Origin: Paramoeba atlantica
Lineage: Eukaryota > Protista > Discosea
NCBI GenBank assembly: GCA_977017575.1
Contig: CDRNVI010000178.1
Span: forward strand, 1-64,000
Length of the DNA: 64,000 nt
Direction: 5' to 3'
Below the pieces are notes generated by a model. The model was given only the letters and a program-made list of their open reading frames with translations, was not told the origin of the DNA and did not search any database. The position numbers and the translations under genes are program-made. Shown piece after piece: positions 1-64,000 of this stretch (position 1 is its first letter; every line of letters begins with the position of its first letter).

Positions 1-1718
1 GCTTTCCCCAGCAACAAAGTCAAGATGCTTTTGACAGCTTTGCTCGCTTATCAATGAATCAGTCTCGAGTTGAGCAAGAACCACAAGTGGGGCAATTTCA
101 ACAATTTACTCAACCACCACAACCTCAGCCAACCCAAGTAATGCCTGAACCTCAGCCTCAGCCTCAGCAAGCCCAACCACAACAGGAGGATCCCCGTGAT
201 GCAAAGATATTAGACTTGAAGAAGAGGCTTCTTGGACTTCAAAAACTCTTCAAAATCGAGAAAGAGAAGAGACTTGCAGCGGAAGGAAAAGTTGGTCAAC
301 TTGAAGAACAGATTTCCAAGTGGAAGAGTGCTTATGATAATCTCCTTAAGAAAAATGAGAGTCTGCAAAGTGAATCGGGTCAACTTGACGATAAAGTTTA
401 TGAGCTCTCAAATCAAGTTCAGGTGTGTTTCTTTTTTTTTTATCATTTTTTTCTTCAATTATTTTTATTTAATTTAATTTTTTGGTGGTGTTGGTAGCAA
501 TTGGAAACTCAGCTCGAAGAAGATCGCGCCAAGTTCCTTTTTCACGAACTTGGAGAAATTGCTCGGGCAATTCAACTTGGATTGGTTCGTCTCAATAGCC
601 CAACACACCAAGGACGAGCAAATGCTTCTGCTCCCGAGGTTGCTGATGCTGTGAGCAAACTCCTCCAGGCAATTGGAATCCTTCAATCTGCGAAGGATGC
701 TCCTGGAAGGGTGTCTGCTCTCCGTGCTATTGGTTCTGCTGTCGAAGAATTGTTGGATGTTATCAAGGGTGTCTCAAATTTAACAGAGAATCCTCAAACA
801 AAACAACTGTTGTTCGATGCTGGAGCAGATGTCGCAAAGGCAGTCGCTGCTCTGCTTGCCGGGTTTAAACGTGAACCTGAGAATGATAGTGTTCTGGTTG
901 AAGGGAGAAAAGGGGTTGAAAGCCAGATCGAAAAATTGGATACCGCGCTCAAGGCTCTTCTTTCTGAAGGAGAAGGTACCGATGATGTTGTTGATTACGA
1001 TGCGTTCGCAGATGAAGCCTCTCGAGAACTCATGAAGGCAGTGCAAGCAATCGAAGATGCGGCGAAAAGACTCGAAGCTGCTCGTCAATCAAAGAAGGCA
1101 CAACCTGTTGTGGATCCTCTTCAAGCTGGAATCTCCGAGGCGATTATGGATGCTGCGATGGCAATTGCACAGGCAACTGCGAATTTAGTAAAGAATGCAA
1201 CGGTGGTTCAAGAAGAAAACATCAAGCAAGGCCGTGCTGGAAACAAAAGTGGGACTTTCTATAAACGTGATTGTGTTTGGTTGGAAGGTTTGATTTCTGC
1301 TGCGAGGGCTATTGCTGCTGCAACTTCTAATTTAGTAGCTTGTGCCAACGATGCTGCTGATGGGAAAGTGGATGAGGAGACTCTCTTAGCTGCTTCTCAG
1401 GAAGTCTCAGCTGCAACTGCTCAGCTCGTATGTTCAGCTCGTGTCCGATCTGATCCAAACAGTGAAGGACAAAAACGATTAGAAGATGCGAGTAAGGCTG
1501 TTTCTTCTGCCACACATCATTTGGTCGAGGCAGCAAAGGCGGCTCGTGCCCGAAAAGATGCTGAAGAAGAAGAGAAACTTCAGGTGGAATTCCAAACCCC
1601 TATGAGGAAAATGTTGGCAGTTCAAGAAGCAAAAGCAGATATTCTGAGATTACAAAATCAATTAGAAAAAGCACAAAAACGATTGACGTCGATACACAGT
1701 GCAGAATATCAGAAGTAA
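1..1718 (+). CDS. Sla2/HIP1R-like actin-clathrin adaptor, 3' part (Q/P-rich linker, coiled coil, talin-like bundle, C-terminal I/LWEQ/THATCH domain); 5'-truncated by the window edge
   Basis: Frame is open from base 3; intron 423-497 (CAG|GTGTGT...TAG) joins ORFs 54..497 and 501..1718 in frame; I/LWEQ motifs WLEGLISAARAIAAAT, EVSAATAQLV, LEDASKAV. Confidence 0.85.
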
Positions 1719-1971
1719 AACAAATCAATGAACCAAAAAACAGAAAGAAAAAAAAAAAATCATCACTGCTTCTCTTCGCCATTCTTTTTTGAAATTGGTG
1801 TCCTTAATCTGAAAAAGACACCATAATCTTTTTTCAAGTTCAAAAAGTTAAAACGGTGCTTTTCAGAACTATCTTTCGTTTTTCTTTTTTTTGGGTTTTG
1901 TTTTTTTGTTTTGGTTTGGGGTCCGGTTGAGGTTTTTGAATGGTTCCGGCATCTTGTTGAAGAAGATCTTC

Positions 1972-4578
1972 ATGGCCGACAGCCAAGAGACCACAAGACA
2001 CTCTTCACAAGAAGAATATCAACTTCGCAGTGGATTCCTTTTCAAAAAACCAGAGGTGAGGATTCTTTTCTTTCCCCCTCGAGCGGGGGTGTGTGGTGAA
2101 TCTCTTTCTCTTTAACCCCCCGATTCCGTTCAAATAGCGTGGAGTCACTGGATGGAAAAAGCGGTTCTGCGTTTTAACAGAAACAAAACTTTCTTATTAT
2201 AAACGAGGAAACTCAACTCCTGCATCGACTGAACCTCCTGGTGAGCTCAAAGGAACCATTCTGATCAACTCTGATTGTGAGGTTTGAGATTGTGTTTTTT
2301 TGAGGGGGACGGTTTTAATAACTCTTTTGGAATTCAACAAACCAACAAACAAAATAGGTTAGTGATGCAAGTCATCGAACAGGGACAGAGACTCAGTTTA
2401 CTTTTTTTGCAAAAGATCGGGAGTATGCCTTCAAAGCGAATGATCGGTTCATTTTTCTTCTCTTTTTGAAGTCTTCTTGAAGAAGATGGGCAGTCTTGAG
2501 GATGGATGAAAAAAAGAGGCCAGGAGCCAATGTTTAATTATTTCCTTTTTTTTATAGAGCGGAAGCTCACCAGTGGATTGATCTCCTCAAGAAGGTCATT
2601 GAAGAATCAAAACGTAGACTTTTTTTTTAGTTAAAGAGAGTGAGAGGGAGAAGAGAAAAGGAGAGAACGAACAAAAAAGCAAGCAAAAGAGAACAATCAA
2701 AGAGTAAACAGAAGAGAAAGTAATATGAGAAAATGAATAGGTAAAAAACAATGTTTGAGTGCACCCGAACGGTTATCATTCCCAACTGAGAATGTCATCT
2801 TTGGAGGTTTTTCTTTGTTTATGAATCTGGGACAAACAAGACACTGTCGAATAACTTTTCACCTTCTTTTGAAAACAGTTTTGCTCTCACATGCTGTCAA
2901 TCGGGAAAAAAAGGGAGATTATCACATCCCATCCTTACTCCAAATGATCATGGATTGGCTTGAGGATCATGCTCTCCAAACTCCTGGTTTGATTTTTTCT
3001 GATTCTTTTCTCTCTTCTATTGGTTGATCTTTATTATTAATATTGGTATTTTTAACAGGTATATTCCGGCTCTCAGGATCTCATGCTGATGTTCGTTCGC
3101 TCATCGAACAACTTGAACAAAGTTTGATTGTTTCTTTTCTTTCTTTTCTTTTTTCCTGTGTAGAATTACTGAAAGAGAGAATCCAATAATTCTCTAGATG
3201 AGATAAAATCGATCCCAGAGACTACAGATCCACACGCTGTAGCGAATATGCTGAAACAATACTTTCGTGATTTACCAACGTGTATCTTCCCATCAAATTT
3301 ATACCCAGCTTATCTTGTTTGTGAACAAAAACTTACTGAAAAGTATCTTCTTCAACTTGAAGTCTTTTATTATTCACTCAAGGCATTTTTCTGATAAAGT
3401 AATTAAACAGAGAAATGAAGATTATGGCCTTAAGAAAGTTAAACCAAAGACTCCCAAAGTGCCACCGGTGGCTTCTCTACAAAACATTTGAGGTTTTGAA
3501 TCTTGATTGTTTTCGATCTTTTCTCTTTTCTTTTTGGTTTTCTGATCATTTTCGAAACCAGTTAATGGAGAAATTTAATAAGCATGAAGAAGTTACACAT
3601 ATGACTGTGAGTAATATTGCGATTGTTTTGTGTCCCAATTTTTTTCAAGCCCCGCCTTCTGTTTGTCTCGTTCAATCAATTAAAGATACTCCATTTTTCC
3701 TCTCTCTCACAAAACTTTTTCTTGAGGTATCATATTTATTTTTAACAAATGATCCAATAACATAATTTTTTGATTCAATTTCTCCCTCCCCCAAAAAGAA
3801 TTATCGTATCATCTTCGAGGAAGAAGAAGCGTATGCACAACAAAATCCGGTGGTTAAAAAAACTACCTCCAAAGCTTTGACAAGAAATATTTCTTCACCT
3901 TCTTCTCGACGACAGAAAATAGAAGTGAACGCAAAATTATTTTTTCGGTCTTCGACCCCAGAACCAGAACCAAGACCGGTACTTTCAGGAAGCGATTTTG
4001 CTTTGCGTGAGGGTAATAAGGTCAATCTGAGGGGTAGAAGAAGAGCAGCAACTCGAGCTGATGAGGAAGAAGAGGAAGAAAAGGATTCAGCTCGAGTGTG
4101 TGTTCCTGCACATTCACAACCACACACGTTAAATATTGAATCAGCCCCATTACCTCCTCCCCTTTCGCCGCCACCTGTTATGCAATCTCCCCCGCCTTCT
4201 TCATCCTCTTCATCATCCAATTCTTCTTCTTCTTCAAAAACTTCTTCGCTTGCTGAGGCTTTCAATCCCATTCGATCATTTTTGACGACATCGAAGAGCT
4301 CAGCAGCTTCTGCAAAACCCAACAAACCTACCGCCCCACCACCACGTTCTCCATCCAAACCCCCTGGCCTACCACCACCGCGTTCCCCATCCCCACCACT
4401 CCAGGCCTTGTCGACCGGTTCTCTTCGTTCTCCACGAAGAGGAATGAGATTTGACAGATCGCTCCAAGGTGAAATCACTACAATGATTGGGGAAGCAAGT
4501 AAGCCAATGCCTTTGGGGAATGTCAGCCTGCTTGACCGTACAGAGCCGCTTAACCGTGCAGAGGATTGGGAGCTCTAA
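1972..4578 (+). CDS. PH-domain RhoGAP with Pro/Ser-rich C-terminal tail (multi-exon)
   Basis: Spliced by eye: RSGFLFKKPE|RGVTGWKKRFCVL (PH), EAHQWIDLLKK; RhoGAP motifs TPG|IFRLSG, DPHAVANMLKQYFRDLP, THMTVSNIAIVLCPNFF; last exon is ORF 3850..4578. Confidence 0.85.
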
Positions 4579-4709
4579 TAGTCTCTCCCATCCCCAGCGT
4601 TGTTCCCCCCACCACCTTTATTGTAAATTCTAGAAATCTGTATTTATTGAACAAGATAAAAAAATAAAATAAAAAGTGATTAAATCTCCCAGCTTATTGT
4701 TTTTGTGAA

Positions 4710-5654
4710 TTAAAGAGAAACTGGGAGAATGAGTCCATCATACGCCAACTCAACACTCTCAATCCCACAATCAGTTCCCAGATCAGCAAGCTTTGAAGCA
4801 AACAAACCATTTGTCTTTGTATGATCAATGTCACAATACATTCCCACTCCATAAACTCTTTTTGGTTTGAGATCTGTGACTAAGTCCCACATTTGATCAA
4901 TACAAAAATGAGAAAAGTGTGTTTTACCGACTCCCAGAATGCAATCGATGATTAAGATGGAGATGAATGGAAGAGAACGAAGAAAAGTAAGAGTTTGTTC
5001 TCCAATAAAACTGACATCAGAAAGATAAACAACTCGAGTTTGAGTTCCAAACACAAACCCAAGGCATTGATACCCTTTTCCATGTTCAACAGGAATAGAA
5101 ATAAATCCTCCAAACTTTTCTGAACCAGGTGGTGTAAATCGTTCCACTTTTTGATCAGACAACATGCGGAGAGATAGACAAGTCACTTTTCGATCAAGAT
5201 GAGTGTTTGGATCTTTTTCTATCTTTTCTGAAGCATCAACAATGTAGTCGATTTGGTTTCTCAATGTATTGAGAGTGTGTTGAGAGAGATAAGTGGGGAT
5301 TGGTGTTTGACAGATTCGTTGCTCATCTCGTTTGACGAATATTTGAAGATCACGAAGATCATCAATCCCCTGGATAGCATCTGCATGCTCATGAGTGAGA
5401 AGAAGAGCAGAGAGAGAAGAGATTTTTTGGGGAGATAAAACACGAAGAAAAGCAGCACGAAATGTTTTCCCACAATCAATCAAAATGTTCGAATCTGTCT
5501 CTCGAACTCGAACCATCAAAGAGACATTGTTTCGGCGGTTGAGGCTATTGGGTTGGATGGAATCAGTACAAACACTGCAAGATCCATCAAGGTGGCCAAG
5601 GATAGGAATAGCTGTTGAAGCGCCTGTCCCAACGAAGACCAACTCCTCCGCCAT
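4710..5654 (-). CDS. Metallo-beta-lactamase-fold hydrolase, PhnP/C777.06c-like, copy 1 (intronless)
   Basis: 314-aa ORF; GTGAS, RRNNVS, LIDCGKTF, THEHADA..GIDDLR, PVEHG, YLSDVS, SHF, LAYDG motifs. Confidence 0.9.
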   Translation of the reverse strand: MAEELVFVGTGASTAIPILGHLDGSCSVCTDSIQPNSLNRRNNVSLMVRVRETDSNILIDCGKTFRAAFLRVLSPQKISSLSALLLTHEHADAIQGIDDLRDLQIFVKRDEQRICQTPIPTYLSQHTLNTLRNQIDYIVDASEKIEKDPNTHLDRKVTCLSLRMLSDQKVERFTPPGSEKFGGFISIPVEHGKGYQCLGFVFGTQTRVVYLSDVSFIGEQTLTFLRSLPFISILIIDCILGVGKTHFSHFCIDQMWDLVTDLKPKRVYGVGMYCDIDHTKTNGLFASKLADLGTDCGIESVELAYDGLILPVSL

Positions 5655-5686
5655 TCGAACAACTCGAGAAAGAGAAAAAGAACTGA

Positions 5687-5694
5687 TGACGTCA
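5687..5694. promoter_or_regulatory. CRE-like palindrome TGACGTCA upstream of MBL copy 1
   Basis: GATGACGTCAG ~33 bp upstream of the ATG at 5654; the same 11-mer is at 8320-8330. Confidence 0.4.
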
Positions 5695-5843
5695 GGTTTT
5701 ATTTGTCGGGCTCCGATATTTTAATTTTTTTTTTGGCTTGGATTTTCAATGGAAAATATTTCAAAAAATGTTCCTTTTTTATTTTCAGTTGTTTCGTTTT
5801 TCTGGTTTTTCCTCTGTTTGAAAAGAAACAAAAAAATTAAGAA

Positions 5844-6756
5844 ATGGAGAAGGAGAAGAACCCACAACACATGCATTCTGCATCTTATCAAAATAAGCCA
5901 AAAGATTTGGAAAAATTGTTACAAGATGGTTATCCTGTTGATGCTGTCGGAGCCAGTGTTTGTATTTTTTTTTTTTTGTATTTTCTTTTTCTTTTCCTCA
6001 AATTTTTTTTTTTCCTAATCAATCATTTTCTTTCAAGGGATGGGTCTGCTTTTTATTGCTCTCCTCTTATATATTTATTATTCACATCAAAAGAAAGATC
6101 CCATTGCATTCAGCAGCACAGGGGGGGAGTGTGGCCGCTGCCACAATTCTTCTTGAACACCAAGCCACCGTTGATGCTCAAGATGCAGTATTCTTTCTTT
6201 TTCCTTCTTCTTTTTCAACAATATAATCATTCCACTTGTCAGGTCGTATTGTTTTCCTTATTTTCTCTTTTCATTCTGACTCTTGCATTTTAAGAGGCCA
6301 TCTCAATAACAGGGTCAGGTCAGTTTTGACAACTTTTTTTTTTCCTCTTGAAACTTTATTGTTAATCTGAGAGGAACAAAAAAAAGACTCCATTGCATGT
6401 AGCCGCAGGGTATGGGCACAGAGATCTGTGTGATTTACTTTTAGAATTTGGTGCAGACTCAAATCTCAAAGCAGTTCTTTGATTTCTTTTCCTTTTTCCT
6501 CCTTTTCCTTCTGACCTCTTCTTCTTCTCTCACAAAATTAGAATGGTCTTTCTTTTTTGAATTTGGGCATCCAGAAAATGAGTTCATTTTGAAAAATAGA
6601 TGGCAGAACACCAATTGACAAGGCAAACTCTGAGGAATTAAAACTATTCCTCCAGGTGATAATCCTTTCTCAATTTCTTTCATTTCAAGAAAATTTTGAT
6701 CATTATTGAAACAGACAAAAGGCACCACCAATCTTAAACCTGCAAAAAAAAAATAG
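5844..6756 (+). CDS. Small ankyrin-repeat protein (multi-exon)
   Basis: Exon pieces IPLHSAAQGGSVAAATILLEHQATVDAQD, KTPLHVAAGYGHRDLCDLLLEFGADSNLK, GRTPIDKA; stop TAG at 6754-6756; internal exon boundaries partly uncertain. Confidence 0.7.
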
Positions 6757-7130
6757 ATCCAATTACAATTTAAATAAAACTTTCTCTCTATCTCACAACA
6801 AGATCTTGAAAATAGTATGGTTATCAGTTGATGAATGTGGATTTTAAAATATTTTTCCTTTGAATTTCAGGTATGGATTTAGTTCAATTTTATTATCCTC
6901 TCTCTCACTCAGTAACAGGAAAATAACATTTTAAAATAAAGCTAAAGGTCTATGATTTCACTGAGAACAAAATAAAAAAACAAAGACCAATTTCAACTTG
7001 AAAGAACTGTGAATTTTGGTATTTTGATTGAAGTGATCCAACACACTCAAAGTTTTTGATGTTTGGTATTGAAAATCACCTTCCTCTCTTCAGAGAAACC
7101 TTTGAGAAACCTTTAAGCTCAATATTTTCC

Positions 7131-7180
7131 TCGAGAGAGAAAAAGAACTGATGATATTAGCTTTTGTTTGTCGAGCTTTT
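7131..7180. repeat. Degenerate direct-repeat copy of the MBL1 promoter segment (5665-5715)
   Basis: tcgagagagaaaaagaactgatgatattagcttttgtttgtcgagct versus tcgagaaagagaaaaagaactgatgacgtcaggttttatttgtcgggct. Confidence 0.7.
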
Positions 7181-7305
7181 TCTCGATAGAGGGAAGATTG
7201 CCTTTCATATTCTGACCTCATCTGGTCAATTCAAGAATTCTTGTATTTATTGAACAAAGAAATAAAAGTGCTTAAATCTCCCAGTTCTCTCAAGTGTAAG
7301 TTGTT

Positions 7306-8262
7306 TTAAAGAGAAACTGGGAGAATGAGACCATCATACGCTAACTCAACACTCTCAATCCCACAATCAGATCCCAGATCAGCAAGCTTTGAAGCAAACA
7401 AACCATTTGTCTTTGTATGTTCTAATTCACAAAACATTCCCACTCCATAAACTCTTTTTGGTTTGAGATCTGTGACTAAGTCCCACACTTGATCAATACA
7501 AAAATGAGAAAAGTGTGTTTTACCTTGTCCAAGAAGACAATCGATGATTAAGATGGAGATGAATGGAAGAGAACGAAGAAAAGTAAGAGTTTGTTCTCCA
7601 ATAAAACTGACATCAGAAAGATAAACAACTCGAGTTTGAGTTCCAAACACAAACCCAAGGCATTGATATCCTTTTCCATGTTCAACAGGGATAGAAACAA
7701 ACCCTCCAAACTTTTCTGAACCAGGTGGTGTAAATTGTTCCACTTTTTGATCAGATAACACCTGAAGAGACAGGCAAGTCACTTTTCGATCAAGATGAGT
7801 GTTTGGATCTTTTTCTATCTTTTCTGAAGCATCAACAATGTAGTCGATTTGGTTTCTCAATGTACTGAGAGTGTGTTGAGAGAGATAAGTGGGGATTGGT
7901 GTTTGACAGATTCGTTGCTCATCTCGTTTGATGAATATTTGAAGATCACGAAGATCATCAATCCCCTGAACAGCATCGGCATGATCGTGAGTGAGAAGAA
8001 GAGCAGAAAGAGAAGAGATTTTTTGGGGAGATAAAACACGAAGAAAAGCAGCACGAAATGTTTTCCCACAATCAATCAAAATGTTCGAGTCTGTCTCTCG
8101 AACTCGAACCATCAAAGAGACATTGTTTCGGCGGTTGAGGCTATTGGGTTGGATGGAATCAGTACAAACACTGCAAGATCCATCAAGGTGGCCAAGGATA
8201 GGAATAGCTGTTGAAACACCAGTGCCAACGAAGACCAACTCGTCATCGCATCTCTTCGCCAT
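7306..8262 (-). CDS. Metallo-beta-lactamase-fold hydrolase, PhnP/C777.06c-like, copy 2 (intronless)
   Basis: 318-aa ORF, near-identical to copy 1; THDHADA motif. Confidence 0.9.
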   Translation of the reverse strand: MAKRCDDELVFVGTGVSTAIPILGHLDGSCSVCTDSIQPNSLNRRNNVSLMVRVRETDSNILIDCGKTFRAAFLRVLSPQKISSLSALLLTHDHADAVQGIDDLRDLQIFIKRDEQRICQTPIPTYLSQHTLSTLRNQIDYIVDASEKIEKDPNTHLDRKVTCLSLQVLSDQKVEQFTPPGSEKFGGFVSIPVEHGKGYQCLGFVFGTQTRVVYLSDVSFIGEQTLTFLRSLPFISILIIDCLLGQGKTHFSHFCIDQVWDLVTDLKPKRVYGVGMFCELEHTKTNGLFASKLADLGSDCGIESVELAYDGLILPVSL

Positions 8263-8321
8263 TCACCCAAAACACACCAAAAACACAAAACCACACCAAA
8301 AAAGACTTCCAAAAAACGAGA

Positions 8322-8329
8322 TGACGTCA
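8322..8329. promoter_or_regulatory. CRE-like palindrome TGACGTCA in the 120-bp divergent promoter of MBL copies 2 and 3
   Basis: Perfect palindrome roughly midway between the ATGs at 8262 (-) and 8383 (+). Confidence 0.4.
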
Positions 8330-8382
8330 GCTTTTTTGTTTCGTTTTTGTTTTCGAGAACCTCTCTCTTCTCTCCTCCCACA

Positions 8383-9354
8383 ATGGCTGACGACGGATCG
8401 GTCCTTCCTGATGAACTGGTCTTTGTTGGAACAGGACACTCCGCTGCTATCCCAAGTATTGGTCATTTGAACGACACTTGTGAAGTTTGTATGGATTCTA
8501 TGAAACCAAATAGTCGGAATCGTCGGAATAATGTTTCCATTCTCATTCGTGTTGGTGCTACAAACTCCAATATCATGATCGATTGTGGAAAAACTTTTCG
8601 CGATGCATTTTTGGACGTCTTAGCCCCCCGAAAGGTCTCTTCCCTCTCTTCTCTTCTCCTGACCCATCAACATGCAGACGCTCTTCAAGGGGTTGATGAC
8701 CTTCGTGATCTCCAACAATTTCAATTTTCGATCGACCACAAAACAAGATGTCTCACACCAACACCAACTTATCTTTCACAGTACACATTGGACAGTTTGA
8801 AACGACAGTACAGCTACATTACAAACGCTTCAGACAAAGTTACAAAAGATCCAAATGTACTTCTCGATCGAAAAGTGACTTGTCTGTCTCTTCATGTGTT
8901 GTCTGATCAAAAAGTGGAACAATTTACACCACCTGGTTCAGAAAAGTTTGGAGGGTTTGTTTCTATTCCTGTTGAACATGGAAAAGGATACCAATGCCTT
9001 GGGTTTGTGTTTGGAACTCAAACTCGAGTTGTTTATCTTTCTGATGTCAGTTTTATTGGAGAACAAACCCTTACTTTTCTTCGTTCTCTTCCATTCATCT
9101 CCATCTTAATCATCGATTGTCTTTATGGGGAAGGTAAAACACACTTTTCTCATTTTTGTATTGATCAAGTGTGGGACTTAGTCATAGATCTCAAACCAAA
9201 AAGAACTTTTTGTGTGGGGATTCATTGTACGTTGGACCATACAAAAACAAATTCCCTCTTGGCATCGCGACTTGATTCGTTAGGAGATTCGAAAGGTGGG
9301 ATTGAGAGTGTTGAGTTAGCGTATGATGGACTCGAACTTCCAGTGAGTCTTTAA
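8383..9354 (+). CDS. Metallo-beta-lactamase-fold hydrolase, PhnP/C777.06c-like, copy 3 (intronless, inverted)
   Basis: ATG at 8383 within ORF 8347..9354; THQHADA motif; N-terminal half diverged, central tract near-identical to copy 2. Confidence 0.9.
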   Translation: MADDGSVLPDELVFVGTGHSAAIPSIGHLNDTCEVCMDSMKPNSRNRRNNVSILIRVGATNSNIMIDCGKTFRDAFLDVLAPRKVSSLSSLLLTHQHADALQGVDDLRDLQQFQFSIDHKTRCLTPTPTYLSQYTLDSLKRQYSYITNASDKVTKDPNVLLDRKVTCLSLHVLSDQKVEQFTPPGSEKFGGFVSIPVEHGKGYQCLGFVFGTQTRVVYLSDVSFIGEQTLTFLRSLPFISILIIDCLYGEGKTHFSHFCIDQVWDLVIDLKPKRTFCVGIHCTLDHTKTNSLLASRLDSLGDSKGGIESVELAYDGLELPVSL

Positions 9355-9714
9355 TCGAATATTTTTGTGAGGAAAAAAAAAAGACCAAAAAAACAAAAAT
9401 TGAAAACAAAAATAAGTTCAGAATCAGATTCAATTTGAAATCCAAAAGTTGAGGGAGGGAAAATAAAACAAAAAACCACAAAACCACACAAAACAAACAC
9501 AAAACCACACAAAACACCAAAATTACCGGATTTGTTGGAGAGTGTTTTTCGCAGCATTTAATAATTGAAAAAAAGATTAAAAAGAAGTCAAAAAAATTAA
9601 ATAACCCCAATTAAGGACCATCTGAAACCACCGTCACTTTTCGGGTTTGTGTTTGGAGGTGAGTTTGTCTTCTCGCAGACCTCACAACAACAACAAATAA
9701 CAACACACACCAAG

Positions 9715-11361
9715 ATGTTTTTCTCTTCTTCCAAAATGGTTCTGGCACTTTTTGTTGCCTCTATTTTGTTGGTTGATCCATCTTTTGCTCAGTGGTCAAT
9801 TTCTCTTCTCTCGTCGAGAACAACCAACATTCAGGATTCAGTTGGCGATCTCTCGTACAACTTGGACTTGGACGCCCCTTTTACTGTCAATTCTGCTGAG
9901 AAGAAAGTTGATGCTTATTTCCTTCAAGATGGAGGTGAGGTATTTTTCTTCAACGCTTATGATGTGAGTTCTTGGGGGACTCCTCTTTCTTGTGATACAA
10001 TCTCATTTTCTGGTGGTGATCATCTTCTCGCCGTTTCTGTTACACCCGATGATGTGACTGAACCAGGGACTGTGGTTTTCTTCAATGTGTTTTCTGGAAA
10101 AGTTCGATCGACTGCTACGGTTGGTGCTTACCCAATCAAGGTCCGTTTCACTCCTGATCAAGATTATCTTATTGTTGCGAATGCGGGAAAACCAGGAACA
10201 ACAGTAGATCCTTACGGGGGTGCGACAGTCATTAAAATCTCAGAAAAGACCATTGATGACTTACCATCAGCTGATGTTGTCACAACAACTTTTGTGTCCT
10301 TCACTTCTCTTCCCACTGGCATGGTTCAGGCGAACCCTGGTGTCTCTGTTTCACGTGACTTGCAACCAGCTTCTCTTGCAATTCGATCGGATTCTGAAAT
10401 CGCTTATATTACCCTTCAACAAAATAATGGGATCGCTGTTTTAGATATTGATGATGTTGTCATCTCAAGGATCTTCACAAGTGGAATGACAGATCATGCG
10501 GAGGTACCTTTTGATGCTTCTGATATGGATAATGAAATCCGAATTCGAGAATGGCCTGGTGTTCTCAGTCTTCGTCAACCTGGTGGAATTGCAGCAATTA
10601 AATCCGATGGAAATACTTATCTTTTGACCACAAATCAAGGAAGTTCCGAGAATTTCGAAACATACAACGAGGTTGAGAGGGTTTCAGCACTTCCATTGGA
10701 TCCTACAGTTTTTGAAACCTCTGATAGTGACGATGAAAATCTCGGACGTTTGAAAGTCCTCGCCACCTTGGGAAAGAATAGAGATGGTTTGTATTCGGAA
10801 TTGTATGCTTTCGGATCTCGTTCATTTTCCGTTTTTAAACCCAACGGAACTCTTGTTGGAGATACTCGTGCTGAGTTAGAGTTTGTGACTGCCATTCAAC
10901 AAGGCCTGAACTTTAACAGTGATATGTACGCAAACGACTTCGATACCCAATCACCTGAAAAGGGACCAGAGCCAGTCAATGTCGTGGCTGGTAAAGTTGA
11001 TGGTATCACTCACGCTTTTGTGATCAATCAACGTATTGGGGGTGTGACTATGTGGAATCTCTGTCAAGTAGATGAACCTCTCTTCGAAGCTTACTTCAAC
11101 AACCGTGATTTTTCTGTTAATTTGTCCACTTCCACTGGCTTTTTTGAAGCTGGTGATATTGGCCCTGCTGGAGTTATTTTCGTCGATGATAACAATCCAA
11201 CTGGAAAGTATCTTCTTGTTGTTACTGGAAAGCTTTCTGGAACTGTTTCTGTCTATGAGATTTCTGGCAACAATGCCTTCCCTTGTGATAATCCTGCGTC
11301 TCTCCTCTCTTTATCCCCTCTCGTCCTTCTCTTGGCTCTCTTCTTCTCCTTCTTTCGATAA
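9715..11361 (+). CDS. Secreted, predicted GPI-anchored choice-of-anchor I / MSP130-like beta-propeller (alkaline-phosphatase-associated family), intronless
   Basis: Signal peptide (MVLALFVASILLVDPSFAQ); family motifs FTPD, TLQQNNGIA, LYAFGSRSFS, KGPEP, RIGGV, SGT; hydrophobic C-terminus with no cytosolic tail. Confidence 0.8.
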   Translation: MFFSSSKMVLALFVASILLVDPSFAQWSISLLSSRTTNIQDSVGDLSYNLDLDAPFTVNSAEKKVDAYFLQDGGEVFFFNAYDVSSWGTPLSCDTISFSGGDHLLAVSVTPDDVTEPGTVVFFNVFSGKVRSTATVGAYPIKVRFTPDQDYLIVANAGKPGTTVDPYGGATVIKISEKTIDDLPSADVVTTTFVSFTSLPTGMVQANPGVSVSRDLQPASLAIRSDSEIAYITLQQNNGIAVLDIDDVVISRIFTSGMTDHAEVPFDASDMDNEIRIREWPGVLSLRQPGGIAAIKSDGNTYLLTTNQGSSENFETYNEVERVSALPLDPTVFETSDSDDENLGRLKVLATLGKNRDGLYSELYAFGSRSFSVFKPNGTLVGDTRAELEFVTAIQQGLNFNSDMYANDFDTQSPEKGPEPVNVVAGKVDGITHAFVINQRIGGVTMWNLCQVDEPLFEAYFNNRDFSVNLSTSTGFFEAGDIGPAGVIFVDDNNPTGKYLLVVTGKLSGTVSVYEISGNNAFPCDNPASLLSLSPLVLLLALFFSFFR

Positions 11362-11622
11362 ATTTATCACAAAAAATTAAATAAAAATTTTAAAAATTGA
11401 ATGATCATTGAAGGTGAGACAGACACAAAGTCTTTTTTTCGAAAGGAATTTTTCTAAGAAAAAAAAAGACCCCCGAAATTTTTGACCCAAAACAACGGTT
11501 TTTTCTCCAGTGGACAATCTCTTTTTTGTGTTTCCGTTTTGTGAACAGCTGAGAAAAGGGGAGAGAGAAGAGAGAAACAAAGAAAAGGGACATGCAATCT
11601 GGAAGGTCGGAATGAAAGAAAA

Positions 11623-14600
11623 ATGATTCGAAGTTTTTCTCTCTTTCGTACTTTACAGTGGCGTGTTGTTGGTTTCTCCGCCACACCCTCTCGACCTCTT
11701 TACCATTCTGATGTTAGTGGAAAGCAGAAGCAGTTTCTTCTGGCCTTCTCTTCTTCTTCTTCCCAAATATTGAACAAACCTTCTTCTTTCCAACCAAGAT
11801 CTCCTTTCTTTCCAACCTCAACTCTCTCGAATTTCCCTCTTCTTTCTCGGAACATTGGATCTGGAGGGAGGGGGGATGGTGACGGTGGCGATTGGGTGAG
11901 TGGGAACGGGAATGGAAAGGTTTTTGTTTCGAACTATTATCAAGAGATTGGAAAAGATGACATGGAAAATTATTTCAAAAAAGAGAAAATTGCTTGGAAG
12001 CATGGGACAAGTGACTCTCTCTTTGTCTTAAAAGAATGTCCTGATTGTCCTGATCACAAGAACCATCTCTCCAATCTTTGGAAGTTGAACTTTTATTCGA
12101 GTGGTCGATACTTTTGTCATCGATGTCGAGCGAAAGGGTCATGGTTTGACTTCAAAAAAAAAAGAAAAGGCCTTTGGCAAGAGATTTCTTCTTCTCCTCT
12201 CTCCCAGGGATACCCCAGACCATATCAACAAGGAAGGAGGTGGGGAAACGTCGTTGGACAGAAGAAGCAAGAAGAAGAAGAAATACAATCACAGCCAAAA
12301 GAAGATCTTAATATTAAATCAAAACTCGAAACAGCAGCCTCATATTCTTCTAATCTTCAAAATAAGAAGTATTCACGAGTTCTTGACTATCTTCGTCATG
12401 TTCGCGGTTTGACCTTGGAAACTCTTGAGAAGTATCAGGTTTTTTTTCTCTTTTTCTTCTTCCTTTTTCTTTTCTTTTCTTTTCTTTCTTGCTTGGAGTA
12501 ATTTAAAAAAAAAGGTTGGAGCATGCGAACAAGACTTTACGACTGACATCCAGAAGCAACCCAAAACACATATGTGTGTTTCTTTTCCTTGGTTTGTCCC
12601 GAAACCAAAACGAGACTTCGATTTTCTCGGTCCTTCTCCCTCTCCCTCTCCCTCTCCCTCTCCTTCTCCTCCTTCTCCAGCATGGAAAAGAGAAGCCAAA
12701 ACTCCTCGTGCAAAACCTACGCAAGAGTATTCTCTTTGTCGTGTGAAAATACGATCGATTGATGAAAAGGGATGTATGCGATTGTATCCAACCGGTGCTT
12801 CTTGGGGTCTTTTTGGACTTCACCTCGTCCCTCCAGGTTCTCTTTTTCTTTAACTTTATAACTTTACTTTTACAAAGAAAACAGAAGAAAAAATCCAATA
12901 ACTTATAAAACCCACGACTTCACAAACTCACCAAATAAAATAAATAGGAACACAATCAATTGTGATCACAGAAGGAGAATATGATGCAATGGCTGTCCAT
13001 CAAGCCACAGGGATCCATGCTATTTCCGTTCCAAATGGTGCTTCTTCTCTCCCCATCTCGATTCTCCCTCTTCTTGAGGATTTTAAAGAAATTATTTTGT
13101 GGATGGATGATGATATTGCGGGGTATGAAGCAGCTCAAAAGTTTGCCAAAAAACTTGGGAAATATCGCTGTCGTGTCGTTTCCCCCCCTACCAATTTAGG
13201 TTTTCCTTTTATCCTCTCTTCTTCTCTTCATTCGTTCACTCATAATAGTCCAAAATTAGAGAAAATCCCAAAAGACGCAAATGATGCCTTTAGGATGGGA
13301 TTAAATCTGAGGGAATTGATTGATGGAGCTCGACGTTTTACTCACTCCAAAATTGCCAATTTTTCAGAGTATAAAAATGTCATTTTTCGTGAGTTAGTGG
13401 ATCCTCGACAAGTTGCTGGTTTCTTTTTTTTTATTCTTTTTATTCTTTTTTATCTTTGGTTATGACTCACTTTTACTTTTGCTCATTTAAATTTTCTATT
13501 CTTTTTCAGGATATCAAATCAAAGCACTCCCAAGTTTATCAAACTTGCTGAAGGGATTTAGAAATGGTGAGCTCACAATCTTTACTGGGCCTACCGGTGT
13601 TGGTAAAAGTATGGGGATCTCTTTTTTTTTTGTTCTTTCTTCAGAATTCTGAGATTTTATTTTTGGTTTTTTTTCTCAACAATTTCTTTTGTTAGCTACT
13701 CTTTTAAGCCAACTTTCTCTGGGATATTGCCGGGAGGGGGTAGGAACGTTATGGGGGAGTTTCGAGATTCAAAACCATCGCCTTTTGAAAAAGATGCTCA
13801 TTCAATATACAGAGGGAAACTTCGATTATCTTTTAGATAAATTTGAGATGGTCACGGGTCAGTTTGAGGAGCTTCCTCTTCATCTTTTGAAGTTTTATGG
13901 GAGTACCAATTTAGATGAGCTTTTGGATGCGATGGAGTATGCTGTCTATGTTCATGATGTGTCTCATATTGTGTTGGATAATCTTCAATTTATGGTTGGA
14001 AATCAAGCGGCTGGTGTCCAGCGTTTTGATCTCCAGGATCAAGGTTTGTCTGCTTTCTCTATTTTATTTAATTTTATTTGACTCAATTTTAATCTACTTT
14101 CCTTATTTTTCAGTTGTCTCAACACTTCGAAATTTTGCAACAACAAAAAATGTCCACATTTCATTAGTCATCCACCCAAGGAAAGAGGATGAGAGAAGCC
14201 GGCTCTCAATGGTTTCTGTTTTTGGAGGAGGAAAGGCGATCCAGGAAGCAGACAACATCATTGTTCTTCAAAATGATTCAAAAGATGAGAGTAATATTCG
14301 ACATGTTGAAGTTCTCAAAAATAGGTTTTTTTTCATCTTTCATTTGTGATGGTATTTTGAAATTATTTTAATTTTTAAATTTCAGATTTGATGGTGAACT
14401 TGGAAGAGTTCCGGTGACCTTCGAGAAGAAAAGCCAGCGATTTCTTGAAGTGAATCCCCCTGAAATCTCTTCTGAACCCTCGCCCATAACTTCGTCTTCT
14501 CCCTCTTTTCCTGTTCAATTTTCTCCTTCAGTTGAATCAAGTAATGCCCAAAAACCCAAAGAATCACCAACAAAACCAGAAGAACCAAAAGTATCAAATA

Positions 14601-14722
14601 CAAAAGAAAGTCAGAAACCAAAAGAAACAAACAAACCAAAAGAAAGAAACGAACCAGAAGAGACAATAAGTGAATTCTCAGAAGACTACAGTGATTTTCA
14701 ACCTCCAACGAAAGGAGATTGA
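11623..14722 (+). CDS. TWNK: Twinkle-type mitochondrial primase-helicase (multi-exon)
   Basis: Presequence-like N-terminus; Zn finger CPDC...CHRC; TOPRIM ITEGEYDAMA, WMDDD, KDAND; Walker A GPTGVGK; VLDNLQFM, VIHPRK, QEADN, KNR|FDGELG. Confidence 0.92.
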
Positions 14723-14973
14723 GGAAAAATCGATAAGAAAAAAAAAATTACAATCAAAAAAATAGAGATCTAAAATTAGCACAATTTGAACCTCCTTTTT
14801 TTTTTGTCTTTTCGTTTTGGGATTCTCGAACCAACCGCGCGATGTTTTCCTTTTTGTCTTCTTCTTCTTCTCTTTCTTCTTCTTTTTCTTCTTTTTCTTC
14901 TCAAAGAAAGATTCTCTCTTTTTGTTTTACTCGCTTCTCTTTTTGTTTTTTATCGACAAATTCTTCGGAAACA

Positions 14974-15545
14974 ATGAAGGGAATGAGATGGGATCTGGCT
15001 TGTTTTAATGTTGGGAGACTGAATTCTCATTATGATTCAGAACAGATTTCTGAATTTCGTTCGGTCAGTTCCTTTTTTTCTTTTCTTTTCTTTCTTTTTC
15101 CTTTACCTGTTGAAGAAACTTAGTTTCTCAAATAAAATCTCAGGCACTTGGGAGAATGAATGGGATTGCGGAAAATTCTTCTGGTTTCGTTTGGATGTAT
15201 GATTCCAATTTTTCTGCTTCAAGTACAAAGAGAGGGATCCCTGAACTTGATAATGATCCTTTTTTAATGCCCCAATTGTCTTTGTGGAAAGATTACGCAA
15301 GTTTGAGAAAGTTTGTTCTCAAGTCGGATCATTCCGAATTTATCAGAAGAAGAAGAGAATGGTTTGAGAAGATTGAGGGTCCTTATGTTGTTTGTTGGTA
15401 CAGAGATTCGAGTTTGGCTCCTCCCAATTTGCAAGAAGCTTTCGAAATGTTGCATCATCTGAAAGAAAACGGGAAAAGAAATGGGAAGACTTTCGATTTT
15501 AAAGATGTGAAACATATTCCTTCTCCTCCAACTCACAGTGAATAA
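14974..15545 (+). CDS. DUF3291-family protein (dimeric alpha+beta barrel); intron 15064-15143
   Basis: LACFNVGRL, SSGFVW, QLSLW, H.EFIRRRREWF, VCWY, EAFEML..L..NG...F.F match the DUF3291 pattern; splicing restores the frame. Confidence 0.8.
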
Positions 15546-15563
15546 TAATAATAATTAATTTTA

Positions 15564-18500
15564 TTATTTATCTGAGAATGCCTTTAATGCCGCCATCCAA
15601 TCTTTCATTCCTTTTCCTGTATCAGCTACATAATACCAAGTTCGTCTGAATGAAAAAATAGAGAAGTTTTTGTTAAGAGAGAGAGAGAGAAGAAAGAGAA
15701 AGAAAACTTGAAAAATACAAACGTTGGAGTTTCGACACTGAAAGAGTTTTGACGATCAGCTTTGTCGGTTGGTGTTGCTGCTACCTATTTTGATTTAATT
15801 AAATAAAATAAAAATAAACATAAAAATAAAAATAAATTCTTTTTTCAAAAAATGGAAAAACAAAAGGGACCTTGCAGTTTATCACAGAATATTGTCCAAG
15901 TAATTTGCCTCCCTGAATGAAAGAATGAGAAAAAAGAAAAGCAATTCAGATTGAACAAAATAAAAATACTTCAGATTCAAAGTAAGAAAGTCTTCCTAGT
16001 CCTGTCAATTCAAACCATCTTCGCTTCCAACTGTTCAGAACACAATAAATAACCGAAAAAGAAAAGAAAAGAAAGCATCAACAAAAATAGAATAAAACTA
16101 AAATAAATAAATCAAATCAAATCAAATCAAATCAAATCAAACAAAAAACAAAACAAATCAAACAAAAACAAATCAAACAAAAACAAAAAAAAAACAAAAA
16201 AAAAAACAAAAAAAAACAAAAAACCTTTGAATACGCCCACCCCTCTTCAACAAATAACCCCTCAACAAAATAGAATTAGAACTCTCTTCAGACAAATTAG
16301 ATGGCATTGTAATCTGCACTTTCCCGCTCGCTTGACCAACTCTGAGCCCCTCTTTTGATACAATATCAAATGAAAAAGGAAGAACAGGAAAGATTCCTAA
16401 CGAGCTTTTTTTGACACTTTCGTTTGATAATCCAAATGAACCCTGATTAAAAAAAGAGATTGTATCATCAGAGACCATGTTATTATATTAGAGATACAAT
16501 AATAATAAATAAGAATAAATTTGATGAAAAAAGAGATGAGAATAGTGTTTTAATGGTCTGAAAATCAAAAAGGAAAGAAAGGATTCTTTTTTTGAACCTG
16601 ACCACCAAATGATGAATCGTTTGTTTTGCCAGCTTTGCCTGTTTTTTTAGGAGTTAAAATGACACAAATAAATTGTTCTTTTAAATTTTCCTCGTCTGTG
16701 ATCACAGGCTTCAGAGACACCAAGACTTGGTTTCTAGAAATAAAGAAGATCATCAAAAAAAGTTAATTGAGAAGAATAAAAAACAAAAAGTAAATAATAA
16801 GAAAGAAAAAGAAAAAGAAACGGGAATGAAATGATGCCACTCGCCGCTGGGAGAGACGCAATTGTTGGAGGAGTCTCCAAAAAAGGAGACCAAAAAGAAA
16901 CATTGATTTTTTGATTATATTTATCATCTGAAAGGAGAACTAAAAAGAAAAAAAAGATGAAACACATTCAAAATAATGGTTGAAAAAGAAGAGAAATTTA
17001 AAAAATTGATCAAAAAAAAAACCTGTGAAATTGGTAATCGAGATTTGTAAAGGGGTTGATTTGAGAGGATCTTGAAGATATGGTAACTTTATTAAAAGAT
17101 CAAAAAGATTAGTCCCCCAGAAAAATAATTGAAAAAGATATTTTAATTTAATTTGTTTTTGACCAAAATGAAAAATAAATATTGTATATTATGAATTGGG
17201 AAAGAAAGAACCTGTGGTTGGATTAAAAGCGAAGCAAACACAGGGGAATGATCAGAAGTTTTAATTTCATCACAACATCTACAAAAATAAAATGAATTCA
17301 CATAAAAAAGAGAAGGAATGAAAAGAGAGAGAGAGAAATCTTTACCCATACGACTTGAGTTCAATTTTGGCATTTGGGAGACTCCGCCACATTACACGAT
17401 CACACCAACTAGTAATTACCATTGTTATCCCAATAATGAAATTAAGAATTTTAAAAAAGAAGATGAAAAGAAACCTTGGAATTCTCATTTTTTCCGTTGA
17501 ATAGACTCTTGAACCACGCTCATACCGATATGTCGGCCTTCAAAATAAAAAGATTTATAGAAGAAGAGAGAGAAGAAAGAAAAAAGAAGAAGAAAGAAGA
17601 GAAAAGAACCGAAAATTGACAAGGCCTTCTTTAAATCCAACAAAACAGCGTTCTGCTTTTCTCTCTTCTAATAACTAGAGAACAATCGCTCAGTCAGTTT
17701 TCCACTCTCACCCACTTTGTTTTTCTCTCTCTCTCTTCTCTCTCTCTTCTCTCCCTTTTGATTTAGATTGACAAAAGACCTGGTCGTATTCTCGAAGAGT
17801 TTCGAAATCATTTTCGACAATTCTCTCAATTGTTTCGGTCCTGAATTATGCAAATTAATTCAAAAAGAAACAAAAAATAGAGATAAAAAGGAAAAGACCA
17901 ACCGAGACAAGTTAATACGATAATTAAGATCTCCAAACCAAAGAACATGATGAAAGTATGAGAATAAATCTAATCCAGATGGTGCAAGTTTCAACCCTTT
18001 CACTATTTTACGTTGTCAAAAATTATTTACTTAACGAGAATGATACAATTACACAGAGAAGAAAATTTAACAAAAGAGGATTTAAATTTAATAGGAATAA
18101 GAAGACAAACCAATTTCACAATAATTTTCATTTCGTACAGCAAATCTTTCAGCATGAGCTATCAAATTTCAAAGGGTTAATAAATAAATAAAATTAATTT
18201 CTTTGTTTCAAAAAATATAAAAGAAAAAAAAACCTGCTAAGTGAGCACCAACAATCAAAATACGTGTTTCGCAAACATGAAATGAAATTCCAACACCTCC
18301 CTTTTTAAGAAAGAATGAGAAAAAGAAACTCCTTTTTTTTGTTTCTCTTTTTTTGGTCTTCTTTCTTTTTCTTGTTTCTGAAATATTACCTTATTTCCTA
18401 AAACACCAGCAATTCCTGTGGCAACTGTGGACCTTTGGACATTCGAGATATGAAAATACAATTTCTTTTTTACTAAAATGATCATTCTTATGTACAACTG

Positions 18501-21500
18501 CCAAAGCAAAAAAAAAATCAAATTAAGTTATGTAAGAAAATCAAAAAAAAAAATAGAAAAGTAAAAAGAAGAAGAAGAGGAAAAAAACCAGGGTGCAAGA
18601 AGTCAATTGAACATAATCATCCCCAAGAGTCGTCCTCAATTGGTCAAACCACTCAGTCTAAAACATTTCAGATCAAATAATATCCCACATTTTTTTTTTT
18701 TTTGTTAAAAAGAAAGAAAAAGAACCTCGCAAGAAGGATAGGTACTATCTTTTGGGGCATATTCTGCTTCTTGACCACAAATGGCATAAATATCATGACC
18801 CTATCAAGAACAAAAAAAAAAGATCAATTTTCATTGTTAAAGAGAAAAAGAAATCAAAGTTATTCTGATTCTTCTCTCCCATTAAATGTTCTCAAAAACA
18901 AAAAGAACAAAACTGGAGGAAGAAGACAATTGATATCATCAGGAGGGGCAGCATTTCCCATATTCCAAGTGACCATGAAAAGAGATACATCTTTTGGTGG
19001 TGTTATTGTTAATGACCTTGCTTTATGTGCCGCTGCATAGAAGTACTATAAAAAAGAAACAAAAGGGAAAGAAAAGAGAGAGAAAGAAAAGAGATTAGAT
19101 ATTTTTTTTAAAAAAAAGAAAATTCAAACGAAACCCCAAACCTCACGGTCAATCTTTTTATGGAAGATGAAAGATTCAGGGTCATCTCTCGAAGACCATT
19201 GGATCGAAAGTGGCTTGTCACGAAGTAAATTTCGCCGAATTTGAATTATTTCCGCTGCTCTCCTATTTCCCATTTCATGAAAACACAGATATTTTTAAAA
19301 AATTTTTGATTAAGAATTATTTTTGAAACAAGAATAATTTTGGAGCTGTTTGATGAAAAGAGGAGAGAAAGAAAACCTAACAAGACGAGTTTGATGTTTA
19401 ATGTGATAAAATGTCAACCTTCCATTCGCAACATCAACTTCAACTCTGCCATTAAATTGTTCAGTAAAAAAAGAAAAGACAAAAAAACACACAACAACAC
19501 AAAAAACCTCTTATTTGTTTTGTGATCTTTGTTTACTTTAAGGAGCTCAACAGCGTGGACTTCTGGTTTAAATTCTTTTTTTTCACCTGAGGCTTGAAGA
19601 ACATCCGCAAGATTTGCCACGTCCACTACAAAGAGGAAGGAAAAAGGAAAATAGGGTGGTTTAGAGAGAGGAGAGAGAGAAAAAGAGAGAGAAAAAAAGC
19701 AAAATTGAAAAAGAGCTTAACTGAGATTCAGAGAACTCGTTAAACAAACATTTTTTTGTTTTTTCTGAAAAAAAAATTCAAAAAAGAAATCAAAAAACGA
19801 AAAGTAAAAAGGAGTTCAAATTAAAAACAAGACCTCAAGAAGAGAGTTCGATTTTTCACACAAAGGAGGGACCAATTGAACTGCTTTTTGAACCTCTGAA
19901 ACCGCTTCTTCTCTGTGATTCATTTTCAGTTTAATTTTTTTTTTTTTCTCTCTTCTTCTTTTTGTTTCATTCTTGTTTTTCTTTCTCTGAGACAAAACTG
20001 TTGTTGGAGAATGGGATCCTTGGCTGATTCGAAAATTGCATCATATTTCTTCACATTTTCGCTCATTACCTCCACAGCACTTTTATATTGACGAAAGAGC
20101 TCGAACATTGAGGCTGCAGTCAACGCCCTAAAGAACAAAGATGAATGAGTTGTCACAAAACCTCCAAAAATAATAATAATCAATCGAAAGAGAAAAAAAA
20201 CTCTACAACTCAACAAACTAACTAACTTTCACAACAGAAAGAAAACAAAAAAGAAAATAACTTTGTTGCACGATCAACTGCATCCAAAACAGTGAGTACA
20301 TCATCTTCTGAGTCTTTTAAATGTGCATCAGCCTGCCCAAAAATGTTCTTAACATCAATCATTTTCTCTTTAATGAGAAAAACGCAAACCAATCGAAGAG
20401 ATTTATCTGTTTCCATGAGCCGTGAAGTAAGTTTCGAACTTTGGGGCGCTGCCGTAACCTTCTTTTCCAATTCCATCTTCCCAAAAAAAAAATATTCAAA
20501 AAAATAAAAAGAGAAGATTGTCATGAAAAAAAAGAACCTTTTTTTTCTCAAGTTGATTTCGACCTTCTAACATGGTTTCATGAGCTTCTGATGCTCGATT
20601 TGCTGCTGCGATGTGTTGGAGAACCTGTCATTTTTAAAGTTAAAACACCAAAGATCTTTGAAAGAGAAGAAGGAAGGAGCAATTTACTTCATCTTTAAAG
20701 CAACGATGAGTTTTCCTCAAAGCACCGACCATCTAAAAATTCAGATTGTAAGAAAAGAAAAAATGGAGAAAGGAAAGAATGAGAGAAGAGATACTTGTTG
20801 ATGGGACTTTGCCATATGCTCCAAAAATTCTCCCATTTCATCCAGTGCTCCAAGTGGCTCAGAAGGATTTAACTGTTTTCTGGGTTGACTGCGATTTCGT
20901 GGAAGATCTATTTTTTTGGAAAATTAATTTCTTGCGGTGTTCAAATAAATCAAAAATTGAATGGACCTTTCATTGACCCTTTGAATGAAAGATCTGGGAG
21001 CGAAAGGTTTGTGTCTGACCGTCTATCTAATGTCGATAAAACAGAGAGATTTTTTTGCCTTCGAGTTTTTCTGAATGATTTGGGAGTTTTACATCGACTT
21101 TTTTCTTTGGGAGAGCTCCCTCCTCCTCCTGAACCTGGAGCGATTAATAAATCCATCACACTTTCTCCTTTTTTCATTGGACCACCAAGATCCTTTTTTG
21201 ATTTGGCTTGGTTCACTTTAATCTCAGGGATTGCAGGACTTGAAAACGACAGGTTTGGAAGAAGGAGTGGTTTGGGTGACGCACGAGAAAATCCTTGCGG
21301 GGATGCACGAGTTAACTTTTGTGGGGAAAGTTTTCCAAAACCAGATGGTGACAGTGGAGAAGATGATGATGCTGACAAAGGAGAAGATTGTGTTGCTGAT
21401 AAAAGGATCGGAGCTGGAGATGTTGGTCTCCTTTGGTCTCCAAAAAAAGTCCCTCTTCGGTTTTCTTTTGGACTGAGATCAGATTCTCCTTCATCCGACA

Positions 21501-22437
21501 AATCATCACAATCAAATGCATCATCTTCATCAGATTCAGAATGATCCGAAACAACCTCGAAATCTGCTCGAGCTCTCTTCCTTTTAGGTCGAGATGATAT
21601 GTTTGGTCTGTGGAAGGGAGAGTGAGTCAAAAAAGATGAAAGCAAACGAAACACTTTTCGAGAAAACCTTGTATATGATGATTCAGTTTGTGAGACACTA
21701 AAAAGAAGAGAGATATTAATATGTTTGTTTCAAAGAAAGAGGAAAAGAAAAACCAAACTTTTTCATGAGTTTTCCGATCTTAAGATGATTGAGCCACAAG
21801 GATTCTGTATCAGAGGTAAAGGATTGCATTACTTCGTCAGCATCTCGAACAAAAACAGAAAATCGAGAAAGGCTTTCTAAAAGAACAAAATGAGACTTTT
21901 TTTTTCAAGATTTCCTTCCCAACTCACTCAAAGAAAATGGGTGAAATTTTGAGTTCAGAAAAAAGAAAAAAAACCTTCGAACAAATGGAGATCAGAAGAA
22001 TGGGAAGGTTCTGATAATTCAAAAGAATCAACACGAGATACTCGAGGAGATGGACGTTTATCAGCCACAGCCACAGCAACTGTACTGAGTCGAGGAGAAG
22101 GTGAAGCGGAAACTTTTCTTGGTTGTTTCTTTGGAGCAGCTTCTAACCTTCCTGGTGCCTTCAAAAGGTCAGCAAAGGGGAGATAGTGATCAAGAGGTTC
22201 GGGTGGATTTGGTTCGTTCATTAAATAGATTTGATACTCTCCTTCAAAACGGAGTTGTTTGGGAGTTTTTTTCGCGAGTTGTTCTTGCATCTGCTCAATA
22301 AATCCCGTTCCTGTTGCTTTTTTGGGAACAGACAAAGTAAATGCAGAGTTCAAAGTGGAGGATTTAAACTCACATTTGCAGAGAAAACCCTCTCCTATCT
22401 CCCGAGACAATGTAATTTCGACTCTGGGGTTTTCCAT
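15564..22437 (-). CDS. Multidomain inositol polyphosphate 5-phosphatase (SHIP/INPP5-like catalytic domain; PH-like region upstream, C2-like and PH domains downstream)
   Basis: Exons encode FMVTWNMGNAAPP, VATGIAGVLGNK|GGV, PTYRYERGSRVYSTEKMRIPS|WCDRV, TSDHSPVFA; C-terminal PH RGYLLKRGG...RTWYYVAD....DWMAALK; many introns; 5' exons joined by inference. Confidence 0.8.
16109..16138. repeat. (AAATC)6 microsatellite in an intron
   Basis: Direct reading. Confidence 0.8.
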
Positions 22438-22747
22438 TTTTGTCCCTCAGAGACAGAGCGGATCGAAAAGTCCTCCCCAAAAAACCGAAGAAAGAAACGA
22501 ACAAAAGATGATGACAAAGCATTGAGCTGACGTCTGAAAATGAAGAACATTTGATTTTTTTGTAAAACGAATTCTGACCAGAAAATAAAAACAAAAACAG
22601 CATGAATTTAGTTGTATTTTTCTGCTATAAAAAATAGAGTCCTTAATTAGCAATGTCGAGTTGACAATGCTTTTATTTTTTGGGTTTTTGGTCTTTTTTT
22701 TGTTTTCCTTGTTCTCCTTTCTGAAACACAAAAAAGAAAACGAAAAA

Positions 22748-23952
22748 ATGGCCCAACGTCAAAAGAAAACAAAAGAAGCTGCACCTGTCCAAGAAGAAGA
22801 AGTAGTTGATCAAACTCAAGATGAAGAAAAGGATTCTGGGATTCAATTGATCGGGGCTCTTGAAGGAAATGGGATTTCGTCTAACGACGTTCAAAAGTTG
22901 AGAGACAACGGTTTTTACACGATCGAATCAGCAGCTTATGCAACACAAAAACAACTTTGTGCGATCAAAGGAATCAGCGAGGCAAAAGCTGATAAGGTTT
23001 GAACACTTTTTTGATTTGTTGGTTCTATCCCTTTTGCTGACAAACAAGCTCAAAACAGATTCTCTTAGAAGCTTCAAAACTGGTCAAAATGGGTTTTGTC
23101 TCCGCAACCGAACTCCACCAAGCTCGACAGGAGATCCTCCAACTCACAACTGGTTCAAAGGAACTTGATAAACTTCTGCAAGGAGGGATCGAAACCGGTT
23201 CAATTACCGAGATTTTTGGGGAATTTCGAACGGGAAAAACACAGCTTTGCCATCAATTGTGTGTCACTTGCCAACTTGGAATTGATGCAGGAGGTGCTGA
23301 AGGAAAAGCAATGTACATTGATTCTGAAGGAACTTTTCGACCTGAGAGATTAATGGCCATCGCTGATCGGTATGGACTCGATGGACAGTCGGTTTTGGAC
23401 AATGTCTCTGTTGCTCGTGCTCACAATACTGACCATCAAATGAAATTACTTTTTCAAGCGTCTGCAATGATGGCAGAAGAGAGGTATGCCCTTCTTCTTG
23501 TTGATAGTGCGACAGGTCTCTATCGAACTGATTATTCTGGTCGTGGTGAGTTGTCTGCCCGTCAAATGCATATGGCAAAATTTCTTCGTTCACTGATGAG
23601 ACTTGCAGATGAGGTTCGAGCTTTTTTTTCTCTTCTCCTCTTCATTTCTTCATTTTCATTTTCTTTTTCTTCATTTTCTTTTTCTCACAAATTGTATTTT
23701 CCACAGTTCGGGGTTGCGGTTGTGATCACAAACCAAGTCGTTGCACAAGTTGATGGAGCTTCGATGTTCACAGCAGACCCAAAGAAACCTATTGGGGGAA
23801 ATATCATGGCTCATGCAAGTACAACTCGTCTTTCACTTCGAAAAGGGAGGGGAGAAGCCCGAGTGTGCAAGATTTATGATAGTCCTTGTCTTCCTGAAGC
23901 TGAAGCAACCTTTGGAATTTATCCTGATGGAATTAATGATGTGAAAGACTAA
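22748..23952 (+). CDS. RAD51: RAD51 recombinase; introns 22997-23058 and 23614-23706
   Basis: [63 protein letters not shown]; acidic C-terminus DVKD. Confidence 0.97.
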
Positions 23953-24081
23953 AAACAAATTCTGATGATATATTTCCTTTTCAATTGTCAATAAATTTTA
24001 TTTAAAAAATAAATAAAAAACACGAAAGAAAGAAAGAAAAGTGGTTTTCTTTGCAAAATAATCGAAAAGGAAAAAAGTCAC

Positions 24082-24851
24082 TTAGAATCGTGCGAAATTC
24101 TTGAGAACAGAACGCCCAATTTCCTGATGACGGTGTTCACTTCGAGTTTGTCGGGTCGTGGTGACATTGAGAGGAACACATTCAGCTGGAGGGATAAAGA
24201 CAGTAGGGTCTGGTTTCGTCGTTTGAAAGCTGATCAGATCAATCACGTAAAAAGATGATGGTCCATTTCTGGTGACTTGACGAACAGGAGTATTGTCTCT
24301 GTCTCCAAAGTAAAAGTCAGAGATCACATGGTGTCCTTGATTATCATCATAAACTGTTTGCCAGTGCTCTCCTTTCTTTCCTCCAATCCAAGAGGGGCCA
24401 AAAAATTCTGCCTCAGTCCTCTCCATGTAATCGGGAGTGGGTTCTTCTCCAACAAAATTGATGATACTGTGGGGGGAAAAAAAGTCAATTCATTTTTGAA
24501 AAAAGAAAAATAAAACTCATAAGAATGAACTCACTTGCATTCGATCATTTGGCCTGCGAAATAAGTGGCAAGAGCAATCTTCTGGAGGGAATGAAACATA
24601 AACAGATCGACGGTGTAGTCCAGGTCGACAAAGTGGACTTTGGATCGCTGTGCACGAGCATCAAAATCATACCAAGTATGCAAGGGACCAGTGTTTCCAA
24701 TCAGGTGAGTCTCCTCATCAAAATAATTGATGGTCGAGAATCCAATCTGGTAGTCAGGGAACACGGGTGGTGCGAGCTGTTCCGGCGCCTCCTGGCCCAT
24801 CGCAAGGGCCACGAAGAAAAATAAGGTCATTCCCAGGAATTTGTTGTTCAT
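24082..24851 (-). CDS. Secreted ependymin-related (EPDR/LolA-like fold) protein; intron 24467-24534
   Basis: Signal peptide; W.YD....QR strand pattern; C-terminal PDPTVFIPPAEC motif typical of EPDR-like proteins. Confidence 0.65.
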
Positions 24852-25109
24852 TTTTTTTTTGTTTCTTTGCAGAAATTTTGGTTTTGCACGTTGGATAATT
24901 CTTTTCTGTCCCAGATCTCAGAACATTCTGTTTTGCAGAAATTTCCTTTGCGTTTTCAAACCAGATCTTCCTTTTTTGGTATTTCTTTTTTTTTCGGTAT
25001 GGAAAAATCGGCGATCTTCCAGTTTGCGGTGTTTTAAAATCAACTTTCGCTGAAACACAAGAAAGGTGGATGAAAGATCTTTGCTTGTGATTGGAAAAAG
25101 GGCTTGCGG

Positions 25110-27709
25110 TTATTGAATGGTGCACGGGCAACACTTCTCAGGATCAGACTTCACGAGAGTCTGGGAAGGACCAGGAGACTGTCTTAACAAAGGAGAATTT
25201 TCTGAAGAGTTTGGAACCAAAAAATCATTGTCCTCCGGGGATTCGATCTTTTTGTCAGAAGGGGTAAGTTCGTCAATCGAAGGGGATCTCAGCGGAGAAG
25301 GCGGGTCAATCACTTTCGCCCGTGAAACAGACTTTCGAATCAAATTTGCAGGTGTTGCAGGATCAGGAGGACCATTTTCCAGAACTTGTGTTGGGAACGG
25401 GGGAGATGGTGATGCTGGCGATGGCACTGATGATGTTCGAGAGGGGGGTGAGGGGAGTGGTGAGAATTCAAACGTTTCCAATATAAGGGGGGAAGCCATT
25501 GAAATAGGTTGAGGTGATAACAAAGGTGGTGAGCGTGTGGATATTGGGGAAGGAGGAGAGAGAGTAAAGGATGAAGGAGAGGAAGGGATACCATCAATTG
25601 GAGAAAGAGAAGGAGGAGAAGGAGGAGAAGAATTTTCTGGAATGGAAGAAGGGGAAGGAGGAGAAAAAGAAGAGGGTGGCGGAAGATTTCCAAGAGAAGA
25701 CACTTCTTTGGGTGGAGATGAAGGCGAAGACGATTGAAGAAATTTTAAAGGAGATGGTTCGGAAGAACGGTTTCCTGGGGATGGAGGCGGTGTGGTCGGG
25801 GGTGGAGTTGAATGGGAGCTGATCGGAAAATATCCAAGTCCACTTAAACGATACGAGGGTGTGAACGAAGACGCAATGTCAGGGTACATTTCACTGAGAG
25901 GCCTGGATTGTTTAATTGCTCGTCGAAGGTCAATGGCAGAGAGGGCTTTCCTTTCATCACGACGAGATTTTCTCTTTTTTGTCTTCTGTTGTTGGACTAA
26001 TTTCTCTTCAAATTGTTGTTGCCTTTCTAATTTTTCAATCGCTTGTCGGTCCTTCTCTTCTTTTATAATTTTTACATAATTTTGCTTTTGATTCGCAAGA
26101 GCAAGTAACAACGTCTCGTGTGTGTCAGCATCCATCAACATGAGTGGCTCAGACATAAAAAGCCAACGGCAAGTTTTCGCGAGTTCTTCTGGCGATATTT
26201 CTACCTCGTCTCCTTCCACAAAATTCTCTTCTTCATATTTTTGGAATGTGCCCTCTGAGAGGGAGAGAATAAAAGGTTGTTGATCTTCTTTTGTTTGTGT
26301 TGCTGCTTTGAGATCGATTGTCTCTGGTTCTGTTGTTTCTTCCTCGAGAGAGGAAGATCCGCGCCAATACAAAATCATAGAAGTCACAGTCTCGATTTGT
26401 TTCATGTCAAAAGCACCATTTCTTCCACCCATGATTGTTGGACCAAAAACAATCGCAAGATTGGAAGGAGTCATCATGTTTGTCTCGACGTGTCGTGAAA
26501 CTTCGCTCAAACAATCCATCAACGCATTTAAGATGACATAATTGGTTTCAGGAAGCTTTTTCAAAACTCCTTTGAGAGCTGAATCTTGTGAGCTATCCTC
26601 GATCATCGGGATAGCAAGAAAATATTCATAGAGGTCGTATATCAAGAGAGGTTCTGGAAGCTATTTTACAACCAGTTGTGTTAGATTCAATTTAGTTGGA
26701 AGAAAAAAAAGAAAGAGAAAACCTCTCGAAACCAAAGTTTCAAAAGACCAGTTATATCATGGATATCTGCTCCCAAAAAATCTGGAGAAAGGTTGTGACA
26801 ATTTAGAAGACCGATTTCGTTGATTGCATTCTTAAACCCAATGATCTTTTGAGCGCTCCCACTCAATCGAAATATCCCTTCTTCCTGTTTTCAAAACATG
26901 GGTTAAAATTTTATTCCTTGAAGAATTTACATAAAATGTTAGAAGAGTCTTGATTACCTTTGCATTTTGTTTCACTATTTCGAAAGCACATCGAACCCAT
27001 TTTGGATACTCAAATTCTCCTTGTTCCGTTCTTCTGACTAGAACCAAAAAAAAAATGAATGAATGATTGACAACAAAGATCCCAACACTCACAAGTTCAG
27101 GAAAAAAAAAATTACCAAGTGAATGAATGGGAGATCCAAAGAAAGGAACAGGTTTGGGTTTTGGGATGAATGCGTTGGCCGTCACCTCTCCAAGCTCTCC
27201 CAGAAGAGCGATCGGAGCAGTTGCATAGGAGAGAATCGTGGTCCCTGATTGTTTGATATCAAGCATAATCGAACGGGTGTCTTTGTCATCCCTTTTTGTT
27301 TTTGATCGAGTGAGAATGAATGGGAAAATCAGAAAAGCCATTTTACAAAAAGGAAAAAAAACCTTCGAACAGTTCGCTCCACTTCGTACGGAGCACAATA
27401 GAGAGTTATGGTCTTTGTGATTGGGACCCACCCCAAAGATGAACTGTCTCAAGAGTTAAGGAAAAAAAAAGAAAAACAAATGGGGAGTATCCAGAAACAA
27501 AAAAAGGGAACCAACCTTGTTTGGTTTTCTCTTCGAATCTGCCCCATCAAATAGGTTTCTTCCAAACTCCCTCCATCCCGAATATCGAACACCTCAACCA
27601 CCTCCCCCTTCTTGACAAGAAGAGGATTCCCAACGGGGACATGAGAAGATCCAGAGCCCTCCCAATCAGACAAGATTGAGACCGCGATACGGTTGCAAGT
27701 GGCGGTCAT
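25110..27709 (-). CDS. RhoGAP with N-terminal SH3-like domain, long Pro/Ser-rich tail and C-terminal CaaX box
   Basis: SH3-like LSDWEG..PLLVKKGEVVEV; EEGIFRLSG, ITGLLKLWFRE|LPEPL, NMMTPSNLAIVFGPTI; ends KCCPCTIQ*. Confidence 0.85.
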
Positions 27710-27888
27710 CGTCTCTGAATCTTCTTTTTCTCTCTCAGTTCTATTTTGGAGTCTCAAAAAAAAAAGAGAAAAATCGGAAAAATGCCTTTTTTGTTAGTTT
27801 CCCGATTTTTGTTTGTTTTTGTTTGTTTTGTTTTTCGCTTTTCTTCTTCCTTTTTATTGATGGAAGAGGGAAAGAAACAATAAGAACG

Positions 27889-30800
27889 ATGGGAGATCAG
27901 GGAGAAAAGATACAAGAGATTGAGAAAATTCCTCAGCCAAAAAAGAAGGTGAGAAAAAAGAAAAAGAAACAAACCCTCGAAGAGATCGAAGCAGAGATTC
28001 AACGGCGAGTCGAAGAGGCACTCCAGTCAGAACAAACGCAAAAAGAAATCCAACAACAAGTCGATGAACAAGTCTCATCTCTTGTCGTTGTAGTACCTAA
28101 ACAACAAAAACTATCTCCTTCTTCTTCACCAGACTTTCTTTTTCAGTTTGACTCCAACAAAGACGCCCCAAAGATCAACATCGACGATCCCATCTTCAAA
28201 TTCACAGATGTACCACTCACAGGAGTCAATTCAGATCCAATCTTCGACGATTCTATTGCCATTCCCAACTCAGATTCACAAATCACAGATACAAAGTTCA
28301 ACTTCGAGGACTTACCAATCTCGAGAGCGAGTTCTGAACCAATCTTTGCCGATTCCACCACCAACGCCAATGCCAACACCAACTCTGATTCCTCCAAACC
28401 CAGTCAAGAAGACTCTAAAAACTCAAACGTTAGCCAACCCAAAATGATCATGGAATGGGACAGCACCATCATGAAAAAAGAAGAGAACTCCACTTCCAAA
28501 TTTGCAGACTTGCCAATCTCAGGTGCCTCTGGAGAACCAATATTCAACGATCCTGATCCCATTAAAGAAAACAGACCAAAGATGGAAGAAGAAGAATTTG
28601 ATAAATTGATGTTGGGGTGGGTTAATTCCAAGTTGGCGCTCAAGTGGATTCGTGTGTTGGATATGAAGACTGATTTTTCTGATGGTGTTGCTCTTTGGGC
28701 TCTTTTGGAAATTTGTTCTGGTATTTTTTATGCGAATTATTTAAAGATGATAAGAGAAGAGAAGAATAGAGAAGAATAGAGAAGAAAAATAGAGGAGATG
28801 ATCCATTCTTCTTTAAGAAACTTATTCATTGAATCGGAAATAGGGTTACCTTTAAGTCGGAACAAAATCACTCACCCTCACCCTACAATGGGAAAAGAGT
28901 ATTGTAAAATCAAAATCATCGAAAATATGAACTGTGTTTTTAAACAAATGGAAGAACTTGGCATTAGGTTCTTTTTTTCTCTCAAAATTTTGAGAAGAGA
29001 GAGAGAGATCCAAGGAGAAAGAGCAACAGAAAAGTTCTTCAAGAAGATATTTTTCTGAAAATCTTCCCCTCCCTTTTCTTCCCTTTCTCTCCTCTCCTCT
29101 CCCCCTTCCTTTTCTCCCACTCAAAAAATAAAAAGGGTAGGATGTTTACCAAACGACATTGTGGATGGATCAGAGGCAATAATACGAAGTCTTCTTTGGA
29201 TTTTATTTCGAAAATATTCTGAGAGAGGAGATGTTCCTCAATTTGATGCTATTACTCGTCTTACCAAAGTTTTTTTTTTCTGTTTTTTTTTTTTCTGTTT
29301 TTTTTTTTTCTGTTTTTTTTTCATTGAAATTTCATTTGTTTTTGTTGTTTTTGTTGCTTTGTTGTTTTGTTGTTTCTTTTTTTGGCCTTGTGATTTTTTC
29401 TTTTTTCTTTTCTTTCTCTTTCTTTTCTCCCTTTAACAAGTTTTGGGTTTAAGGATGAAGCAAAAGAGATTAAAGAGAAAGAGTATGATGTAAAAAAGAT
29501 AGTTGTTTGTCAGTCTGTTGCCAGGACTTGGCTCTTTCGTCGACATTACTTTAATATTTTAAAGGTTTTTTCTTTTTTCTTTTTTCTTTTTTCTTTTCTT
29601 TCTCTTTTCGAATGATTTCATATTTTTTAGGCTGCAAGATTAAGAAAAAAAGTTGTTTGTGAAATTGAAAGTTCCGAAGAGAGTTATTTGAACCAGCTTA
29701 ACGTTATTATTGAGGTCAATTTTTTCCCTTCTTCTCTTCTCTTTCTCTTCTGAAGAGATGTTTTGAAGAAGATCTCTTTTTCCTTCATTCCTCTTTCTTC
29801 TCTCTTTCTCCTCTCCCAAAAGAAAAAATTTAAAAAAACTAAAAACAAAACAAAACAGTTATACATGAAACCATTAGAAACGGGGAATTTTGAAGGAGGA
29901 GGACCAACTGGTTTTACTCTCCCTAAAAATGAAATTAAATTTCTTTTTAGTAATGTTCTCGAGATTTATTCTTTTCATAAGGTTGATTTTTGCTTTTTTT
30001 GTTTGTTTTTTTGGTGTTGATTTTTGCTTTTTTTTGTAATGTTCTTGAGATTTATTCTTTTCATAAGGTTGATTTTTGTTTTTTTTTTTGTTTTTTTTGG
30101 TGTTTTTTTTTTGTTTTTTCTTGTTGTTTTTTGATTTTATTTATTTTTGTTCTTTCTTTCTTTTTCTCATTTTTTTTGAAACCAATTTCTCCAATTTTTC
30201 AGTTTTTATTGGCAAAAATCAAAGAGAGAGTGGAAAAATGGTCTCCTCATCAAAAAGTAGGAGACATATTTATTGATCACACCCCTTATTTTAAACTTTA
30301 TGAAGTTTATTGTCGTAATTATCAAAATGTAATTTTCTTTTCTTTTTTTTCTTTTCTTTTTTTTCTTTTCTTTTTTTCTTTTCTTTTTTTTTATCTAACA
30401 AAACCAAAAATCTCTCCAAAAACACAAAAACACAAAACCAAAAACCAAACCACACACACAAAAAAAAAACCACAAAAACAGGCGCTCCAAAAACTAGACA
30501 AACTCACAAAAATCAGCCAATTCCGGCACTTCCTAGACCTCGCATCCAAAGAGCCACTCGCCATCGAAAACATCTCTCTCGACTTCCTCCTAATCACACC
30601 CATTCAACGAATGCCACGTGTCATTCTTCTTTTGTCTTCTCTTTCTCTTTATACTTTGAAAGAAGAAGAAGATGGGGAGTTGTTGGAGAGGGCGGTTTGT
30701 GAGTTGAGGGGGGTTGCTGAGTTTGCGGATGGGAGTGTGAGGGATGCGGAGAGGCTTGCTCAGGTTGTTTCGATTCAGGCAAAGTTGAAGGTTTTTTTTT

Positions 30801-32594
30801 TTGTTTTGTTTTTTGTTTTGTTTTTTTTTGTTTTTTTGTTTTTTTTGTTTTTTTTTTGTTTTTTTATTTATTTATTTATGTTTTTTTTTATCTTTTATTT
30901 TATTGAAATTACTCTTCTTAAAGAATAATAAAATACAAAGAAAAATCCTAAAAACAATAATAATTAAATAGAATCTCCCTGAAAATTTGACAATTATGAT
31001 CCCAACAAGACAATTTATCTGTGAAGGAGTTTTTCATCTCTATAAATTTGATATTTCTTCTTTTGGAAATACCAAATTTACAACACCCATCAAAATTTAT
31101 TTATTTAATGATTCTCTTCTTTTGGCTGAAAAGAGTAATCTTAATTTTTTGGTTCTTTTTTCTTTTTTTTTTTTTTCATTCTCTCTTTTTCTCTTTTTCT
31201 CTTTTTTCTCTTTCTCTCTTTCTCCCTTTCCTTTAATTTCCTCTTTCTCTTCTCTCATTTCTCTCCTTTTTCCTTCCCTTCTCTCCTACCTTTCAACAAT
31301 AACAAAACAACAACAGACCCTGATCTATCTCGACCAATCCCCAGAAAAAGAACACTCAAGCCAACTAAAAATGGTAAAAACAATGCCGAACCTTAATTTC
31401 ATCCAAAATGTTTTTGCGATTGTCACGTCTGAGAAGACTTGGTTGGTTCGGTGTGAGAGTTGTGAAGAGAGAGATGTTTGGATGGAATCGATTGATGTAA
31501 TTGTTTTTTGTTTTTATTATTTATTTATTGATTGATTGATTGTATTGTTTTGTTTTGTTTATTGAAAAAGCTTCTTTTTATTTCTCTTCTCTTTTTCTCA
31601 TTTCTTTTCCAGAAAATCTACAGCAGTTGGAAAAACGAAAAAAAAGAAACCGAAACCAAAAAAGAACAAAACGAACCCGAAACAGAAGAATACAACAACA
31701 TCAGCATCGTCGGAACACAAAAAAGAAAAGAAGAACAATTTGGAGCAAAAACATTTACTGTTTATTTGATATTATTTAAAATGGGAAAGAAAGAGTTTCG
31801 AGCTGCGAGAAGATTTAGTGAATTTGACACTCTTTTCGATAAAATTAAAAAAGTTTATGATAAGAAATTCTCTTCTTTGTCAGCCAAACAACATATTTTT
31901 GTGAATATGAACCAAGGTATTTTTTTGAATATTTTTTTGAACATTTTTTATTTGTTTTTCCTTTTTTCTTTGTCTTTTTCTTTTCTTCTCACCAAAATTT
32001 CAAGATCAGTTTTCTTTATTTTTTTTCTCTTTTGATTGATTCTGTTTTTTCCCTTGTAACATCTTTGTTTCAGAAACCATTGAGTATCGACGAATAATGC
32101 TTGAAGGGATGTTACTCGAACTCTTATCACGCCCTCAAATTCTCCAAAAGTGCACTGAGGTTTCTTTGATCTTTTTGTTTATTTTTTATTTATTTTCTTT
32201 TGAAATTTATTTCTTTGTTTATTTTTTTAAATCTCTCTTCATCTTAAAATCTTCTTTTTTCTGAATATTTTTTATTATTATTCATTAAACAATTATTTTA
32301 ATCTCTTTTTTTCTCTCTCTCTCTCAGTTGAGGACATTCCTCTGCCTTGATGACCCAAATCCAAACCCATGGGACGATTCCACTGTGGTAGATGGATCAA
32401 TTGATTCAAAATCGATTGCTCTTTTCATGGAAAGTTGTTCTCCTAGCAATCGTCGAGCAGCTTCGGCACGACTTGAATTGCCAACAACAAGTCCAAATCA
32501 AGCTCAATATAAACGAATTCGAACTGGTTCTCTTACCCCTCTTGATGTGGCGAATCTGCAAGCAGGGCAAAGTAAGTTTGAAGAAGAAAAATAA
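27889..32594 (+). CDS. CH-IQ-RhoGEF(DH)-PH-PX multidomain protein (multi-exon)
   Basis: CH: LGWVNSKL..DFSDGVALWALLE, IENMN; IQ-like CQSVARTWL; DH: EIESSEESY, VGDIF, LITPIQRMPR; PH: YLFNDSLL; PX: RRFSEFDTL, IEYRRIML. Confidence 0.85.
29950..30105 (+). repeat. Local tandem duplication (period 86 bp) of an exon end plus 5' splice site in the RhoGEF gene
   Basis: gtaatgttctcgagatttattcttttcataaggttgatttttg at 29950 and gtaatgttcttgagatttattcttttcataaggttgatttttg at 30036. Confidence 0.85.
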
Positions 32595-32682
32595 AATTTA
32601 AAAAAAAACATTAAAAAAAAAAAAAAAGAAATGAATGAATTTTCTCTTTTAGCATCGATGTTTTGGAAAAAAAAAATGTAAA

Positions 32683-35600
32683 TCAAACCTCAGACTTTCT
32701 TTTCTCTCTTCGCTGGTTTGATAAGAATTGGATTGGCTGTTGTTGTTGGAGGAACATCTCCGAAAATTTCTGGTGGAAGTAACAAGAAAAGAAGTCAGTT
32801 TTTAACATTCTCAAATCGGTTATTTGTGTCGATCATCTCAAGTTTGTTTTTGTTCTTTTTGCCTGGTAATTACCAATTCCAGGGTTCTTTTTTTCAAGAA
32901 GAGACCAACAAACCATAGTCACGATCTCGTCTCGATTTCTTGACAACATAAATAAGCCCTCCCACGAGAGCAAAAATGAGAACAATTCCGAGCAAGATCC
33001 AAACCCAGAACGTAGTCGAAGAAGTATTGGCCCCAACTCGAACATACAACCCATCGAGTTTGTAATCCAAGTGAAGAGGACGTTTCGTTGTTCCAACAAG
33101 TTGATGGCTCTCAGAAAAGCGACCCACAACAGAACCCCATCTCAGAACCAACATCTCTTGTTTGGTAACTGCATCAGGATTCGCGAGAATATTCAGTTCA
33201 AGCACCCCTCTTGCATGGACCTGATCTGAAACAACTACTACTTCTTGATCTCCAATGTATTCAGAATAGAAGAGTGTCAGAACACTTTTGGTGGATTTCA
33301 TGGTCAGAGATCCATTCACGACTGTCTGTTCATCTAAAGATAAATGACGAGAGTTTGAAAGGGAGAGGAATGTTGAAGATTCGCCACTACATCGAACAGT
33401 CGAATTATACAAAGAAAGCTCCCCACTATTCTCGAAAAATCCTTCATTGATGACCACAAAAGAAAGGACAACATTATTAAGAACGATTTGTCCCACATTT
33501 TGCAATCGAAGACCATAAAGATCCAGATTTTGAGGTTCAATCCCATTCCCAATGTTCCCAGGTTCACCAAACAGAGCAAATGTAAGCCATATATTCAAGT
33601 CACTTAGGTGTTTTTCGGGATTCCCAACCGCGAAATTACAAGACGCATTGCTTGTCGCGAGAATAGGACCATCAGTCCACTCAAAAAAACTCAAGAGGGT
33701 TAAATTTCGATCAATTTGAAATGTTAGATCTGGATCACCCAATTTCAAGCCCACAACTTCAAGCCCACTCTCAAACTCACAACCACAGATCGACAACCGC
33801 GTTGTTTCTTTGAGGACGCCATTTCGAAGCTCTACACCCGGAATGCCACACATTTTTTCAAATGTCACTGAAAAATAGCTGAAATCGAAAATTGAAAGGT
33901 CAGAAAAGAGAAAAGAGAAACTAGAGAAATCTCTTCTTTACCTTGTAATCCCAATATTCGACGCATCAGTTTCATCATCAACAAAAGTAGATCCACGTAT
34001 CCGAACAGAGTCAAAGCTTCAAGGAGAAACATTTAATAGATCCCAAAAAATTAGGTTTAAAGAAAGAAAATCAAGAAAGAAAATCAACCGTGGTGAAGTG
34101 GGCTCTTCAATGAAAATAAAAGTCCCCTCTGTTGCATTATTTGAATTGAAAACACAATCTTCAATGAACCCTGGAGCTTCCATATCCAAAATAGCTATGG
34201 CGCCCCCTGTTCCATTATTTTGATTTGACACTTCATTGGATGTGAAAGTGCACTGTAATAACGTCGTGGAAGCATCAGCTTCCAAGTGGATAGCACCTCC
34301 TGCCTGTAAAAAGGGAAGGTGAAAAAGAAAAGCATAAAGTTTCTCAAAAGATGAGGATTACCTGAAGAGCAACGTTACTGACAAAGTCATTTCGGAAAAG
34401 AAGTGGTGTTATCCCCTGAAAAGAAAGAACATTTTCTTGATTCGCCTTTTGATCAAAAAAGAAAGCAGAGTAATGAAATCAATACCTTTGTAATTGAAAT
34501 TCCACCCCCATATCGAGCAGAATTATTTGAAAAGTGGCATCCAACAATATCACCCGCACCTTGAAACCGAATCGCTCCACCAGAATCTCCCGCAGTATTT
34601 TGGGTAAATTTGCAATCTTGAATCCCGGTGGAAGCCAAATACCCCGTAATATAAATACCACCACCCTTTCCATTCGCTTGGTTGAACTCAAAATCGCAAT
34701 GATGAACCCAAAAGGAATCTTTTGAAAATAATTCAACAGCTCTGACTACCCCAGCTCCATGGTCGGCAGAATTCGAGTTAAATATGCTGTTAGCAATGAG
34801 GATATCGCCACTTTCAACATAGATGGTTCCATGGGAGGGCTCACCTTCTTCGTCTGAGGAAGCGGCATTTTTCAAAAATGTACAACCTGGTTTGCGAGGA
34901 TAAGAAACTCTGGGAGAAGAGAGAGAAAAAAAGAACGGAAGGTGAAACCAAGAATTTGATCTTGTGGTGTTCTCCTGGGTCCAGTTGTGGCACTCGATAG
35001 ATGAATAGCACTCCCATTAATCGCTACATTGTTCTTAAAAACGGAGTGAAGAACTTGGTTTCGGTTTTGGTCAATTCGTAAATCAATTGCCCCACCAATT
35101 ATACCAGCAGAGTTAAAATCAAATTCACAATGTTCTATCTCAACACCTGAAACCCATAACGCTCCCCCTCCATTCAACGCTGTGTTTGAGACAAACGTTG
35201 TATTGATGATGTGGAGTTGAAGTTCTTCAATCTCTGAAGGGGCGATATCATTCGAATATAAAGCTCCTCCTTCTTGCGCTGAGTTCGAAACAAAAGCGCT
35301 CTTTTCGATTGTTATATCTTGGTAAAGATTTGAGATAAAAACAGCACCTCCTTTTCCACCATCGTTCGTAATTTCGTTGTCTTCAAAGGTGCAGTTGAAG
35401 ATCAAACTTTCTCTCTCGGAGAGAAAAATTTGATCAACAAAGAGAGCAGCTCCGTTGCTGGTTGCTGAATTATTCAAAAAGCTACAATTCGACAATTTGA
35501 AGTTGGAAGAAAATTCAGTGAGACGAACACAATGTCCATTCCCAACAAAATTGGAAGAAAATTGAACATCAGACAATCCAACAGAACGAAGATTCGAAAA

Positions 35601-36056
35601 ATCAAGAACAGAACCAGAATTCATATTCCGAAAACAATAGCCTTGAAGAGTAACATCCAACTGTTTCCCATTTGAAACTTGAAGAAAGGGAGGTTCTTCA
35701 TCCCCAGTCCCAGAAAAGTCAAGAACTACATTGCCAGGAATTGTACTTTGAATCCCAAAAGAAATTTGAGAAGTGAGAGAAGGATAATTCTCCAGAACCA
35801 TCCCACCATTCCCCGCCTCTTTTCCCCCAGAATAGATCCCATCAAATGCCAAAATCACATCCCCATCCTCTGCAACTTGTAACGCTTCTACAAAAGAAAG
35901 AAAAGGGTCTTCTTCACTCCCACTCGCTCCTTTTGTCCCAGTTGGAGAAACATACCAAGAATTGTTCTTGTTTTCTTCTCCTTCCACAATCTTTGTTGTC
36001 CAACAGAGTCCAACAAAGAAAAGCCATTGCCAAAAAGAAGAAGAAACCTTTGTCAT
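32683..36056 (-). CDS. Type I membrane surface protein with right-handed beta-helix (pectin-lyase/Pmp-like GGA(I/L)-FxxN repeats)
   Basis: Signal peptide; YVSPTG...GSEEDPF; repeated GGAVF/GGAL/GGAI and F..N..A; TM FWVWILLGIVLIFALVGGLIYVV; tail uncertain (unspliced stop at 32894, spliced reading ends ~32683). Confidence 0.75.
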
Positions 36057-36288
36057 AGCATCAGAAGTGAAAGAACAAAAACAAAAAAGTTGGAGAAACT
36101 TCGCTCCTTTCTCTCCCTTTTCCCCTTTTCAAAAAAGGAAAAAGAATTCCAAAAGACAAAAATTATTTTTTTTATTTTTTGAAATTGGCTCTTTCAAAAA
36201 GCGATATTTTTTGGTAATTATTCCCCCCAATCTTTTCTTTTTAAATAGTCCCCCCAACAATATGAAAAACAACTCTTTTTCAAAAAAC

Positions 36289-37520
36289 TCAAGTAGTAGA
36301 AGCAATATCATTAAGAGCCTGAGCAAGACGAATACCAGCAGCCATCAACCTCATCTTAATAGCTTCAATATTCCTCTCATAATATGAATCTGGGAGAGTA
36401 ATCACATCACTAATTGGACAATCATCAAATGGATAGACAACAGGATCTCCAGTGTTTGAATTGAGACCTTCTTCTGAGAAATCATAAACTTTATGACGCA
36501 CGTATTCGTTGTAAGACTACATGAAAAGAAGAGTAGAGGAAGAGAAGAGAAGAGAAAAGAACGTTTTGTGAGTAAATTGAAGAAAAAATGGAAAAGAAAA
36601 GATTGAAGAATGAACCTCTTGAACCCAATTCGTGGAATTCATGAGACTAGAATAGAAGGGTCGAAGAAACGTGCTATTATCGATTCGATTTTGTAACTGT
36701 TTCCTTTTTATCTCAATAACTTGACATTTTTTTTGTTGTTGTTTTGAAAGAAAAAAACCTCATCAGCAAATGATTGCCAATCTTCATTACAATAATCATT
36801 AATCATCCCATAGTCCCAAACACCATGAAAGTTTTGTGCCTCTCCATCGTACACAACTTTCACAAAATTCCCTCCTAATTTTATCAATAAGAAAATTAAA
36901 ATAAAAAAATTTAAGAATCAAAAGAGAAGAAGAAGAAGAAGAAGAAGAAGAAGAGAAAAACCTGCATCACAACCATACCCACAATGCAAAGGCTGATGAG
37001 TATCACCAACAAAGTGAATCATAAAAGAAAGAGGAGTCGGTTCACCGGTCAAATTGGCATCACTATCGCCCCCAGAAAACAAAAAATTTTTCCCAAACAA
37101 TAATTTCTGTTGATCTTCTTCTTCCTTTTCTTTTCTTCTTCCTTTCCCATGAACCTCCTCCCCAACCTGAACAGTATAATTCAAAACCGACGCAGCAACA
37201 CAACAATGATCCACACTCCCAACCCCCCCACAATCCCTCGAATACCAATAAAGATGATCACCCTGATCTTCAATATTAACATAATGCAAACAAGAAGACC
37301 AACTCCCTTCATCTGTATCAGAATAATGATCAGGCCAATTCGCAATCGACACCATCGTCTCTCCTTCTCCCAACAGAGAATTTACCATCTCCATCCCCTC
37401 TGGTGTTAACATGTTTTGGCCCAGTTGTGCGATCACATTGTGGCCAATGTAACCCCATGAAATGACTGGAGAAAGGAAACAAGAAAGAGAAAGGAAAAAG
37501 AAGAAAGAGTTTCTCATCAT
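36289..37520 (-). CDS. Secreted S1/P1 nuclease, copy 1 (multi-exon)
   Basis: Signal peptide then WGYIGH, WPD, LHYVN, HFVGDTHQPLH, FHGVWD, AAGIRLA. Confidence 0.92.
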
Positions 37521-37679
37521 TCAGAGAGAGAAAAGGAGGAGCAGAGAACGCAGAAAAAGAAAATAAAAATAAATAATTGCTTAATTAAGCGCCCTAAAAT
37601 TTCACCGCCCTTTCTTCTTTCTTCTTTCTCTTTTTCTTGTTCTTTGTTCTCTTTCTCTTTTTGTTGGAGACAAGGAAAC

Positions 37680-38998
37680 ATGACCGTCGGTTTGATAGGT
37701 TTCTTCTTCTGTCTTCTCTTTTCTCCTGTCTTTCCATGGGGAATGTCAGGTCATAACATCGTCGCACAACTTGGTCAAAATATGTTGACACCTGAAGCAA
37801 CGGAGATGGTCAATTCTTTGTTGGAACCTGGACAAACATTGGTCTCTGTTGCCAATTGGCCTGATCAATATCGAAGTACAGATGAAGGAACTTGGACTGG
37901 TTGTTTGCATTATGTGAATGTTGAGATGGAAAATCGTTGGTTCCTTTTTCAGAGGGATTGTCAAGATGTTGGAGAAATTTCGACTTGTTGTGCTGTTGCG
38001 GCAATCTTAAATTACACTCTTCAAGTTGATGAAGAGGTTAATGGGAATGAACCAAGAGTGAAAAGAGATTGGCAAAACAGCTGGGAAAATGCAAAGTATC
38101 AACTAAACCAAGGAAAAGCGACTTGGGGAAACAAGACCAATGTAAAAGAAAGAGAAGGATGGGAAAAAGAAAAGGAGGAGTGGAACAAAGAAAAGATAAG
38201 GTTTGGATTAAAATATTTATTCACTGGAGATGACTTAGAAGGAGAACCAACTCCTTTATCGTTTATGGTCCACTTTGTTGGTGACCTTCACCAACCTTTA
38301 CACGCTGGGTATAGTTGTGATGCAGGTTTTCTTCTTCTTCTTCTTTCTTTTTTCTTATTTAAACTAATCTTGAAAGTCACTAGGAGGTAATTCGGTCGAA
38401 GTTTTGTTTGAACATGAGATTCGAAATTTCCACAGTGTTTGGGACTCAGCAATGATCGAAAAATATTGTGGTGATGACTGGATGTCTCTTGCTGATGAGG
38501 TAATAATTCACCCAGAAAGAAAAAGTTTCTTTTTCTTCAAAAGTGAGAATAAGAAGTTCACTGGCAATGGTATTTCTAACCATTTTTTCAATTTTTCTAG
38601 CTTCAAAACCGAATTAACACAAGCGAGTGGCTCCGACCAACATTTTCTCACAGCATGAATGCTTCCTTGTGGGCAGAAGAGGTTTTTTTCTTTCTTCCCA
38701 GTTTGAAACTTTTAGACAGAACAAAAAGTTGAAAAAAATAATTCTTTGGAGAGTCATTCTTTTTTTTTCCCAGTCTTATAATGAATATATACGCCACAAA
38801 GTCTACGATTTCTCTGAAGAAGGAGTCGATTCAAATACAGGTGACCCTGTTGTCTATCCATTCAACGAGTGTCCTATCCCCCATGTCGTCGATATTCCTG
38901 GTTCTTACTACACTCGAAATATCGAAGTAATTAAGTTGAGATTGATGGCAGGTGGTATTCGTCTTGCTCAAGCTCTCAATGATATTGCTGCCTCTTAA
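37680..38998 (+). CDS. Secreted S1/P1 nuclease, copy 2 (multi-exon), head-to-head with copy 1
   Basis: WGMSGH, WPD, LHYVN, HFVGDLHQPLH, FHSVWD, AGGIRLA. Confidence 0.92.
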
Positions 38999-39096
38999 AA
39001 AAAAAACATAAATCTTATTCATCTCCAAAGCCAATGAAGAAAATATTCAATTTTGATAATATTTTTCATTTTTTTTTACCATTCACATTTCCTTTT

Positions 39097-41728
39097 TTAA
39101 GTTTGCTCACCTTCATCGAAAATGCTCGTCGATTCTCCTTCACCCAGATCTTTTCGTACATCATCCATCAGACTGCCTCAAAAAGTCAAAAAAAAAAAGA
39201 AAATAGAAAAAGGTCAAAAAAGACAAAAAGAAGAAACCTTGGATCAACAGGAAGAGGAGGAAGAGGAGGAAGAGGAACTTTAATTTTTAATGTCGGTACA
39301 GAAGGAAGAGGAGGTTGAGACTCAGTAAAAGCAGGGGTTTCAACTGAAGCAGGAGAAGGAGAAGGGTTCCGATCTGGAACTGGATTTTGAACTGGCGTTT
39401 GAGTTGAGGGTCGAGCTGGTTGGGGAGTCGCTCTCGAGGGGGATGCTGCTGGAGATGTAGATGATGTTGTTGTCATGTCTTCTTTATTCGCTTTTGCTGT
39501 TGCAGCGATCACGGAAGGAACCGACCCAAATCGCTTTTTTTTTGAAAGGTTAGAATGAGGAGGTTTTTCATCCGAAATGGGCCTGAAAATGAAAACCTTT
39601 TTTATTTCGTCAGATTCATCAATCAAATGCCAGGTACAGAAACGAGCTTTCTTCCCATTTTGAAGTTTACAGGGCTATTCTCCACATATGAATAAAAAGA
39701 ATCAAAGAAAAATGAAAAGAAAAATAAACTTGAGATTGAAACTTTGAATTGGATGATAAAATCCCACTATTTCCCAAAATGAGTTCAAAAAGAGGCCCAA
39801 AAATGAAAAGGATATCTAAAAAATGAGAAAACCTGACAGCCTTCCTCCATGTACTTTTGACTAAATATTGTTTAAAATGTTCTTCTATAAAATCCCTGAG
39901 GAGAGAGAAGTTTCAGGAAAAGGGAAAGTTCAGGAAAGGAAAAAGTTCTTAAAAGAGAAGAGCGAATGAAAAGAAAACCCGATTTCTTTTTGAGTCCCTG
40001 AACCACCTAACCCAACAAGAGCCGTTTTAATCATATCAGAATAACTCACTTCACCTTTATATGGTTTTGATCTCTGGTGATGATCTTATTAACAACAAAG
40101 AAGATCTTTGTTAAGAACAAAAAACAAGGGGGAAGGAAGAACCTCTACAACAGTTTTTTCCTCATCTTTTGCTTCTTCTTTTCTTCTTTTTTTGGGGGGA
40201 GCTGGTGGTATTCAAATGAGTTTTATGTACTAAATTAGTTTAAAAGGAAGAAGTCAAAACCTTGCGAATCCTCATCAGACTCATCATCTCGTGCCTCAGA
40301 TCCTAGATTTATTGGTTAGGAAAGAAGTGATTCAGAACAGAAAATAAATTGAAAGAGTTTCTGAACCAAGTCCCTTCTCAGATTCTCCCTGACGACCAGA
40401 AACGTCAGAAGACTAATTTTGAAAAAGAAATACAATCAGAAAAATCGATTCTTAAAACTGATTTTTAAGAAAAGAAAGTGAGATCTGAACCTGACTTAAA
40501 CGAGCTTGTTTACGAGGTGCTCTAGTTCGTAAAGTATCCGCTTCTTCCTAATGACACCCATTGAAAAAATATTCAACCATTATTGACTCATCAAATTCAA
40601 ACCTTTGTAATTGAATATTCAGACCAAACAGGATGGTTTCGAGGAGCAACATAAAAGAGTTGAAAATAAATGAGAACCCCCTGGGAGAATAAAAACAAAT
40701 TCAAAGAAAAAAAAAACGTATGAGAACAAGGGGAAAGTAAAATACAAAGATTGTTAGAGCGAACCTGGACATTAAAGACAGCGGGGTTTGGAAGAGCAAT
40801 TCTTTGTCCCACAACTGTGTACTGTCAAAGACAAGATTTTAGTTCTCTTGTGGAGAATGAAAAAAAGAAAAAGTGTAAACTTGAGTAAAATTCTCATTTG
40901 TTTTAATCAAAATTCCATTTCGCGAGTGGTTTATCAAGTAATAGCAATGGGTATCTTCACAAAACTATTTTTCATTTCTTGAGCGACTGAGTCTCAAAAA
41001 AGAACTCTCATTGTTCTTTCAAAAATCAAGAAGAGAATAAGAACCTGGATTGTAACATGGGTATGAGCAATTTTTTTAGATCCTGGAAGATGTATATCTA
41101 TTTTGAAAAGCAAAACAACTGTTCAATAACACTCATATAGAAAGGAACCTCATTGCAATTCAACAAAAAGAACCTGAATGTTTTTGTGCTCTTGTATTTC
41201 TTCCAAGTGTCACTTTGAGCCCTTCCATTCGATAAGGAATGGAGAAAGAGGGACTCGAGATCATTGCAAAAAAAGGAGGGAGTCCGATTGCTGATGGTTT
41301 TGGGATGTTAACCAACCCATAAAAAGATTCGAAACAAAAAAAAAATGAAAGAATGAAAAGAAATGAACCTTTTCTCGATTGTTTTAAGTGAGAAAGGAAT
41401 TTTTGTTGAGCTTCCTTCAGAGATTTTATTTGAGACAATAACAAAAAGATTGAAAAAATTTATCACAAACAAAAAAAACCTGTTTTGCTCCCATGACGAT
41501 GCCATCAGAAGGAGCATTCCGTTCTTTTTGTTGTTGGAGATAAAAGAATTGCTTCCAAAGAGGAACATCATCCACAAGTGGCTCATCAAACTCAATCATA
41601 TCTTCATCTTCTTCTTCTTCAAAATCTTCAAAAAGTTCAATTTTTCAAAAGAAGAAAGAAAAAGAGTTGATGAAAGAGAAAGAAAAGAGAGAGAAAAGAG
41701 AGAACAAACCTTCATGCACCAAAGCCAT
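39097..41728 (-). CDS. FHA-domain plus divergent forkhead/winged-helix transcription factor (multi-exon; ends approximate)
   Basis: FHA: KVTLGRN, HLPGSKKIAHTHVTI, NHSRNGILI; winged helix spliced from 4 exons: KPYKGEVSYSDMIKTAL..GTQKEIG|DFIEEHF..STWRKAVS|GILSSNSKF|..GKKARFCTWHL. Confidence 0.65.
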
Positions 41729-42027
41729 TTTTATCGAAACACACAAAATTTGGCTCTGTATTTTTGATACCCATCAAAAATGAAAATCATTTTTTCACAC
41801 TACTTATTTTCAAGCGTCTTTTCGAGTCGGAAAAGGAACACAACAAATTTTTCGAACATCCAAAAAAAATACTCCTTCGCCGAACAGGAAAAAGACGTGG
41901 AAATCCGTCTTTTTTTTCGTTTTGTTTTTTTTTTGCGTTCCTCGGTTGAAGGGCCTATGCTCTCCACCTTTTTCTATTCTTTTTTTTTCCAAGAAATCAT
42001 ATATTGATCCGTTGAAATTCTAGAGCT

Positions 42028-45000
42028 ATGTCCCTTAGTTTCTCTGGGGTTTGGAGATCGTTAGCCAGACAATCGCAAGTTCTTCGCTTTCGGCCTCCGA
42101 TCTCAAAAGATAACCTCGATTCACAGTCACCAAATCTTCCTTTTCCATCTCAACAATATGAACTTACCAATGCTCCTGAATACGTAGCGAAAGAATCGCG
42201 TGATCGGGGTCTCCCAATCATCATTTCAACAACCTCATCTGACATTTATGACCCTCATGAATCTCGAGAGTTTGGGAACCCAGCCAAGAGACGAAAGATT
42301 AATGAAATTCATGGTGTTTCCAATGAGACTCTCAGGTTTTTTTTCTTTTCTTTTTTTTTTGTTCCTCCTTGGGAATGTTGTGATTTAATGAGAAAGGTGT
42401 TGTTGTTTTTAACATTGCTCTCGTTTTCTAGTCCTTTCATCTCTCCTGTTTCGCCAAAGCCTTTTGGGGCGGTAAACAGTCGACAATATTCTACAATTCC
42501 TCGACAAGCAGCACCATCCGTGAAGAAAGAAGTCCCAATGAAATCAGAGGAGAAGAGTGCACCTGGGGCAGTTCACCTCGCAACAGCCCAAGCTCTTCGT
42601 TTAGGACTCACCAACTCTGGTGCTACGAATTGGAGAGACCAAAAAAAGGAATTTCTCGATCCCTTGCCAAAATCGCATTCCAACACCAACATGTCTTCAA
42701 GTGCGAAACAACTCATCACAGATGATGAAGATTGTACACTCAGCGAACATTTTAGTCATATGACAGTTTCCGACGATGAAGGTGGTCCGAGTGAGTCGTC
42801 AGCCATTTTCTCAAAGCAATTTTTTGGAGGTGGGTTTGCGGATGGTTATCAAGATCTGGATAGTGGACAGCAACAGCAGAAACCTGGTCTTCTGTTCCCG
42901 CCACCACCTCAACAGCACGAAAATGAAGGGGGTTTTTTTCACAACGGAGGGGTGATTGAACCAGAAGAACAACCTTCTCCTTGCTTTCGACAACAACCCT
43001 TTGGTCTCCTCCCAACGAACAAACGAGAAGGTTATCAAGATTTTAACTTTCGAGCTCCTTCCTCACCGTCACCAAGACACCAGCAGCGACGAGGGTCACT
43101 GGCTAATCGAAGCTTTTCTTCTCCTTCACCAGATTTCTTTCCACCACTCTCCCCCTCATTACCTTCAGTAAGAACTCCGAGATACTTGTCCCCATCGAGG
43201 AATAGTAGGAGGTCTTCGAGAACAGCTGAAGATATTCTTTCCCGTTATCGAACTTCCTCTCCTTCTTCAGTGAAAAGAGACTGGAATCAAGAACATCGAA
43301 TAATTCTTTCAAATCCAAACAAACCTGAACGAAGCAAAGCCCTTCATCAACTCTCTCGTGATTTCAGAGCGGAAGCAAAGCGGGTTGCGAAAATATTGAT
43401 CAATGAGTCTCACATGCCGGTGGAAATGAAATCCATCAAGCCAATTGAAGGGTGTGGTGTTGCTGGGGGAGACAAGTATTTGTGGAATAATATTTTCTTC
43501 AAGGTTGCGAACGATTCTCAGGATCTCTATGGTGGACATCAAAACGCCCATAAAGTGACTGGTCATGAGTTCAAGTCAATTGTATCCTTTGCTTTTGCAA
43601 CTTATCACCGTCGCCTCCACTGTGGACACGAAGATGATATTGCTTCTGCTCACTTTGCAATGACCTCCATGATTGATTATCGTGGACATCGTATTCTTGC
43701 AACTTCGTTTCTTCCTGTGTCATCTCGAACACTTATTTATGGGAGCAATGATGGCGGATATACTGTTCAAACTGCCAATACTTCTTCTTCTTCTGTTGTT
43801 GAAGGGGAGAAATTTGAGGAAATGATGAAAGATTGTGCTGAGTTTCTGAATTTAAAGGGGCATTTGACCGGGATTGGGGGAAATCCTGGATATCTTTATG
43901 GGCCTTGTGATCTTGAAGGTCATGTTGGAACAGATGGTGAAGTGTATGTTCTTGACTTGGCACGACTTTTTCCTCCTGAAACTCCTGATCCTTCGAAAAA
44001 AGGGTCCTTTTTATATCAGCTCCTCCGACCTGAGTTTGTCAAGAATTGCCCAAACTCCTTGAGTAGTGATGCTTTTTCTTTGTTTGGTCGAAGTGGCGAT
44101 TTTCAAGAACACGATCGAGAAGTAGGAGAAGCAACAAAAGATTTGCGACAGAGATTAATACCTCAGTTTGCCAAAACTTTATCAATCGAAGCAGAATCAA
44201 ACCTCAAAGAGCCTTTGAGAACTGAAGATATGGACCGATTGATCTGTCAAATCCATCGTGAAGGGATTAATGTTCGACACTTGGGAAGAATTTACCTCCT
44301 AGTGTCCCATTCTTTGTTAAAGCGTTTGGCTCTTGTGGAGATGGTTGCTCGGGTTTTGAAGAATATGTTGAAGGAAAAACTTCGTGAAATCATTCCATTA
44401 ACAGAATCGCAAGACCATTCGAATATTGATCGATATTATTCCGAAATTGTCGTGAATTTCTTTAACACTGTTTTTGGAGAAGGTTTTGGGTCGCAAGTCT
44501 TATGGAGCGTGGAGATTCCCCAAGGCTTGGAAGATGCCTTTTCTTTTGCTGTGACTTTTAGTATTCGAGAACATATGGATATGAATTTACTCTATCATCG
44601 ACTTCAAACTCTTTCTGGTGTTCGATTCTCTCCTTTTCGTGTTCCTTCACATCACCCACAACAACCTTTTCAGAAGACTGACTTTCACAAATTTGTAACT
44701 TGTGAGAAGTATGTATACACTGGAATTCGTGGTCAAGCTCTTGTTCTAACAGAACTCGCAAGAACCCTTTCTGTTGTTCAAAAGGAGCCACAATTACAAG
44801 CCATGGAGAAACTTTATCGAAACTATGTTCGTTTTATCCCTGCAGATCCTGAGATTCTTTACCAATTCGCGAGGGTCCAACTCGATCTTGCTGCTCCTCG
44901 TCCCCCTTCTGATTACCCTGAAACTCGTCAATTGTTTCAAGATGCATGTAGTAACTTTGAGGCTTGTTTATCTCTCCAACCAGACTTTCCTCAAGCAGCT

Positions 45001-45573
45001 TCTTTTTTGGTCGAAGCAAAGATCCAAAACATCCTTTCTCAATCTCTTTGGATGCTTCGTGACAGTCGTTGCACCCTTCCTGAGAGTATATTTCCTGTCC
45101 ATTGGGATGCATCTTTTATTGAGATCTGTCGTGTTCTTCGCAAGGTCTCCACTGGTATTTCTACTCCTCGGAAATTCCTTGATCTTGCCAAAAGTTATAT
45201 CAGTTTGTCTGAAGGGGGAATCCTAGAGTCTCTTTTCGATCTTCATTCTCATTTGGATACGAATATCAAAAAACTCAGAAAATCTCTTTTGAAAGAAGCG
45301 AAAAGGCTCTTTGAGAGAGCTATTGGATGTCAAGGGAAAAACAAAATTCCAACTTCTTTATGTCTTCGATCCCTTCTTGGATCTGGGAGATGTTGTTTGG
45401 GATTGGCTGAGATTTGTGGTTCAAATGGGGGTTTCGTTTGGTTATCTCGTGCTGAAGAGTATTTCCAAAGAGCGGAGTTGATCTCCAAGCATTCTGCGAG
45501 GGCTGAGTTTGTTCGTCTTCGTTCTCTTAAGAGTTCCATTGTTGATAATGGGACTGTTTCTTCCTCTCCTTAA
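42028..45573 (+). CDS. Clu (clustered-mitochondria)-domain protein; probable intron 42336-42431
   Basis: Clu: GGDKY, IDYRGHRI, LIYGSNDGG, DLEGH.GTDG..YVLDLARLFPPE, LLRPEFV; CLU-central IHREGINVRHLGRI; TPR-like tail. Confidence 0.85.
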   Translation: MSLSFSGVWRSLARQSQVLRFRPPISKDNLDSQSPNLPFPSQQYELTNAPEYVAKESRDRGLPIIISTTSSDIYDPHESREFGNPAKRRKINEIHGVSNETLRFFFFSFFFVPPWECCDLMRKVLLFLTLLSFSSPFISPVSPKPFGAVNSRQYSTIPRQAAPSVKKEVPMKSEEKSAPGAVHLATAQALRLGLTNSGATNWRDQKKEFLDPLPKSHSNTNMSSSAKQLITDDEDCTLSEHFSHMTVSDDEGGPSESSAIFSKQFFGGGFADGYQDLDSGQQQQKPGLLFPPPPQQHENEGGFFHNGGVIEPEEQPSPCFRQQPFGLLPTNKREGYQDFNFRAPSSPSPRHQQRRGSLANRSFSSPSPDFFPPLSPSLPSVRTPRYLSPSRNSRRSSRTAEDILSRYRTSSPSSVKRDWNQEHRIILSNPNKPERSKALHQLSRDFRAEAKRVAKILINESHMPVEMKSIKPIEGCGVAGGDKYLWNNIFFKVANDSQDLYGGHQNAHKVTGHEFKSIVSFAFATYHRRLHCGHEDDIASAHFAMTSMIDYRGHRILATSFLPVSSRTLIYGSNDGGYTVQTANTSSSSVVEGEKFEEMMKDCAEFLNLKGHLTGIGGNPGYLYGPCDLEGHVGTDGEVYVLDLARLFPPETPDPSKKGSFLYQLLRPEFVKNCPNSLSSDAFSLFGRSGDFQEHDREVGEATKDLRQRLIPQFAKTLSIEAESNLKEPLRTEDMDRLICQIHREGINVRHLGRIYLLVSHSLLKRLALVEMVARVLKNMLKEKLREIIPLTESQDHSNIDRYYSEIVVNFFNTVFGEGFGSQVLWSVEIPQGLEDAFSFAVTFSIREHMDMNLLYHRLQTLSGVRFSPFRVPSHHPQQPFQKTDFHKFVTCEKYVYTGIRGQALVLTELARTLSVVQKEPQLQAMEKLYRNYVRFIPADPEILYQFARVQLDLAAPRPPSDYPETRQLFQDACSNFEACLSLQPDFPQAASFLVEAKIQNILSQSLWMLRDSRCTLPESIFPVHWDASFIEICRVLRKVSTGISTPRKFLDLAKSYISLSEGGILESLFDLHSHLDTNIKKLRKSLLKEAKRLFERAIGCQGKNKIPTSLCLRSLLGSGRCCLGLAEICGSNGGFVWLSRAEEYFQRAELISKHSARAEFVRLRSLKSSIVDNGTVSSSP

Positions 45574-45893
45574 ATGGGAGGAAGAAAAAAAAAAATTGAT
45601 GTTGTATTATTTATTTATTATGTAATTATCCAAAAAAAAAATTTGCCAATGAATCTATTCTTCTGAACTTGATTTTGTTTTCCTTTGTGTTTTCTGATTT
45701 CCTTTTCAAACTCTCTTCAAAATTTCATTTCTTCTCATCAAAAGGAGAAGAAATTTAAACCCATTTGCAGGCTGCCCGCGCCAGGAAACCCAGAACAGTC
45801 TGGGACCTTCCATTTTGAACTTCAAAATTTCAAATCATCATGGTGAAAGAAAAATCAAAAAATTTAACAATTTTTATTCTTCCAATAGATAGA

Positions 45894-46970
45894 TTATTCC
45901 CTTTTTGCTCCTTTTAAATTCACCCCCATTCTCCCATTACGAAAAATATCAACTTTTTCTGCTCCCATTCCACCATCTCCAGGAAGAGGGAATGCACAAA
46001 ACTCATGATCCTTCAATGCTTGAATCATTAAATCCCAACGTTCAATGTATGGTTGTACAATATCAGAACGAGTTCTTTCAGAGATTATGGCGAATTCATT
46101 GAAAAATTTGGTCCCTCCTCTCTCAACAAGACCATCTCGATATGATTTAAATACACAAAATCTTGCAATTGGACTTCCTCCTTCACAAAGCACCTCGATC
46201 AATTTCTCTTTCCGTTTTTGATAGATTTGTTCTGAGAGAGGGATATCAACAATGGTGTGGACATTCTCTGTATTCAATGGGAGAGATGGAGGTGGAGTAG
46301 AAGAGGGAAAGAGAGGTTTATCACAACGAATACAACGTGTTGAGTGTTTGGTATCAGCTCGCTGAAGAAGTTTTTGTTGCTTTTCAGCACAATTGCATTG
46401 AGTATGATAGTGACGGCAACAAAAGATGTGATATAGAAATCCCACTACTTCTTCTTCAGCCACAGGATTGGCAAGGTTGCAATCTTTGTGTACTTGGACT
46501 TTGTGTTCTGGGTTGGGGTGGATACAAGTCTTGATCTTCAGTTCTGAAGTCAATGCAGTAATGCAATAGGTTCCCCCCATCTTCAATCGAGAGAATAAAG
46601 ATGGATAAGAGAGAAAGACTTCTTGATCGAAGACCACAACATGAGCAAGTCGAGTCAAAGAATATAAGACCTCTTCGTTTTCGAATGGAAGAACATGTAA
46701 GTGAGTAATGTCATTGATCTCCTCTTCAGAAAAAACTCTTTTCTCTTTTGCGAGACTCTCGAATGATGGGATGCCATGTCCAGGAGACGAACGAAGATGG
46801 ACAATTCGTTCTGTTGATTGAACACACCCCAGATAAGGAATCAAAAAAGAGAGCCAATGTTCGACTGTTCCTTTATCATCTGGACCTGTCGCACAAATCC
46901 AGGAACGAGGTTGGTCCCGAATCCACCACTCCCGGCGGCGAAACGAATTGGCTTGAGAGTCACTCGCCAT
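45894..46970 (-). CDS. Uncharacterised intronless 358-aa protein, copy A (Cys/His-rich centre)
   Basis: Long ORF retained intact in both duplicates; no family recognised. Confidence 0.75.
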   Translation of the reverse strand: MASDSQANSFRRREWWIRDQPRSWICATGPDDKGTVEHWLSFLIPYLGCVQSTERIVHLRSSPGHGIPSFESLAKEKRVFSEEEINDITHLHVLPFENEEVLYSLTRLAHVVVFDQEVFLSYPSLFSRLKMGGTYCITALTSELKIKTCIHPNPEHKVQVHKDCNLANPVAEEEVVGFLYHIFCCRHYHTQCNCAEKQQKLLQRADTKHSTRCIRCDKPLFPSSTPPPSLPLNTENVHTIVDIPLSEQIYQKRKEKLIEVLCEGGSPIARFCVFKSYRDGLVERGGTKFFNEFAIISERTRSDIVQPYIERWDLMIQALKDHEFCAFPLPGDGGMGAEKVDIFRNGRMGVNLKGAKRE

Positions 46971-47167
46971 GTTCTCTTGCTTCGATTTGGTTTCCCCAAC
47001 TAAAATCTCAGCAAAGGGAATGAAAGAAATGTGTTGAACAAAAGAGAATTCTCAAAAAAAGATAAAGGTGGTTATTTTGGTGGTGGTGTTTTTGGCAACA
47101 ATTTTTGAAACCACAAAAATTTTCCGTTTTTTTTGTTTTTCCTTCACATCAAGTCACTTTGTGGACA

Positions 47168-47203
47168 ATGGCAAGTGTTATCACAGATGATCATCTTCTT
47201 TTG
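47168..47203 (+). pseudogene. Orphaned copy of CDC16 exon 1 (MASVITDDHLLL)
   Basis: Near-identical to 50531-50566 but cut off before the splice donor. Confidence 0.7.
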
Positions 47204-47291
47204 TACCTTCAAGGATTCTTTCAATTTTGAACTTTCATCATGGTGAAAGAAAAATCAAAATTTAACAATTTTTATTCTTCCAATAGATAGA

Positions 47292-48371
47292 TTATTCCCT
47301 TTTTGCTCCTTTTAAATTCACCCCCACTCTTCCATTACGAAAAATATCAACTTTTTCTGCTCCCATTCCACCACACCCAGGAAGAGGGAATGCACAAAAC
47401 TCATGATCCTTCAATGCTTGAATCATTAAATCCCAACGTTCAATGTATGGTTGTACAATATCAGAACGAGTATATTCAGAGATTATGGCGAATTCACTGA
47501 AAAATTTGGTCCCTCCTCTCTCAACAAGACCATCTCGATATGATTTAAATACACAAAATCTTGCATTTGGGTGTTCTCCTTCACAAAGCACCTCGATCAA
47601 TTTCTCTTTCCGTTTTTGATAGATTTGTTCTGAGAGAGGGATATCAACAATGGTGTGGACATTCTCTGTATTCAATGGGAGAGATGGAGGTGGAGTAGAA
47701 GAGGGAAAGAGAGGTTTGTCACAACGAATACAACGTGTTGAGTGTTTGGTATCAGCTCGCTGAAGAAGTTTTTGTTGCCTTTCAGCACAATTGCATTGAG
47801 TATGATAATGACGGCAACGAAAGATTTGAAAGATTGGATATTTCTCTACTTCTTCTTCAGCCACAGGATTGGCAAGGTTGCAATCTTTGTGTACTTGGAC
47901 TTTGTGTTCTGGGTTGGGGTGGATACAAGTCTTGATCTTCAGTTCTGAAGTCAATGCAGTAATGCAATAGGTTCCCCCCATCTTCAATCGAGAGAATAAA
48001 GATGGATAAGAGAGAAAGACTTCTTGGTCAAAGACCACAACATGAGCAAGTCGAGTCAAAGAATATAAGACCTCTTCGTTTTCGAATGGAGGAACATGTA
48101 AGTGAGTAATGTCGTTGATCTCCTCTTCAAAAAAAACTCTTTTCTCTTTTGCGAGACTCTCGAATGATAGGATGCCATGTCCAGGAGACGAACGAAGATG
48201 AACAATTCGTTCTGTTGATTGAACACACCCCAGATAAGGAATCAAAAAAGAGAGCCAATGTTCGACTGTTCCTTTGTCATCTGGACCTGTCGCACAAATC
48301 CAGGAACGAGGTTGGTCCCGAATCCACCACTCCCGGCGGCGAAACGAATTGGTTTGAGAGTCACTCGCCAT
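47292..48371 (-). CDS. Uncharacterised intronless protein, copy B (359 aa from the ATG at 48371)
   Basis: Paralogue of 45894..46970; the upstream ORF extension runs into the transposon TIR and is not real. Confidence 0.75.
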   Translation of the reverse strand: MASDSQTNSFRRREWWIRDQPRSWICATGPDDKGTVEHWLSFLIPYLGCVQSTERIVHLRSSPGHGILSFESLAKEKRVFFEEEINDITHLHVPPFENEEVLYSLTRLAHVVVFDQEVFLSYPSLFSRLKMGGTYCITALTSELKIKTCIHPNPEHKVQVHKDCNLANPVAEEEVEKYPIFQIFRCRHYHTQCNCAERQQKLLQRADTKHSTRCIRCDKPLFPSSTPPPSLPLNTENVHTIVDIPLSEQIYQKRKEKLIEVLCEGEHPNARFCVFKSYRDGLVERGGTKFFSEFAIISEYTRSDIVQPYIERWDLMIQALKDHEFCAFPLPGCGGMGAEKVDIFRNGRVGVNLKGAKRE

Positions 48372-48528
48372 GTTCTCTTGCTTTGATTTGGTTTCCCCAA
48401 CTAAAATCTCAGCAAAGGGAAGAATGAAATAAACTCTTGTGTTGAACAAAAGAGAATCAAAAAAAGATAGAGGTGGTGGCTTTTTTCTTTTGGTGGTGGT
48501 GTTTTTGGCAACAATTTTTGAAACCACA

Positions 48529-48578
48529 GGGCTAAAGTCAGAAATTGTCGCGCTAAATTCAGAAATTGTCATTTTCGT
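48529..48578 (+). repeat. Left terminal inverted repeat (contains two 21-bp subrepeats)
   Basis: GGGCTAAAGTCAGAAATTGTC GCGCTAAATTCAGAAATTGTC ATTTTCGT. Confidence 0.92.
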
Positions 48579-50317
48579 TTATTTAATTTCGTGCATTTCT
48601 TACACTTCCTCTCATGTTTTGTCATCTTCCCTTTGTTGGAGGGGACCTTATAGCATGCAGGACACATCCAAAACACATCACAGAACTCACAGCCCCACCA
48701 ATCACGTCCAATTCGACATGTTTTTTGACATCCAGCCTTACACTCTCGTGTTTTTTGCTCTCTCTCCTTCTCTCTGAGGGTTCTCTCTCTCTCAACAATT
48801 TTCTTTTCTCTTTCTCTCTTTTTCTCAATTCTTTTTTGCTCTTGCTCTTCTCTTTTCTTTTGTCTCTCTTGGGCCTTTTTCTCTTTCGCAAGTTTCTTTT
48901 CTTTTTCCTTGGTTTTCTTCTCCTCTTCTATCCTTTTGTTCTCCACCATCATATCTGCAGGGTCATACCCACGATTTTTTCTCACAGTGTGGGTTACCCT
49001 CTGAATTTTTTTCCCCTCCTCACTTGCCTTCTCAACTGTCTTTTCAATAATCAAGGTAACTTGTTGTGTCATTTTCTCAACTAAATAGTCATGCTCTGAA
49101 GTGGGTGTAAATCCAGCATCATCCCCACCAGGGCAGTGGTTCTCCTTGGCCAAGTGAAGGATTTTCGTTTCAGAAAAAGGGAACAAACCAGTCTCCTTAA
49201 ATGCCTTGGTAATAGTCTTGGCTGTGAAGGCTTTCTCAGTACTTTGGAGAACAAAATCAATAAAAGAAAACACGTTGGTTCGCGAAAACGATTGGATATA
49301 CGCGTGCTCACTTGTGATCCTTGTCACTTGCTGTTTTAGACTTGCGAATAAGAGGTTATCAAGTGGCTGTGACCAGTGTGAGGTGTGGGCAACTAGAAAA
49401 CACAAAGAGACATGGTTTTCAAAAGCCTTTTGGACCACTTGGATCTGACGATGTGAGCCAAGGTTGTCTCCAAAGCATATACATTCCACTCCAGGGTGCA
49501 AAATATTCCATCTTGACACAAAATCCTCCATAATTTGTTGGAAAACAACATCATTGATGTATCCTGACTCAGTAAAGAAGACAAGAGAGGGAAGTTGGGC
49601 AGATCGAGTTCATTTTGAGGTGTTTGGAAGATCAAGGTGAACAGTTGCGGTGTCCCCTTCCTTGAATTTGGCAGCAAACACAAAGTATGTCGCAAGGGTC
49701 ATTCCATCAGCCCCCACAAAGGGTAGAAAGGTTCCACAGTGTGTCCCCTTGATACCTGATCAATTTTGAGACTTCTTGGCTTTCTTGCTCACCAACCACT
49801 TGATCCGCAATTTACCCTCCTGAGTTAGCAGAATCCAGCACTCATCATAGTTGACAAATGCAAACGAAAGAGGTGTTCACGTCGCAAAAAACTTCTTCAT
49901 CTTTTCCACAAAATATACAGTTTCATCATAAAGATGAGCAGAAGCTCAATCATTCGAGAGAGGGGTGGTATTTCCAAGGCCCAAGTCATCTGAATGCTTT
50001 GTCAAAAAACGCTGGATTGTTGAGCGCGAGATTTTCTTCAAAAACATATCTTCCGCCACTTTATGCATTTGATCCACTGTCCATGGTTTCTGAATATTTA
50101 CCAAAGCAATTGCAATGTAGAGGAGGGACTTCTGTTCTTCCTCTGTCAGGCAGGAATTGCCATGAACTTCACCAGGCTGTTTTCTTCAATAATAGGCCAG
50201 ACTGACCGCATTTTTGCTCTTCCCAATTTCTCTACCATGGATCTCACATGCCTCACCAACTGAGTGACCCTTTTCAACTAGATTTTGGATGTCCACAACA
50301 ACATTGGTGTATGCCAT
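48569..50317 (-). pseudogene. DDE_1/pogo-type transposase pseudogene (CENP-B-like HTH, DDD core, coiled coil, Cys-rich C-terminal finger)
   Basis: ATG at 50317; LTEEEQ..SRSTIQRFLTKH; VNYDE, GDNLGSH, HTSHWSQPLD; in-frame TGA at 50188, 49948, 49762, 49612; one frameshift near 49870. Confidence 0.9.
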
Positions 50318-50356
50318 AACCCAAAACAAAACAAGTTGTTGACCGTTTCAACAAAC

Positions 50357-50406
50357 ACGAAAATGACAATTTGTGATTTTAGGGCGACAATTTCTGACTT
50401 TAGCCC
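50357..50406 (-). repeat. Right terminal inverted repeat
   Basis: ACGAAAATGACAATTTGTGATTTTAGGGCGACAATTTCTGACTTTAGCCC. Confidence 0.92.
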
Positions 50407-50530
50407 ACAAAAGTTTTCCGTTTTTTTGGTGTTTTTTGGTGTCTGGTTTTTTGTATTTGTTTTTTGTATTTGTTTTGGTGTTTTGTTTTTTGTATTTGTT
50501 TTTCCTTCACATTTAATCACTTTGTGGACA

Positions 50531-53500
50531 ATGGCAAGTGTTATCACAGATGATCATCTCCTTTTGAATCAGGTATGGAGGATTCTGAAAAGAGTTTTTT
50601 TTTGTTCTTTTCTTGATTCGGCTCCAATTAGATTGTGATTGAAATGAAATCACAACACCGTTACCGTTCTGCTGCGTTCTTTGCAGAGAAAGCCTTCTTT
50701 TTAACCGGTTTCTTTCTTTCTCTCTCTCTCTCTCTCAAAAACCTTCCCAAGATGAAAAAAAAAAAGGCAAAAGACCTGATGAAACAAAATCAAATATCTA
50801 GGTGAAAAAGAAGACGCTTTCCAATTGGCAGATTGTCTCATTTTGGGAGATCGATACAAAGAAGCCATCCGTCACTTGAAAAGTCAACAGAGTTCTCTCA
50901 TTTCTGATCTTCGATTTCGGTTACTTCTTGCCAAATCTTATGTTTGTTTTCTTTCAAATCCCCTTTCTTTCTTTCTTTCTTTCTTTTTAACTCCTTGTAT
51001 GAGAAGATGGCATGCAAGATGTGGGACGAAAGTTTGGAGATCCTTGGAGACCAACAAACTCCCCAAGAACCTAAACATCCAGTATGAAAACTTTCTTGCT
51101 TTCAATTGAACAAAAAAAACCAAAACTCATCTTTTCTTCTTCCTCTCTCTCTAGCTTTCAGCAGCGATTTGTACAATAAGAGGAGAAGTCCTTCTTGCTC
51201 TTGATAGTAGAGCAAGAGCTGCACATTGGTTGACACAAGCGATTCTGATTGATCCTCATAGCTTTGATGCATTTGAGTTATTGGTCTCAAAAGGATTGTT
51301 GACCTCTTCTCAAGAACGTGAGTTAGTTGGGAGGTTGGCGATGTTGGGGAGTGGAGAAGAGGAGGGGAAGAGAGAAGAAGATGAGAAAGAGAAAGAGAAA
51401 GAAGAAGAAGAGAATTGGGATCAAAATAAAGGACTTAGTCGAAAAGAAGAGACTAAAAGAGAAAACAAGGAAAGGGAAAAAGGAAAGGAAGGGGATCAGA
51501 TTGAGAGAAAAGACACATCAACCTCAAAGCAGGAGAAGAAGGAGACAAAAAAAGTGAAGAGATTGCGCTGGATCATAGATTATTATGCATCTGGAATTAA
51601 AGATGATTTTTTCTCTTCAAAAAAAGAAAAGGTAAAATTATTTCAAGTTCTTTTTGATTGTTTTTCATTTGACCCTTACTTTAAAGACCTTTCTCTCTCT
51701 TTCTTTCTCCTTTTTACTCCAAAGAACTGAAGATATATTTTTTTAGTATGAAAGGTTAGCCGCTTCTGGTCTTGCTCTTAATTGTGATGTTTTACTCAAC
51801 CGTGCAACAGATCTTTATTCCTCTTGCAAGTAACCTCTTTTACTATTTCCTATTTTCATTAAAAAAAAAGAGAATTTTTATTCACTCGAATTCAAAAAAG
51901 ATTTCAAGAGGCATTGAAAATTACTCGAGAAATTATCGAGAGAAATGGTGATCATTTTGGGGTTCGAGAGTTACATGTTTCTCTTTTGGTTGAATTGTCC
52001 CTCAAAAATGAACTTTTTTTGTATGCTCATGCTCTTATTGAAACATCCCCACGTTTTTAAATTTTGTTTCTTTACATTTAAGTGTGAAAAGTATTTCCTT
52101 TCTTTTCTCATTTTTTTTTTCAGAGGATGCAAGATCTTGGTATGCAGCTGGTTGTTACTATTTAATGCTCGAGCGTCTCCAACAAGCGAGAAAATTTTTT
52201 GTGAAGGCCACAACAATCGATTCTTCCTTTGGTCCTGCTTGGATTGCCTTTGGTCACACTTTTTCTCAAAAAGATGAACATGAACAGGTTTATATTCAAA
52301 GAATCTTTATTTTTTTCAAGTCAGAACCAACGAGAAGGAAAAAAAGAAATCAAAATCATCACTCTACAGGCAGTATCAGCATACAGACACGCATCAGGGC
52401 TCCTCACAGGATCGCACTTACCACATTTGTGTATCAGTATTGAACTAATTCGAACAGAAAAGCGGGGCAATCTCCATGGTTTTCCTTTCTTTTCAACTCT
52501 TTCAAAAAAAAAAACTCATCCCTTTCTTCTTTTTTTTTCGGCAGAGGCAATGCAAGTTCTGACCTGTGCAAGAGAGTTGTATCCAAAAGATCCCTTAATT
52601 TATAATGAACAAGGAGTGATTGCATATCTTAACTCCCAATTTGACCTTGCATGCAAGAATTTCCTTGTTTCCATTGAGCTTCTTTGTGGAGGTAGAATTG
52701 AATTTGGCTTTTTTGAAATCAAAAAAAAAATTACAGAAGACTCTCCCATTTCTTATCAAAAGGACAGATGATGAACTTTCAAGACAGCCAACAACAGAAA
52801 TTCCTATTGACAACCCAGTAACAACATTGAAGCTTGAAGAACGATTGACCAAACACCTCTCTTCAATTCCCCTCACTTGGGAACCTCTTTTGTTCAACAT
52901 GGCTCATTCATTCCGAAGACTTGGGAAATGGGCAAAAGGTAAAGAATCTTCTTATAATATATATATTCTCCAAAGAAAGAGTTTTTGTTTTGTTTTTTGA
53001 GATTTTTTGTTGTCTTTTGGTGGAGTTCTGGGGCTCTGAAGGTCTCTGTTTTTTTATATATCAACCTAAAAAATCATCAACTTTTCATCAAAAGCTCGTT
53101 TAGCTTAGTCGGTAGAGCGCCGTGCTAATAACGCGGAGGTCACAGGTTCGATCCCTGTAATGAGCAACTTTTTTTGCCTTTTTTTGCCTTTTTTTGCCTT
53201 TTTTTTCGTTTTTTGACTTTGTCTTTATTTTTCTTTCTCCAATCAAAAAATCATCCTTTTTTTTCCAGCCTTGAGCTTTTATCAGATGTGTTCAATGCTT
53301 CAACCTCAAAATCCCACAATATTTGCTGCCATTGGTCTCACTTATCACCAATCTGGTCGGTTGGATAAAGCAATTGAGAATTATCATCAATCACTCGGAT
53401 TGAAGGTTTTTTTTTCTGAATTTTATAAATATAAATTGTTTTTTCTCTTTTTGTTCGCAACAAAATTTGATGTGGAAAACAGAGCGAAGGAAATCGTGAC

Positions 53501-53566
53501 ACAGCAGATCTACTCCACCTCGCGGTCCAAGAATGGAGTGAGTTTGAAAATCATTCACTCTCTTGA
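50531..53566 (+). CDS. CDC16: Anaphase-promoting complex subunit 6 (CDC16/Cut9), TPR protein (multi-exon)
   Basis: HRYRSAAFFAEK; SWYAAGCYY, ARKFFVKATTID..FGPAWIAFGHTF, YRHAS.L..GSHLP.L, DP..YNEQGVIAY, WEPLLFNMAHSFRRL, AAIGLTYH, AIENYHQSL. Confidence 0.9.
53094..53166 (+). tRNA. tRNA-Ile (anticodon AAT), inside CDC16 intron 52939-53268
   Basis: Cloverleaf: acceptor GCTCGTT/AATGAGC+A, D arm GCTT..AGAGC, anticodon arm CCGTG-CTAATAA-CGCGG, T arm ACAGG-TTCGATC-CCTGT. Confidence 0.95.
53169..53206 (+). terminator. Pol III terminator: four T-runs separated by GCC
   Basis: (T7GCC)-like repeats directly after the tRNA. Confidence 0.7.
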
Positions 53567-53623
53567 ATGTTGGTGTCTGTCACACTCCTCTCTCTCTTTT
53601 CCCTCACCCTCTCTGGATTTTGA

Positions 53624-54826
53624 TTATTGGACAGGATGTGGGGGTCTTGGGGGGTCATATGTTGGAAGAAGGGAAAGAATAAAATGTCGTGCAAAGGAGG
53701 CCACTTCTTGAACGATGCCTCCACCGCCTCCCACAGCTCCTCCTTGAGGTTGTTGTTGTCCATCTTGTTGAACTTGTTCCCCTTCTGCTGGTGGGTTTTG
53801 TTGTTGTTGTTGTTGTTGTTGTTGAGGTTCTGCTGGTGGCTGGTTCCCTCGTTGAATGTTAAAGTGAAATTGAATAAATTGGAATCTTCCTGTTTGATAC
53901 CTAAAAAAATGGAGGTGAGAGAGAGGAAAGGGAGACTAATAGAAAGAAAAGAAAAACTTACAAGTAGTAAAAAAAAGCAAATAAAGAAAGCCCGAAAACA
54001 GTTGCTGAAGAGGAACCCTGGGAAAGGAGGAAAACAAGAAACGCAAGTTTGATGAGAAGAGAAACATTTTCCCCCTCAAATAGTCGGTGAACTGGTCGTT
54101 GTTGTGGATGGTGATGATTAAATTGTGCTCCAGGATTAAAATTCTGTCCCATTCCTCCCATGTTCGGCCCTTGTTGAAAGTAAAATTGATTGGGGAATCC
54201 ACCCTGAGGAGGAGGATGAAATCCTCCTTGAAAGTAAGCCCCTTGACCGCCAAATCCGAATTGCTGTCCAACAAAAGGAGCTTGTTGGAACTGACCACCA
54301 GGATAAAAACCACCTTGAGGCTGTTGTGGTGGTTGTTGCTGTTGTTGTTGTGGTTGTTGGAATGGGGGAGGTGGATTAGGGGGGATTTGAGTTTGACTGA
54401 AAAGAAGAAGGTGTGTTAGAATCTAATATTTGAGAAAGAAGAAGAGAGAAAAAAAATTCTGACCTGGCAGAAGGGGGTGGTTGTTTCAGCGCTGAAATCA
54501 CGAGGTGGAGGACGTGAGGAGTCGAGATATCCCTCTATTTTGATTGTTTTAATTGAAAAAGAAGATTCTTTTGACAAAGACATGACAATGTAGCCTACCT
54601 GGGCAAACACTTCAGAGAGAGTCATTTGATCTTGAAGGATTTTCCCCCCATAAATCAGTTTCTGTCTTTCAACAGCAGGATTGGAAGGGAAACTGCACGA
54701 TAATTGTTCTTTGAGGTCTCGCAGAGTCAAAAACAACGGGACAGATTCCATATGATGTTCACCTGTATCCAGAGAGGGTGTTTTGAAAATGAGATGAATT
54801 GTTTTTTCATTCGTTGCTCCTTCCAT
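53624..54826 (-). CDS. HERP/HERPUD-like ERAD membrane protein (N-terminal ubiquitin-like domain, Q/G/P-rich linker, TM hairpin)
   Basis: Ubl LKEQLSCSFPSNPAVERQKLIYGGKILQD; LLIKLAFLVFLLSQ; FYYL|YQTGR; terminal FILSLLP. Confidence 0.75.
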
Positions 54827-54928
54827 GTTTCTTTCTCACTTTTTCTTTCTTTCTTTTCGCCTTCGCGCCTTTTCTTTGACAGAAACACAAAAAACAGAAA
54901 ACTGAAAAGTCAAAAACTATGTTTTACG

Positions 54929-54950
54929 CGTGGCAAAAGACGTGGCAAAA
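54929..54950 (-). promoter_or_regulatory. Tandem (T)GCCACG motifs (UPRE/ERSE-core-like) upstream of the HERP-like gene
   Basis: CGTGGCAAAA twice at a 12-bp period on the + strand, including AGACGTGG, ~100-125 bp upstream of the ATG. Confidence 0.4.
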
Positions 54951-55050
54951 AAAGGAATAAATTTTTTTTTCGGTGAAAGAAAAAAAATCAAAAAAGGTCG
55001 AAGCACAACTCAAATTGAAAAAATATGTTCTTTGGTTTCAAATCCTCTCT

Positions 55051-57179
55051 TCATTTTTCATTTTCTCTGTTTATCTTCCAGAGAGAAACTGAATCGCAAA
55101 CAGAATACAATTTCCAGTAAAAATAAGCTGCCATTTGGTGAAAAGGCCATCCAACTGTCTGAAGAGGGTATTCATCTCGAAAAATGTGCCACCTTTCGTC
55201 TCCCTGAGCGATTGCTGATGCAATGAGCTCTCTGAAAAAGTAATTTTTTTTTAATTTGACTAGAAAAACCAAGATCAAAAAAAAAAATAAAAAGAAGCTA
55301 CCCGCCCATGGTGGTTGGGACAAGCCCATGACCACCAAATCCAGTACAATACCAAATACCAGGAGAAACTTGCCCGATTAGAGGCATCATTCGACGACCA
55401 AAATTGATTTGACCACCCCACACCACCTCTGGTTCAACCTTGGACATTTGAGGAAAGACACGAGATAAATCTTTCATAATTTTCTCTGTTAATATTTTTT
55501 TATCTTTTAGTGGATAAGCCTCCGCAAAACCTCCCCAGAGTAATCTACCACCTGTTGTTGTGTGAACCTTTGAGTAAATTTTGTTGTTTTCCATTCAATT
55601 TTTTTAAGGTCATAATCCAAACCTGGCAATGGGCGAAAATAACCAAGTGCAAGCCGATCATCACAAACACAGCACTTTGATTTAATTATTTTCCTCAATT
55701 CCTCTTCTGCATCTGGTGTTTCTTGTTCTCCTTCCATGTTTTTTTTTGGAAGAAGAGGTTTTGTCACAACAATGTAAGTGTAAATTGGAAGAGTATGGCG
55801 AGCAACTTTTCGATTTAAGGACTGGTTGGCAGGATCATAGTTTGTTGCCAAAACAACCTGATTCGCTACGAGAAAAAAAAAAGGAGGTATTAAAAAAAAA
55901 AATCAAAAAGAAATTATTGCAACAAACAAAACCATAAATAGCTCCAGATCCAAAATCGCTTTGCGTCCCAATTCGAAATTGTCGGTTGGGATAAGGTGAC
56001 GAGTTTGTTTCTTTTACAGAATCAAGCGAGACAGCTCGGGTTCGCTCAAAAAGGAGAGCCCCAGATTGAGAAGCAGCACGACCCAACCCAATAGTCAAAG
56101 CAAGGGGATTGACACTAAATGCGAACTTAGAAAAGACTCCATGGTGATAAAATTTCGTTTGATAAAATTCTCTTACTTTCGAAGCTAAAATTTTTGGTCG
56201 TTCAGTCAAAATATCCCTTTCAAATAAATAAAAATAATCACAAAACCTGGCCAAAAATGACTGTGAGGACCAAAAATACGATTGACACTGGATACTTGTT
56301 CTTCATAATCATTTTTCGTTTCAGGAAAACATGACACGTACAATTCCCCTTCATCCTGAAGATTAAAAAATCGAAAATATTATTCCTTTATCAAAAAAAA
56401 AAAAAGTAAAACACTTAATCTTGGTTATGTGAGGAAAAAAGAAATTACCTGAGGATCACAGAGGATGGAAAATTGGTCAATCCGTTTTCGAAGGAGACGA
56501 TAAGCTTCAAGGGTTAAGTCATACAAATGACGAGCTTTCTCTTCACCGTGTCTAAAGAGAAAGGAATATTGATCCAATTTTCAAAATTGAGGACATGTTT
56601 GATAGTGTTTTGGGTTTAACAATAATAAACTCCAAAATCTGATTTCCTTTGTTCATGAAATTTGGACAAAAAATCCCCCGACCTCTCAACTAACTCCATT
56701 TGGTCGATTTGAAATCCAGGAATGGCCATTCCTCCGTTTCTTCCAGATGCTCCCCATCCAATTCGTTTTGATTCAACTACTATTACAGATTTCCCCCTTT
56801 CAACCAACCCCAGAGCTGTACAAACACCTATTTTATGTGTTTCAGGAGGTTAGCTTTTTCCATCTGAATCTGCCTTACGTTTCAAAAAAGAGAAAAATTA
56901 ACCTGCTAAACCACCACCAATGACACAAACATCAGCTTCTAGATCCTTAGACTTCACAGAAGGAAGAGAAAGAGGTTTCTCTTTCAAACTTCGAACATAC
57001 CATGAGTCTTCATACCCCTCCTCCCCAGAGGCAGCTCCTTCGTTCTCGTTTCCACCAACACAAGAAAAAGAATTTTCTTTTTGTTGTTGAATGTCAACTT
57101 TTTGCTCTGTAGCTGAGTGATTCCGGACAAGAAACTCTGCAGCAAAAAATAAACGATCGAAACAAGAACGCACCTCCAT
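55051..57179 (-). CDS. FAD-dependent oxidoreductase, DAO/PuuB (gamma-glutamylputrescine oxidase)-like (multi-exon)
   Basis: ADVCVIGGGLAG, VESKRIGWGASGRNGG, VNPLAL..GL, YFRP, LLWGG, WGG, GFGGHG. Confidence 0.85.
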
Positions 57180-57401
57180 TCCCAAACCAAGAAACAAAAA
57201 CAGAAAATAAGAAAAAGTCTTTTTGAGAAACAGGAAAATCACAATTTTTCGTTTTTTTTTACCCCCGAAAAGACTTTCCGGTTTTTTCCCTTTTTTTCTG
57301 AAGTTTGTTTTGTTGAGGTTTTTGTTGAGGTTGGACCAACCGTCGTCTGTGGTTTTTGTTGTTGTTTCAGGTCAGACCAAAGTTAGAAAAGTGTGGAGGA
57401 C

Positions 57402-59091
57402 ATGGCTCAAAGTGATGGTGAAGTCGTTATCTCGTCTGATGACGATATTCAAGTCATCGATCTCACTCGAAGTTCGGAGGATGATGAAGAAGATTACAGT
57501 TCCTCCGATGAGGAAGAAGAAAAAGGTCTTGGTCTTGGTGACCAACAAGAGGGAAAAGGTCGAAATGATGGGTTAGAGTTCAATACATTTACGACTGAAT
57601 CGTGCTTTGATTCTTGGAGACGACGAAATCTCTCTCAAAAATCATCTCCTCCACCAAATGATCACCTCCAGACGAAGAAAAAATCGAAATCTCTTCCAAA
57701 CTACCCCGAGGTTGCGGTGAAAAAACGGCTGGATGATGATCGCCTTCCAGAAAGAACTTGTACAATTCTCCACGAAGAAATTCAATCATTATATCAGGTT
57801 CTCGCTCCAAATCGAAGAGACCATTTTTGTCGGAGCGATCTCTTTCGAAGAATCTCAAAAATAATCAAATCCCTCTGGCCTTATGCTGAAGTTCAGTTAT
57901 TTGGGAGTTCTGCGGTTGACCTCTATCTTCCTTGTAGTGACGTTGATCTTGTGGTGAAGAATGTTGACCCCACGAAGAATAATATGTATTCTCTGGCAAG
58001 AAGACTTAAACCTTCTGGGTTAGTGAAGAATACGGTAGTCATCACAGGAGCGAAAGTTCCACTCGTCAAGTGTGTATCAACAATGGATTCAGAGATTGGA
58101 ATCGATATTTCTTTCAGTCATTTTACTGGTGTTGATATGATCTCTCAAATTCACACTTATACGAAAATGTACTCGAACGTCCTGGAGCCACTCCTCTTTT
58201 TTCTGAAACTTTATCTCTTGAGACGAAATCTCAATGAGCCCTTTTCTGGTAAAGTTTTTTCTTTTTTCTGACAAAAAATATTTTTTCTTCTTTTGAGGAT
58301 ATCTTTTTTTTGCCCTTTTTTTCAATTGACTGACTTTTTCTTTTTTAAAAGGCGGATTAAGTTCGTTTGGGACCCTCCTTTTCCTTGTCAGTTTCTTTCA
58401 ACAATATCGCAACTTTCGAAATTGGTCCCCTGACAATCCTCCAGATATCACCACTGCGAGCTTAGGAAGTCTACTTGTTGATTTTTTGGATCTCTATGGA
58501 AGAAAGTTTAACTATCATACAACTGGGATTTCCACCTGGGGTGATGGGTTCTATTTCCCAAGACCAACAACAGTAACAGCGAAGAGCCCAGACAATCCTT
58601 ATATTCTCGATCCTCTCGACTCTGATAATAATGTGACAAGAAGCACGACCCAGATCGATCTGATTCGCTCTGAGTTTGCCGAATCTTACTTTGATTTAAT
58701 TCAATTGCGGAAGGGTAAAAAAGGAGCAGGATCGCCCCCCACGCGTGATCATATCCGATACGTCCTCAGATCAAAAATTCTGTTACTTGGACATCTTCCA
58801 AAGGATGGGGATTTAAATCGTGATTTAATTTTCTTTCATTCATCGATCAAACAAACAACACCAATTCTTCTCCCAGACTTTTCCTCATTAACAACGAAGA
58901 AAGATGTGAAACGGAAGAGAGGATCACAACAACAACAACAACAACAAGTGGCTCAAAAACGACGAAAATTTTCTTCAACCCCTCCTCCGAGCAGACCACC
59001 TCCACCACAGTTTAAAAAACAAAAGTTTGAAGAAAGAAAGCAACAACAACAAGCCAAAAAAACAAGATTTTTTCAAAAAAAATCAAAATAA
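57402..59091 (+). CDS. Non-canonical poly(A) polymerase, TRF4/PAPD5-7 family (one intron ~58251-58350)
   Basis: FGSS...LYLPCSDVDLV; AKVPLVK, IDISF; NEPFS|GGLSSF; DFLDLYGRKFNY; ILDPLD.DNNV. Confidence 0.88.
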
Positions 59092-59182
59092 TTATTAACT
59101 GTCCTTTTAAAAAAACTAATTTTGATTACAAATCAAGATGTTTTAATAATATTGATACAACAACAAATCCCTTTTTTCCTTT

Positions 59183-60068
<886 letters not shown>

Positions 60069-60364
60069 ATGGAAAGAAGGAAAGAAAGAAAGAAAGAAGA
60101 AGATCAGCGAAGGCTGAACAGAAGGACAGAAAGAAAAAACAAGGATAAAACTCGCGCTCCCTTCATCAAAAGCGATAGAACTTTTTTAATTTTTTTGAGG
60201 GTGAAAAAACAATGATTCAGAAAATCAAAAAATATGGAAAAAGTATGGTCTTTTCAGGCTCTTTTTTGGATGGTGGTGCGAACAACGAGTTGGTTACTTT
60301 TCCCCAAACAACACCCTTCAGTTGAGAAAGTCGAGAGCCATTTTATTGTTTTCTCCCAAACAAA

Positions 60365-62619
60365 ATGGCTCTTCTTGCTGCAACATTGCCAGCTCCACAG
60401 AGATACTCTGATCTTAAAACGTATTCGAATGATAATGACGAAATCAGCCTGAGGAAAGGAAAAGATCCATATCCCCCTTATGGTCAACGACAAGGATTTC
60501 GACCTCGTGCAGAGGAGGACTTTGGGGATGGAGGAGCGTTCCCAGAGATTCACATGTCCCAATTTCCTTTGGGAATGGGTCGGAAAGAAAAATCTTCCAC
60601 TGCTCTCGTTCCAGTAACTCTTGATTCAGATGGTCAGATCAAACACGAAGCGATCTTAGGTCATCGACCTGGACAACGTGTGGTTGCGAATCCGAATGAC
60701 CTCATCCCTTCGACTTCAGTGGAGGTGAAACCCCATCCTGATGAAGAAGAGATCGCAAAAGTTACTCAAGAAACTCGTGCTGCACTTGAAGAGCGGATTG
60801 CCACTAAAATTGCCGCAGCCAAACCATCTCGACCAGAGATTGCGAGTCAAAAGCCAGAGTACATCAGGTATACTCCTGGAAATCAAGATAGCCAGTATAA
60901 TAGTGGTGCATCCAATCGTTTAATTCGTGTTGTTGAAGCACCGATTGATCCTCTTGAACCACCCAAATTCAAACACAAGAAAGTGCCTCGTGGTCCTCCT
61001 TCTCCTCCACCTCCAGTTATGCATTCCCCTCCCCGAAAACTTTCACAAAAGGACGTAGCTGATTGGAAAATTCCCCCTTGTGTTTCAAATTGGAAGAATC
61101 CCAAAGGTTTTTTTCTTATTCTTTTTTTTTTTTTTCAATTCAAAAAAAAAAATAATTAATAAATATTTATTTGTGATGAATATTAAATAACTTCTTTTAA
61201 TTTTCAGGTTATACCATTCCCTTGGATAAAAGGCTTGCTGCTGATGGTCGTGGATTGCAACAAATTCAAATCAATGATAATTTCGCGAAACTCTCGGAAA
61301 GTTTGGTCATTGCTGAGAGAAATGCCAGAGAAGCTGTTTCTCATCGAAACAAAATCAGGGAAGCTGTTGCAAAGAACAAGATCCAACAAAAGGAAGAATT
61401 ACTTCGAGAAATTGCTTTGAAAACTCAAGAAGAACGAACAATGTCTCTCTCACAAACGAACCAGCGAGATCAAAATCCGCCGCCGAGGCAGCGGTCTGGT
61501 GGTGCTTTTGATGATGATGATGATAGTCCAATTGGGGCTCCTCGTCGTCGTCGTGATATTGAGAGTGATGAAGAGTCTGATGATGATGATCGTTATGATA
61601 GTGATGATTCTCCTTCTTCTCCCCAACAAAGAAAAAGAAGATCCTCCTCCTCATCATCACCTTCTTTTGATGATGACGATGTTGGAGATCGAAGTGTCTC
61701 TGCTAAAGAAAAACGAGATATGATTCGAAAGGAAAGAGAGAGAGAAAGAGAAAGAGAAAGACGGATGGAAGCAATGGGGAAAAAAACAAAAGCTATGAGA
61801 GATTCTGAGAGAGATATTAGCGAGAAAATTGCATTAGGACAGAAGGCACCTGCCACAAAGAGAGACACCCAATACGATGCTCGCCTCTTTTCTCAAAATG
61901 AAGGAATGAATTCTGGTTTTGGAGCTGAGGATGATTATAATTTATATGACAAGCCTCTTCTTCGTGGAAGTAGCGCTAATACTCTCTACCGACCCCGTGC
62001 AGGTGATTCTGATGTTTATGGAAGTTCTAATGAGATGTCCAAATTACTTGACACCAAGAAGTTTAAGCCGTCTCGTGATTTTGACGGGGTTGATCGTTCT
62101 CAACACACCGAGAGATCTGGTCCTGTTCAATTTGAAAAAGTTTCCTCTGGTGGTGGTGGTGGTGGTGCAGCTGAACCTGATGTTGATGATCCCTTTGGAT
62201 TGGATGAGTTTATCAGTGAAGCAAAAGCAAAACCTCTCGATCATATTGGACAACGAGGACAACTCCACGCTGGTGCTGCTGGGGGGGAAGGTCAATCAGG
62301 GGCAAAAAGAAGTCGAGTGGAATTTGAGGAAGAAAAGGTTCAACCCAATGAGAGGGAACGAGATCGAGGAGGGCGTGGAAGAGACAGGGATCGAGATAGA
62401 GATCGAGGTAGAGACAGCAGAGACAGAGACAGAGACAGAGACAGAGACAGAGACAGAGACAGAGACAGAGACAGAGACAGAGACAGAGACAGAGATCGAA
62501 ACAGGGACAAAGATAGAGACAGATACAGAGATAGAGACAGAGATCAAGATAGGGAGAGAAGTCGTGGATCTTATGATTATGATGATCGAAAAAAAAGGAG
62601 GCGTCGAGATGATTATTAA
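60365..62619 (+). CDS. SNW1: SNW domain splicing factor SKIP/Prp45; intron 61107-61207
   Basis: FGDGGAFPEIH, DPLEPPKFKHKKVPRGPPSPP, WKIPPCVSNWKNPK|GYTIPLDKRLAADGRGL, RDISEKIALG, YDARLF. Confidence 0.96.
62424..62492 (+). repeat. (GAGACA)n hexamer repeat encoding the Arg-Asp dipeptide tail of SNW1
   Basis: Direct reading; translates as RDRDRD in the SNW1 frame. Confidence 0.85.
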
Positions 62620-62634
62620 TGTGAATTGAAATGA

Positions 62635-63171
62635 TCAGTACCCCTCATTGAGCCAATGAAGAAGTTCCTTTCGGTGTTGTTCCCTCTCTTTCATTTCTTT
62701 TGTTTTCTTTCTCTTGAGTTGGAGTTTTTTCCCTGAAATTGCGCTTCTTTGATGATTTTCGTCTTCTGATTCGTCGTCAGTTCCATGTTGCGAGTGAAAT
62801 TCCGATAACTTCATTGATCCCTTCTTCTTCTTGTCCTTCATGTCCTTCTTTTTCTTTCTTGCTTTCTTTTCCTTCTTTTCTTTCTTCTTCCTCTTTCTAT
62901 ATTCTTCCTCACTATCTGATGACGATGACAGAGTCTTCTTTCTTCTTTTCTCCGCTGACCCGCTTTTTCTCTCATCCCTCTTTCTCTTTCTGTGGGAGGA
63001 AGAATGTCTTTTGGAAGAAGAACGATCATCATCATCAGCTGACGAAAGCTCAGAATCAGAAGAGTCGGAGACATACTTTGTTGTTTTTGTTTTTTTTCTT
63101 TTCTTATGACTTTCTTGGACTTCTTCAGAATGATTTCCACTCGAGAATCGACGTTCCTTTGAATGGCTCAT
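62635..63171 (-). CDS. Lys/Ser/Arg-rich low-complexity nuclear-type protein with a conserved-looking C-terminus
   Basis: 178-aa ORF; C-terminal RSAISGKKLQLK..E..RKELLHWLNEGY helix; family not named. Confidence 0.6.
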   Translation of the reverse strand: MSHSKERRFSSGNHSEEVQESHKKRKKTKTTKYVSDSSDSELSSADDDDRSSSKRHSSSHRKRKRDERKSGSAEKRRKKTLSSSSDSEEEYRKRKKKEKKEKKARKKKKDMKDKKKKGSMKLSEFHSQHGTDDESEDENHQRSAISGKKLQLKRKKTKEMKEREQHRKELLHWLNEGY

Positions 63172-63506
63172 TTTTTTTGTTTTTTGTTTTTTGTTTTTTG
63201 TTTTTTGTTTTTCTTTTCGAACTTTTTGAAGGAAAGAAAATGGTCGCTTTTTTAGAGCTCTTCTTTTAAGATAAAAACACCCCCAAATTTTTATGTATTA
63301 GCCCCGCTGAGGTACTGGTCTTTTTTGATTTTTTTAAAGCGGAGAAAAGTAAACAAAAAGGAAATGTAGCTTATTCGGTGAATCTGATGAAACGGTTAAA
63401 AAGACCGCTTTTTTCCTTGTTCGTCTCTCTTTTTCTGAACGCAAACCTTTTTTTTGTGTGGTGTGCATTTCGGTGATTGAAACAAAAATCAAAAGAACGA
63501 AAAAAG

Positions 63507-63818
63507 ATGGCCGGAGGACAACAAACTATGGTTGAGTTGACAGTTGGTGATGAGGGAGATAAACAACCAAACTTGGTTGAACAACAAATTGATCTTTCAA
63601 ACCTCTCGGAGGCGGATCAAGAATTTTACCGAAAGTATGGGCGGCTCCCAAACAGTGCCGCTCTTATGAAACGAAGGGAGGTGAACAAGAACCAGTTCGA
63701 TTCTGCTGACTATTTTATGGCTGCTGAGAAAGCCAAATCTGGTCAATCTGGTGAAAAAGCTCCCCCAAAATCTCTCCCACCTCACATGCGCAAGAAAGTC
63801 CCTCCTCATCTCCGATGA
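63507..63818 (+). CDS. Endosulfine/ARPP19/Igo-family PP2A-B55 inhibitor
   Basis: KYGRLP and FDSADY (Greatwall/Rim15 phospho-site) motifs. Confidence 0.85.
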   Translation: MAGGQQTMVELTVGDEGDKQPNLVEQQIDLSNLSEADQEFYRKYGRLPNSAALMKRREVNKNQFDSADYFMAAEKAKSGQSGEKAPPKSLPPHMRKKVPPHLR

Positions 63819-64000
63819 AGCTCTTCTCTCTCTCTCTCTTTCTATTCCCCTCTTTTTTCTTTTCCCCCTCTTTCGCCAACTCTCCCTTTCTCCTCACTCT
63901 TCATTTCTCTCTCGATTCGTTTGCCCTTCCTCAGCGAGATGACCGATTTTTCTCGATTTGGGGGAGCGATTCCTCCGGGATGTGATTTGTGTGTGTTTGG

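Follow-up and report, generated by a model that had tools for sequence, protein, structure and literature searches.

Insertion at TA is regarded as a hallmark of Tc1/mariner/pogo transposons, and this requirement restricts the landing sites open to tools such as Sleeping Beauty and Mos1. Within pogo elements, the only target-site duplications described are TA, TAA (most Fot elements) and TAAA (some Fot-like elements); Fot and Fot-like elements have DD35D transposases and terminal inverted repeats (TIRs) of 40–60 bp, and Fot-like elements occur in protists (Gao et al. 2020, PMC7386202). Tc4 elements duplicate TNA in a CTNAG context (PMC11071193). A preliminary description of the locus analysed here had treated 3-bp duplications as exceptions in the superfamily, yet they are known from it, as TAA in most Fot elements and TNA in Tc4.

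Self-alignment of the window (the whole stretch of 64,000 nucleotides that was analysed) revealed a DNA transposon of 1,878 bp at positions 48529–50406 with GGG...CCC termini. Its TIR arms (48529–48578 and 50357–50406; 50 nt, 94% complementarity) are each built of two adjoining 21-bp direct subrepeats, GGGCTAAAGTCAGAAATTGTC followed by GCGCTAAATTCAGAAATTGTC, a pattern with three occurrences in the window and an expectation of 0.01. The left junction reads gaaaccACA/GGGCTAAAG and the right junction CTTTAGCCC/ACAaaagttttccg (slashes separate the element, its target-site duplication and the flanks here and below). The ends and the target are as follows.

48526–48528, no strand: left 3-bp target-site duplication, ACA, from comparison of junction and flank
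48529–48578, plus strand: left TIR, starting with GGG, with subrepeats at 48529–48549 and 48550–48570
50357–50406, minus strand: right TIR, ending in CCC, from the inverted-repeat alignment
50407–50409, no strand: right 3-bp target-site duplication, ACA, from comparison of junction and flank
47113–47115, no strand: empty paralogous target, with ACA present once, in the adjacent unit of the 1.4-kb tandem duplication of a gene

The element lies between the two units of this 1.4-kb tandem gene duplication, and the site is uninterrupted in the neighbouring unit. Positions 47072–47115 match 48485–48528 at 98%, and the flanks joined in silico, without the element and with one ACA, aligned without gaps across the junction to 47040–47215. 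The window copy probably inserted upstream of one unit of the tandemly duplicated gene, later than that duplication. GGG termini, TIRs made of two 21-bp subrepeats and an empty paralogous site near 47107 had all been proposed in the preliminary description; the 50-nt inverted repeat with its over-represented pattern and the gapless flank alignment confirm them.

Exactly three copies of the element were recovered by a TIR-pattern search of the assembly (45.7 Mb, 248 contigs). The two copies outside the window are flanked as GCA/GGG...CCC/GCA (on contig C155) and TCT/GGG...CCC/TCT (on contig C163). With up to three mismatches allowed, these three copies alone matched, and no MITE derivatives were found in the whole assembly; weaker matches stayed at the level of a reversed-pattern control, and the three that were inspected were unrelated. 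Relics on C164 and C171 have protein or DNA similarity to the element, and their TIRs could not be defined. A relative from a metagenome, L050, is flanked as AAT/GGGTTAATG...CCC/AAT. When repeat lengths from k = 1 to 7 were tested, the flanks of all four complete insertions were identical at k = 3 only (ACA, GCA, TCT and AAT). Given the base composition of the window, four perfect 3-bp matches would arise by chance with a probability of about 1.2e-7, indicating that the duplication is 3 bp long.

The readable insertions comprise these four and one imperfect case (in the distant relative L083, described below), too few for a target logo, and none of the four has TA at a junction. The duplication is not specific to ACA and involves no TA. 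One irregularity would suit the explanation that the flanking repeats reflect chance or wrongly set ends and that the true duplication is the usual TA: at two of the copies, the left repeat is preceded by a C, which is also the last base of the element, such that a 4-bp repeat with asymmetric ends can be drawn. A 4-bp duplication is incompatible with the third copy and with L050, however, and all four insertions fit k = 3 alone. As the joined flanks also recreate the empty site, we regard the chance that the duplication is TA as negligible. Tabulating the duplications across copies found by TIR search had been suggested at the outset, and it gave 3 bp for all three copies and TA for none. The 3-bp duplication first proposed is thus upheld, as is its mismatch with the rules of Tc4/Tc5 (TNA) and TBE (ANT), whereas ACA as the target is not. 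On the evidence of GCA and TCT in the other copies and AAT in the relative, target choice looks relaxed rather than re-specified.

At its 3′ end, stop codon included, the transposase gene runs into the left TIR. The gene and the parts of its product are as follows.

48569–50317, minus strand: transposase pseudogene of 582 codons, closed by a TGA stop; the frame is unshifted and has TGA at five internal codons
50186–50188, 49946–49948, 49877–49879, 49760–49762 and 49610–49612, minus strand: in-frame TGA codons, from the translation
49838–49852, minus strand: catalytic motif 1, NYDEC (D158), with N, D and E conserved almost without exception across 69 family members
49457–49471, minus strand: catalytic motif 2, GDNLG (D284), from the family alignment
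49355–49369, minus strand: catalytic motif 3, QPLDN (D320), 35 residues from D284 (DD35D)
48743–48934, minus strand: Lys/Glu-rich stretch, the matching part of which is a single helix of ~70 residues in the model of an intact relative, P0006
48593–48742, minus strand: probable C-terminal ZZ-type zinc finger with ligand pairs C-x3-C, C-x2-C, C-x2-C and H-x3-C

The largest piece of the reading frame matches Pfam DDE_1 (33.3 bits; cut-off, 22), and exactly 35 residues separate the D of GDN from the D of QPLD; the same DD35D spacing was counted by eye in P0006 and L083. D158, D284 and D320, together with six C-terminal Cys/His positions, are nearly invariant in the 69 diverse members, 64 of which match DDE_1. 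The DDE_1 match, the spacing and the catalytic triad bear out the original assignment to a pogo-type DD35D transposon with a DDE_1-like transposase. One transposase gene between short TIRs is the layout of the pogo superfamily, although the TA duplication of that superfamily is absent, with ACA, GCA, TCT and AAT in its place. Judged from sequence comparison, the transposase is of pogo type; set against published descriptions, the element agrees with Fot-like elements in dimensions and spacing, not in target, and with none of Tc4/Tc5, Mover and Zator.

All five internal stops are TGA, with neither TAA nor TAG in the 582 codons, and many open frames of the window become longer if TGA is read as sense. 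TGA could accordingly be a sense codon, through a variant code in the host or in the source of the element, in which case this copy would be intact and might still be active. The length gained in this way is low-complexity non-coding sequence, however, and no in-frame TGA interrupts the host genes of the window where they are truly coding. The transposase frame itself terminates at TGA. The closest copy, on C163, has CGA at all five TGA positions, and relatives have Arg at both of the positions that were compared by eye. Of the lineage-specific substitutions, 5 of 11 and 11 of 32 are CpG transitions, whereas CpG accounts for only ~4% of sites, and the CpG observed/expected ratio of the element is 0.42. 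The CGA codons in C163, the TGA-free host genes and the CpG excess led us to reject the variant code, which we consider very improbable: the five TGA codons are products of CGA-to-TGA decay at CpG sites. The C155 and C163 copies also carry frameshifts and deletions, which, together with the internal stops, show that all three copies in the assembly are dead; none of them is intact. The ratio of non-synonymous to synonymous substitution (dN/dS) between two subfamilies is 0.29–0.33, indicating that selection still acted on the gene as the lineages separated and thus that the family was active here before it decayed. C-to-T transitions at CpG converted the five CGA codons of the window copy to TGA, and this five-for-five decay marks heavy CpG mutation of transposons in the host.

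Other transposons of the assembly provide controls for the duplication. Family A, a canonical pogo family, has CAGT termini and TA duplications. The composition of the assembly is bimodal (CpG observed/expected near 1.0 in low-numbered contigs and 0.24–0.65 in C149–C178), such that two organisms may be mixed in it; all three copies of the element are on contigs within C149–C178. An element with a DD34D transposase, L037, lies on a CpG-poor contig and has a normal TA duplication (TA/GCCAAAT...ATTTGGC/TA). L037 is a better control than family A, as its contig belongs to the same composition class as the element copies. The family is separated, at 99% branch support in a 42-protein tree, from nine of the ten other DDE_1 proteins of the assembly. 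The L043 protein fell inside the family in this tree, a placement that we take as long-branch attraction (it has a very long branch, no zinc finger and a different third motif).

Relatives of the transposase are numerous in environmental sequence. A word-index search with the protein gave 14 matches, and a profile search (with a profile built from eight members) gave 397 clusters at E ≤ 1e-30 and 2,401 at 1e-10; among the best 150 profile matches, most align end to end and are 540–630 amino acids long. All ten relatives that were looked up are unnamed proteins of environmental metagenomes without database accessions, from contigs of 1.8–4.1 kb, and the ENA proteins P0001–P0005 are close relatives (71–92% identical). 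No relative was found on the viral contigs searched. Relatives are encoded at nine metagenome loci and on one contig filed under an archaeal metagenome-assembled genome, and all full-length relatives among these loci have bipartite TIRs of 40–50 bp. Their termini are GGG in L050, L053 and L051/L052, GGGG in L083, GAG in L049 and GGT in L055. L056 (29% identity) ends in CAGGG-type sequences, and no duplication could be read. L083 is 24% identical and has the same architecture, including the zinc finger; its flanks read C/TTA/GGGG...CCCC/TCA/G, a 3-bp duplication with one mismatch in a CTNAG context, and a word-index search with its protein returned the self match alone.

We further characterized the protein by modelling an intact relative, P0006, with AlphaFold (pLDDT 86.6). 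The model contains, in order, two N-terminal three-helix bundles, an RNase-H-like core, a helix of ~70 residues and a small C-terminal domain, and its best matches among solved folds were chains of the Mos1 mariner transpososome, SETMAR and Sleeping Beauty. In the C-terminal domain, all four Cys/His ligand pairs are conserved. This domain matched the ZZ domain of BIG (E 0.0027 by profile; E 0.04 by single sequence), and one of the 69 members has a Pfam ZZ_ADA2 match (2.9e-4). When the C-terminal domain was modelled separately (pLDDT 74), ZZ domains filled almost the entire list of the 20 best fold matches, none of them significant by itself (best E, 0.37). We assign the domain, with moderate confidence, to the ZZ-type fingers. 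The ZZ fold is a reader of histone H3 tails and protein N-termini. In piggyBac, which has an unrelated catalytic family and a TTAA target, a C-terminal two-zinc finger of a different type helps to bind the transposon's own ends. The ZZ finger of the present family might anchor the transposase on a histone tail or contribute to end binding, and the long helix of the model may provide an extra dimer contact.

Taken together, the element is very probably a dead cut-and-paste transposon of the pogo superfamily, decayed at CpG sites, that joined its targets with a 3-bp offset and without a detectable TA or TNA requirement. Its intact form would have been ~1.9 kb long with one intronless transposase gene for ~580 residues, comprising two N-terminal helix-turn-helix modules, the DDD core, the ~70-residue helix and the C-terminal ZZ-type finger in that order. 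Each end would carry two adjacent 21-bp putative transposase-binding sites and a GGG terminus. If the mechanism resembles that of Mos1 mariner, the transposase would act as a dimer that binds the 21-bp sites, pairs the ends and excises the element. The 3-bp duplication implies that the attacked target phosphates are three base pairs apart; the 3′-OH ends of the element would thus join phosphates 3 bp apart instead of 2, and gap repair at this stagger would duplicate three bases. As the targets share no sequence, the enzyme presumably lacks the base-specific TA contacts made by mariner-type transposases.

A broader reading is that the family represents an undescribed pogo lineage, widespread in microbial eukaryotes, that has no TA rule, inserts into almost any sequence with a stagger of 3 bp and is steered to chromatin by its ZZ finger. 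We offer this combination tentatively and on balance lean against it. A branch with the same fold and a relaxed 3-bp target would show that stagger and target reading can change within one architecture. Intact environmental members are candidates for less constrained insertion tools, and the ZZ finger, linked through a long helix, may direct integration to chromatin. Annotators who type elements by duplication length alone would misclassify the family, for example as Zator or PIF.

Among described systems, Mos1 mariner (PDB 3HOS, 4U7B and 5HOO) is the best whole-protein structural match and the model for paired-end cut-and-paste transposition, although identity is only 11–13% and Mos1 has a DD34D triad, a strict TA target, a 2-bp stagger and neither C-terminal helix nor zinc finger. 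Zator/ISAzo13 elements belong to the IS630–Tc1–mariner group and have 3-bp duplications (PMC10045372). Their transposase is of a different family: our scans, which detected DDE_1, gave no ISAzo13-type Pfam match at E ≤ 1. The pogo family Mover is described with DD36D, a TA duplication and CAC/CAG termini, none of which the element shares.

Tc4/Tc5 elements of nematodes, arthropods and tardigrades share a pogo-like DDD transposase, a 3-bp duplication and a Cys-rich C terminus with the element (PMC11071193), which could accordingly be a divergent TcMar-Tc4 member with a loosened CTNAG rule. The G-rich termini fit such an origin, L083 lies in an exact C/TNA/G context, proteins with DDE_1 and Transp_Tc5_C are among the nearest feature-space clusters, and one member has a faint Transp_Tc5_C match (E 0.18). 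That target is found in L083 alone, however, and in neither the three assembly copies nor L050, in which ACA, GCA, TCT and AAT are not TNA. At E ≤ 0.01, Transp_Tc5_C was detected in none of the 69 members, and it was absent from the three assembly copies. The Tc4-clade entries examined in the published alignment (PMC11071193) have DD37D, NADQSG and LADSW, in contrast to DD35D, N-x-DE and DN-x3-H in the present family. Tc4 elements are further distinguished by the Transp_Tc5_C domain, a strict TNA target and long or fold-back TIRs (134–160 bp or whole-element palindromes in tardigrades; PMC11071193), as opposed to the 40–50-bp TIRs found here. We therefore consider membership of Tc4/Tc5 unlikely and retain the assignment to a separate pogo-type family.

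Fot and Fot-like elements resemble the element in their DDE_1 transposase with DD35D, a length of ~1.9 kb, one open reading frame of 535–580 amino acids, TIRs of 40–60 bp and, in most Fot, a duplication of three letters, TAA (PMC7386202). This agreement in size and layout, with Fot-like elements known from protists, would fit a family for which Repbase or Dfam already has an entry, such as a 3-bp-duplicating protist 'Mariner' or Fot-like element. Two large pogo surveys do not include it, however, and give TA, TAA and TAAA duplications alone (Gao et al. 2020; Dupeyron et al. 2020); the latter contains no such variant and few protist elements. The ten relatives looked up are all unnamed, as noted, and a literature search found no paper describing the family. 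Prior cataloguing thus seems rather improbable to us, though by no means negligible. That the family is undescribed, as first suggested, is plausible rather than established, as judged against the literature and the two surveys and not against Repbase or Dfam. Compared with Fot and Fot-like elements, the duplication follows no T/A rule (ACA, GCA, TCT and AAT), and the termini are GGG, as opposed to a CGTCC-type motif in one FotA entry of the survey (PMC7386202). The DNA-binding domains of those elements are hardly detected here by Pfam (at E ≤ 0.01, HTH_Tnp_Tc5 in one of 69 members and HTH_psq in none), and the protein has, in addition, a long helix and a probable ZZ-type finger at its C terminus.

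The element lies beside a tandemly duplicated host gene on one side and a simple-sequence tract on the other:

45897-48360, host gene adjoining the element, a 1.4-kb tandem duplicate with units approximately 97% identical
50410-50500, T/G-rich microsatellite-like tract in which GTTTTTTGTATTT units recur over about 70 bp

The duplicated gene encodes a Cys-rich protein of about 360–426 amino acids, and the element is located approximately 165 bp upstream of the likely start of one of the gene units. The T/G-rich tract sits immediately to the right of the insertion and is absent from the empty paralogous site in the neighbouring unit.

One terminal inverted repeat (TIR) of the further copy on contig C163 is interrupted by an insertion of approximately 45 bp (L046, positions 4069-4115) that splits the outer subrepeat into halves. 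Given its GGTAAG start, its TTGTTAG end and the AGAA found at either side, the ends of this insertion resemble spliceosomal intron boundaries.

Outside the assembly, two metagenome contigs (L051 and L052) carry one element of the same family, with an identical 1-kb left flank, differing right flanks (AGT... and TGT...) and a left TIR that lacks the outer 16 bp. This pattern reflects either a truncated copy that was duplicated later or an assembly join. A distant relative (L083), a pogo-like transposon of eukaryotic type, is present in full on a contig of 2.5 kb that was assigned to a Thaumarchaeota metagenome-assembled genome (MAG), and its protein is listed for a Patescibacteria MAG as well. 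The presence of this transposon in prokaryotic MAGs is most likely due to protist DNA contaminating the bins.

The contigs of the assembly fall into two composition classes on the basis of GC content and the CpG observed/expected ratio, with the window and loci L006, L046-L048, L080, L037 (another pogo element, DD34D) and L044 compared against L016-L030 and L069-L082. Contigs C149-C178 have CpG ratios of 0.24-0.65 and GC of 0.32-0.41, whereas the low-numbered contigs, together with C157 and C220, have ratios of approximately 1.0 and GC of 0.40-0.53. Judging by this bimodal composition, the assembly looks like a mixture of two organisms.

Two multi-copy DDE_1 families were also observed (L017-L039; contigs C10, C14, C23, C11, C28, C37 and others), one side of which ends in ...GGGGGGTAACGGTA. 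No inverted repeat was seen at the homology boundaries of these two families, and their structure is unlike that of ordinary pogo elements.
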